From assembly GCA_964016885.1 (NCBI GenBank), contig OZ024743.1, positions 125,798,001 through 125,862,000 on the forward strand: 64,000 nt of DNA. The letters run 5' to 3'. The notes below the pieces were generated by a model. The model was given only the letters and a program-made list of their open reading frames with translations, did no database searches and was not told where the DNA came from. Of the stretch, positions 1 to 64,000 are shown piece by piece. Origin of the DNA: Eledone cirrhosa (lineage: Eukaryota). The stretch's first letter is position 1. The number at the start of each line of letters is the position of its first letter. The position numbers and the translations under genes are program-made.

Positions 1-435
1 ACCTTATGATTGCAAAGTAAACCTGTACCAGGTGCCTTCATTGTAGCACTGACACTACCACTTTCCAGAATGTATTGGGTGCATTTTTTCATGCACTACC
101 ATTTTATAGAGTATACTGGGTGCATTTTTTTCATGGCATCAGTACCATAACTTTACTCTATATATGTTTTATTTCAATAAAAGTGCCAATAGTAGGCATC
201 AGATGGGAGATAAGGAATGAAACAATTCAGAACATTAAGACAAAAAGTGATGACTTGACAGAATCATTTAAGCATCAGTTTAAATGCCTTGAGGCATTTG
301 TTCTAACTATCTGCACTCTGTGTTTATATCCTGCTACAGTCAACTTAGCTTTTCATCATTTTGAAGTTGATAAAATATGATGAAATAAACATGAATACAG
401 GATCATCAGCTGATATTTGAATATATTTCTTACTT

Positions 436-2085
436 TAGATAAGAATAAGCGCAACTATGCCTCCCCTGGTCTTGATGGGGTGACATACCTGCTTCTCAAA
501 CGTGGCGGGTATTTCCTTTTGCGCCAGCTTTCTTTCTTCTTTCAATACTGTCTCAACAATGCTGCTACTCCGGAGCAGTGGAAAACTGCCAGTGTCATTC
601 CCCTGTTCAAAAAGGGCAACCGCATATCACCTGTCAACTATCGTCCAGTCAGTCTTACTAGCTGTATGGCCAAACTGATGGAATCCTGTGTCAGAGAAAC
701 ACTTTGGAACTTCTGGAGCTCTCACAGCCTCATCCGGCCCTCACAGTTTGGATTTATCCCTAACTCCAGCTGCTGTGATCAGCTTATCGAGTTCCTTGAG
801 GACATCACCCGGATCACTGACAGCGGCTCATGGGTGGATGTTGTTTACCTTGACTTTGCTAAGGCTTTTAATTTTGTGCCACACAAAAGACTTATGGCAA
901 AACTCTCTGCAATGGGTGTGAGGGATGATCTTTTCGACTGGTTGAAATCCTTCATTCTCAGCCGGAAAGAAGTAGTCACGGTTCTAGGACAGCATTCTTC
1001 ACCATATGAGATGTCATCTGGTGTACCACAGGGATCTGTTCTTGGTCCCCTTTTGTTTGTGGCATATATTAATGACATAGATGCCAACTTACAGAATGCC
1101 ACGGTACTGAAATATGCAGATGACATTAAGCTGTACCTTGAAATCAAAAGGACTGATCCTGAAATTTACAACTCTTTTCTACAATCAGACCTGGACACAA
1201 TGCAGCAATGGATCACAGACTGGCAACTGAAGCTGGCTGTGGACAAGTGTACCACCATGCATTTTGGAAGGAAAAATCCAGCGTCCACATACTCCCTCCA
1301 CAACACTGATATCAAGAAGTCCTCTTGTGAACGTGACCTGGGCATTACTGTCAGCAGCGATTTGCGTTGGACAAAGCATGTCTCTAAGATTGTCAAGAAG
1401 GCCGAGGGTGTCTTGGCATCACTCAGCAAGACCTTTGTTAGCCGCTCTCCAGCCATCTATTTAAAACTGTATACAGCTATGGTACGACCACACTTGGAAT
1501 TCGCATCATCAGTCTGGAACCCCTATCTTGCTCAGAACATTGACCTCCTGGAAACTGTTCAGAGACGTGCAACCAAGCACATACCCTCCATCAGACACCT
1601 ACCATACTCTGAACGCCTTGCTTCCCTGGGCATGGATTCATTGAAGCTCCGACGTCTGGCAATGGACTTGGTGAATACCCACAAAGTTATTAACCATCTC
1701 GCCAATTGCAACCCTGAGCACCTTTTTGATCTCCATGTGTCTAACACATGTGGACATGCCTACAAAATCAGAAAACAGCACAGCTCCCATGACTTTTGTA
1801 GACATTTTTTCACGCTCAGAGTTGCTGAAGCATGGAACAAACTGCCTGCGTCAGTTGTTAGCTGCCGAGACACTGCATCCTTTAAGACACTCATGCTTCC
1901 CGAAATACGCCAAAACTACACCTGATGTACCCCTTCCATGCACACGTGTGTATCATGACTCGTGCACTGTTCATTTTACTGATGTTTGTGCATTGCCCTA
2001 TGTACTGTACATGCACTTTTTGATGAGTTGTGGTGCACCTGGGCACTGTACACAATATTTCATTATTATTATTGTTGTTGTTATT
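436..2085 (+). mobile_element. 5'-truncated CR1-like LINE (subfamily A), RT frame open, (ATT)n tail
   Basis: ORF 417-1925 with NYRPVSLTS, LDFAKAF, GVPQGSVLGP, YADD, RPHLEF and FF..RV...WN.LP motifs; no endonuclease; 3' UTR ends in ATT repeats. Confidence 0.95.
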
Positions 2086-2212
2086 ATATCATGACTCATA
2101 CACTGTTCATTTTCCTGACATTTGTACATTATTCTATGTACTATACATGCACCTTTGATGAGTTGTAGTGCACCTGAGCACTGTACACAATAATTTCATT
2201 ATTATTATTATT
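2086..2212 (+). mobile_element. About 125-bp 3' tail of CR1 subfamily B
   Basis: Near-identical to reverse complements of 13660-13785 and 27372-27499. Confidence 0.85.
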
Positions 2213-3025
2213 TTATATTTAATATAGAACTAACTTGTCTAACTTCTTGCAGGTAGTGACCAGACAAAAAAATACTTTGTAAGAACAAAAATGAATGGCT
2301 TTATGATTTCTGTATTGTATGACAAATGTCTTATGTGTAGCTTGAACAGAGATTTCTTAGAAATTAGAAGTAAACAGAGCATAATGATTTAACATCATCA
2401 TAATCATTAACATTTCACATCAACCTTCTCATGCTTACATAGGTTGGATGAGTCCTCTCCAGCACACCTTCCCTTCATTTGTCATGTTTCTTTGTTACCT
2501 ATTTTTGTGATGTCCAATATCCTGAGATCTACTATCACCATTTCTACCTACATCTTTTTCAGTCTACCTCTATTACATCTTCTTTCCACTTCTTAACCCA
2601 ATAATCACCATCAATAGTCCTCTTGTGTCTGAGCTAGCACAATTATCTCTCCTACACACTACATATGATTCTTCTTATGCCCAGTTTTTCTCTTAACATA
2701 TCTGTGCCTTGTTTGTCATGCACATTAACATTATACGTCTAGCAGAGCATATTTGCTTTATTATTTCTAACCGTCGCACATTTTCTGCATTCAAAACCCA
2801 TGTTTCATTACCAACATCACACTTCGTTGTAGTGCACCTGAGCACTGTACACAATAACTTCGTTATTATTATTTACAAGGATTATACTGTCTGTCCAACA
2901 TTCAGAGAGAATATCTTTTCATTGCCAGCTAAGGTAGAAACTCACGGAACTTTTAGAAAAGTAACTAAAATCTGTACTAAATGAACCAAAACTATAAATG
3001 ATTTTCTTTTTGTTATAATTTCCAG

Positions 3026-3140
3026 GGAAGCTATAAAAGAAGATGACGCGGGTTCATTACAAGCTAGTGTCGATGAAATTTCACAGAAAGCTAAGCGCCG
3101 GCGTTTATTGGAACGCATCAGTAATGTTCGTCTTGGTATG
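3026..3140 (+). CDS. GTF2H2: GTF2H2 (TFIIH p44) coding exon A, first in window: (W)EAIKEDDAGSLQASVDEISQKAKRRRLLERISNVRLGM
   Basis: Polypyrimidine-ccag acceptor and gtaagt donor; matches the p44 N-terminus (WE.LKEDE.GSL...KAKR...VRLGM). Confidence 0.93.
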
Positions 3141-3677
3141 GTAAGTCATCTTTTTTTCTAATCTTCACTATACACCAAAATATATTACATGTGGTATTGC
3201 ATTTCATCCTATAAAACAATGGTTCTCAAACTTATTATGTCATGAGAGACCTTTATGTGATTTTTCAAAAAGTTGTGGAACACTTATTTTTACAAACAAT
3301 CACCACTAACTTTAATTTTAATAAGATATGATATTGTTTCAAACAGAAAAATGTATTAAAAAAAAAATTAAAATTTCTCACGGCAATTGAGAATTTTTCT
3401 GTTACAGTCTTTGGGAAACTGTGTTATAGAGCAATAATTTAATGAACTCACTAGAGAAAATGCTTTGAAGCATTTAGTTATATCCCTTTACATTCTGAAT
3501 TCAGTTCTTGCTGAAATTGGTTTTTACTTTTTATCCCTCTTGTATTGATAAAATCAGTCAAATAATGGAGTTGATTTAATTGACTACATTCCTCCCTAAT
3601 AAGTTTGTGGTCTTGTACCAATAAAGAAATAAATGATTCAATGAATTCTGTCTGATAAATCAATAATTTAACAGAGC

Positions 3678-3870
3678 TGGATTGGATTTGCAATATCGGT
3701 AGAGCATCACACACCATGCTTTGCAACATAGAGTTATGGCCCTTAGAGTTCTGAGTTCAAATCCCGCCAAGGTTAACTTTGCCTTTCATCCTTATGGGGT
3801 CGATAAAATAAAGTACCAGTAATGTACTGGAGAATGCTCTCCTTGTGCCAAAAGTAGAAACAATTATTAT
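3678..3870 (+). mobile_element. tRNA-derived SINE, probable Meta-domain type
   Basis: B box gagttcaaatccc, then gcctttcatccttatggggtcgataaaataaagtaccag core; many copies in window. Confidence 0.8.
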
Positions 3871-3889
3871 TTTCTATATATATATATGT

Positions 3890-6175
3890 GTGTGTGCACC
3901 ACAGACAAGACTGAGTAAAGAAGAAAAGGACCAGTTCTAAGAGAAACTTTTACAGACAACCTCAGTTAATGATGAAAGAGTCCTCATCTTGGCAGTTGAC
4001 TTCAATGGACATGTTGAACAATACCGTAAAGAATTCACTGGAGTTCACTGCAGCTAAGGTTATGGCTCAAGAAATTAAGGGGGATTGAGGCTCCTGGAAT
4101 TCTGTGATGCAAATGAACTAACCATTTGCAACACACTTTTCAGGTCAGCCATCTGATCGCATATCAATCAGATGGAAACACAAACCAGATTGATTTCTTA
4201 CTTGTAACATAATGAGATAGATAGATAGTGATAAATGCCACTCCCTGGGGAAGAATATACCACCCAACATAAGTTAGTTATTAGAGACATCAGGATAAAT
4301 GCAAGACAGAACAAGATACACTGGAATATATGGAGATGGAAGATTTGGAAGCTAAAGAACCTTTCTGTTAAATATAGCTTTAGAAAGGCCCTATGGGATG
4401 CATTTGATGAAAGGAGAGACAATTCATATGAATTACTGATGAGACTTGTGGGTGGAGAAAAGCACCAGCTAGACAGAGGGTGATCTGGTGGTGGAACAGC
4501 ACAGTAGATAGAGCCATTAAAGCCAAGAGACAGGCATGGGAGGACTGGAAAATGGGTGGAGCAGAGATCAATACCAGGTAGCTAAGAGGGAAGCTAGACG
4601 GCAGGTGCATAGTTCAGAAAGAGGCTGAAGAAAGTTTGCCAATATCTGGTCTCATGAGGATCAGAGATGTGAATTGTTCCACATTGCAAGGCAGTCTGTC
4701 TGTATGAATTGGGATGTTGTTGGGGGAAAGTGTGCTAGAAATGACGTTGGTGCACTTAACACCACTGATGCTCAAAAGAAAGAGGCTAGGAAATGTTACT
4801 ATGACAGATTGATGAATATAGAGAATGAATGAGAGGAAGAAAGACTTCCTCCAAGTTATCCAACGGAGAGATCAACTATTGAAGTTGACAGTTATTGGGT
4901 CAAAGAAGCAATCAAAGAAATACAGAATGGTAAAGCAGTTGGACTGTCAAAGATAGTTGCTGAGATGCTGAAAGCATCAGAAGAAGTAGGAGCCAAACAA
5001 GTAACCTGTCAATCAGGTAATACAGGAAGGAATCATACCCAATAATTGGTGCAGCAGTACAATCATAAATTGCTGTAAAGGTAAAGTTGATGCTCTAGAA
5101 AGAAGCAACTACAGAGGAATAAAACTAATGGACCAAATTATGAAAGTTCTAGCACAGCTAATTAGAGAAAGTATCAAATTAGGTGAGTCGTAATTCAGTT
5201 TTGTGCCTGGAAAAAGTGCTATAGATGCCCTCCTCTTAGTGAGGCAACTACGAGAGAAGTTCGTTACCAAGAATAAACTTGTATTTAGCTTTTGTTGATC
5301 TAGAAAAGTCCTTTGACAAAGTGCCTCGTTCTGTTATCTGGTGGCCCTTAAGAAAATTAGGGGTAGAAAAATGGCTTGTAAGAGCAATGCAAGCCATGTA
5401 CAGAGGAGCTGTGAATAAAGTGAGAGTAGGAAGTGAGTTTAGTGAGGAATTCAAGGTGCAGGTAGGAGTTCATCAGAGTTTGGTTCTCAACCCACTGCTG
5501 TCCATTATAGTTCTCTGGGTTATAACAGGAGTTTAAGACTGGCTGCCTATGGGAATTCTCTCTGTGGGTGATCTGGTCATTATAGCTGAATCCATAAAAG
5601 AACTAGAGAATAAGTTCCAACTATGAAAACAGAATTTGGAATTAAAAGGACTGAGAGTAAACTTAGCCAAAACTAAAGTGCTAGCAAGTAGGAAAGAAGA
5701 TAGGACCTTAATTCCTTCAGGGAAGTGGCCTTGCTCAATATGTAGACAAGGAGTAGGCATAAACTCCATACAGTGTACAAAATATAAATTTTAGGTACAC
5801 AAAAGATATAGTGGGATAACATGCAGACTAATGGGAAGCAAAGACTTTATATGTAGATGTAGGGGTAATTAACGAGAAGATATAAACCAGTGATATAAAT
5901 CTTTTCCAATCACATGAAGGATCCATAGAAGTGGTTAATATCTTCAGCTATCTAGGTGGCCTAATTAGCAGTGGAGGAGGGTGCTCCGAGAGCATAATAG
6001 CTAGAATAAGGATAGGATGGAAGAATTTTAGAGAGCTACTCCCACTGTTAACAACAAAAAGCTTCTCCCTATGTACAAGGGAACGGCTGTATGGTAGTAA
6101 AATATGGGCTGTGACTGCAGAAGACATGTAGGCTGGAGAGAAATGAAGCAATCATGCTTCATTGGCTGTGCAATT
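3890..6175 (+). mobile_element. Old, degraded RTE LINE (end of APE domain, RT, PHD remnant)
   Basis: Frameshifted fragments such as YLAFVDLEKSFDKVPR, VGVHQ, GGGCSESIIARIRIGWKNFRELLP. Confidence 0.88.
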
Positions 6176-8343
6176 AGTCATATATCTGCTTGATCAATGT
6201 TGACTTGAAGCTTAAACAACTAAAATCATCATCATTTAATGTTTGTTCTTCCTGCTAGCAAGGCTTGAACTTGTCATCACTGACCAAGTCATTACTTAGC
6301 TAAAGCCACTGATCTCACAAACAGGCCAGAGACTGTACCTCACTTTACAGAGTGTATTGAGTGCATTTTTTTGTGGCCCCAGCATGCTGGATGTTTATAA
6401 CAAGAACCTTTTTTTTACCTGAAGTTTAAACAAGTAGAATATTTTACTTACTTTAATATATCCACTTTTAATCTTAATGCTTTCATTACCATATTTCTCA
6501 TGAAATACAATGTATTTGAATTAATTAATGTAGAATTTGTAGGCATTTACTAAAACTATTATTTCATTATTACAATAGTATTTGTAATATAACTTAAAAC
6601 GCTCTTGTATCAAGTTACATTCTAAAGTCTGTTTCAAACCCAGATGCTCATCAGGCTGATGCTTATCCTAGTTTATGTGGCTTTAAGCAACTGAGAGTAC
6701 AAGACTCCCCCCTGCACAGGACCCCAGTCCACTGCAGGGTTATACCCCCAGCTACTGCTGGTACTCATTTTCATCTGAGTATACTGGAGCAATGAGAAAT
6801 GAAGTGTTATGATCCAAGACCCTTACCACTCAGCCACATGCCTCCATGTCAAGTTACATTGGAAAAATTTAAATAGGAATCCTTTCAAATGAGTAGTTTT
6901 ATTTTATAGAACTAGAGGCACTTTTGTGCAGGTTAAATGATTCAATAAAAATGTGATTACTTTTTCAAAGTTTTTTCCCTTGTTAACATTTATAGATGTA
7001 TATGGCTGAAATACTTTTGTTTATGTGACTAATGTAAATCTTCATAAGTTAGTTACCATTCTTTTTTCCCTGTTTGCATGGGTTTGATGGAGCTCAGAGT
7101 TTATCCCAGTTTCATGGGCATTAAGTGACTGAGAGTACAGGACGTCCCTGGACAATATGCCAGGTTGTCGTAGGGCTAAATCCCAGCTACCACTCATACT
7201 CATTTTCAGCTGAATGAACTGGAACAAGGGGAAATGACGTACCTCATACAGGAATTCAATGCATCACCTAGTTTGGGAATCAAATCCACAACCTTATGAT
7301 CGTGAACATAATGCCCTAACCATTAAGCTATGCACTTGCAAAAATCCACATGAAGAAAATGTAAACTTTGTTTGTTTGTTTTTTCAATAACAATAAGTAA
7401 AACTAGTAAATAAAAGAGTTGTTTCCCATCATCATCATATCTTTGTGGCTGCTATCATCATTTTACATCTGCTTTCCATTCTGGAATGGGTTAGACAGGT
7501 TGGAACAAGCTCATTTTGCTCATATGTTCCACATTTGACATGGTATCTATGGCTGGATGCCTTTCCTAATATCAACTACCTTACTTGGATGTGTTTTTCT
7601 GACACCAGCACTACCACTTCACAATATATCAGATGCACGAGCACAAAGTCTACATTGTCTCTGCTCGATCATCAACACTGCCTTTACTTTTACTGTCACA
7701 GTGCTTGTACTAATGGACAGGTCTTTTGTATTATGGGATATTGCTGTTCAACTTGTTCCTGTGTCATCTTTTTCATGAGGTTTAGTTTCTTGTGATCATC
7801 CTTTAAAATTCCGTCCCATGTCTTTCTTGGTCTCCCTCTTCCACAGGTTCCATCCAATTCAAGTGTTCAGCATATTTCTTTATAACTCTCACTCTCCATG
7901 ACAGTATATAATGTAATATAATATAATGATATGGCTGATAAACTTTCAAAATTCAAAAGCTGGGAAAGCAAATTTGTGAATCACTCAGATTTTCTATATC
8001 TAAGACTACATTATCCAATGTGTACGTTTTTTAAGACTGTTGGGTGTGGTTTGAAGGAGATTTTACTGCTATTTCTTGTATTTGGTTCAACATTGGAGTT
8101 GTGATCATTTTCAAGTGATAGTGCTGGCGCCATAATAAAATGCACTCAGTACACTCTATAAAGTGGTTGGCAAAAGGAAGGTCATCCAGCCATAGAAATA
8201 ATGTAAAAAATGGAATATATGAGCAAGATGTGGTCCTTCAAGCTGTCTTGTGAAAATCCATCCAACCCATGCCAGCATGATAACAAACATAAAATGATAA
8301 TGATTTTTAAAAGAATATTTTAATTAACATTTTATTTTTTCAG

Positions 8344-8430
8344 ATGCGCCATTTGTTTCTAATTGTTGACATGTCTGAACCCATGATGGATCCTGATTTA
8401 AAACCAAATAGATTGGCAGCTACTGTCAAA
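8344..8430 (+). CDS. GTF2H2: GTF2H2 exon B: MRHLFLIVDMSEPMMDPDLKPNRLAATVK
   Basis: ttttcag acceptor, gtaggt donor, phase 0/0; Ssl1 vWA motif MRHL...D.S...D.KPNR. Confidence 0.96.
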
Positions 8431-8699
8431 GTAGGTTTTATTCTGCTGCTGCTTTTTTTTATTCTTTACATTCTTAAACCAGAACCAAAATTTAATGATC
8501 TCTTTGGTATATCATGAAATTAAGTTAAATATGATCAATTTCTACAAATATGGGCATGTGATGCATAGGGATTAGGGTCATTATTGGGTGAAAAAGTGCC
8601 AGGAGTTGCCTGTGGAAAGAAGCTGCAGTAAAATTTGTGACAACTATGTAAAAAAGTTTGAATCCACTGCTCCAGCTTTTCTTACTTGCTTTTTACTTC

Positions 8700-9010
8700 T
8701 GATAATTCTTCTTATTCCTGTGAGCTGAGTCTTCCTACACACCTTCCAGAAGATCCTATCAGAAGCAACTGTCTCCAATTGTTCTGGCTGGATCCCTAAG
8801 CAAGACCAACTGAATTCATGGATCTTATCCAACCATCTTGTTCTAGCTCTCCTGCCAATTGGCTATGGCTATGGCTATAATATCTGTCCAGCTATTCTTT
8901 CCTTAGACATACTAACCACATGTCTGAAGTATCAGTGCTGGAATCTCTGAAACTGGAGAAGTAGTGTTTGTACCTGGAGTGGCTCCCTGATCTCCGAGCT
9001 ACGTATCCTA
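8700..9010 (-). mobile_element. Degraded 3' end of a Rex3/Expander-like RTE LINE
   Basis: Minus-strand HVVSM...RARTRWLDKI...LGIQPEQLETVASDRIFWK. Confidence 0.6.
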
Positions 9011-9375
9011 CTGAAATTTGTTGGTTAATTTTTAGGTTTAAGTTAATTGCATACAGAAACCTTTCATAACATCTTTCAACCCAGAGAAATATATATGTTA
9101 CTTTTTTATTGTCTATAGTGTTTATATAACTGTTGTCTATGTGTAAAAATCAAGTTATATTTATTTTTTACGTTGGCAAGTGTTTTGCTGCCATTTTCCC
9201 TGCTAAAGCAGAGGTTAGATATGCAGGCCCCATAATAGGCTCCATATTCATCATGGGGTGTTTCATAAGGCAATTTTTTATAATCAGATGCCCTTCCTGG
9301 TACCAACTCTTGTAGTTGTCTCTTACGACAGGCAAAGATACAGTGTACCCATTCTAAACTGTTTATTTTTTACAG

Positions 9376-9481
9376 CTTGCTGAAAATTTTATTGAAGAAT
9401 TCTTTGATCAAAACCCCATCAGTCAGCTTGGTATTATTGTAACACGGAAGAAAAGGGCTGAAAAAGTAACCGAACTTGGTG
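9376..9481 (+). CDS. GTF2H2: GTF2H2 exon C: [35 protein letters not shown](G)
   Basis: ttttacag acceptor, gtaggt donor; hallmark [11 protein letters not shown] motif. Confidence 0.97.
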
Positions 9482-10202
9482 GTAGGTTGATGATTCTTCA
9501 TTTCTAAATTTGTGTTGTTTTGTGTACAAGGAAAATAGCTTTACAATTATAACACTTGCCAACAGGGAAAAACAGACATAAAATGATGATGATGATGAAT
9601 CTAAACAAAGTCATCATCATCAACATTTAACATCCATTTTGCCTTCTAGCAAAGATTGGATGGTTCGTCATAGACCTAGTCAGTACTTAATCAGAGCCCC
9701 TGATCATAGAGAGATCGGCCGGGCCACATCTTGTTCACTAACGTTCTTGTACTCTACAGAGTTCACTGTGCATTTCATTAGGGCATCAACATTAGGGAGG
9801 TCATCATATCCTTCACACAACTCTACAATTTCTTTGACAAGTTTTATATTGCTGGTTGCCTTTCTAATCACCATTCACTAATGGCTATAGTAAGTTTTAA
9901 ACTCATGTATTTATGGTTAGTTGTCAAATAGAATAGTTTTTTTTTTTTTTATAATTAACAATTTATACTAATTACTCAGTGCAGATAATGATTCTAAATA
10001 TTCAGATATTTTATGAATTGGTTGAAAATTTGCATATTGAATTGTATGAATTGTTGAAACTCTTATTTTTTTAAATAGTTTTTAAAACTATTTTATTATG
10101 TAATGTAGGAATTGTCTTTATGTTGACTATAACAAATGGATTTATAAACTAAACTGTAAATAATAACATCTTGTTTATATATTCACATAGACCAAATAAA
10201 GT

Positions 10203-10636
10203 TTAACCCTTTTCAAGCTGCCTGAAACATTGCTCATTTTAAAATATTTATCCTTACATTGAAACCTTTCATCATAATTATATTCAAAACAATTTCATTA
10301 ACACTTTAGCATTTACATTACTCTATATTTACTATTATATTTTCATGGTAAAGACTTTACCTTACATAATTATCTCACATAATACCAAATCTATAATATT
10401 TTGATATTATTTATTTTGAGAACAATACCATAACATCGATATGAGCGACCGATTACAGCTAGTTTGAACAGGAAGAGGTGAGAGAATTCTAGTCAGATAC
10501 AGCCGATTTAAATGCTAAAGGGTTAAGTTATGTTCTAAACACCAGGATAATTATGAAAAATATTTTATGATTTTCAAAATTATTTGAAAATCATAGGCAG
10601 TGTCTTTCATTAGAAATACAATAATGAGAGGGTTAA
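10203..10636. mobile_element. piggyBac-like MITE with a second piggyBac-like MITE nested at 10298-10526
   Basis: TTAA-CCCT...AGGG-TTAA termini; inner family (TIR tttagcattta) recurs at about 44240-44446 and 61354-61560. Confidence 0.7.
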
Positions 10637-10848
10637 GCAAATACCTCATCAAAGAATCATCTTAGCCTTTCAAATAAAATGCAAAATCTGTTATATATTT
10701 GCTTTTAATATATTTTGTGGTGTCAGAATTTTCATCTCACTCTTTGCAACCTGGTCACAGACACAATTCCAATGTTACTCAGTGATTGGATGGCAAGGAA
10801 TGCAATGGATATTGTGACACCACAAAATAAATGAAAAGTAAATATAAA

Positions 10849-10928
10849 CAGTTTGTATTGAGACCTTGTGTTGAAATTTAAGCAATGTAATTGTTTAACT
10901 TTCAACACAAGGTCTCAATTACAAACTG
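10849..10928. repeat. 80-nt near-perfect palindrome
   Basis: cagtttgtattgagaccttgtgttgaaa ... tttcaacacaaggtctcaattacaaactg. Confidence 0.9.
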
Positions 10929-11137
10929 CCTGAAATACACCCTGATTCTTCATTAAAAAGTTGTTTTATTTTAAAGTGTTTATATTCATCTCAAATTTTT
11001 CCATCATAATTTTATGCAAGAAACAGCCTTTGTTAATTCATGTTCCAAACATCAGAGAAAGTTAGTATATTATTAAATCCCTCCAGTCTTGATTATTTTC
11101 TATATTATTTGAAAATTATAGGCTTTCATTAGAAATA

Positions 11138-13560
11138 TTCAATTCAATTCAATATATTTGGCAGAAAATAAAACATAGATGCTTCAGATGCCATGTAAGG
11201 AGGGGAGAGGGGCACAATTTACACAGTCGGAAACACAGGGTCCAACACCAGTCCAATTTCGCCTTGAATTGTTGCGTGGTTGGTGCGTTGACTACTTCTT
11301 CTGGAGGCCGATTCCAGGATCCAGAGATGCAGATCGAGAAAGCAGCTTTCCATGTATTTAGGCAAAAGCGGCGGTGAAACAGCTTTTTGTCATGTCCACG
11401 TAGACCCCTTTCAAGTGCCGGAGTGAATAGATCTTGAGGGAGATTGTAATGGCCATTGAAGAGATTGTAAGCCAAAATGAGATCGCCTCGTAGCCATCAA
11501 CGCTCCTAGGAGAAGAGGTTCAGTTTCTGCGACCGGCTTTCGTAGGGCAACTCCTGAAGACCCTGTACCATTTGAGTCGCTAGTTGTTGAACTCTCTCCA
11601 AGTGATGGATATCCCGGATGAGATATGGGTTTGATGCTTAGATGCCATATTCTAGGTGCGGTCTCACGAGGGCGACATAGAGAGGCCTGAAAATTTCTGG
11701 AGTGAGTTTGGCAAAGGAGTGTCGAATAAGAAAAAGAGACCTCCTTGCCTTGTTTGCGGCTTGAATGCAATGTTTTGATGGTTTGAAGGACGAGTCGACC
11801 AGCAGACCAAGATCTTTAGTCTCCTCAACCTCCTTCAAAAGAGTAGTGCCACAGTTGAAGGTAAGAGCTGAGTTATAAGGTGTATCCACTGCCATATGGC
11901 AACACTTATCGACATTGAGGTATAAATCCCAGTCAATGGACCAACTCCAGGCGCGCTGGAGGCTTGACTTGAGATTGTCGATCTCGCTCCTATGGGCTAC
12001 CATTTTCACATCATCTGCAAATAGGAGCATGTTTCCACCAATCACGTCCAGCATGTCGTTGATGCATAGAAGGAAGAGAATTGGGCCCAACACAGAGCCC
12101 TGGGGAACGCCACTGCCTACACCCACCCCCGATGACAGACTGCCATTGATCCGAACTCTGCATGTACGACCCTCAAGAAATGATCCAATCCACTTTATAA
12201 TCGAGTGATGGAGACCGTAGTTGCTGAGCTTATACAGGAGCAGGCGGTGGTTGACAGATTCAAAGGGTTTTGCGAAGTCGAGAAAGATAATATCGGCCGC
12301 ATCTCCATCGTCCAATATCCTCGTCACCCATTCTTCCATCACGAGTAGGTTTGTGAGACAGGAACATTTCGGGATGAAACCGTGTTGAGATGGAGAGATG
12401 GCAGTGATAGATGCAAGATGAGCCATAATTGCCCGCTTGATTAGAGATTCCAAGGCCTTACAGACAATTGAGGTGAGGTTCACGGGTCTGTAGTTCCCCG
12501 GATCTTCTTTGTCGCCTTTTTTAAAGATAGGGCAAACTATAGCTACTTTCCAGTCGTTCTTCAGATTTTTGGCCAATTCTCACGGCTCGGACTTGCGTCT
12601 TGTCATCTGAATCGCCAATAGTGACTTTGATAATGTTTGAGATAAACTCAAAGTCTTGGTGGTAGCTCTCCTTTTCAGTATTTGCACAGCTTTCAGAAAC
12701 TCCGTAGACATAAACAGATTTGTTACACTGTTCTTCAGTGCTGGCAGCTGTCTTGGGGGTACCACATTTACCTGTAACATAATGGCGACCGTTTACTGAG
12801 TTGACCCGACTGCTTCATCTTCAAGCGGGCTTGTATTTGCCGTAACAAAATTATCTGCTAAGCTGATAGGGAGACAAGGTTTGTTCTGATCATCAACCGT
12901 GTCGGAGTGGCGGTTCGTCTTTTGGATGACCGCCAAACCTCGGCAGAGGGATTTACAGTGTCTTCATCAGAGATTAAAGCTGCATCATTCATTGTGGTAG
13001 ATGCACTTGCAGGAATTTGATGAGTAGACGAGACCAATGTGTTTTGCTTGGTGTTGTCTTGTGCAGCATCTGCCATCTTCTTGCTTTGCTTCTTTTGGCG
13101 CTTCGGTTTTGCTTTGATAGTCTTCGTCTGGGAAGATGCAGATTTAGACGGTCTGGAAGTCGCATCATTAGGAGGTTGAAGTGATAATATCGTTTCTTCC
13201 ATTATCAACATCTTTGACATGAGGGCATCAATTTGAGTTTGCAAGTTAGCATTTTTCAGTTCGATTTGGGTAAGGTTCAGTTTCAACCGTTCGCAATTAC
13301 AATTATAGGTCGGTGGCATAACATTGTGATAAGTTTGGACAGCTGAGCGAGCTCTTGTAGGTGCAGGCATTATTGTGCTTAGAAAATGTACACACGTTGA
13401 CGGTTGGAGTTGAAGAAAAAAGAGAGTATAATCCACAAATGCGTAGAACAATCCCAAAACAGGGAAAAACAGCAGCAATAAACCTCTTTGGATGAGTAGT
13501 CGAATCAACTTGAACCGTTAAGCACCAAAATTGGTGTGTAGTTTATCCATCTGCTTCACA
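11138..13560 (-). mobile_element. CR1/L2-like LINE, internally deleted (ORF1-like part joined to RT), (TTGAA)n tail
   Basis: RT ORF 11638-12576 (NYRPVNLTS, GVPQGSVLGP, FADD), C-terminal fragment 11149-11475 (LRGHDKKL), coiled-coil basic ORF 12858-13508. Confidence 0.85.
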
Positions 13561-13659
13561 TATAATTAATGTGTTGTGTTGTTAAACACCCCCCCCCCCC
13601 AAAAAAAAATGTTTGATAGGGAACATATATATATTAAGTTGATATGTGGTCTAAAATAT

Positions 13660-13785
13660 ATAATAATAATAATGAAATTATTGTGTACAGTGCTCGGGTG
13701 CACTACAACTCATCAAAGGTGCATGTATAGTACATAGAATAATGTACAAATGTCAGGAAAATGAACAGTGTATGAGTCATGATAT
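13660..13785 (-). mobile_element. About 125-bp 3' tail of CR1 subfamily B
   Basis: Same sequence and same 5' start (atatcatgactc) as 2086-2212. Confidence 0.85.
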
Positions 13786-14977
13786 CATCATCATCATCAT
13801 CAGGTTTAGCGTCCGTGTTCCACGCTTGCATGGGTTTGGACGGGGGTTTTCCCACTTGAGGCAAGAGTGGTTGTCTTGCTCGCATAGGACTGTATGGCGG
13901 GTTTTCTACAGTTGGATGCCCTTCCTAACACCAACCACATTTACAGTGTGGGGCTGGGAGGTTTTTACCGTGTTGCCTACACGGCCACATTACAGCGTGG
14001 ACTGTCTGGCGGGTTTTCTACAGCTGGATGCCCTTCCTAACACCAACCACATTTACAGTGTGGGGCTGGGAGGTTTTTACCGTGTTGCCTACACGGCCAC
14101 ATTTACAGCGTGGACTGTGTGTTTTTTTGTCGTGACACCTACACGATCTCATTTGTTTCGGCCTGGATGTTGTGGGACCAACATAACTTTACATTGAAAC
14201 GGGCGGTGTGGATGGGGTGGAGGTGGTGGGACGGGGGTGTGTTTTGATAGAGATGCCTACTGACTGTAGTAGGTTTTTACTTTGTATTTAGGTAAGGCGG
14301 GTCTTCTCTATTACTGAGTACCGCCAAAGGTCTCGGTCCAGTGACATTGTCTTGGAGAGGTGTAAGCGTGTGAGGTCGGAATTTATCAGCTCGTCCCATG
14401 TTTTTCTGGGTCTGCCTACTCCGTGGCTACCGTCTATCTTTATTGCCCTGCACTTTGTTATACAGCTGTCGTCTTTCATGCGCATCACGTGACCGTACCA
14501 ACGTAGCCTTCTCTCCAGTAAACAACATCTGATCCCTCTTATTTCTAATTTTTTCCTTAGTTCGTTTATGCTTTCCCGTTCACGTATATTACTATTGCAC
14601 ATCCAGCGGAGCATGCAAGCTTCGTTCCTCTCTAGTCTGCGTATATCCTCTGCACACAATGCCCAGGTCTCACTGCCATGCAGCATTGCTGTTCGTATGC
14701 AGGCATCGTATAACCTGCCTTTCATTTTTAGGGAGAACCCTCTAGCGGCTAATAGTGGTATAAGCTCTCTGAACTTTTTCCATCCAGTTCTGACTCTAGC
14801 TACTGTACTTTCAGAGCACCCTCCCCCACTGCTGATTTTGTCACCCAGGTAACGGAAGCTGTCCACTATTTCTATAGAACCCTCTGCGCAGTTGAAGGAG
14901 CTAGTATTTTGTGGGCACTTGCTGCTACTTATTGCACCAGAGCACCGGCCACATGTAAAATCTATGTTCTTAGTTAG
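13786..14977 (-). mobile_element. 5'-truncated RTE LINE subfamily A, (GAT)n tail, 112-bp tandem duplication in the 3' UTR
   Basis: Near-identical to about 31714-32776; RRLRWYGHVMRM and GRPRKTW motifs. Confidence 0.93.
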
Positions 14978-16160
14978 AATAATAATAATAATAATGAAAT
15001 ATTGTGTACAGTGCCCAGGTGCACCACAACTCATCAAAAAGTGCATGTACAGTACATAGGGCAATGCACAAACATCAGTAAAATGAACAGTGCACGAGTC
15101 ATGATACACACGTGTGCATGTGTATGGAAGGGGTACATCAGGTGTAGTTTTGGCGTATTTCGGGAAGCATGAGTGTCTTAAAGGATGCAGTGTCTCGGCA
15201 GCTAACAACTGACGCAGGCAGTTTGTTCCATGCTTCAGCAACTCTGAGCGTGAAAAAGTGTCTACGAAAGTCATGGGAGCTGTGCTGTTTTCTGATTTTG
15301 TAGGCATGTCCACGTGTGTTAGACACATGGAGATCAAAAAGGTGCTCAGGGTTGTTGTTGACGAGATGGTATAACTTTGTGGGTATTCACCAAGTCCATT
15401 GCCAGACGTCGGAGCTTCAATGAATCCATGCCCAGGGAAGCAAGGCGTTCAGAGTATGGTAGGTGTCTGATGGAGGGTATGCGCTTGGTTGCACGTCTCT
15501 GAACAGTTTCCAGGAGGTCAATATTCCGAGCAAGATAGGGGTTCCAGACTGATGATGCGAATTCCAAGTGTGGTCGTATCATAGCTGTATACAGTTTTAA
15601 ATAGATGGCTGGAGAGCGGCTAACAAAGGTCTTGCTGAGTGATGCCAAGACACCCTCGGCCTTCTTGACAATCTGAGAGACATGCTTTGTCCAACGCAAA
15701 TCGCTGCTGACAGTAATGCCCAGGTCACGTTCACAAGAGGACTTCTTGATATTAGTGTTGTGGAGGGAGTATGTGGACGCTGGATTTTTCCTTCCAAAAT
15801 GCATGGTGGTACACTTGTCCACAGCCAGCTTCAGTTGCCAGTCTGTGATCCATTGCTGCATTGTGTCCAGGTCTGATTGTAGGAAAGAGTTGTAAATTTC
15901 AGGATCAGTCCTTTTGATTTCAAGGTACAGCTTGATGTCATCTGCATATTTCAGTACCGTGGCATTCTGTAAGTTGGCATCTATGTCATTAATATATGCC
16001 ACAAACAAAAGGGGACCAAGAACAGATCCCTGTGGTACACCAGATGACATCTCATATGGTGAAGAATGCTGTCCTAGAACCGTGACTACTTCTTTTCGGC
16101 TGAGAATGAAGGATTTCAACCAGTCGAAAAGATCATACCTCACACCCATATTGCCATAAA
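14978..16160 (-). mobile_element. 5'-truncated CR1-like LINE subfamily A
   Basis: Near-identical inverted copy of about 900-2070; frameshift near the C-terminus. Confidence 0.95.
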
Positions 16161-16248
16161 TGACTGATAGCAGATGTTTTGGTGAAATAATAGTTTTACT
16201 ACTATAGATTAGTATGTATTATTCTAATAAAAGCCCTATTTACTTTTT

Positions 16249-16460
16249 CATGGCAGCATTAGAAATATAGTAACGACAGTGTTAAGAAACTTTGAGAATA
16301 TACAATGTTGTAATATTCATGGTAGCATTAAAATATAGTAATGACAGAGTTAAGAAACTTCAAGAATATACGATGCTGTAATATTCATGGTAGCATTAAA
16401 AATATAGTAATGACAGGGTTAAGAAACTTTGAGAAAAAATATGGTAATGAAAGAGTCAAG
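16249..16460. repeat. About 3 tandem copies of a roughly 68-bp AT-rich unit
   Basis: catgg(c/t)agcatta...aatatagtaa(t/c)gacag.gttaagaaactt repeated. Confidence 0.75.
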
Positions 16461-16762
16461 CTTTGTGATATTTTGATATAATGTGTTGACCCATTTGATA
16501 CGAAACTGACTGAAACTGCCTCTGATTATACGTACTAAACTGTTTGTTTTAAAGTGTTTATATTTATCTAAAACCATCCAGAATTGTTATTAGATTATGC
16601 TCCAAACACCAACTTAATAATGAGAAAGTTAGTTATACTCGTAAATCCTTCCAAATTTTTGATTACTTTGTGTCTCTTAGAAATATAGTAATGAAAGAGT
16701 TAAGCTTTGTGGCATTTTGATTTAATGTGCTTAATTTTTATTTAATTTGTTTTAACACTTAG

Positions 16763-16868
16763 GTAATCCAAGACGTCACATCACAGCACTGACAACTGTT
16801 AGTAAAAATGCATGTGAAGGAGAACCTTCTCTACAGAATTCAATTGAAATGGCAGCACAAACACTTAA
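16763..16868 (+). CDS. GTF2H2: GTF2H2 exon D: [34 protein letters not shown](K)
   Basis: ttag acceptor, gtaaat donor, phase 1/2 compatible; GNPR.H and GEPSLQN motifs. Confidence 0.96.
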
Positions 16869-17721
16869 GTAAATGATCTTCAATATTTTAATATTTTAAT
16901 GCTCCTCTAACACCCACCCACCCCACCTATCTACTCCCATAGAGTAGAGAGGGCTCTTTGCTCAAGTCAATGACTGGCAATCTCACTAGTGCTGATACCA
17001 CAATAAAACACAGCAATAGACTAGGTGTTAGGAAGAGATTCCAGCCATACCAAAAAAGGGTTGAGAAAGCCCTTCAGTTGTAATATGACAACCTCTCTAG
17101 TGTTGGCACCACAATAAAATGCACGCAGTACATTCTGTTAAATAGTTGGTATTTGGAAGGTACAAGACATGGCCCTCTATCCTATTTAGAATTGTAAGAA
17201 CTAACACAAAACATAACTATTCATCCAACCCATGCCAATATGGAAAACTGACATAAAAATTTGATAATAATGGTTTCTGATTTAGGCACAAGGCCAACAA
17301 TTTTGGAGGAGGGGAAAGTTGATTACATCAACATCAGTGCATTACTGGTACTTTATTTTTTTCTACCCCATAAGGAGGAAAGGCAAAAGTAACCTCTGCA
17401 GGATTTGAACTCAGAACGTAAAGGGCTGTAACTCTATGCCACACGTTGATGAATCATATACTGTAATTTTTACTGGTTCGCAACATATGGATATGTGTAT
17501 ATATTTCTTTGAGCAAGTGTTCCAAAGAAGACAGTTAATCCCTCACCCATGAATTGTTTGTGATACCTATTTTCATTTAGCTGCACTGAGGAAAATTATA
17601 TGCCCTGCCTAACAACACAATGCAGTGCTTATAGTAGGATTTGAACTCTCAATTTAATCTAGCAGCTTAACAGCAGTTACTCACTTACATAAGTGGCATT
17701 ATACTATTTAGTTGTTCTAAG

Positions 17722-18700
17722 TCTGAAGTCTGTCTCAAGCCCAGTGGCTCGTCAGGCCGGTGCTTATCCTGGTTTCTGTGGCATTAAGATACTGAGAGTA
17801 TAAGACACCCTCTTGACAGGATGCCAGTCCATCGTAGGGTTAACCCCCAAGCTATTGCTGGTATTCATTTTCAGCTGAGTATACTGGAGCAACATGAAAT
17901 AAAGTGTTTTGCCCAAGAACACAACACACAACCCAGTCCAGGAATCGAACCTACAACATTATGATTGTAAGTTCAACACCCTTACCACTTGACCATTCGG
18001 TAAGTTCAACACCCTTACCACTTGACCATGCGGTAAGTTCAACACCCTTACCACTTGACCATTCGGTAAGTCCAACACCCTTACCACTTGACCATGCGGT
18101 AAGTTCAACACCCTTACCACTTGACCATGCGGTAAGTTCAACACCCTTACCACTTGACCATGCGGTAAGTTCAACACCCTTACCACTTGACCATGCGGTA
18201 AGTTCAACACCCTTACCACTTGACCATGCGGTAAGTTCAACACCCTTACCACTTGACCATGCGGTAAGTTCAACACCCTTACCACTTGACCATGCGGTAA
18301 GTTCAACACCCTTACCACTTGACCATGCGGTAAGTTCAACACTCTTACCACTTGACCATGCGGTAAGTTCAACACCCTTACCACTTGACCATGCGGTAAG
18401 TTCAACACCCTTACCACTTGACCATGCGGTAAGTTCAACACCCTTACCACTTGACCATGCGGTAAGTTCAACACCCTTACCACTTGACCATGCGGTAAGT
18501 TCAACACTCTTACCACTTGACCATGCGGTAAGTTCAACACCCTTACCACTTGACCATGCGGTAAGTTCAACACCCTTACCACTTGACCATGCGGTAAGTT
18601 CAACACCCTTACCACTTGACCATGCGGTAAGTTCAACACCCTTACCACTTGACCATGCGGTAAGTTCAACACCCTTACCACTTGACCATTCGGCTTCACA
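17722..18700 (-). mobile_element. tRNA-derived SINE whose 5' head is tandemly amplified
   Basis: Minus-strand A box TGGTCAAGTGG and B box GGTTCGATTCC; related bodies at about 6625-6845, 7090-7340 and 43880-44125. Confidence 0.85.
17967..18692. repeat. Minisatellite, 22 x 33 bp (GTAAGTTCAACACCCTTACCACTTGACCATGCG)
   Basis: Direct count; single-base variants in units 1, 3, 4, 12, 17 and 22. Confidence 0.98.
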
Positions 18701-19734
18701 TTTGGTTGTTACTCTCATTGAAAATAGTTAAGTTAATGTTAACATACTGTAGTGAGCATTAAATATGTTGACTAGAATTAATTAAAATAGACCCTCCATT
18801 GGTTTCAACTATGAGTGTTCCAGTTATTCAATCAATGTAACAGCCTACTCATGAAATTAATGTGTAAAATGGCAGAATATTCCACAGGCACATATACCCT
18901 TAATTTGCAGGGAGATTCAGTGTGATAAAGCTGACCCTTTGAATTACATATACTGTCCAACCAACAGGCTTCCAAACAGTTCCTGTCCACCCAATTTCAT
19001 TCACAAGGTTTGGGTCAGTCCAAAGCTATGATAAATGACACCTGCCCAAAGTGCCACACAGTGGGATCGAATTCAGGACCTAATAAATGCAAAGCAAACT
19101 TCATAACCATGCTACGTCCACACGAGAAGGGATTATGTGGTGAGTAAAAGACAGTATTAGTCAATGATTGGTCTTGTGCCAAAAGTAGAAACAATTATGT
19201 TAATTATTCTTGCAGTATGGGAGACAACTGAATCATGTTTCAACCTTATTAAATCTCCCTCCTCAGCAAAGCATAGACTTCACTATATTTACCAAATTAG
19301 TTAGAAGAGAGTAAAAGTGTTGCTAAAAAAATGCAGCTAATGCACTCTGTAAAGTGGCTGGTATTCAAATAATAACAACTTAGGGTATAGGAGACTCTTT
19401 GGTTTTGTCATGGACATGACAACCTTCCTAGTGCTAGTGTCATGACAAGATGCACCTAGTACACTCTATAAAATGATTGGTGTTAGGAAGAGCATCAAGC
19501 TGTAGAAATCACACTAAACATGGAATGTACACGAGACATGGTCCTCAGGCTCATCTCAGAGAGTTGTAACTCCGAATAAGAACCTGAGTTGGGCTTTAAT
19601 GACCATTCAACACTTGTCAGTGTGGAAAGCAGATATAAAGTATTTATGATGATGGTGATATTACCTGTTTGTGTTTTTATGTTCCACTAAATTTAAGGAG
19701 TAACATCCTCTATTTTCTTCTTTTTTTTTTCCAG

Positions 19735-19825
19735 GCAGATGCCAAGTCATGCCAGTAGAGAAATACTTATTATTTTTGGTAGCTTAACCACCTGTGATCC
19801 TGGAGATATTCATAATACAATAAAA
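19735..19825 (+). CDS. GTF2H2: GTF2H2 exon E: [30 protein letters not shown]
   Basis: Poly-T ccag acceptor, gtatgt donor; SRE.L....SLTTCDP motif. Confidence 0.97.
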
Positions 19826-21493
19826 GTATGTTCTTGGAATGTGTCTTTTGTTTTATATTTTTCTTTTTAGTTTACTTTATGTAAAATCTGAATTGTGTAA
19901 TACTAGAGTTAGGATAAGCACTGCAAGCAACACTTACAATCTAATTTTAAGCCTTTTGTTCCCATATTTCTAATGAAAGACACTGCCTATGATTTTCAAA
20001 TAATAAAAAAATGTGAAGGGATTTTGTAATATAACTAAATTTCTCATTATTAGAAATGTTGGTGAACTGAAGTGATATGGTTACAAATGAAAAGTAATCT
20101 TTTTGATATTAAATCATCCCTGGTTTTACAATACAAACTGTTTGTTTTAATGTGTCTATATTCATCTAAAAAAAACTTCCATCATAATTTCATGTAAGAG
20201 TCCTTGTTAAGTTATGCTCAAATACTAGCTTGATAATGAGAAAGTTACTTATATTACAAAATCCCTTCACATTTTAATAAGCATGAACGTTACTCACCTC
20301 TATCACATCTTTTTTCCATTGAGAACTCCTGGCACTTTTTCAACCAATGTTCATAATTTATACACATCAAAACCTCCCTTGCACACTGTATAAAGTTCCC
20401 CTTAAACAGTTTTTATCTCAACTCTCAGTTCTATGATTATCGGGTTGGTGGGGGGGTATCTTAACCTTTTTGATACTAGCCTGCCCAACACTGCCTCAAG
20501 TTTTATGAGATAAAACCACCCATTTATAAAATTATATTTAAATTATATATTTTACTGAAGAATGCTCTCTGTTCCAACCACTCCAAATTTTTTATTCTTT
20601 TCAAAATTAATTGGAAAATATATTCATAAAAAATGGTTAATTTGTTGGTTTATTCTAATTTAGGAAATTGGTTTGGTAATGAAAATATTACCAAATTCTC
20701 AGATACTTTCAAATCAAATTTTAAACGTTTTGAGTTTCAATAATGTTTGTGAGTTCAAGTTTAATTCAAAGATCTTTTAAATTATAGCAAATATTTGTTG
20801 GAAGTTTCTCATTTCATGTCCAGTGTGTATGGTATTTTATATTCTGTATATAAATCAAAAGCTTTTACCAGTACTGCAACTGCTGTAAAAAAAACTACAA
20901 AATAATCATATTGAAATGGAGTGTAACTTCAACTCCTTTCTCATCATTATTTCCATTCCTTATCTTATATTTATCTATATTCTAAAAATACTTCGATAGC
21001 TGTTGTTCTGCCAAGTTTTCTGCAATCATTCCTCCTCATAAGGTTGCTAATTAAGTAACTTATCTTTCTACTAATTCTCATCCCTAATAAACCTTGTATA
21101 TTTTCAAAATTATTTGGAAATCATAGGCAATGTCTTTGATTAGAAATATGGTTAAAAAAAAAAAGGCTAGTAGTTTTTTTTATTTGAATGTCTGTTCTAT
21201 TGAATTCTCTTCCTTCTTGTTTCCCTGATGGATATATTCTTAATTCATTTAAATCTTCTGTTGATCGCTTTCTAATTTCTAGAACAGTGTCTCATACTTT
21301 CTTTTCTTCCTTTTCTTTAATAACTCCCAACAAATTAAATGGTTTCTTTGGGCCTGGTGTACTGCTAGTTTCTTGTCCCCTTCTTAAGAGTGACTTCCAT
21401 TAAAAAAAGTTGTAATTAATTGTTCAAAAAAAATTTATCTAAAAAATATAGAAATGTAATTTCTAAATTTTCTATTGACATTTAATGTTGCAG

Positions 21494-21581
21494 ACAATGA
21501 AAGAAAGTTCTATTCGATGTTCTGTGATTGGATTGTCAGCTGAGGTGAGAATTTGCAAGCGGCTTACTACAGAAACTAAAG
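21494..21581 (+). CDS. GTF2H2: GTF2H2 exon F: TMKESSIRCSVIGLSAEVRICKRLTTETK(G)
   Basis: ttgcag acceptor, weak gttaaa donor; IR.SVIGLSAEV motif. Confidence 0.95.
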
Positions 21582-21603
21582 GTTAAAAGTTAAAAGTATT
21601 TAT

Positions 21604-24600
21604 TCTATATATATAAAACAGATGATGTCTGTCTGTGTAACCGCATGCATTTCTACATTTTACAACCGATTTGCACCAAATTTTATACATAGGTTTCTGA
21701 AGTCCTATTACGCGTCGTAGGCTATTTTATTTTTCCGTACATCGATTGTGTGTGTGTGTGGGGGGGGGGGTGTCATTTATTGAATTTGGCTATTGTAATG
21801 CAGCAAAGCGTCATAGCTTCGATAATTGGTAGTCCAATAAAATGAATTTTGACTTAGTAGTTATTCATGTACTACAGATGAAGATACAGTGAGGCACATT
21901 TACTTTCATTTCAATTCAAGAGGACCCCCTCGGGGACAGTGAGCCCTATAAAAGTTCAAACTGCCACAATAAAAAAGCACCATACCCTCGGGAGTTTATA
22001 CTTGATTCTTACAAAAACTAAACAAAATGGTTATTGCCTGCCATTAGATAAAGCACCACACATTCGTTATCACTTGAATTTTTGCAAGGGAACCCCCTAG
22101 GGAGGGCAGTGAGCCCCTTTGGAGCACTTTTAAAGTTCATATTATGGTCGCAGCAAAGCATTTCAACTTCTGGAAATAAAAGTCAATTTAAACGAAAGTT
22201 GACGCATCGGTTACTCGTCCTACAAATGGAGTAGCGAATTTTTAAATCCCCCTGACTTAACTTTAGTTTGTTTAGTTAACTTTAGGATGATTGAATTTAA
22301 TTTTGCACCCGGTTGTCTCCCCCGTGTAATTGCACCACAAGTGCGGAATGGGGAGTTGAATTTTTTTCCTTGAACTTTGGCGTCATTTCAAACTCCTAAC
22401 CAAGAAAGTGCGATTTAGTCCAGGTGTAAATTTTAATGCCTACAGTATGTGGATTGTGCTATTTCACACTCATGCCTAAACTGTGCGAATGATTGATTAG
22501 TTTTTGCACCCAGTTGTCTCCCCCCGTTTAATTGCACCTCAATTAAGTGCGAAATGGCGACCTCTGGCCAACCACACATCAGTGAGTTGTGTTCAGTAGA
22601 TTTCATCACACTTATTTGTATTATCTAATCAATCAGACAACTTGAGTGTTGTTCATTGAGCGAAATCACTCCTATTTATATCAGTCAAGTCCAACCTAGC
22701 ATCACACTTCTTTTTTGGCTTTTGACAAGTGGTAGGTTTTTTTATATGCGTACTCTCATAAGCTACCCCATGTTTCTGAAATGCATGCTTCTTCAACATT
22801 TGTCACCTTAAAGGAGGTTTAGTTAATGTGTTTATGGTCATAAGGTTCCAGTTTATCATGCTGTGATTTTTCGGCCATTTTTGCCTGTATCCTTTCAATG
22901 GTTAGTACTTACTTATTGCTATGTTCGAACTGAACAAACATACTGACACTTATATACCTACCACTGTAGCCACACTATTTAATTTCCTTTATCACAAGTA
23001 GTCCATACGCTGCGTTGCCCCTAAACTTAAAACTTGAAATTTGACTGGTACACAAAATCTTGCAAAATATACCCACTTTCTCAGACCACATAGATTTATC
23101 ACATTTTTTCACAATTTATATCCGTGTTTAGATTTGCTTACTTAAACATCATTTGTCCACTATCTTTCTCCCTGGTTAATTTTCTAAAAACAATGCTAAG
23201 AAAAGAACTTTCATTGGTCAATTATCTAATGATGCAAGTAGGTCTAAGCGAAGGCGTCTCACCGAAGGAGAAAATGCAACTGCGATCAGGCTCTCACAGA
23301 ATGCTGTGCAGACGGCAGCTGCAGGAGCGGAGGAGGATGACAGTCGGCGTGAACTTCGACGGAACAAAGATGCTGCCGCGACTGCTGCTGCTCGCGCTCG
23401 AGAGGATGAAGGACGACGCGCTGTTCGAAAACGCAGGGATGCCACTGCAACAGCCACTGCTCGCGCTCGAGAGGATGAAGGCCGACTTCTGCAAAGTGAA
23501 CAGCAGCGATCATCGTTACGTGGCATTTCTAGGACTTGCAATTCATGATGGTTGTTGAAGGCCTTTAACTACGACCCCTCCTCCAACTACGCTGTGCTTG
23601 CCTGGAAACCTGCACGTCTACAAGTCCCTTGACTCTATGGCTGATCCGGACGAAGTTGTTAATTACACCACAAAATTTCGTAACTCCCTAGACTCTCCCG
23701 GATTGCCACCACACTTACTGCAACTTAAGAAAGGGGCCCCTGTCATGCTCCTCAGGAATTTGGAACCCCAAAGGCTTTCCAACAGCACACGTCTGGTCGT
23801 CCAAAAGATGATGCCTCATGTTATTGAGGCAACAAAACTTACAGGATGTGGTAAGGGGGATACTGTCTTCATACCAAGGATACCTCTCATTCCATCCGGT
23901 AAAGACATTCCTTTCACATTCAGAAGGCTGCAATTTCCTCTCAGTTTCACCATGTCGATTAATAAATCACAGGGTCAGACGCTGACGGTCATAGGGCTTA
24001 TTTTAGAAGAACCGTGCTTCTCCCATGGTCAACTATATGTTGGCTGCTCTTGAGTGGGGAGCCGACGTAACCTATTTGCTTTTGCAACTCGCGAGAAAAC
24101 CCAAAATATAGTCTATAAGGAAGTTTTGTAGGCACCCCATCCGCCAACAAGTAATCGCTGTTTCTTTTTGTATAAATGCTTACATTTGCTGTATCCGTGT
24201 GCTATTTTTGTCCTTTTGATGATACCACGTACACCTCTGAGGTTGCTTTTGCTATACGGTATAAATGTTCAATGTCTCCATTTTCTGCATTTATATGTTG
24301 CTATTACGCTTTGCTATTGATGTTCCGTAGTTTTAACCTAATTAATCTACTTTTCCCTACATCTTATTTACATATTTTTTTGACATGCCAGCGTGATCTT
24401 GCCAAGGCCGTTTTTAGGGCCACCAACTTTAAATTGTTACCATCGGATTCGTCTTTGTTGGCAGCACCGCCACAGATATATTTCAAAGTGAATGTTCAAA
24501 GGCCCTCTTTAGGGCCAACACCTATAAATTGTTACCTCTATAGTCATGTTTAACGGAAGTCTTTCGGTTCATATGAATGACTACTCCATTAAGAGTTATA

Positions 24601-24627
24601 CCGGGCAACGCCGGGTACCACTGCTAG
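21604..24627 (+). mobile_element. Non-autonomous, internally deleted Helitron
   Basis: 5' TCTATATATATAAAA; 3' hairpin taccgggcaacgccgggta followed by CTAG-T; RepHel remnants inside. Confidence 0.9.
23193..24131 (+). pseudogene. Helitron RepHel remnant: N-terminal charged repeats fused to PIF1-like helicase C-terminus
   Basis: GLPPHLLQLKKGAPVMLLRNL, RLQFP, SINKSQGQT, CFSHGQLYV, TQNIVYKEVL*; internal stops; Rep domain absent. Confidence 0.9.
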
Positions 24628-25625
24628 TTTAATAATAAAGGATAAACTTTTTATTTTGCTTTCTTAGTTCAAATCTTGCCAAGTTCAATTTTATATTTCA
24701 TCCTTTCAGGGTTGATATTACCTGTCTTGGGTGGTGGATTGGCAAAATTATTAGAGCATCAGATGCAATGTCTTGTAGTATTTGTCATACTCTGTGTTCT
24801 AAATTTAAATTCTGCTTCCTAATACTTGAAAAAAATGGTGAAATGACAGGACCGTGATGCCTATCATTAAAATATCCCGGATGTCTCTTATATGATATAA
24901 ACTCATAGGAGGCTGGCTAAAACCTACTTTGGTGTGAGCCTAACAACACCAGCAAACATCACATGACTTGAAAATTAAAGTAAAATTATAATTAAGATGC
25001 AAATACTTGCTGGTCATTGTAATTTTCAAGATTATACATTATTACTTTTTTATATATGTCTTATTGTTATCATATGCATTAAAACATATATGGAGTGAAT
25101 ATAAGCAAAGAGATTCGAACTATTGTTCCGCAGTTGCCTAAATAGATAATTCAACCTCATACACTGACCTTTTGGCCTCAGAGATAAGCCACTTCCTTTG
25201 TACTGTACACAACGAATTTTACTTCCTTTTTGGGGGGGGGGGGGGGGGGACTCATGTGTTGCTAAATTGTCTAGAGGAATAGTTCTATTGAGACCATTTG
25301 CTTATCATCAAAGATAATAGACCCCTTCATAAATAGTCTGCCCTCAGCTGTCCAAGCCAGTTCAGTTCATGAAAGATATCAGAACAATATAGTTTGTCAA
25401 CAGACTCACTGGGGCTCAGCTTTTTCAGCCAGCAAACTATGACAGTCATTCTCCCATTCAATTCCAACAAAGGTTAGTTACATACAACCTTTAAGATTAC
25501 TACTACAAGAATCCATGCCAAAACATCACACAAACAATACACAATTTTACTGTGACTGTTGTTTTTCCTATGTTATCACAATAACTTCAAAGCAAATTAT
25601 TACTTAATAAAATTATGAAAGTAGT

Positions 25626-27090
25626 CATCATCATCATCATCACCGTTTTACGTCCGTTCTTTCACGCTAGCATGGGTTAGACGGGTTGTCCTGTTGTGTG
25701 CAGTGTCTGGTCGGCTGACCATGCCTTGCTCATACAGGAACTGATCTGGCTTGATTTCTACAGCTGGATGCCCTTCCTAACACCAACCTCATTTACAGTG
25801 AGTGCTGGGTGCTTTTTCGTGGCGCCTACACGTCCACTTTACAGTGTGGGCTGGGTGCTTTTTTGCCGTGGCACCTCCACGACCACCTTGCGGTGGGGGC
25901 ATATTGTTTATATGCTTCAGCATGTACCCATGGGAGGTCGGGTACTCTGTATTACTGCGTGACGCCAGAAGTCACGGTCGTGTGTCATTGTCTTTGAGAG
26001 GTGTAATTGGGTAAGGTCGGCTTTTATCACCTCATCCCAAGTCATCTTGGGTCTCCCCACTCCGCAGTTTCCATCAACTTCTAGTGCTCTGCACCTTTTT
26101 ATGCAGCTGTCATCCTTCATACGCATCACATGTCCATACCAGCGTAACCGCCTCTCCTGCATGCAGCATTTGATTCCTCTTATGCTCAGTCTCTCTCTCA
26201 ATTCATTTATGCTTTGTCGTTCACGTATATTACTGTTTCACATCCATCGGAGCATGCAGGCTTCGTTTCTCTCTAATCTACGTAAGTCTTCCACCTTCAG
26301 CGCCCAGGTCTCACTACCATGCAACATCGCTGTTCGGATACACGCATCATCCAGTCTGCCTTTCATTCTGAGGGAGAAGCCTTTTGCAGCTAGCAGTGGT
26401 AGTAGTTCCCTAAACTTCTTCCATCCCGTTCTTACCCTAGTTATTGTACTTTCTGAACACCCACCTCCGTTGCTAATTCGGTCACCTAGGTAGCAGAAGC
26501 TGTCTACTGTTTCTACAGGGCCCTCCCAGAGATTGGTGGTACTTGTTTCCTGTGGCTGTTTGCTGCTTGCTGTTTCAGCACAGCTGCTGCATGTGAATCC
26601 TACATTCTTAATTAAGCTTCCTGAGATCCCACTACATCTCTTGTGTACCCATTGTTTGCATTTGGGGCAGAGAATGGAGTTCCTACTTACACCTTTCCTA
26701 CATACTGAGCAAGGCCATTTCCCTGAGGGGATCTGGGTTCTGTTTTCTCGTCTACTTACAAGGACCTTAGTCTTTGTCATGTTGACTTTGAGACCCTTTC
26801 TCTCTAGTCCCTGCTTCCAGGTTTGGAATTTATTCTCTAGTTCTATCATAGATTCAGCTATGAGTGCGAGGTCATCAGCATACAGGAGTTCCCATGGGCA
26901 TCTGGTCTTAAATTCCTCCGTTATTGCCTGCAGGACTATGATGAACAGGAGAGGGCTAAGAACAGAGCCCTGGTGGACCCCAACCTGTACGCTAAATTCC
27001 TCGCTATACTCATTGCTAATCCTAACTTTGCTGACTGCTCCCCTATACATGGCTTGTACCGCTTTCACAAGCCATTCATCTACTCCTAGT
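25626..27090 (-). mobile_element. 5'-truncated RTE LINE subfamily B
   Basis: VGVHQGSVLSP, YADD, PHD finger, RRLRWYGHV; (GAT)n tail; one internal stop. Confidence 0.94.
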
Positions 27091-27283
27091 GGTTTTTGTT
27101 ATTGTTCATTCACATTTTTAACAACAATCTGATTGTTGGTAAAATACTATTAACATACTAGGTTTTAGATATTATTTGCTAAATCATTACAAGATGTTAA
27201 GAGTTAAAATGGATGGTTTTATTTCATAGAACCAGAGGGGGGATTTTGGCAAGTTTATAAAACAAGTATTTTTTTTCTTTTAG

Positions 27284-27360
27284 GAGACTATCAAATTATA
27301 CTGGATGAATCACATTTTAAGGACTTATTAAATGGACATGTTATACCTCCCCCTGCATCA
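27284..27360 (+). CDS. GTF2H2: GTF2H2 exon G: [25 protein letters not shown]
   Basis: ttttag acceptor, gtaagt donor; ILDESH...PPPAS motif. Confidence 0.95.
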
Positions 27361-27371
27361 GTAAGTATTAT

Positions 27372-28031
27372 ATAATAATATAATAATGAAATTATTGTGT
27401 ACAGTGTTCAGGTGCACTACAACTCATCAAAGGTGCATGTATAGTACATAGAATAATGTACAAATGTTATGAAAGTGAACAGTGTATGAGTCATGATATA
27501 CATGTGTGCGTGTGTATGAAGGGGGGATATCAGGTGTAGTGTTGGGGAATTTCAGGAATCATGGAGGTTTTAAAGAATGCAGTGTCTCAGCAGCTAACAA
27601 CTAATGCAGGTAGTTTGTTCCATGCTTCAGCAACCCTGAGTATGAAAAAATGTTTCCGAAAGTCATGGGATCTGTGCTGTTTTCTGACTTTGTAGGCATG
27701 CCCACGTGTGTTAAACACATGAAATTCAAAAAGGTGCTCAGGGTTGTTGTTGGCAAGATGGTTAATAATTTTGTGGGTGTTTACCAAGTCAGTTGCCAGA
27801 CGTCAGAGCTTCAATGTGTCCATGCCCAGGGAAGCAATGCGTTTAGAGTATGGTAGATGCCTGATGGAAGGTATTCACTTGGTTGCATGTCTCTGAACAG
27901 TTTCCAGGAGGTCAATGTTTTGGGCAAGATAGGGGTTACAGACTGGTGATGCAAATTCTAAGTGTGGCTGCACTAAAGCTGTATACAACTTTAAATAGAT
28001 AGCTGGAGAGCGGCTGACAAAAGTCTTGCTG
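27372..28031 (-). mobile_element. 5'-truncated CR1-like LINE subfamily B
   Basis: TRGHAYKV...FFILRVAEAWNKLP; (ATT)n tail next to exon G donor. Confidence 0.9.
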
Positions 28032-28199
28032 AAAATATTGATGTTTAACTGCTTAAATTCTGATTCATAGACACAGTAGTTCTTTTCTGCTATATACTAT
28101 TAAATGAAGACAATACATTCAGGACTGGTGCAACCATTAAGGGCAAATAGGTAACCACCTAGGGTGAAAACCTTAGATAGGTGCATTACTAAATTTTAT

Positions 28200-28542
28200 A
28201 TCATCATCATCATCATCATCATTTTACGTCTGCTTTTCCCTGCTTGCAAGGGTAGGACGGGAACTGATTTTGGCTTTATTTCTACAGCTGGATGCCCTTC
28301 CTAACACCAACCTCATTTACAGTGTGTGCTGGGTGCTTTTTTGTCATGGCACCTACACGACCACTGTGCAGTGGAATGATAGGGACCCCAGTCCCTATCT
28401 CATTTCTACAGCTGAGTAAACTGGAGCAATGTGAAATAAAGTGTCTTGCTCAAGGAAACAACACATCACCCGGTCTGAGAATTGAACTCACAACCTTTCG
28501 ATTGCAAGGCCAATGCTCTAACCACTAAGCCATGTGCCTCCA
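28200..28542 (-). mobile_element. tRNA-head SINE with RTE-derived 3' tail
   Basis: Inverted sister copy at 34344-34678; tail matches the RTE-B 3' UTR. Confidence 0.85.
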
Positions 28543-30262
28543 TATATATATATATATATGTATAATTAGATTAAATATATAATAATTTCCTATGATCAAT
28601 AAATATATTGCTAAACATCTTTGCCACATGGCAGCATTGTAGAAATATTCAAAGCAGTGGAGAGGGTCGTATAATGTTATGGCCTGGCATATGATCCGGT
28701 TGTGTAGTGGAAAATACAGATATAGTGTGGTCAGTACAAAAAGTGTCAAAAATTAGGTTCATCAGTCTGCCAAACTGTAAGTTGAAATTATTTTATTTGG
28801 GAAAACAGACTACACATTGTAGAGTTAGCTTAGAGTGCTAAATACACAGGTGCCAGTTCTGGCTATGTTCCCTCCTGCATCAATAAGTATTCAAAGCATT
28901 CATGTTTAACTCTTTAGGTTCTGACTCATACATCATCATCAGCGTTTAATGTCCATTTTCCACACTTGCATGGGTTAGGCGAATTGTCATTTACATGACA
29001 AGCCAGGTCCAGAGATCACGTCTTGTTCATACAATCTGTATTTTGGCTGGATTTCTATGACTGGATACCCTTCCTAACATCAACCATGTTACAGTGTGGA
29101 CTGGGTGATTTTTATTGTGACACCAATGCAGACAACAGTTCCCCTCTGTTATACCTTTATTCAGAGTTAGTTATTTACTGTTTTATTGGAACAAGATATT
29201 TATCCTGCACATCTGCTACATCTTGTGTAGTGGTACTCAAACTTATATTGTCGCAGAAACCAAATATGAAATTCCAAAACTAACAGGAACCCCCTCACTC
29301 CTATGTTTTATGGACAGTCTCCACTACACTAATTTTGCTAAGACATTTTAAGGCCATATTTCCTGTTGAAGAAGAGGTTAAACTTGCAGGCCGTATGACA
29401 GGCTTCATAACTATTGTGGGGGTCCTAGTTGAGGCAATATTTCATGGTGCCAACTTTTCAGTTGTTTATTATGACTTACAAGCTTATGATGTACCTATTC
29501 TAAACAGAATACAAATAGCATTTTCATAAGACATCAAATTCAACAAAAAATGTTTTAAGAGAGATCATTTATTTATATAAAAGGATCGACATAATAATTA
29601 TCATCATTTAATGTTCGTTTTTTGTTAGCAAAGATTGGATAGGTTGTCACAGACAAAGTCAGTACTTAATTGGAGCTACTGATCTCTCAGATGTCCCTGG
29701 CCTTCATCTCACCCAACAGAATGTGCTGGGCATCTTAACATGGCACCAACATTAGACCGGTTATCATGTCCTTTGTTTGGCAAATTTTCTATATGTATAT
29801 TGCGCTTTTCTATTTTGCTCTATCTTCTGCATCCACCTTCCCCTCCCAGCACCCTGGCTTTCATTTCCTTATCTTTTATTTTAAACCATGTTTTTCTTTA
29901 TATGACCCCACCATCTCATTCCATTTCTCATCACCACATCCATTACTGGCTTTAATCCCATCATCCTCTGCAATTCATTGTTTGTCTTCCCCTCTCTGAA
30001 TGATACTCCACTCATCCATTGAACCATTCCTTTCCAGCCTTCTCTGCTGCTCCACATTCATCACTCATGTCTCACTCCATTAAATCCTCACACATGAAGT
30101 TTCACAATCTTCCCACTACTCATCAAAGTACAATAAGAAAGTACTTAGTTATATATTACTAAACAACAAATGTTGATTTCCAGATCGTTTCTTTTAATAG
30201 TTTACAATATTGTATATATTTTCTTTCATACTGAACTTTTATATTTATATTTATTTTTTTAG

Positions 30263-30293
30263 GGAAATACTGAATCTTCTCTCATCAGAATGG
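30263..30293 (+). CDS. GTF2H2: GTF2H2 small exon H (31 nt): GNTESSLIRM(G)
   Basis: Poly-T ag acceptor, gtaaga donor, phase 0/1; SLIRMGFP motif completed by the next exon. Confidence 0.92.
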
Positions 30294-30590
30294 GTAAGAT
30301 GTTTAACACTTATTTTCCTTATGTTCTAAGCTATAACTAATGTTTTTGTTTTGCTGTTTTAACTGGGCTTGAGGATTCATCTCCTTTACATACATTTGCA
30401 TTCTCTACAGTGTGTACTGGATATGTTTTATCATGGTACCAGCACTAAGGAAGTTGTCATGTCTTTGACAAGTTTTGTATATGACTGAATGCCCCTCCTT
30501 TCACCAACTACTTTACAAAGTATCCTGGATGCGTTTTATCATGACACCAACACTAGATAGGTTGTCAGACCATTGACACAACTAAAGAGA

Positions 30591-32776
30591 GAAGTGTGTA
30601 CTAAATGATGATGGCGTACTCGCCATCACTGACGCTGATAAGAAGGTCGCTTGGAAGTGTCACTACGAGAGGCTACTAAATGAGGAGAATAAATGGGAGA
30701 AGGATAGTCTCCCCCAGATCGATCCAATAGAGGGACCAGCAGTGTTAGTTGAAGGTAGTATAATAAGTAAGGCAATCAAAGATATGAAGACGGGTAAGGC
30801 GGCTGGGCCTTCGGAAATAGTTGCTGAGATGCTGAAGGCCTCTGGAACGGTGGGACACACCATGGTCACCCGGATAGTAAACCAAGTCATACAGACTGGG
30901 GTTGTTCTGAAGGACTGGCGTAGCAGCATCATCATTAACTGTTACAAGGGTAAAGGAGACGCCCTAGATAGGAGTAACTATAGAGGCATTAAATTAATCG
31001 ACCAGGTCATGAAGGTCACGGAAAAAGTAATAGTGCAACTAATCAGAGAGAATCGATCTAGATGAAATGCAGTTCGGGTTTGTGTCAGGCAAAAGTACCA
31101 CAGACGCTCTTTTCATTGTACGACAACTACACAGGAGAAGTACCTAGCTAAAAGTAAACCCCTATACTTAGCTTTTGTCGACTTGGAGAAAGCCTTCGAC
31201 AGAGTCCCCCGTTCCATTATCTGGTGGGCTCTTAGAAAACTAGGTGTTGATGAATGGCTTGTGAGAGCTATACAAGCCATGTATAAAGAAACAGTGAGCA
31301 AGGTTAGAATTAACAACGAATATAGTGAAGAGTTTAGCGTAAAAGTTGGTGTCCATCAGGGCTCTGTTCTTAGCCCCCTACTATTTATTATTGCCCTTCA
31401 GGCTGTAACAGAGGAGTTCAAGACCGGCTGCCCATGGGAACTCCTATACGCAGATGATCTAACGCTCATAGCTGAATCAATGGCCGAGCTAGAGAAGAAA
31501 TTCCAAACATGGAAGCATGGCCTAGAATCAAAAGGCCTTAAAATTAACCTGGCTAAGACTAAAGTTCTAGTTTGTAGGAAAGAAAATAAGGCGCCGGTCC
31601 CTTCCGGGAAATGGCCATGCTCAGTGTGTAGGAAAGGCGTAGGTAGAAACTCCATTTTATGTCCCAAATGCAAAGTATGGGTGCATAAAAGATGTAGTGG
31701 GATCACAGGTAAGCTAACTAAGAACACAGATTTTACATGTGGCCAGTGCTCTGGTGCAATAAGTTGCAGCAAGTGCCCACAAAATACTAGCTCTTTCAAT
31801 TGCGCAGAGGGTCCTATAGTGGACAGCTTCCGTTACCTGGGTGACAAAATCAGCAGTGGGGGAGGGTGCTCTGAAAGTACAGTAGCTAGAGTCAGAACTG
31901 GATGGAAAAAGTTCAGAGAGCTTATACCACTATTAGCCGCTAAAGGGTTCTCCCTAAAAATGAAAGGCAGGTTGTATGATGCCTGCATACGAACAGCAAT
32001 GTTGCATGGCAGTGAGACCTGGGCATTGTGTGCAGAGGATATACGCAGACTAGAGAGGAACGAAGCTTGCATGCTCCGCTGGATGTGTAATAGTAATATA
32101 CGTGAACGGGAAAGCATAAACGAACTAAGGAAAAAATTAGAAATAAGAGGGATCAGATGTTGTTTACTCGAGAGAAGGCTACGTTGGTATGGTCACGTGA
32201 TGCGCATGAAAGACAACAGCTGTATAGCAAAGTGCAGGGCAATAAAGATAGATGGTAGCCACGGAGTAGGCAGACCCAGAAAAACATGGGACGAGCTGAT
32301 AAATTCCGACCTCACACACTTACACCTCTCCAAGACAATGTCACTGGACCGAGACCTTTGGCGGTACTCAGTAATAGAGAAGACCCGCCTTACCTAAATA
32401 CAAAGTAAAACCTACTACAGTCAGTAGGCATCTCTAACAAAATACACCACCCCCACCCCATCCACACCGCCCCTTTCAATGTAAAGTTATGTTGGTGCCA
32501 CAACATCCAGGCCGAAACAAATGAGATCGTGTAGGTGTCACGACAAAAAAAACACACAGTCCACGCCGTAATGTGGCCGTGTAGGCAACACGGTAAAAAC
32601 CTCCCAGCCCCACACTGTAAATGTGGTTGGTGTTAGGAAGGGCATCCAGCTGTAGAAAACCCGCCAGACAGTCCTATGCGAGCAAGACAACCACTCTTGC
32701 CTCAAGTGGGAAAACTCCCGTCCAAACCCATGCAAGCGTGGAACATGGACATTAAACGATGATGATGATGATGATG
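30591..32776 (+). mobile_element. 5'-truncated young RTE LINE subfamily A with target-site duplication AAAGAGA
   Basis: ORFs 30742-31065 and 31183-32397 (NYRGIKL, EKAFDRVPR, GVHQGSVLSP, YADD); aaagaga at 30584-30590 and 32777-32783. Confidence 0.95.
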
Positions 32777-32968
32777 AAAGAGACCGCTCATTCCTTTTTT
32801 TACATGGTTTCTATCGCTAGAAGCCTTTCCTGTTACTAACCATCATACAAAGGGTACCATCATACTGAAGGATCCTCTCAAACCTTTTGGGCATTGTTTC
32901 CATATATTGTACAGAAAATATAATTTTGTGTCATTTTGATTGCATACTTATATTTTATTATTCTATAG

Positions 32969-33032
32969 GTTTCCCACATCATCAACAAAGTATGGACAAA
33001 GATAAAGAAGACAGACCATCAATGTGTATGTG
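32969..33032 (+). CDS. GTF2H2: GTF2H2 exon I: FPHHQQSMDKDKEDRPSMCM(C)
   Basis: ctatag acceptor, gtaagt donor, phase 1/2. Confidence 0.92.
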
Positions 33033-34343
33033 GTAAGTAAACAATTCACTTGTTTGTTTGTATATCAGTATAAATATGGCAAATTGGCAGAGTTGCTAGG
33101 GCATCAGATTAAAATGTTTTGCAACATTTATACGGGTCCTCTGCACTCTGAATTCAAATCTTGCCATTTCTACTTTATCTTTCATCCCTTCAGGGTCGAT
33201 AAATAAAGTACCAGTCCAGGCTAATGGATTGACAGAATTGTTAGGGGTTACACATGAATGCCTTGCGGTATCTCTTTTGGCCCTTTGCCGTTCACTGAGA
33301 CAACATCAATGGCATAGAGAGGAATTGACTTGCTTGTATGAGTGACCACTGGTTTTCCACAAAGTATCTTACCCAGGCTTATACTTTGGAGAAGAACTTT
33401 CTTGGTGCAAATCCATGGTCAGTTATGACCAAAGGGAGCTTTAAAATATCAGTTCGGGCTCTTTGCACTCTGAGTTCAAATCCTGCTGAGGTCAACATTG
33501 CCTTTCATCCTTTTGAGCTCAATAAAATTAAGTACCAATCCATGGCAGTGGATTGGCAGAATTGTCAGAATATCAGATGAGATGCCTTGTAGTGTCTGTT
33601 CCAGCTCTTTACATTCTGCTGTGGCTTACTTGGGCAGTAGACTTAATATCTTGTCCAGTTTAACACCACGAGTACCCTGGATTCCTTTAGTAGAGTTTAT
33701 TCTGCAGGCATTTAGACCATTTCTCCGATTTGAGATATCTTTCCTTGCAGTCTTGGAGGCCTTGAAAAAAGGCTGATGGGTTTTGCCCTAAGCATTAAAA
33801 CAAATAATAAATAAATAAACGAAATTTAAAATTTCAGGATTGTCTCCCCTGTTGTTCTTGACGAGACTTGATAATTAAGCTAATGATTATTTCTTCTTAC
33901 CATAAATGTAATTTTAATTAATTAACATACAGTCCTCGCTCGAGCAAAGTGCGACACATGGCCAACCCTGGCCAGACTTGCCTCCCGGCGTGGAAGACCT
34001 GTCTAATCCATGCAAGCATAGAGAAATTAATTGTTTCTACTTTAGGCACAAGGCCAGCAAATTACCCAGTGCATTACTGGTACTTTATTTTATCGACCCC
34101 GTAAGGATGAAAGGCAAAGTCAACCTTGGTGGGATTTGAACTCAGATCGTAAAGGGACGTAACTATGCTGGAGTATAGAGAAATTAATGTTAAACGGAAA
34201 TGATGACAATGATGATGTCTCACTACACTAAGTATGTTGGCACCAAGCTTACTATTAAATGGATGGTTTAGTTAGTAAAACAACTTAGAGATGGTGGGGA
34301 ATGAATTCGATAGAATTGTGTGAGAGTAGGGATATACCATTAT

Positions 34344-34885
34344 GGAGGCACATGGCTTAGTTGTTAGAGCATTGGCCTTGCAATCAAAAGGTTGTGAGTT
34401 CAATTCTCAGACCGGGTCACATGTTGTTTCCTTGAGCAAGACACTTTATTTCACATTGCTCCAGTTTACTCAGCTGTAGAAATGAGATGATAGGGACTGA
34501 GGTCCCTATCATTCCACTGCTAAGTGGACGTGCAGGTGCCACGGCAAAAAAGCATCGAGCACTCACTGTAAATGAGGTTGGTGTTAGGAAGGGCATCCAG
34601 CTGTAGAAATCAAGCCAGAATCAGTTTCCGTCCCACCCTTGCAAGCAGGGAAAAGCAGACGTAAAAATGATGATGATGAAACGTGTAGGCCCCCACGGCA
34701 AAAAAGCACCCAGCACTCACTGTAAATGTGGTTGGTTAAAGGAAGGGTATCCAGCTGTAGAGATCAAGCCAGAATCAGTTCCCGTATGAGCAAGGCATGG
34801 TCAGCCGACCAGACACTGCCCACAACAGGACAACCCGTCTAACCCATGCTAGCGTAGAAGAACGGACGTAAAACGGTGATGATGA
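34344..34885 (+). mobile_element. tRNA-head SINE with RTE tail (34344-34678) followed by a short RTE-B 3' UTR insertion
   Basis: A and B boxes (tggcttagttg, gagttcaattc); two successive (GAT)n tails. Confidence 0.82.
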
Positions 34886-35382
34886 AACCCCTGAATAGTG
34901 TGCAGTCCACAACTTTGGGCATACCCACAAAAATCACTGGAAAAAAGATATTTGTTATTTAAATCTGAAAAAAGTAAAAAGAATAAACATACAAATTTGA
35001 CAAAAATCAGAGCAATGCCTTTCTGAAGAAGTCAGTCTAAAGCAGTGATGTGAAATAATCACTGATTCGTGTAGAAAGTGGGGTTTGTTGGAGGGCTGGA
35101 CTTAGGAGCAGGAGCAGTGCTCATGGCCTTCATAGAATGATTGATGCCATTGGTGTTCTGCTTAAAGAATTACATGTCAACATTTGTAAGAAAGAGATGA
35201 GCAGAGAGGTGCCAACATTCTAGGCAGGTTGGACTGGGTGTCGGGGTGGGGAGGACACAGCGTGAGTGATAAGAGGAGGAAAGACAATTGTGTCAGGAGT
35301 GCCTGAGTGAAAGTGGCACGAGACTACCTAAATAGAAGATTTGGCCTCTTTTGGAAGTTATTTGATATATTTTTTCTTTCAG

Positions 35383-35486
35383 CCACCTTGATGATAAAAC
35401 ATCTCAAAACTTCAGCAGTGGTGGTTATTTTTGTCCACAGTGCAGAAGTAAATATTGCGAACTTCCTATTGAATGCAAAGCCTGTG
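35383..35486 (+). CDS. GTF2H2: GTF2H2 exon J: [34 protein letters not shown](A), C4 zinc finger
   Basis: tttcag acceptor, gtgaat donor; [16 protein letters not shown] motif. Confidence 0.96.
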
Positions 35487-36697
35487 GTGAATATCATTTA
35501 GATTTTTTTCCAAAATTTGAAACAAATTAACAACAATTTTCTTTCAGAATTCTGAATGAAATACAATGTAAATTGATGAAACACATTTCCATACTATTGT
35601 TTTGACAGACAACTTTTTAAAACCATTTTCATTGCTAAAGCATAGAGTCCTTTTTGAGGAAATATTTTACAACTCTTTCTTTTTACAACCACAAAGATAC
35701 AGTATATCTAGTCTAAACTGGATACATACAACTCGGATTTTAAATATTTTTCTAGCTGAATTCTTTAAAATCCAAGTAGTTTTTTTTTAAAACATCTTCG
35801 TAAATCTTAGGAAATTAGCCTTAACCACATTAATACCAATTTTCCTAAAACTGTTCTTGGTTCTATGATAGTAAACTGTATATTTTAAAATGTTTATTAT
35901 TTGTCTAAATGTCGATTTGACAGAATCATCAGGGTGTCAGATTAAAAATCCTTCAGTATTTGTTCCAGTTCACTACTATCTGAATTCAAATCCTGCCACA
36001 GTTAACTTAGCCTTTCGTCCTTTTAAGGTCATTAAATAAAGGGCCAGTCCAGCACTGGGGGCAATTCTTTCTATGGAAGAAATTTACTGTAATCTGATCT
36101 AGAGAAAGATAGGCTCTGCCAGGTTTTAAAGGACCAAGCCACAATGTGTATCAAGATGGTGACCCTACAACTCCATCAGGAGTTAAGAGTGCTCTATCTT
36201 ACCTATATTTATCTAAAAAAAAACTTCCATCATAATTAACATCAGTTTATTAATTTAAAAAATGAGTTATTTTACTAAATCCCTCCAATTTCTTGAATAT
36301 TTTAAAAATGATTTCAAAATAACAGGCAGTGTCTTTCATTAGTAATGAAAGTGTTAACACCTGAAAAGCCATTATATAGAACAGAGCTTTCCAAACTTTT
36401 CATATTGGCAACACACTTTTTAGAAACAACATTTTTCATGATAGACTTTCGATTAGGCTTTGTTAGCAATGTAAAATTTATGACAAAGTTTGACAGATCT
36501 CAAATATACTTCACAGCCAAATATTTGTAAAAATTAATCAGCTTTCACTTAATATCAGTAGCACACTGATATGTCACAATACACAGTTCAGAAATATATG
36601 TTATAGTGCATTGTTCCAGAATTCTTTAAGAAATATTGAACAATATTTGTTTTATTTATATATATTTTTGAATATATTTGTCACTCTATATTTCTAG

Positions 36698-36806
36698 CTC
36701 TAACTTTAGTCTCAGCTCCTCATTTGGCTCGTTCATACCACCACTTATTCCCACTTGCTAATTTTAAAGAAGTTACAGCAGAAGAAACTATCAAAGACAA
36801 ACCTCA
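36698..36806 (+). CDS. GTF2H2: GTF2H2 exon K: [35 protein letters not shown](H)
   Basis: tttctag acceptor, gtaagt donor; invariant [19 protein letters not shown] motif. Confidence 0.97.
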
Positions 36807-38906
36807 GTAAGTATATTAATGTTGTCATCAGCAGCGGTGATGGATTGGTAAAGCAAGTAGTGAACAGAATGCTTTGCTGTATTTGATCATTACATTCTGA
36901 GTTTGAATCTTACCAAGGTCAATATTGTCTTTCATCTTTCTGGGGATGATAAATAATATACAAGTCAAATATTTGGGTTGGTTCTATCGATTCTCCCCTC
37001 CTTCCTGCAAATCTAAAAGTGCCAATAAAAATCAAAATCAAAAAAATAAATGCATCATACAGATGTCCTTTTATTCACAGAAATAAACCTTTTGTTGTCA
37101 GTAGGGGTAATAGTTCTCTGAACTTTTTTTTATCCTGTTCCTATTCTAGCTACTATGCTTTCAGAGCAACCACCTCCTCTGCTAATTAGGTCCCCTTAGT
37201 ACAAGAAGCTATCAATTACTTCTATAGTACCTACTTTCCTGGGATTGGAAAAAAGTTTATTTCACTGCGGTTATTATTACAAACTACCTCTGTGTATTTG
37301 GCACATGGAAACTCTACCTTTTCTGTTAGACTGCCTACTATCCAATTACAACTCTAGTGTAAATATATTTTATTTTAAGGGCAGAACATGAACAAAATAC
37401 TTTGCAATATCTAGTCATGTTTTTTTACATTTAAGTTCAAATCCTGTTGGGATCATCTTTGTCTTTTACCCCACTGAGGTTGATAAAATAAAGTACTTGA
37501 GTAAATTAATTAACTATATGGCTCCCCTAAAATTTGAATGCCTTGAGGTATTTGTTCTGGCTGTTGCTGCTATGAGTTTATGGAACAGTAATGAATCATC
37601 TACATGTATTTCATAGTTTGATACCCATACATCTAAACATTTTCCCTCTCTGTTTTAGTTAGGGAGGGAAGAGTGCACATGACCCTTTCCAAGATTTCCA
37701 AGAAGAAAGTGGGAGGGAGTGATTGAGAGAGGCATTCATACCAGGTCTCCAGTTTAAGGATACCTGGTATGAATGCCTGCAACAGAGTGGACTGCTATAG
37801 GCATCCAAGATCCAGGTGGTGGTGTTAAACTGGGTGATGGATTAAGTCTACCACATAAGTAGGCCGCCCTGGGATTTGAACTCAAAACATGAGCTGGAAT
37901 AAATACTGCAAGGTATTTTGTCTAATGCTCTAAGGATGAAAGACAAAGTTGACTTTGACAGGATTTGAATTTTGAGCTCGGCTGGTATAAATGTTGCAAT
38001 ATATTTTGTCCTTCACTCTACCAATTCATCACCTCATACATATATATCACAAGTTAGTGAAGGAATTTCTACATTGCTGCTTTAGTGTGTTTAATGTGAA
38101 TGACAAATGTTATTTTAATAATCTCTCCTCTTATATTTGCCAACATCCTTAATATAATTGTGAGATTTTTGCCCCTGCTCTCTATTGTTAGCATAGATTG
38201 AATCAGTTTAAAACTGTTTCCCAACATGGGTTCGATGAAACCTCAGAGTTCTGCAAAAAAAAGAAATATGGCATTCTGTGTTAAGAGATGTCTTTTGATA
38301 AATTTTAGTAAAAATGTATAAAATTTTTTATATAAATAAATTCTTTTGATAAATTTCATTTTATTTAATTAATAGCTGTTCAAAAGTTTCGATGGTGGGG
38401 ATAGTCCTGAAAATATTGGTATGAGATAGTCCTGAAAATATAGGTATGGGATCTGTGATTTGGGGAAAATCATAGGTCTTTGCAATGAAATAAGTTTCTG
38501 TACCATTGCTTTAGAGTATCTCACCTCTCTTTTCCTCACTATCATTAGGTAGCTTTTCTGTGCTATCAAATTATGGCCAGCTTCTTACTTTCCTCTTCAT
38601 ATGAACTAGTTTTATGTCATCATCATTTAGCATCCATTTTTCCTGCTATCAAAAATTAGAAGGGTTGTTACAGACCAAGTCGGTACTTAGCTGGAGCTAC
38701 TGACCTCTCAGCCAGGCCAGGAGACACATCTCACTTACACATATTTCTGTACGCTATAGAGTGTATTGGGTGTTTTATTGTGACATGAGCATTAGAGAGC
38801 TTGTCATGTCTTTGAAACAAATGAAGAGTCTTTGTTTCACAACTTTCAACACCTGGATGCCTTTCCTATCTCCAACCACTGTATATTTGCTTTAATGTTG
38901 TTTCAG

Positions 38907-38946
38907 TTTTTGCTATGGTTGCCAGATTTCTCTAAAGGACAAAAAT
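38907..38946 (+). CDS. GTF2H2: GTF2H2 small exon L (40 nt): FCYGCQISLKDKN
   Basis: tttcag acceptor, gtaagt donor; FCYGCQ motif. Confidence 0.93.
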
Positions 38947-39020
38947 GTAAGTAAAACCTACTTAAATATTTTCTTATTCTTTGTTTTTTCTATACTTGTC
39001 ATATCTGTATATGTATATTA

Positions 39021-39740
39021 TTGGCCAAAACACTGTACAATGCAGTTCATAAAAAAGATAGCCCCGATAATAAACACATTAAAAGCTACAGCAATGTGGA
39101 AGACATCCATGTACATAATATGAAAGAGTACTGGTGGAATGTTCCAGTAAAAACCCCAATAAAATGCAGGCATAACAGACCAGATATTATGATATGGGAC
39201 AGGGAAAAGAAGGCATGCAAGTAGTGGAAATTAGCTGTCCAGCAGATGCCAATGTAATATCAAAGATTGGCGAAAAGGAGAATATTTGTGCAGGACTGAT
39301 GAGAAATCTGCAGATACTCCACCCTGATTACACCTTCAGATTTATGCCTGTGATTATTGGGGCACTGGGGTATGTTAGTAACTGCCTCAATACAAATCTT
39401 GAGAAGCTAGGCTTCACAGGAACAGAAAGAACACAACTAGTTAGGAAATTAAAAGTACAATCCATTAATGGAACAGTAAAAATATGTAAAACGTTCCAGA
39501 AATTTTGCATCTAATAACTGCATATACACATGAACAGATACAAAGCATATACACATGCACACATACAACTCAAAACATACACATCCACACATACAATAAC
39601 ATCCATATCTACACATGCAGACATGCATACAATCTACCTAGTCGATGTGTAAATTCCAATGAGAGAGTCTTGTGTCTATGTTAGTAACCCACTCTCTCTC
39701 TATTGGTAAACATTTGTGAAATTATAAAACCAGAAGAACA
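39021..39740 (+). mobile_element. 3' fragment of an R4/Dong-like non-LTR element (restriction-like endonuclease)
   Basis: HNRPDIMIWD...VVEISCP...KE..., PVIIGALG; frameshifted. Confidence 0.8.
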
Positions 39741-39845
39741 TACATACATACATACATATATACATAAATACATACATTTACGTATGTATATAGCTATGCA
39801 TTTATATATTTGTATATATACATGCATTTATATTTAAGTGTGTAA

Positions 39846-39891
<46 letters not shown>

Positions 39892-39991
39892 ATAATATAT
39901 ATTTATATATAATACACACACACACACACATTTCTTACTCTCTCTGTCCTTCCCTCTTTCTCTCTTCATTTATATATATATATATATATAT
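39738..39991. repeat. Compound (CATA)n/(TA)n/(TG)n/(CA)n microsatellite
   Basis: Direct reading. Confidence 0.9.
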
Positions 39992-40669
39992 GGCGTTGTT
40001 ATTAGGCATTGTTGAATAGAGCAGTAGCCTTTGACCTGGCAATAAAAACTGGAGACAAAATTCTTTCTGTACCAAAACCAAGGCACACATACACATAAGT
40101 TTGTGTGTGTGTATGTGTATCTATCTATGTATATATATATAAGGGATACAGATATGGCTTTCCCACTGTCACCAAGCTTCTCATTTCATTCGTTGCTACG
40201 ATGTATATTATTTTGCAAGGTACTATTTTTCCCCTGAGTTTGTGATTTCAGAGAAAGGTAAGAAATTCTTCATATTCTGCATCTTTTGTATTTTGACTTT
40301 ACAATTTGAATTGTAAAATTGTCTATCTACTCAAAATATTACAACAGCTAACAGTGAAATATATAATTTTAAAAAAAAAGCTTTTTCGACTGAGATCAAA
40401 TTTTTTTTGTTTTTTTTTTTTCAAAAATATATAATTTGAAATAGGTTGCTTTTGTTTTGGACTGAAACTTTTTTGTATTTAATTTGTGCAAGTATTTTTT
40501 AAAGATTCTAACATAACTTGATTTGGTCCAGTAATTTACTGATATCAAAATCAGTAGTATATTGAAAAAAGGAAAAATGGGGGGGGGGGGGCGTTTCGTG
40601 ATTTTGAGGGGCAAAAGGGGGCGTTTGGCCGGAATGGGTTGAGAACCTTTGTACTAGATGAAGCCTCAA

Positions 40670-41620
40670 CATGGAGTACGGGGAATTAGAATTATATAAC
40701 ATGGAAGACAAATGGAAACTCCTGCAAGACAACATATTGAGGGCTACAGATGAGACTTGAACACAGTACCAGCTAAACAGGAGACATTGTGGTGGAACTG
40801 TACTGTAGATAGGGCCACCAAAGCTAAGAGACAGGTTTGGAAATGCAATATTTAGTAACTAAGAAAGAAGCTAGATGTCAGGTCTATTTAGCAGAAAGGA
40901 AGAGGTTTGTTAATGTTCTATGATGTGAGGAGCAGAAGTGAGAGGTGTTTTAGATTGCAAGACAGTGTACAAGAGAAAACCAAGATGCTGTTGGGAAGAA
41001 ATGCATACAGAATGACAACTCAATTTCCTGTACTAACACCAACAAGATGCATAGAAGTGTTATTATAACAAGCTGCTGAATGAGGAAAATACATGAGAGT
41101 CTACCTCAAATTTACCCAACTGAGGTACCAGCCATTCAAGGTTAACAGCAGTCTGGTAGATAAAGCTATTAAGGATATGATGTTAAGGAAAGCAGCTGGC
41201 TATTCAGGGATTGCTGCTGAGATGGTTAAATTATCCAGTGGACTAAGACACAGGTTGGTGACCTGTATAGTAAACCCATAGACTAGCATAGTAGCATCAT
41301 TGTCAACAGCTACAATAGTAAAGATGCTCTAGAGAGAGATATTTACATAGGCATCACATTGCTGGATCAGGTGATGAAAGTTTCTGAAAGAGAGATGGAA
41401 AACTGATTAGAGACAAAATTAATCCTGATGGGATGCAGTTTGGTTTTTATCAGTGGGGAAGCTCTACCAATGCCATCTTCCTAGTGATAAGTACTTAGTT
41501 ACGAATAAACCCCTAGCATTTGTTGACCTAGTAAAGGCCTTTGACAGAATCCCATGCTCTGTAATATGATGGATGCTTAGGAAGTCAGAAATAGATGAAT
41601 GGCTTGTGAGGGTATACAAG
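40670..41620 (+). mobile_element. Degraded RTE LINE fragment
   Basis: VDKAIKDM..RKAAG.SGIAAEM, AFVDL.KAFDRIP. Confidence 0.82.
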
Positions 41621-41840
41621 CCAAGTTTAGAGGTACAGCACTGTAACACAGAAAGAAAATGTGAAGAGAGACCACAGACTACATTATTGGTGATCAAACA
41701 GACAATATAGACGCTTTAGTCTGGTCTAGCACCCAGTATACCCTGTAAAGTGTTAGTATTGGTACCACAAAAATACAAAATCCATTTATTTTCATCTTCT
41801 TTTATTATTTACAATATTTTCCATTTGTGTGTCTTTTTAG

Positions 41841-41978
41841 ATATATATTTGCACCAAATGTAACCAGAACTTCTGTATAGACTGTGACCTATTTGCTCAC
41901 GAAACCTTACACTGTTGTCCTGGCTGTTCCTCATCCCGTTCAACCCAACAGATTGGATTCATGGAATCTCTCACATAA
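41841..41978 (+). CDS. GTF2H2: GTF2H2 terminal coding exon M: [45 protein letters not shown]
   Basis: tttttag acceptor; FC.DCD.F.H..LH.CPGC RING-like motif; TAA stop. Confidence 0.96.
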
Positions 41979-42008
41979 TTTCCTTTATTATAGCCATCGA
42001 TGTCCCTG

Positions 42009-42014
42009 AATAAA
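42009..42014 (+). terminator. Candidate polyadenylation signal of GTF2H2
   Basis: AATAAA 30 nt after the stop codon. Confidence 0.5.
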
Positions 42015-42294
42015 CACTATAGTCTATTCTTATAATCGCCTATTCTTGTTATTATTTTTCATTTTTGCAAATGACTCTATTGGGGGAGCACAATCCAAAC
42101 AAAGTAAATATACCAAGTGCAGACATGGCTGTGTTGTTCAGAAGTTTGCTTCACAACCACATAATCTTGGGTTCAGTCTCACTATACAGCACCTTGTGCA
42201 AATGTTTTTTCACTATAGCCTTGAGTCAACTAATGGCATTTATGAAAATTAGGAAGACTGGCAACTGTAAAGATATTTGTAATATATGTAATAT

Positions 42295-42910
42295 CATCAC
42301 CATCATTATCATCGTCTTTTTACATCCATTTTCCAATGCTTGCAGGAACCCTATCCAGCACATCTTCCCTTCACTTGTTGCATTCCTTTGCCATTTGTAG
42401 TGTATAATTCACCATCCTCAGATCAGGTCTTATGCACACTAACATCATACATACATCAAAACATGCTCACTTCATTTCTCTCCAGCTTTTGTATCTCCTC
42501 AGCAGTTACTGCCCATGTCTCACTTCCATGTAGCATTGCACTTCACATGCAGGCATCATACAGATGACCTTTTATTCGCAGAAAGAAACCTTTCAGAGCA
42601 ACCTCCTCCTCTGCTAATTAGGTCCCCTTGGAAACAGAAGCTATCAACTACTTCTATGATACCTACCTTCCTGGGATTGGAAAAAAGTTTATTTCACTGG
42701 GGTTATTATCACAAACTACCTCTGTGTATCTGGCATATAGAAACTCTACCTTTTCTGTTAGACTGCCTACTATCCAATCACATCTCTTATGTACATATAT
42801 TATATATTGTATACATCATATAGAGTTCCTACCTATTCCTTTTCTACATATCAAACACAGCCACTTCCCTGAAGGAATCAGAATCCTCTCTCCTTTCTGT
42901 ATCTCCAAGT
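42295..42910 (-). mobile_element. Degraded RTE LINE 3' fragment
   Basis: Homologous to the RTE PHD/C-terminal region; related piece at about 37150-37360. Confidence 0.75.
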
Positions 42911-43149
42911 GACAACATTTAAAGCAAACTAATGATTGTTTATATTCTGCATAAAAAGCTCTGTCCTAAAGCTTGTGGTTCAGCAGAAGTCATCATTATA
43001 TACCATGATATACCATGATATATACCATCATTATATACCATGTTATAACAAGGTATGGGTTGCTGTTTGAAAGTTTCTTCTCTTGAATAAAGAGGTGCGA
43101 ATTTGGAATCCTTTTATACTAGAATGAAGAGATGTCTTTGTATCTTTTT

Positions 43150-43525
43150 TAGTGCCGCAAAGCCTGAGACATTTGTCCTCTCAAGGAAGCCTAAACAGTG
43201 CACTCTACATGTGAGTAGAGTTCCATTGAAGTAGGTAGAGAAGTTCAAGTATCTTGAGGCCATGTTCACGAGTGATGGAAGGCAGGAGGCTGAATTAAGT
43301 GCAAGAATTGTTGGAGCCGGTGCAACAATGTGCCAGCTTCAGCATTCAGTTATCAGAAGAAGGGAGGTAGATGTAAAAGCCAAACTTGCTATCTTTAATT
43401 TGATATTCATGTCTACCCTTACCTATATATGGTCATGAATCTTGGGAAACGACTGCAAGAATACGATCGCTAATACAAGCGGCTGAAATGGGGTTCCTCT
43501 AAAGAGTCTTTTGGAGTAACGTTAT
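43150..43525 (+). mobile_element. Rex3/Expander-like RTE fragment
   Basis: VEKFKYL..MFTSDGRQEAELSARI...AKLAIFNLIFMSTLTY/GHESW...IQAAEMGFL. Confidence 0.75.
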
Positions 43526-46268
43526 TAATCTATTGAACTGTTTTAGTTCAACAGCATGATAACACTGGCTAGATGAATGCATAGCCTAGTGGTTAGGGTG
43601 TTGAGCTTACAACCATAAGATCATGGGTTCAATCCCCTGATCAGATGTTGCATTATGCCAATGAGCAAACTACTTCAGTTTGCTTTAGTTCCCTCAGCTG
43701 AAAATGAGTACATTCCTTCCACCAGTCTGAAGAGCCATGAAATGGGCACTGCTCTTCCTTCCCTGACTAAAACAATAAAAGAAAATAAACTTTGAAAACA
43801 AATTTATACAATACTATCTAAGGATAATATTTTGTCATCATCATCATATGTTTTTGCATGTTTTTTTATTTCATGCAGGCACAGATTGTACAAATGCCCA
43901 AGCTTATGGTTTCATTGAGATTATAAGAAACTGAGAGTACCAGATGAACAGGATGCCATTGTCACAAGGTTACTCCCAATTGCTTCTGGTATTTATTTTC
44001 AGCTCATTGAACTGGTACAATGTGGAATGAAGTGTCTTGTTCAAAGACACAATGTGCCACCTCGACCAGGAATCAAACTCATGACTGCATGATTGTAAAA
44101 TTAACACCCTTATCACTAGGTTGTGGTTTCATGGATATATTGTAAATCTAAAATAATTTATATTTTTTTCTGGACATTGCTCTCAGATTGATTAAATGTG
44201 ACTGTATATTATAAGTATGCCATTACTTCCAATCCTAGCTTAACCCTTTACATTACTGTATATTTACTATTGTATTTTTACAGTAAAGGCTTTACCTCAC
44301 ATAATATTGAATCTATGATTTTGATATTATTTATTTTGAGAACAACACATTAATGTCGGTATGAGCAGCTAGTTGTGGCTGGTTTGAACAGAAAGAGGTA
44401 AAAGAATTCTGGCTAGATATAGCCAGTTTAAATGCTAAAGGGTTAATTCATATATGTAAAAAATTTGTTGAAAGGACTTGGCAGTCAGATAAAGGATATG
44501 ACAACCTCACTAGTGCTAGTGCCCCAATAGAAAAACACTTAATACATTCTGTAAAGTGATGGGCATTAGGAATGGCATCTTGCTGTAAAAATATTGCCAA
44601 ACAAAGGGTTGAGAAGAATTTTCAGTTGTATCAAGTACAAAGTAACATCTCTAGTAATAGTGCTATGAAAAATTTACTAGATACAGCCTACAAAATGGTT
44701 AGCAGTAAAAAGGTCATTCATAGAAACTATGCCAAAAACAAGTAGAGATCACTTTTCAGTTGCATGAGATTCAAAATACCATCTCTAGTACTGATGCATG
44801 ATAAACTGCACCCAGTCATCATCATCATCATCATTTTACATCCGCTTTTCTCTGCTTACAAGGGTGGGATGGGTCCTCTTCAGCACAGCATCTCTCCTTT
44901 TGTCACGGTCCTTCGTCATCTCCTCTGTGAGCTTCAGCAATTCGAGGTCAGCTCTCACCACCTCCGCCCATATTTTCTGTGGTCTTCCTCTATTGCGTCT
45001 TCCTTCCACTGTGTAAAGTACTCAGCATTAGGAAGGGTATCCAAGTGTGGAAACCATGCCAAAACTGGTATGTATGTAACCAAGACTTTGCCTCCCGACA
45101 TATCTAGCAAAACAGTAACTCCAGTTAAGAACTGACTTGATCTGTAACAACTCGTCCAATCTTCACTAGTATGGAAGAAAACAAATGTAAAATGATGATG
45201 ATGATGATAACATTAGCTTTAACTCAGTTATTATTCATCATATTGATTTCTTTCAATATGTACTATTGTATTAACTAGTTTGTATTGCCATTGGCTTTTG
45301 ATATTGATACTAAAGAATAATTAATGTGCATAAATATATTACACACTCTTTATTTCTGCTTCACTTTCAATGTTTTCTCATATTGTATGGGCTACTTAAT
45401 TACTGTTTGTAAGGATTTAGCAGAAAATATCTAAAAAATGGGTTTGTTAATTCAAATTTTTATAGTGTCTTTACTGGTGGACAGATCATTGTGAAAATGT
45501 GTGGGATTAGATAGAGTAGATATTTAAATTTTTAATGTGAAGTAGTCATAATGTTATACTTTTCAAAAATGTCTCACTAATGTAGTTTCATGAGGTACAG
45601 GATGTTGAAAGTTAAATCTATTTCTAATAAGTACAACAGTCTTCACAAGATATACCCAATCAATGGTATCCTTGTTATGGTAAAATTTTTGTGGTATTAT
45701 ATGTCTACTGAATGTTTGAATATGGTCAAGACTATTAAATGTATTGGGATAGTTTTTTGTTTTTATGGTGCTACTTTGATGGCAGTGCCCAGCTTTAACA
45801 GGCAGCTGAAGATTTTAAATTACTCTTCTGGGTGTATATATAATTATCGTAAAAATAACAAATACAACTTAATGTGTTATTGAATTATTAATTAATATTT
45901 CCCTGTGAAGTGCTGACAATGTATTGACTGAATGTTTTCATGCAACTCACTCAGACAACAGTATTACATAAGAGGAAATAATTAAAATAAACATGAGTTG
46001 ATAAAAAGAAGTAAAATTAAATACACCCCTTGCACTTTGTAAAGTAGTTGGTAAATGAGCAGAGATAGCATAGCATTAAGAGGACTTCTTAGTTCTTCTG
46101 AGAACATAACAACCTCTAGTGTTAATGTCATGATAAAATGACCAAGGGCAACATAGAGTTAAGAGAATCTGTTTATCCTGCTGAGAATGTAACTCCTCTA
46201 GTGTTAATGCCATGACAAAATACACCCAGTACACTCTATAAAGTGGTTGGCAAATGAATAGAGACAGC

Positions 46269-47556
46269 ATGGCCTTGCTCAGTATGTAGGAAAGGTGTAG
46301 GTAGGAACTCCATTCTCTGCCCCAAATGCAAACAATGGGTACACAAGAGATGTAGCGGGATCTCAGGAAGCTTAATTAAGAATGTAGTGTTAATGCCATG
46401 ACAAAATACACCCAGTACACTCTATAAAGTGGTTGGCAAATGAATAGAGACAGCATGGCCTTGCTCAGTATGTAGGAAAGGTGTAGGTAGGAACTCCATT
46501 CTCTGCCCCAAATGCAAACAATGGGTACACAAGAGATGTAGCGGGATCTCAGGAAGCTTAATTAAGAATGTAGGATTCACATGCAGCAGCTGTGCTGAAA
46601 CAGCAAGCAAACAGCCACAGGAAACAAGTACCACCAATCTCTGGGAGGGCCCTGTAGAAACAGTAGACAGCTTCTGCTACCTAGGTGACCGAATTAGCAA
46701 CGGAGGTGGGTGCTCAGAAAGTACAATAACTAGGGTAAGAACGGGATGGAAGAAGTTTAGGGAACTACTACACTGCTAGCTGCAAAAGGCTTCTCCCTCA
46801 GAATGAAAGGCAGACTGTATGATGCGTGTATCCGAACAGCGATGTTGCATGGTAGTGAAACCTGGGCGCTGAAGGTGGAAGACTTACGTAGATTAGAGAG
46901 AAACGAAGCCTGCATGCTCCGATGGATGTGTAACAGTAATATACGTGAACGACAAAGCATAAAGGAATTGAGAGAGAGACTGAGCATAAGAGGAATCAAA
47001 TGCTGCGTGCAGGAGAGGCGGTTACGCTGGTATGGACATGTGATGCGTATGAAGGATGACAGCTGCATAAAAAGGTGCAGAGCACTAGAAGTTGATGGAA
47101 ACCGCGGAGTGGGGAGACCCAAGAAGACCTGGGATGAGGTGATAAAAGCCGACCTTACCCAATTACACCTCTCAAAGGCGATGACACACGACCGTGACTT
47201 CTGGCGTCACGCAGTAATACAGGGTTCCCGACCTCCCATGGGTACATGCTGAAGCATATAAACAATATCCCCCCCCACCGCAAGGTGGTCGTAGAGGTGC
47301 CACGGCAAAAAAGCACCCAGCCCACACTGTAAAGTGGACGTGTAGGCGCCACGAAAAAGCACCCAGCACTCACTGTAAATGTAAATGAGGTTGGTGTTAG
47401 GAAGGGCATCCAGCTGTAGAAATCAAGCCAAATCAGTTCCTGTATGAGCAAGGCATGGTCAGCCGACCAGACACTGCCCACAACAGGACAACCCGTCTAA
47501 CCCATGCTAGCGTGGAAGAACGGACGTAAAACGGTGATGATGATGATGATGATGAT
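46269..47556 (+). mobile_element. 5'-truncated RTE LINE subfamily B with a duplicated 5' junction
   Basis: Near-identical to the reverse complement of 25626-26720; 186-bp direct repeat 46199-46570. Confidence 0.92.
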
Positions 47557-47739
47557 AGGGTTGAAAGGAATTCTTGGTCCTGCTGAGGACATTATAATCT
47601 CTAATGTTAATGCTATGATAAAATGCAACCAGTAAAATGGTTGATAAATAAACAGATTCAACACAGAATTAAGAAGATCTGCTGAGGACATAACCTATAG
47701 AGTGATCAGTGGTAAGAAACTGTCCCCTTGTTGCATTCC

Positions 47740-48215
47740 TTCATCATTATTTCAGTGTTTTGATATCAGCTCTAACTACTTCTGCCCAATTCTTCCTTGG
47801 TCATCTTCTCCTGAAATTGCCTTCCACTGGCATCTCTTGGTACCAGCAATTATCATCCATATGCATCACATTTCCATACCAACATAATCTTTTCTTTTGC
47901 ACACAACATCAGCTTCCTCTTATATTCAGTCTTTCTCTCAGCTAACCCATACTTCATGTTCTTGCACATTAACATTACACATCCAATGGAGCATGCTCAC
48001 TTCATTTTTCTCCAGTATTCACATTGCTATGTTTCACTGCTATATAACATTGAACTTCTTATGCATGCATTATACTTTGCTCTGAGAGAAAATCCCTTTG
48101 TTGTCAACAGAGATAGTAGATCCTTGAACTTCTTTGATCTTGTTCTTATTCTAGCTACTACTATGGTGTCAGAGAAACCTCCAGTGCTGCTAATTAGGTC
48201 ACCTAGGTCACAGAA
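47740..48215 (-). mobile_element. Degraded RTE 3' fragment
   Basis: Minus-strand similarity to DLISS.GG.S...ARIR and LRWYGHV regions. Confidence 0.7.
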
Positions 48216-51200
48216 TATATAAATATATATTAATGACCAAGCTAAAACAAAAATGAAATGTATGAACTAGACATAGTCTCCTCTCTAGCCTAGTTTCCAA
48301 GCATGACAGCCTATGGTAAATTTATAGAAAAGCACCTGCTGGGTTTCACTAAGAAAATTTTATTTTTTCTAGGTTTTCCATGTTTTCAACTAATCTGACC
48401 TCCGACATGCTCGCAATCAACTTTTTTTCTGAAAACAAAATTTTGACTCTCGGATTTTCCCAGCCTCAGAGTTTTCTTTGGTGAGAATTTTTTTCTTTTA
48501 TAGGTTTTTCATTTGTTTTCAACAATCTGACGTCTGACTCACTCCCATATGACTCCTTTTTCCGAAAACAGAGGCAAGGAGGGTGGGGACCCTCAAAGTT
48601 ATAGATAAGCACCTCTCAGCTGTTTCAATTTATAGAAAAGCACCTACTGGGGATCACTATGAAATATATTTTTCCTAGATTTTTTTTCATGTTTTCAACC
48701 AATATGATCTTCATCATGCTCACAATCAACTTTTTTTCTAAAAACAGAACAGGGTGTGGGGGAGGGGGGGTCTGTCTGGCCCAGGTGGGCATGGGGGAAG
48801 TAAATGTCTAATGACTATGTCAGTGTACTCCCCTCTCACCTCTACATGCCTGATACACCTTTCTTGTACAACCCATGCATGCATGGAAAGCTAGACACTC
48901 TCCACACCCGCTCTCCCTTAGTGCTGGTACTACAACAAAAAAATACCCAGTCCACCCTGTACAGTAGTAGTGATGGAGCCACAACAGCCAAAAGCACCCA
49001 GTCCACCCTGTAGGTGGTCATGCTGGTGCAATGAGAAAAAAGCACCCAGTCCACCTTGTCAGGATGTTCTCCAGTAAGGCAATGAAAAACACTCAGTCCA
49101 CCCAGTGGTAGTGCCACGAAAAAAGGCCTGCCTCATTACATAACAATCTGTCTAACCCATGCAAGCGTGGAAAATGGATTTTAAACAGTGATGATGATGA
49201 TATGTGTGTGTGTGTGTGCATATGTTTGTTTCTGTGTACGTCTCTTTTTTGCATTGACACCACTTTGGCAGATGATGATGTTTGTTTAAGGTTCGCATAA
49301 ACATTATGTCCCTCCCTCACCATCTCAGCAGATCAATACCTTACTTTGAAACAAATAAGGGTTGGCATCAGACAGGGCATCCATCTGTAGAAAACTGCCT
49401 CAACAAAGTCTCACACAACCCATACCAACATGAAGAAGCACTTGTAAAAACAATGACAATGCTGTTGATGATAATTAACTGTACTGCAACAACACCAACT
49501 ACCTGGTGTAACTCAGTTTCCTCTTCTCTGTCTATCCACTAATTATACCTCTTTAATAATAAGGTCTGTCACTTTCATTGTTGAAGTTTATGTCAGGGTT
49601 ATATATGTGGTTTAGTCCAGGGTCAACCATAATTAAGCAGACCTATGATCTAAGGTGTTCCTCATGTAACCATGCTGTTTTCTTTTTCTTTTTTTTTTTT
49701 CAGATGAAGTGTATCCAATGTTTCCTCTTGGCCCAAGAAGTTAAAAAGTTCTCTTCACAATGACAAGGTTCTGGGTTTGATTCCATTGTTTTACACCTTG
49801 GGCTAATGTCTTGGGTTGACCCAAGCCTTCAGTGAAATTGGATGGATGGAAACTGTTTGAAAGCTCATTGGATGGACTGTAACTCAAGTATCCAGACTAG
49901 TCACAAAGTGTGTCACACTGAATCTCCCTTTAGAATTATATTAAAAGTACAATATTCCATTGATCAAACAATTGGTACATTTATCATTGAAACTGGCAGA
50001 AGTTCTTTACCATCCTTTTTTTGTAATATAGTAGATATGTTGTTTAAGAGAGAGAGATGCTGCAATGGTTGAGCAGTCTTATTGTCAAAGGTATTTCCCA
50101 TATGACCATCCCATCTTTTTGTATATCTAGTACTACATTAGCCAAGCCAATGTACTCTTCCTTTTTTAAGATGATAGGTTACGAATTAAAGGAAATTAAC
50201 TGCCATTTCCTGCAGGTCAGTTTTAAATATTGATATTCTTTTAACTGTTTTACCCTTTTGATGTCAAACCAACTAAAACTATTCCTGGTTCTACAATATA
50301 AAACATTTATTTTAAAGTGCATATATTTATCTAAAAACTTTCCACCTTAGGTTTGTGTAAGAACATTTATGTTCCAAACACCAGCTTAATAAGGAAAAAG
50401 ATAGTTATTTTACTAAATCTCTCCAAATCCTTGCTTATTTTCCAAATTATTTAAAAATAATAGGTAGGGTCTTTCATTAGAAATATGGAATTGAAAAGGT
50501 TAAAATATTTTTGAGATTATTAATGTGACATTTAAAATGCTAAACATATAGAGAACAAAATCGTGACCACTCAAAAGCATCCTTTTTTTTATCTACATTA
50601 CTTATCTACATTACTTATCTACATTACTTATCTACATTCATATAAATAGACTTATTATATAAGTCTATTTATATGAAACTGTTATTTATTTTATCATCAT
50701 CATCATCATCATCATCATCACTGTTTTACATCCATTTTTCATGCTGGCATGGGTTGGACGTATTGTCATATTCTAAGACTAGACAGGTCAGATAACTACA
50801 TCTTGCTCATACATTCCATTTTAGAATGGTTTCTACAGCAGGATGTTCTTACTAATACCAACCACTTTACAACATGCATTGGGTACATTTTATCATGACA
50901 CAAGCACTTCCACTACACAGAGTGGACTAGGTGCATTTTATTGTGGCACCAGCACTACTACTTTACTGCTTGTACTGTGTGCATTTTATCATGACACCGG
51001 CACTACCCTTTTACTCTATACATTTTTCAACCCATTTGCAGTTAGTTTATTTCTAAAGTTCACATTATACATCCAACAATGGCTGTGTGGTTAAAAAGTT
51101 TACTTCACAACCAGATGATCTTTGGTTCTCTTGCATCCCACTGCATCATATATCCTGGCCAAGTGTCTTCTACTATAACCTTTGGCTGACCAATGTCATT

Positions 51201-51285
51201 TAAAGGAATATAGTAGGTGGAAACTGTGAAAAAGTCAATTGTATGTGTATATATATACATATATATACATATATATAGAAATATA

Positions 51286-51320
<35 letters not shown>

Positions 51321-51323
<3 letters not shown>

Positions 51324-51850
51324 AAGCTGAAAGACCTTTCACTAAAATATAAATTTAGGAAAGCCCTTCAAGATGTGTATGACGAAAAAGAAGATGATTT
51401 AGAGTCGTATGACATAGATGATAACTGGAATTTCTTATGTGACAACTTACTGCAGGCTACTGAAGAAACTTGTGGTTGGAGCAGAGCTCCAACCAAACAG
51501 AGAGTGACCTGGTGGTGGAACAGCACAGTAGATAAGGCCATTAGAGACAAAAGACTAGCATGGAAGGCTTGGAAAAATGGTGGGAGTAGAGACGGATACA
51601 CAGCCGCTAAGAGAGAAGCTAGACGTCAGGTGTACTTAGCACACAGGGAGGCTGAGAGTAGGAGGTTTGCTAATGTTCTGCAACGGGAAGATCAGAGGCG
51701 TGCGGTGTTCCACATTGCAAGGCAGTGTGTCTGCAAATCAGGATGTTGTTGGAGATAAGTGTGTCCGGAATGATGCTGGTGTACTTAGTGTCACAAATGA
51801 TCAGAAAAAGGAGGCCTGGAAATGTCATTATGAGAGACTGATGAATGTGT
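51321..51850 (+). mobile_element. RTE LINE internal fragment (APE-RT linker)
   Basis: TWWWNSTVDKAIRDKRLAWKAWK motif. Confidence 0.85.
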
Positions 51851-54800
51851 TAATACATTACTGTCCAGAGTAAACACAACAGTTAAAAAGTGTGACACCA
51901 AGAAAAATGACCGAAGGCAGTGGTCATACATATACCACAACACCAATAAATACAGAAAGGTTGAAAACTAACCTGGACCATCTCTTATTGATTAGAATCG
52001 ATATAATCAAGAAAAAATATAGGTATATATAACCACCTCAACACACTCCAGGCTATTTAAACTTGCCTATCTACTTCACTCATCCTGACAAAACTTTTTT
52101 TTTTTCAAGTTTCCAACCTCCTCTTTCTCCCAACTTTACTCTTTCTATGTGAAACACTAACATCCAATACATTGAGACATTCTTTTTCCTTTTCCAGCAA
52201 GTTTGAAACTAATAAGACATTGTGTAATTGTAACTATGTATTTGTCATTGTTTATCTTGAACTGTGTGCATATATACATTATCATCATCATCATAGCCAT
52301 CATCATTATTTTTACATCCGCATTTCTATACTGGCATGGGTTGAATGGGATGTTTAGAGAGACACTGTTTTACAACCGGATGCTCTTCCTGGTGCCAACC
52401 TTTTCAGTTACCTCTTACAACACACAAGAATATGGTGTACCTATTCTAAACACCAAACTCCATACATATATAAACATATAGATTTATATATGTGTGTGTG
52501 CGTGTGTGTATGTGTGTATGTGTGTGTGTGTGTTTCTCTCTTCTCTTCACATTCAACGTCACAAGTAGTGACATTTGTCTACATTCCATGTAAACAGATA
52601 CCACAGCTCAGTGGTTAGATGTGCAAACACAGTACCTTACTTAAAAAAAACATATAAGGGCATCAAACTGTAGAATTTTGCCTCAAAAAAGTCCCATCTT
52701 ACCCATATCACCTTGAAAAAAATGAATATAAAATTGATGATGAAATTAAAACGAGATAATTTTTCCTTAGGCTTCCTACCTCCAATATTTTCTGTCTTCA
52801 ATGATTATCATTCCTGTCCCTTTAAATCATTGGAATCCTTTAATAGTTCATTAGGAGGAACAGCAGTAACTAAGTAGTTGAGTATTGATTTGAATATTTT
52901 TAAGGGCTTAGTTAGATGAAGAAAGATGGCATCCATAACCCTTTCCAGACCTCCAAGGTGCAAGGAAGGAAATCAGTTCTCCTCAATCCAAAGACCTGAC
53001 CTAAATGCTTACAACAAAGTGGCCTCTCCTAAAGGCATCCAAAGACCTGGTGGTTGTGTTAAACTGGACAACAGATTAGATCTACATGATTGGGAAAAGG
53101 TGGTCCAAAAGGTTGGGAAAAAACATTGGATAAAGTCTTTAATAAGAAACTGAGAGAAGAGACACATAGATGTATTGAAATGAGGAAAACCAGGTGCAGT
53201 TGTCACTCTCATATGCTACATCATCTCCTTACACCGGTTTTTTTCTTTCACCTCAAGAAGGGCCAAAGTGGAAGAAAGATGTGGTAGAAGTAGGTTAAGG
53301 AAGATACAGGAAGAAGTGGTGAAAGCTGATCTCAGGAGGCTAAACTTAATGAAGGAGATGAGAAGGAATATCAAAAAGTGGTGAGATGCTATGTTGAAGA
53401 AGTCATGTCCAACCTACTCATGCATGATAAAGCAGACATAAAAATGATGGAGCTGACCTGTACATGGTCTGTATCTGTGTTTATAGTGTTTACCAGTGCA
53501 AATTAGGGCATCAAGTAATATTGCATTATGCCAGAATGGTAAAACTTGGCTAATTTCATAAATAAATATTGATAAAATAAGAGCTGGTGTTGATATGATT
53601 GACTAAAACACTTGAAGGTAGTGGCTCAACATAGCTGCACTCCAATGATTGAAACTAGTAAGAGAATATAAGAATGTATACTTGATTGTTTGTCTAACAA
53701 AATAAGATGTCTAATAATAGTTTCAGCAAATACTATTTAATGGCAACTGGACAATCAACATTAAAATACCCAAAGCCACTTATTTGTAAATGGCTGAAAC
53801 AAAACAAAGAAAGAATAAATAAATAAAGCATATTACAGCAATTCATTCATCTGGCAAGTTTATGTGAATTATTAACTGACACTGGCACAAGGCCACACAT
53901 TTTTGGAGGGAAGATATAGTCAAAAGCAAGGCGGCAGATTGGCAGATTCGTTAGGGCGCAGATTAAAAATGTTTCGGTATTTGTTCTGGTTCACAGCACT
54001 CTGTTCAAATCCCATTGAGCTCAGGTTTGCTTTTCGTCCTTTCAAAGTCAATAAGTGCCAGTCCAATACTGGGGTTGATTCTCTCTCTCTCTCTCCCTCC
54101 CCCCCCCCCCTCTCTCTCTCTCTCTCTTTCTCTCTCTCTGGAAGAAAGGAAGGAAGGAATTGGATGTGTTCCGGCATATAGTGGAGAGGGAAGGACACTG
54201 CCATGTTTAAAATGCCCAAGACATTGTGTATGTCAGATCTCCATCAGGGTCCTTTACTTTATATTACAGTAAAATGCAGCAAGCAAGTGGGGAATTGGCA
54301 GTATTCATTCTGGCACTCTGCATTCTGAGTTCAATCAGAATGCAGAGGTCAACATTGCCATAGTCAACATTGCCTTCCATCCTTTCAAGGTTGATAAAAA
54401 AAAGTACCAGTCAAGTACTGGGGTCAATTCTTCCACTGTATCTTTCTAACTTCACTTCTCTTTTTCTGTGGGAGAAATCAGCTGTGTTCAGACCTGGAGA
54501 GGGGATGGGCTCCAGCAGGGTTTAAAAAACACTCCTATGACTCTGTTAGGAGTCACAGGGCCCATACAAACATACAAAAGCAGCAAATAGGCAGAATTGT
54601 TAGAGCATTGTTTAGCAGTATTTGATCTGGTTCTTTGTGCAATTCTCTGAGCAATTTTCTCTTTCATCCTTTTGACATTGATAGAGTATTGGCAGAATTG
54701 TTAAAGCATCAGAAAACATGCTTTGGGATATTGGTTTGTGTTCTCTGTTTTGGGATATTGTCTTGGCCACATGCCTTCTCAATAATAATGAAGATTAAGG

Positions 54801-56899
54801 GGTTACTGTTGTTGCTTCTGCTGTTGATAACTATGTTAATGATATTGATGGCAGTGATGGTGGTGACAATGATGGTGATGATGCTACTGAAGATGATGAT
54901 GATATTGGTTATGATGATGACAACGATGACAATGAGAATGGTAATAATTATATGGAAAGGGGAAAAGTAATTTGTGAGCCAATATTCATTTTTTCAACGC
55001 CCCCAATATTTTTTTTTATCTTCACAAAAATATTTTAAAAAATAAAGGAAATGAAATAAAGAGAACTAAAATAATTAGTTATTATTAATCTTACTTCCTT
55101 TGAAAATAGAAAATAGAATGAAAATTGTCTTTGAGAGTGTGTTCTCTATTGAAACATCAACATTTTGCCACTGTACAAAATTATGATGGAAGATTTTTAC
55201 TTAAAAAGGAACCTATCAAAATGTATGGTTTTGTTTCATAGTACCAGAGCTGGTTTTGGCTGGATTAGTATCAAAAGGGTTAGGCCTAACTTTTAGAACC
55301 AGTGAACAGGAACCTTCTGGAGGAAAGGGAGAAAAATTGTTATTATTTTGCAGCAATAAAAAAAATCAATATCCTTTTGAGGACTATCCAAAATGCCTAT
55401 TGTCTGACTCCCATCTGCTAACATTTTTATTCTCTAATAATATTATTAATTCACTTTCTTTTCTATGAAGCAATCATTTTTTTTCAACCAATCAAACAAC
55501 AGAATATTCTGGCTTGTGGTCTCACACGAAATTTGAATTGAATATAGTCAGATGCTCCAAAGGTTAAAACTAACAGCGATTGTTGCTGACATACATAAAA
55601 CCTACTGATTGATAAATTTAGTACATATACAAGAAGAAAACAAAACGTTACACGGAATTAAGATATTAATTCTGTTATCATTCAAAATTCTACTCATGGC
55701 TGTTTTCGTATTTGCATATTTGGGCCTTTTTTCTATTATTACTTTCATTGTTGTCGTCATCATCATCATCAACATCATCATTTAACGTCCCTTTTCCCTG
55801 TTAGCAATGGTTAGACAGGTCATGACAGACTAAGTCAATACTTAATTGGAGCTACTGATCTTATGGATGGGCTCAAATCTCACTTATATACATTTCCACA
55901 CTCCACAAAGTGCACTGGTTGCATTTTATCATGGCATCAACACTAGAGTGAATGCCATGTCCTGGACATAACTGAAGAGTTCTCTCACTCATTTTTTGGT
56001 ATGGTTTTTGCAGTTAGGTGCCCTGCCTCTCATTAACTATCTTACAGGATGTACTGGGTGTATTTTTCATCGCACCAGCACTAGAGAGGTTGTTGCATTG
56101 TAACCAGCGAATCCTATCAACCCTTTTTCATATGGTTCCTATGGCTGAAAGCCTTTTCTAACACCAACTCTGGGGTAACTCTCTCCCTCCATGTTCAATT
56201 TATGCTATTTTGAAAAAGACTCTGATAAACAGTGATTTCCAAATAGAAAATTATACACCCTAGTGTTATAAAAACAGAGTACCTAACTTTACACACAATA
56301 TTCAGTAAATATGACCAAAAACAAACTGTTAGAGACAACAAGTGACAAAACTCAGGAGCTGCAATAAAACACACTCATTGTAAACACGAACAATAATGAT
56401 GATAATGGTGATAATAATTGTTTCTACGTTAGGCACAAGGCCAACAATTTGGAGGAAGGGAAAAGTTGATTAAATCAACCCCAGTGTATTATTGGTACTT
56501 TATTTTATCAACACAGTAAGGTTGAAAGGCAAAGCTGATCTCAGCAGGATTTGAACTCAGAATGTAAGGAACTGGAACAAATACCACAAAGGCATTATAT
56601 CCAACTCAGAATTATGAGAGAGGGGAAAAATCAATTAAATTGACATCACTTTATTTTATTGACCCCAGAAGGATGAAAAGCAAAGTTCACTTCAATAGGA
56701 TTTGAAATCTGCCTGATCAGATACTGCAAAGAATTTTGTCTGACTCATGTTAATTATAATAACTGTGTGGAAAATATAATTTAGAGAGGACTGATAGGTA
56801 TTGCAGACTAGTGGAAGAAAATGAGAAAATAAAAATATGAGATTTCAACATTAAATATGATCAAATGACTGAGGCTAGAAGGTCAGATAAGGAAATACA

Positions 56900-57278
56900 T
56901 TGTATAATGATAGGTATAGCATCTTTGGTGACAACAGAATGTGTGAGGAAGAACAAGAACAGATTGAAAATATCAAGATCGGAAAAGAGAAATTGCATAA
57001 GTGTGGAGCATGAAAAAAGTTGAAATTGTGCCAGTTGTATTTGGCACTCTTTGTACAATTATGAAGAATATGAAATCATGGTTGGAGAAGATGTAAATCT
57101 AAATTCAAATAGATCTATTACAGAAAACCAGGTTATTAGGAACTGCAAGGTTCCTAAGGGAGGTGCATGAAAGTTGAGCTAATGAAAGTGTCCTGAAGGA
57201 CCTTTAGTCGTAGGTTATGACTTGCTCCTGGGATTGGAAAAATGACAAGCATCTGTGATACGGATAATAATAAAAAAA
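56900..57278 (+). mobile_element. Degraded R4/Dong-like 3' end with (TAA)n tail
   Basis: IEKYQD.KREI..VWSMKKVEIVPVVFG; LLQKT.LLGTAR.LR. Confidence 0.65.
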
Positions 57279-60090
57279 TATTTTTTCTAACACCCTCCTT
57301 AGAATCCTTCCTGTTCCTAGCAAGGTAGTTTTCTGCAACAATCCCATCTTGATGGTAATTCCTTGCTTCTCAAGCCATGCATTTAACATTTTACTAACTG
57401 CTCCCAGTGCACCAACCACAATCAGCACCACTCCTATGTGTCTGATTCTCCACAGTTTCCTGATTTTTCTCTTCAATGCCTGGTATTTTTCAACTTTCTC
57501 ACTTTCCTTCTTATTCACCCTGTGGTCCTATGGTGAAGCAATATCCACAATACATGCCTTGTTGTTCTCCTTTTCTATGACAACAACATTAGATTTTCTA
57601 GCCATGGTAAAATGGTCCCTAAGATCTTATATTGTTTGTTTTCAGCAACCCTTTCCTGTTGGTGTTTATACCATTTCTCACTTCTGCTCATGTCATATGT
57701 CCAATGAACCAATCTGGCAATGTTGTTGAGCTTTTACTTCTACTCTTTTTGAGCAAGCATCTTACATTCACTGGAGAATTCACTGACTTGATATATTGAA
57801 CTTGATGTAGTTCATTCTCAGTGCCTGTTCCTGAGCTTCAGTTTCAACTTTTAAGTCACTTTTCTTAGTCCATTCCCAGTTCTTACTTTTGTCAACTATC
57901 TCAGGCATTTCATGCAAGAATTGACCATACATTTCTTCCATTTATTCAAGGTGTCATTCTGTCTGTCTTGTTTAAATGATCCCCTTTCCTTTGCTTCATC
58001 ACTGTTTAAGACCTTTATCTCTCTTACTCCTGTCATCAATCTCTCCTTTGAATTCTGTACATACCATGCCAGATTATTTTCCTCTGACTCCACACCCATT
58101 TCACAGCCAATGAGATCTTTTCCTCCTCTCTGTCATGATAGATACAACCTGCTCATATCACTTTTGGAGTGTAGAGCCCTTTGTAGTGTCATCATTTTCC
58201 TAGTCTCTATCTAGCTCCTTAAGTTCATCACATCTCCACTCTATCACATCAGCGCTATACATTAGAGTTGCAACAGCCCATGTGTTGATAGCCAATATCT
58301 TATTCCTACTGTAGCCGGAGGCATTCGGACTTACCTTGCGTCTCTCTGGTCCATGTGGGGTACTTTCCGCTCGCGTCTGTCTTCACACGTCTCTCACAGG
58401 GCGTATAGCTAAGAGGCCTCTGTTGACTGCCTGGTCCCTTGAGTCGTCCCTGTCCTCCTGCTTCCAGTAAGGCGTCCCCCAACTTCCGGCAATCCCCTCC
58501 CACAGCAGCTCTACACTCTTCTCTATCCCGCGGCAGCCCCATACCTACCACTTAACACCAACTTCAATCTCCATTTATATTCCTTTGAGAATAGTTCTTT
58601 CATTTCCTTATTTGGTCTGTTTCCAGGATGCCTAAGTACTTATACCAGTTGTCGTCAATTTCCTTCATAACTTGTCTGTCCAGTAATTCAATTCCTTCAA
58701 TCTTATCAATTCTACCTTGCTTCACTAGTAGCACCCCACACTTTTTTATGTCAAATTCTATTCCTATGTCCATACTAAATGTATGAACTGTCTGTACATA
58801 GGATTTGCCATAAAGTTTTAGGTTTATATTAAACTCATGTCTTCCCCACTCATAACCAGCCTTTGACCTTCTCAACACCAATAAAAGTAGAATCATACAC
58901 AGTACAAACAGCAAAGGTAGAAGGCTGTCTCCTTGAAATATTCCTCTTTGATCTTCCAAAACACAAAATGTCTGTCTACATGATGTCAGCTCAGTCTTCC
59001 AACCATCCATACTGCTCACCAGAAACTGTCTAATGTTAGCTACAATACCAAACATTTCCAAACATTCTACTATCCAACTATATGGCACCATGTTGTAAGC
59101 CTTGTAGTATTCGATCCAGGCCATGGCAAGATTTGTGTGTCTCCTTTTACAATCTTTAAGGATCGCCTTATCAATCAATAATTGATACTTAGTCCCCCTT
59201 CTTCTTCTCCTACATCCCTTCTGCACTGCAGGTAGTGTCTCCTCCAGATATTCATATATTGCCTCAGCAATGGCACCTGTCATAAGTTTCCACATAAGGG
59301 GGGAGGGAGGCAAGAGATAGGTCTAAAGTTGTCAATTGTATTTCCATTGCTGGCAACCTCTCTCCTTCATTCAAAATCTTATTCAGTTGCTCAGCAATTC
59401 TCCCATGAAGGGCCCTCAGCTTTTTCAACCAGAATCCTTGCACACCATTTCTGCCGGGAGTTTTCCAATTTGGTATCTTTCTACACTGGATAGTTACCAT
59501 ATCAGTTGTTATCTCCAATTCTCCCTGTTGATCATCCCCAATGCCATTTTTGATGTTAGTCAGCCATTCCACACTTCTATTGTGCTCTTTTCCTACACTC
59601 TAGATATCGCTCCAAAACTTCTTACTTATATCCACATCAGGGATTACATCATCATTCCTAACCATGCCATTTACCTCCTGATAGAATTACTTCTGATTTT
59701 GTTGGAAACATACATTCTGTTTATACTGTGTAATCTGTTGATCATACCTCTTAATCTTTGCAACTTTGGCAAGTACCTTTTGTTTCAGCTCTTCTATTGC
59801 CATAGTAATCTTCTTTCTCCTGATATTGTACTTTCCTGTAATTTGTTCATTCTTTTCCCCCTTTTTTTAATTCACCCCATTTTTCCCTTTCCAGAGTATA
59901 AATATCTTTTCTAAGCATTTTGATGTCCCCTTCAATTCTCTTTTACCACCATGGTTCCTTGATCTGCTTTTGTGTAGTCTGTTTCAGACCTAACTCTTTA
60001 GTAATATAGATACTTGCAGTGCTGATGAGATTGTTGTTTTCTATAGTGGTTCTAGTTGGCACTGTGTCAAGGATGTTGTTTACTTTGTTA
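57279..60090 (-). mobile_element. Degraded R4/Dong-like LINE (RT plus RLE)
   Basis: [53 protein letters not shown]..., VVGALG. Confidence 0.88.
58310..58543. mobile_element. Probable solo LTR inserted into the R4-like element
   Basis: GC-rich 234-bp insert, TGT...ATA ends, 5-bp duplication CCTAC at 58305-58309 and 58544-58548. Confidence 0.65.
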
Positions 60091-60190
60091 GTAGCTGATG
60101 GTGGTTTGTTAATTTAAATATTTATTGTATCTTTACTGGTGGACAAATTATTGTGAACATTTTGCAGTAAACTAAAGACTAATTATTAAT

Positions 60191-60378
60191 TGATTCTACT
60201 TTTGGCACAAGGCCAGCAATTACCCAGTGCATTACTGGTACTTTATTTTATCGACCCCGTAAGGATGAAAGGCAAAGTTAACCTCGGCGGGATTTGAACT
60301 CAGAATGGAAAGGACCGTAACTCTATGCATCAAAGCATGGTGTCCGGCCCTCTACCGATACTGCTAATCCACAGCCCC
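60191..60378 (-). mobile_element. Young full-length Meta-type tRNA SINE with 22-bp target-site duplication
   Basis: aaactaaagactaattattaat at 60169-60190 and 60379-60400. Confidence 0.9.
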
Positions 60379-60750
60379 AAACTAAAGACTAATTATTAAT
60401 GTGAAGCAATTATAGTTCTGTTTTATTATTTTCAAAAATGCCTTGCTAATGTGATTTCATGTGGTTTATAAATTTAAACTAGTTGGCTCCGTGCCGTCAA
60501 AAATGAGGGCTAATTGTAAAATCTATACATAATATAAAAAAAGGGATGTTTGTTTGTTAGTTGATTGGTTGGCTGGTTCCTTCGCGCTCACTCACACAAG
60601 CGATACAAACATACAAACACACAGCTGTGATGAATCTTAGAGCGCTGGACTTCTATAGTTTCTCACCACCCCATTCCTCAGTTATCACATAGATGTGTGT
60701 GTATTAGATACCCCTTCCTTCCTCAGCCATCTCTAATGTATGGTGGTTAT

Positions 60751-60937
60751 TGTGGATTGGCAGTATCGTAGAGGGTCGGACGCCATGCTTTGACGCAAAG
60801 AGTTACGGCCCTTTCCATTCTGAGTTCAAATCCTGCCGAGGTTAACTGTGCCTTTCATCTTTACGGGGTCAATAAAATAAAGTACCAGTAATACACTGGG
60901 TAATTGCTGGCCTTGTGCCAAAAGTAGAAACAATTAT
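60751..60937 (+). mobile_element. Meta-type tRNA SINE
   Basis: Highly similar inverted copy of 60191-60378. Confidence 0.88.
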
Positions 60938-62604
60938 ATTATTAAATGTTTAGCGCATCTTTATTAGTGGACAGTTATTTGTATAAACTTTGCAGTAAAC
61001 TAAAGTAAAGGCTTTAATTTTTAATGTAATGTAGTCATAGTGCTGTTTTGTAATTTTTGAGAACATCTTGTTAATCTGGTTTCATGTGGTACAAGGCATT
61101 TAGAGTTTTTATGTTAATTATTTTATTTCATTCAATTTAATGTCTTATTAAAATTTGGGTATGGGGCTGCAATGTTTGGAGAATTCTATAAGAGTTTCAC
61201 AATAAGTTTATATCACTGCCATAGATTAAACCTATGTTTTTAAGTGTCACTGCATACATACATAAACTAATCTAATTTAAAATTAAAATGTCTCAACATA
61301 AATAACTATAGCAATAGTTGATCACTATTAATTATCATTATCATCATCACCATTTAAACCTTTAGCATTTACATTACTCTATATTTACTATTGTATTTTC
61401 ATATGATCACACATAATATCGAATCTATGAGATTTTTATATTATTTATTTTGAGAACAATACCTTAACATCAGTATGAGCAGCCAGTTACACCTGGTTTG
61501 AACAGAAAGATGTAAAAGAATTCTGGCTGGATATGGCCAGTTTAAATGCTAATGGGTTAATGTTCATTTTTCCACGTTAGCATGGGTTAGAAAATAATTA
61601 AGAAAATCTGATAAAGTACTTCTAGAGATGGAAAAAAGTGTATGCCCCTTTGCTCATTTATTTTCATCTCCAAGGGTACTTTACATGATTTTCTCTATTA
61701 TTAATTGTAATCAACTATTGTTGTAATCATTTACATTAGGTTGACTCCATTTCAAATTTCAAATTTTCTCAATGTTTCTTAAGTCAACTGGATGCTCAGA
61801 ATCTAATTTCATTTAAATTAGTTTATTTATGCATATGGTGCTGGCAAAGGAAACTTTTATTCTAAAGTACATTATAGCTTCCAAATACACACTACTTAGC
61901 ACATCAATAATTTTTGAAGTTATATATAAGTTATGTATATAAAGCAACTAACATTACTTGCTCTATTTTGTTTGACTGCACATGAATACTTATGGTTGGG
62001 CAGTTAACAATAGGGAGCGCATTTAGCTGTAAGAGCTTATACACCCACAAAGAAACATCCCATCCACGCGAGCTTTGGAAAGTGGGGTTAATAAAACAGA
62101 TATTTTAGAAAATAATGTAAGAAAGAAAATGTTTTAAAGAAATTTACATAATTTTTCTTGTTAAATAATGTATAAGAAATGTTGCTAATGGTTTTCAAAT
62201 ACTTTTGAAATACTTTTGAAAATAATCATAAATTTGGAGGAATTTAGTATTAAAACTAGCTTTTTCATTATCAAGTTAGTGTTTGAAACATAACTGAACA
62301 AAGGATCTTACATAAAATTATAGTGGATGTTTTTAGATAAATATAGACACTTGGTTTTGGTTGTTTTGAAATCAACAGGGTTAAATAACAGTTTTGGTGG
62401 GTGTTTCACTAAAAGAAGTACCTCCTGAGCACAGAAAAATTTGTACTCAGAGTTGAGGTGATTCTTGACATTTTGTCAGAAATCATCACTCTTCCTTTTT
62501 TTCACTGTTTTGTTAAGGAGGGAATTTTAATGTCCTAGACTGTTGTGGTGCAAGAAGAAAGATATTTAGTGGCAGTGGTGAGGTTGCCTGATGGACTTGT
62601 TCAT

Positions 62605-62642
<38 letters not shown>

Positions 62643-62653
62643 TAGTAGTAGTA

Positions 62654-62687
<34 letters not shown>
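62605..62687. repeat. (TAG)n microsatellite
   Basis: Direct reading. Confidence 0.95.
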
Positions 62688-62688
<1 letters not shown>

Positions 62689-64000
62689 ATGAAATGCAAA
62701 GATGATGAGTAACTTGTGAGTAAAAGAAGTTGATTTCAGTGAGTCAAGAGAGGCTTTGTCATTTCCAAGCAAACAAGACGTTATACTGACATGTTGTAGT
62801 GTGAAGCAATATTACCATGGGGGAAGATGATTTTCCCAAATTACATGGATAAGAATTAAGCAATGAACAAGACACTGCTAATTTTAATGTTTTTATATGT
62901 AACATGATTTACTTCGAAATCATGTGCAGCAATGAACAACAGAAAAAGATGTATGTGAGATGCAGTATGTTATGTGTACAAATGTAGTAATATTCACTAA
63001 CCTATGTTGATAACAATCTCAGCTAGTGCCGATCCCAGCAAGGCTGGCTAGCGAACGTGTGCAACAGTATATGTGATTACATTGCAAGGCTGAAGGAAAA
63101 CAAGCAATCTGTTTGTTGCAGAGTCAAAAAGCCGATTGCATCTGCCAGTCAAAAATCTCTTGTATATCAAAAGATTAGGCTGCCCAGTAAGAACTATTCC
63201 CTTCTCAGATATCCTGATGTTGTGAGCCTCTTAGAAGAGAACGTTATCTAAGTTTGTAACTCTGAGGTTGTAGGTCAGTCGTAAGGTGGTCGTTTGTGGC
63301 AGACTAAAAAAACCATAGTGGGAAAATGTGTTGATATACTCAAATTGGAAATGTGGCTTAAATATTTGTAATAAAGCAGATTTTACTGAAAGTACTCAAC
63401 AGTCAGGTGGTGGGGGCTAAACAAGGCAACAGATTAAGTCTGCCATCTGAGTCGACAACAGCAGAATTTAAACCCAGAACACAAATAGCTGGAACATTTA
63501 TCATAGGGCATCTTGTCTAATGCATTAACAATTCTCCCAATCCACTACCCTGGAATGGTACTTTATTTTATAGATCCCAAAAGAATGAGAGACAAAGTTG
63601 ATTTTGTTGGAAGTTGAACTCAGAGGTCACAAGGCTGATACAAATATTGCGAGTCATTGTGTCCTATGCTCTAATGACTCTGTTAGTTCATAGGCAATAA
63701 ATTAATTGTGTATGTGATGGTTGAGTTACTATGTGTGAACGTTTTATAAAGTCTGTTTAACTTTGTGTTAATAATGTGGAGATATTATGTAGTTAATCTT
63801 GAATTTAGGAGCTACCAAACAAGGTGACATGTAAGTTTTTAGAGTGAAAAACATGCTCAGATGTATTTAAAAATTTGTTGGTTATATACATTTCTTGAGA
63901 TCAAAATCAGCTCCAAAGTGCCTTGTAATGGAATTGTTTTTACTGGTCCAAAAACAGTTAATTTTAACCAATAGCATAGCATAATCAGATCATGTGACAT

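Follow-up and report, generated by a model that had tools for sequence, protein, structure and literature searches.

The reverse transcriptase (RT) of an RTE-type LINE in the window (the whole 64,000-nucleotide stretch of Eledone cirrhosa DNA that was analysed) carries a complete PHD finger inside its catalytic region; comparisons of sequence indicate that this finger is real, selected and widespread, and its function in chromatin is putative. The finger is encoded at 31618-31749 with a C4-H-C3 pattern (translation of 31609-31749: KWP-CSVC-x10-CPKC-x4-HKRC-x14-CGQC), with W at H-2 and F at C7-2. A preliminary description of this DNA had proposed this pattern, the W and an aromatic residue at C7-2 included, and the translation bears it out. 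Its placement of the finger in frame within the RT also stands, as does its remark that the RT resumes in frame with VDSFRYLG (here at aa 252), but two of its measures needed correction: the frame (31066-32397) is 443 aa from stop to stop and not 404 aa, and the first cysteine (C1, at 31618) lies 53 aa past YADD (aa 128-131) and not about 55, the last cysteine ending at 31749. When scored against Pfam, the same frame matched RVT_1 with E 6e-24 and PF00628 with 25.9 bits, rising to 32.4 bits for the finger alone (cut-off 24), which agrees with the PHD assignment made earlier. C1, RING and double-zinc-ribbon (DZR) identities were rejected, their Pfam scores being below the respective cut-offs.

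A six-frame scan of the window found the finger pattern at three places only, one in a subfamily A copy and two in subfamily B copies (Table 1). Both subfamily B fingers keep 8/8 ligands, as had been claimed, and score 30.2 bits (minus-strand copy) and 31.3 bits (plus-strand copy) with PF00628. Relatives of a third subfamily, C, also carry a recognisable finger. By blastn, the subfamily A copy shares 97.6% identity with L013, an open copy of the element; it is not itself an intact gene, because it is 5'-truncated and changes frame near 31060. It is flanked by two short exon-like stretches (32970-33033 and 30262-30294) bordered by ag...gtaag, an arrangement that suggests a copy inserted in an intron of a host gene.

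Table 1. Position of the PHD finger, its surroundings in the RT and related copies in the window.
Feature	Position	Strand	Remarks
RTE-type LINE subfamily A copy	30589..32777	+	5'-truncated, (GAT)n tail; ORFs 30586-31065 + 31066-32397
YADD catalytic motif (RT motif 5)	31447..31458	+	frame 31066
RT motif 6, GLKINLAKTK	31534..31563	+	aligns with R2 and L1 RT
PHD finger (W-P-C4-H-C3)	31612..31749	+	PF00628, model, fold search; zinc ligands from 31618
Variable linker 3' of finger	31750..31827	+	dN/dS 0.37 between subfamilies; entropy 2.7 bits
RT motif 7, FRYLG	31828..31842	+	then thumb + C-terminal region up to 32397
Subfamily B finger	26580..26711	-	copy about 25625-27095
Second subfamily B finger	46462..46593	+	copy about 46455-47552
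Subfamily A copy truncated within finger	13784..14977	-	only last CxxC retained
Subfamily C (third PHD-bearing subfamily), old decayed copy	5279..6174	+	tblastn 62%

RTE elements are defined by an APE endonuclease and an RT in one ORF. Natural open copies of the finger-bearing element are single ORFs of 1075 aa (subfamily A; L013, P0074) and 1041 aa (subfamily B; L202) that contain PF03372 (APE endonuclease), PF00078 (RT) and PF00628 (PHD), and no separate ORF1 of more than 200 aa was seen upstream in subfamily B loci. In place of the C-terminal restriction-like endonuclease typical of the R2 clade, an N-terminal APE endonuclease is found, and as regards membership in that clade the position of the loop is all that the element shares with R2. 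Searches of the source genome (3.0 Gb) returned 70,567 candidates for the subfamily A query and 63,023 for the subfamily B query, which are first-look candidates and not copy numbers, and the 150 scored per query were 95-100% identical; the finger-bearing family is very abundant in this genome. A (GAT)n 3' tail was present in 59 of 60 copies. Two loci, L227 (B) and L228 (A), have internal deletions that take out most of the finger and keep the surrounding frame.

The finger is shared by many related elements. A finger-containing query retrieved 73 long proteins, 72 of them with the full pattern, nearly always 51-55 aa past YADD. With an RT-only query (2253 matches, the figures being taken from the 120 listed), 85 of 89 closer homologues (57-66% identity) have the finger, 81 in the strict form and four with all ligands at altered spacing, and the remaining four carry a damaged one; 31 catfish gene models (41-43% identity) among the same listed matches lack it. 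The earlier surmise that related RTE families may carry the finger is thereby upheld. A further search with 50% representatives found it in 13 of 103 scorable proteins and not in the other 90 (among 150 matches listed), but this search ran as a whole-ORF profile and yields outgroups, not a count of finger-bearing clusters; nor did it point to a donor of the finger. In the tree, a single branch takes in all 48 rows that bear the finger, together with three finger-less rows (FastTree support 0.93 with 140 rows; SH-aLRT 92 in a 59-row subset, with three changes), and the sequences indicate a single gain in one RTE branch followed by up to two losses. In two of the three finger-less rows of the branch, P0331 and P0373, the loop is short and clean. 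The branch groups with finger-less proteins, catfish models among them, in this tree built without a named Repbase reference; we take these catfish models to be Rex3-like. Few finger-bearing records are named: a model from the catfish Neoarius, and entries that carry bacterial labels. The latter (P0126, P0473, P0482 and P0483) are RT+PHD or PHD proteins of the family filed under Ca. Thiodiazotropha, Herbaspirillum and Salmonella names, and likely reflect contamination of those assemblies by animal DNA. In several homologues (P0013, P0018, P0025 and others), the precomputed Pfam annotation places PF27108 beside the finger; this family was absent from the Pfam scans run here.

We next considered where the finger sits in the RT. 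The distance from YADD to motif 7 is 64 aa in finger-less RTEs vs 129-132 aa in four finger-bearing variants, which makes the finger an insertion of some 60 aa that separates motif 6 from motif 7. An AlphaFold model of residues 501-1075 (575 aa, endonuclease outside the model) reached a pLDDT of 90.5, with the finger blocks at 86-93, and the rest of the model matches R2 and L1 RTs (Z 24.9 to 9dou and 23.2 to 8gh6). A PHD fold is predicted for the insert, as had been anticipated: when the finger was modelled alone (61 aa, pLDDT 77), the PHD finger of Pygopus (Pygo; PDB 2vpe, 3zpv, 4up0), which is also a top sequence match, headed the list in both fold searches (Z 5.1, rmsd 3.7 over 53 aligned residues in the first; TM 0.64-0.65, E 0.02-0.03 in the second), and almost all rows listed were PHD fingers, with scores that are modest for a 61-aa model. 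The R2Bm RT has an insertion, 6a, at the corresponding place between motifs 6 and 7, which is described as contacting target DNA via His673 and Lys675, as blocking nicking when deleted and as unique to R2 (PMC10499050). When the insert site was aligned residue by residue with R2Bm 6a, no R2 match was obtained, and the equivalence of the two loops is drawn from motif positions; by this analogy, the finger would lie near target DNA. In other respects the two differ: R2 6a is short, basic and a source of sequence specificity, and the RTE insert is a 60-aa zinc finger in a non-site-specific APE element.

The predicted ligand surface was compared across 148 finger-bearing proteins, in which RT identity is only 48-67%. 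By Pygo2 alignment and motif position, the Trp at H-2 (99% conserved) corresponds to Pygo W366, position C1-2 (Y/W/F/H in 93%) to Y341, V822 (89%) to V350, residue 826 (S/A/C, 100%) to A356 and residue 827 (I/V, 97%) to I357, all five being conserved in kind. In the account given by PMC2726290, the Pygo K4me2 cavity is walled by W366, Y341 and D352 on a base of V350 and A356, I357 contacts T3, and mutation of E360 reduces binding to background. The aromatic features of H3K4me2/3 readers (Trp at H-2, a second aromatic and small base residues) are present in the RTE finger, and the acidic ones (the E360/Arg2 pocket and D352) are absent: residue 830 is T/S/G/N/V, and 823-824 are G and R/S. The Arg2 pocket of RAG2 is likewise described as lacking an acid (PMC3241642). 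The same source characterizes H3K4me0 readers of the BHC80 and AIRE type by acidic residues clustered ahead of C1 and by the lack of an aromatic cage; the RTE finger has an aromatic at C1-2, the cage Trp and an acid only at C1-6, in about half of the proteins. Its loops are also shorter than those of Pygo and its net charge is basic (+2 to +11, median +7, with K838 and K/R839 conserved), in contrast to the negative histone face of Pygo. The pocket points to methyl-lysine as the ligand, the charge to nucleic acid; PZP domains are known to bind H3 and DNA together (PMC10124903). A complex prediction for the finger with two Zn and an unmodified H3 tail, in which the alignment was unused, scored 0.00 and counts neither way.

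Because the pocket residues are conserved, we infer that the finger may read methyl-lysine, and our preferred reading, to which we tentatively assign a probability of about 45%, is that it acts as a chromatin grip in target-primed reverse transcription, joining a Pygo-like H3K4me pocket to a basic surface for target DNA. The motif 6-7 loop would hold the finger close to target DNA, as R2 6a does, the pocket is predicted to take up an H3 tail methylated at lysine-4, the basic surface would touch the DNA, and insertion would presumably be biased, weakly, to active, gene-body-methylated chromatin. Several observations stand against the chromatin grip: at least one lineage of the branch (P0331, P0373) lacks the finger, the D352/E360 acids are absent, and the net charge is basic where the histone face of Pygo is negative. 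Moreover, H3K4me3 is a mark of CpG-rich promoters, not of CpG-poor gene bodies. The stronger proposition, that a major animal RTE lineage uses a methyl-histone reader in its RT 6-7 loop to aim insertions into transcribed, gene-body-methylated chromatin, we hold to be doubtful; if true, this would be chromodomain-style targeting exerted by the polymerase itself, a first among non-LTR elements, and RT gene-writing tools could take it as a natural model for engrafted targeting modules.

In octopus, 5mC is described as marking gene bodies, those of broadly expressed genes, rather than transposons (PMC9476566), and low flank CpG therefore served as a proxy for such chromatin. For this, masked 5-kb flanks (whole 10-kb loci for an R4-like LINE) were scored as CpG-poor at a CpG o/e <0.5, loci with too little unmasked DNA being dropped (A 1, B 5, CR1 3, random 7, R4-like 2). 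CpG-poor flanks were found for 26/39 A and 8/15 B copies (34/54 together), 13/33 random loci, 24/37 copies of a young CR1 family and 3/18 copies of the young R4-like LINE, which is without PHD. The two subfamilies together differ from random loci (p 0.031) and from the R4-like LINE (p 1e-4), and subfamily B alone is not significantly different from random (p 0.24). The same shift is seen in the CR1 family, whose RT is finger-free (A+B vs CR1, p 0.43; A vs CR1, p 0.54). This control is ambiguous, since a PHD-like Cys8 pattern, with C replacing H, a long loop and no Pfam match, occurs at the N-terminus of its ORF1 (about 460 aa; L198:2557-4068, +; family of window 414-1925). The same ORF1 contains a glutamine/histidine tract. 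Within 500 kb, copies of A, B and CR1 co-clustered only weakly, and all three did so.

Two finger-less RTE families exist in the same genome (L229-L271; L250 and L272-L300), with about 92% pairwise identity. With flanks of about 1 kb, 11/20 loci of a new B set were CpG-poor against 6/33 and 5/30 for these families (p 0.002; starting from 29 B and 37 and 31 finger-less loci, with the window copy and duplicates left out), a contrast inflated by a best-hit choice that favours unmethylated copies of these older finger-less families. CpG transitions within the copies agree with the flanks, their excess being 3.3x in A, 6.4x in B, 3.2x in CR1, 1.7x in finger-less RTEs and 0.67x in the R4-like LINE. 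An old PHD subfamily had CpG-poor flanks at 25/29 loci, which is mostly a matter of age or query bias; we discount it because old finger-less R4-like copies are equally CpG-poor by median (raw CpG 31 vs 30 per locus for old PHD copies), although 9/29 of these R4-like loci exceed the PHD-set maximum of 52 CpG, in counts made by hand on unmasked DNA with a threshold set afterwards and a query taken from the window. A MELT table for O. bimaculoides (74 'intronic', 55 'pass') was set aside, its element not being tied to the finger. The R4/Dong-like LINE (L210-L226) is a single ORF of 1141 aa with copies up to 99% identical, which inserts in tandem beside existing copies of itself and is free of CpG decay; old relatives of it lie in the window at 57204-59914 (-). 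Altogether, the idea put forward in the preliminary description, that the finger could steer integration, fares unevenly. In its favour are the Pygo-like pocket, the R2-type loop and the modest CpG-poor shift of young copies; against it are the absence of acidic contacts, the basic character of the domain, the CR1 shift and the CpG-poor old finger-less copies. Steering by the finger is only suggested, because of these last two findings.

An alternative that we consider unlikely, if worth serious attention, is that the finger is a nucleic-acid clamp only, gripping upstream target DNA or the element RNA, with a histone pocket that is a relic or packs elsewhere. The position of the loop, identical to that of R2 6a, would fit such a clamp, as would the median charge of +7 with its conserved K838 and K/R839, the missing acidic histone contacts and a CpG-poor shift that is not specific to finger-bearing RTs. 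On the other hand, the exposed pocket (Trp 99%, aromatic 93%, G-V-G, N-S-I) is conserved beyond most of the basic residues. Against a clamp, too, no sequence-specific target was evident for the finger-bearing RTE other than (AT)n-type microsatellites: 18/59 junctions enter purine-pyrimidine dinucleotide repeats of this type, vs 2.7% of random positions, and the eight finger-less RTE junctions inspected often run into dinucleotide repeats as well.

It is less probable still that the finger is a protein-protein module, which either docks a non-histone host factor (a chromatin, repair or replication protein, or a protein that mimics methyl-lysine) or packs on the element's own endonuclease and so coordinates nicking and priming. 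A hydrophobic pocket conserved without its acidic rim could serve such a contact; the Pygo PHD is reported to bind the non-histone protein HD1 via another face (PMC2726290), and solved PHD fingers with non-histone peptides occur among the fold-search rows. The conserved residues, however, fall on the canonical H3 face, the partner is hypothetical (no counterpart of HD1 is known for the RTE finger), and the folded model is one without the endonuclease.

We then compared the majority codons of 21 subfamily A loci with those of 20 subfamily B loci, excluding L011. The dN/dS was 0.10 for the finger, 0.04 for RT motifs 0-6, 0.06 for motif 7 plus thumb and 0.37 for the linker, values that are rough since synonymous sites are close to saturation, and 8 of 47 finger residues differ between the subfamilies. 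Within-subfamily dN/dS was set aside, the loci having been chosen by likeness to a finger-containing query. The value for the finger speaks against the neutral evolution that would have undermined the original proposal, and on codon evidence the finger is under purifying selection. Among homologues, the entropy of the first half of the finger is 1.22 bits vs 1.15 bits for the RT core (148/184 proteins), and that of the linker 2.7 bits. That the finger is a tolerated, functionless passenger captured once in a surface loop is thus very improbable and largely refuted by its dN/dS and by a first half conserved like the RT core in proteins of such low RT identity, even though finger-less RTEs are successful (the 90/103 scorable representatives among the matches listed) and the finger is missing in at least one lineage inside the branch.

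The architecture of LINE ORF2 is held to be under tight constraint, and in APE-type LINEs the endonuclease is usually seen as the part that selects the target. In chromoviruses, a chromodomain reader sits on the integrase C-terminus and its steering is demonstrated; these resemble the finger-bearing RTE in that a chromatin-reader domain is fused to the integration protein, and differ in being LTR elements. Among APE-type LINEs, PHD fingers are described in CR1/L2 elements, within ORF1 or at the 5' end of the ORF (PMC4120745), where one CR1 subgroup has a Pygo PHD, 2vpb, as its top structural match; in those elements the finger precedes the endonuclease, and in the RTE it is set into the RT, between motifs 6 and 7, of a single ORF. 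Chlamys Penelope-like elements also have PHD insertions in an RT, or in the endonuclease, for which a chromatin role has been proposed (PMC8557442), but they belong to the PLE class, are known as five families in green algae, and carry the RT insertion between RT2a and RT3. A one-ORF RTE with a zinc finger has been reported from Octopus vulgaris, RTE-2_OV, with EN, RT and a C2H2 finger and an ORF that enters a microsatellite (PMC9115989). We rejected identity with RTE-2_OV, as 4/4 tested primers differ from subfamilies A and B at 5-8 of 20 bases. Our literature search found no account of a PHD finger inside an RTE RT, though subscription papers, Repbase, Dfam or supplements might hold one; text matches for PHD in PMC9004415 and PMC4408412 were to 'PhD thesis', and neither PHD nor zinc was found in the main text of PMC2887409. 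The pairing of RVT_1 with PHD is already visible in the precomputed Pfam annotations of homologues. An entire folded domain is tolerated in the RT 6-7 loop, for which elaboration has been described in R2 only; this bears on RT engineering, and a small soluble domain of 60 aa with clear point mutants would make the reading of chromatin marks by a LINE at insertion directly testable.

The window contains two further features. A fragment of a Helitron-type Pif1 helicase lies at 23559-24053 (+; PF21530, E 4e-15) and has many genomic relatives, and a tandem array with a 33-base unit, open in several frames, occupies 17898-18731.
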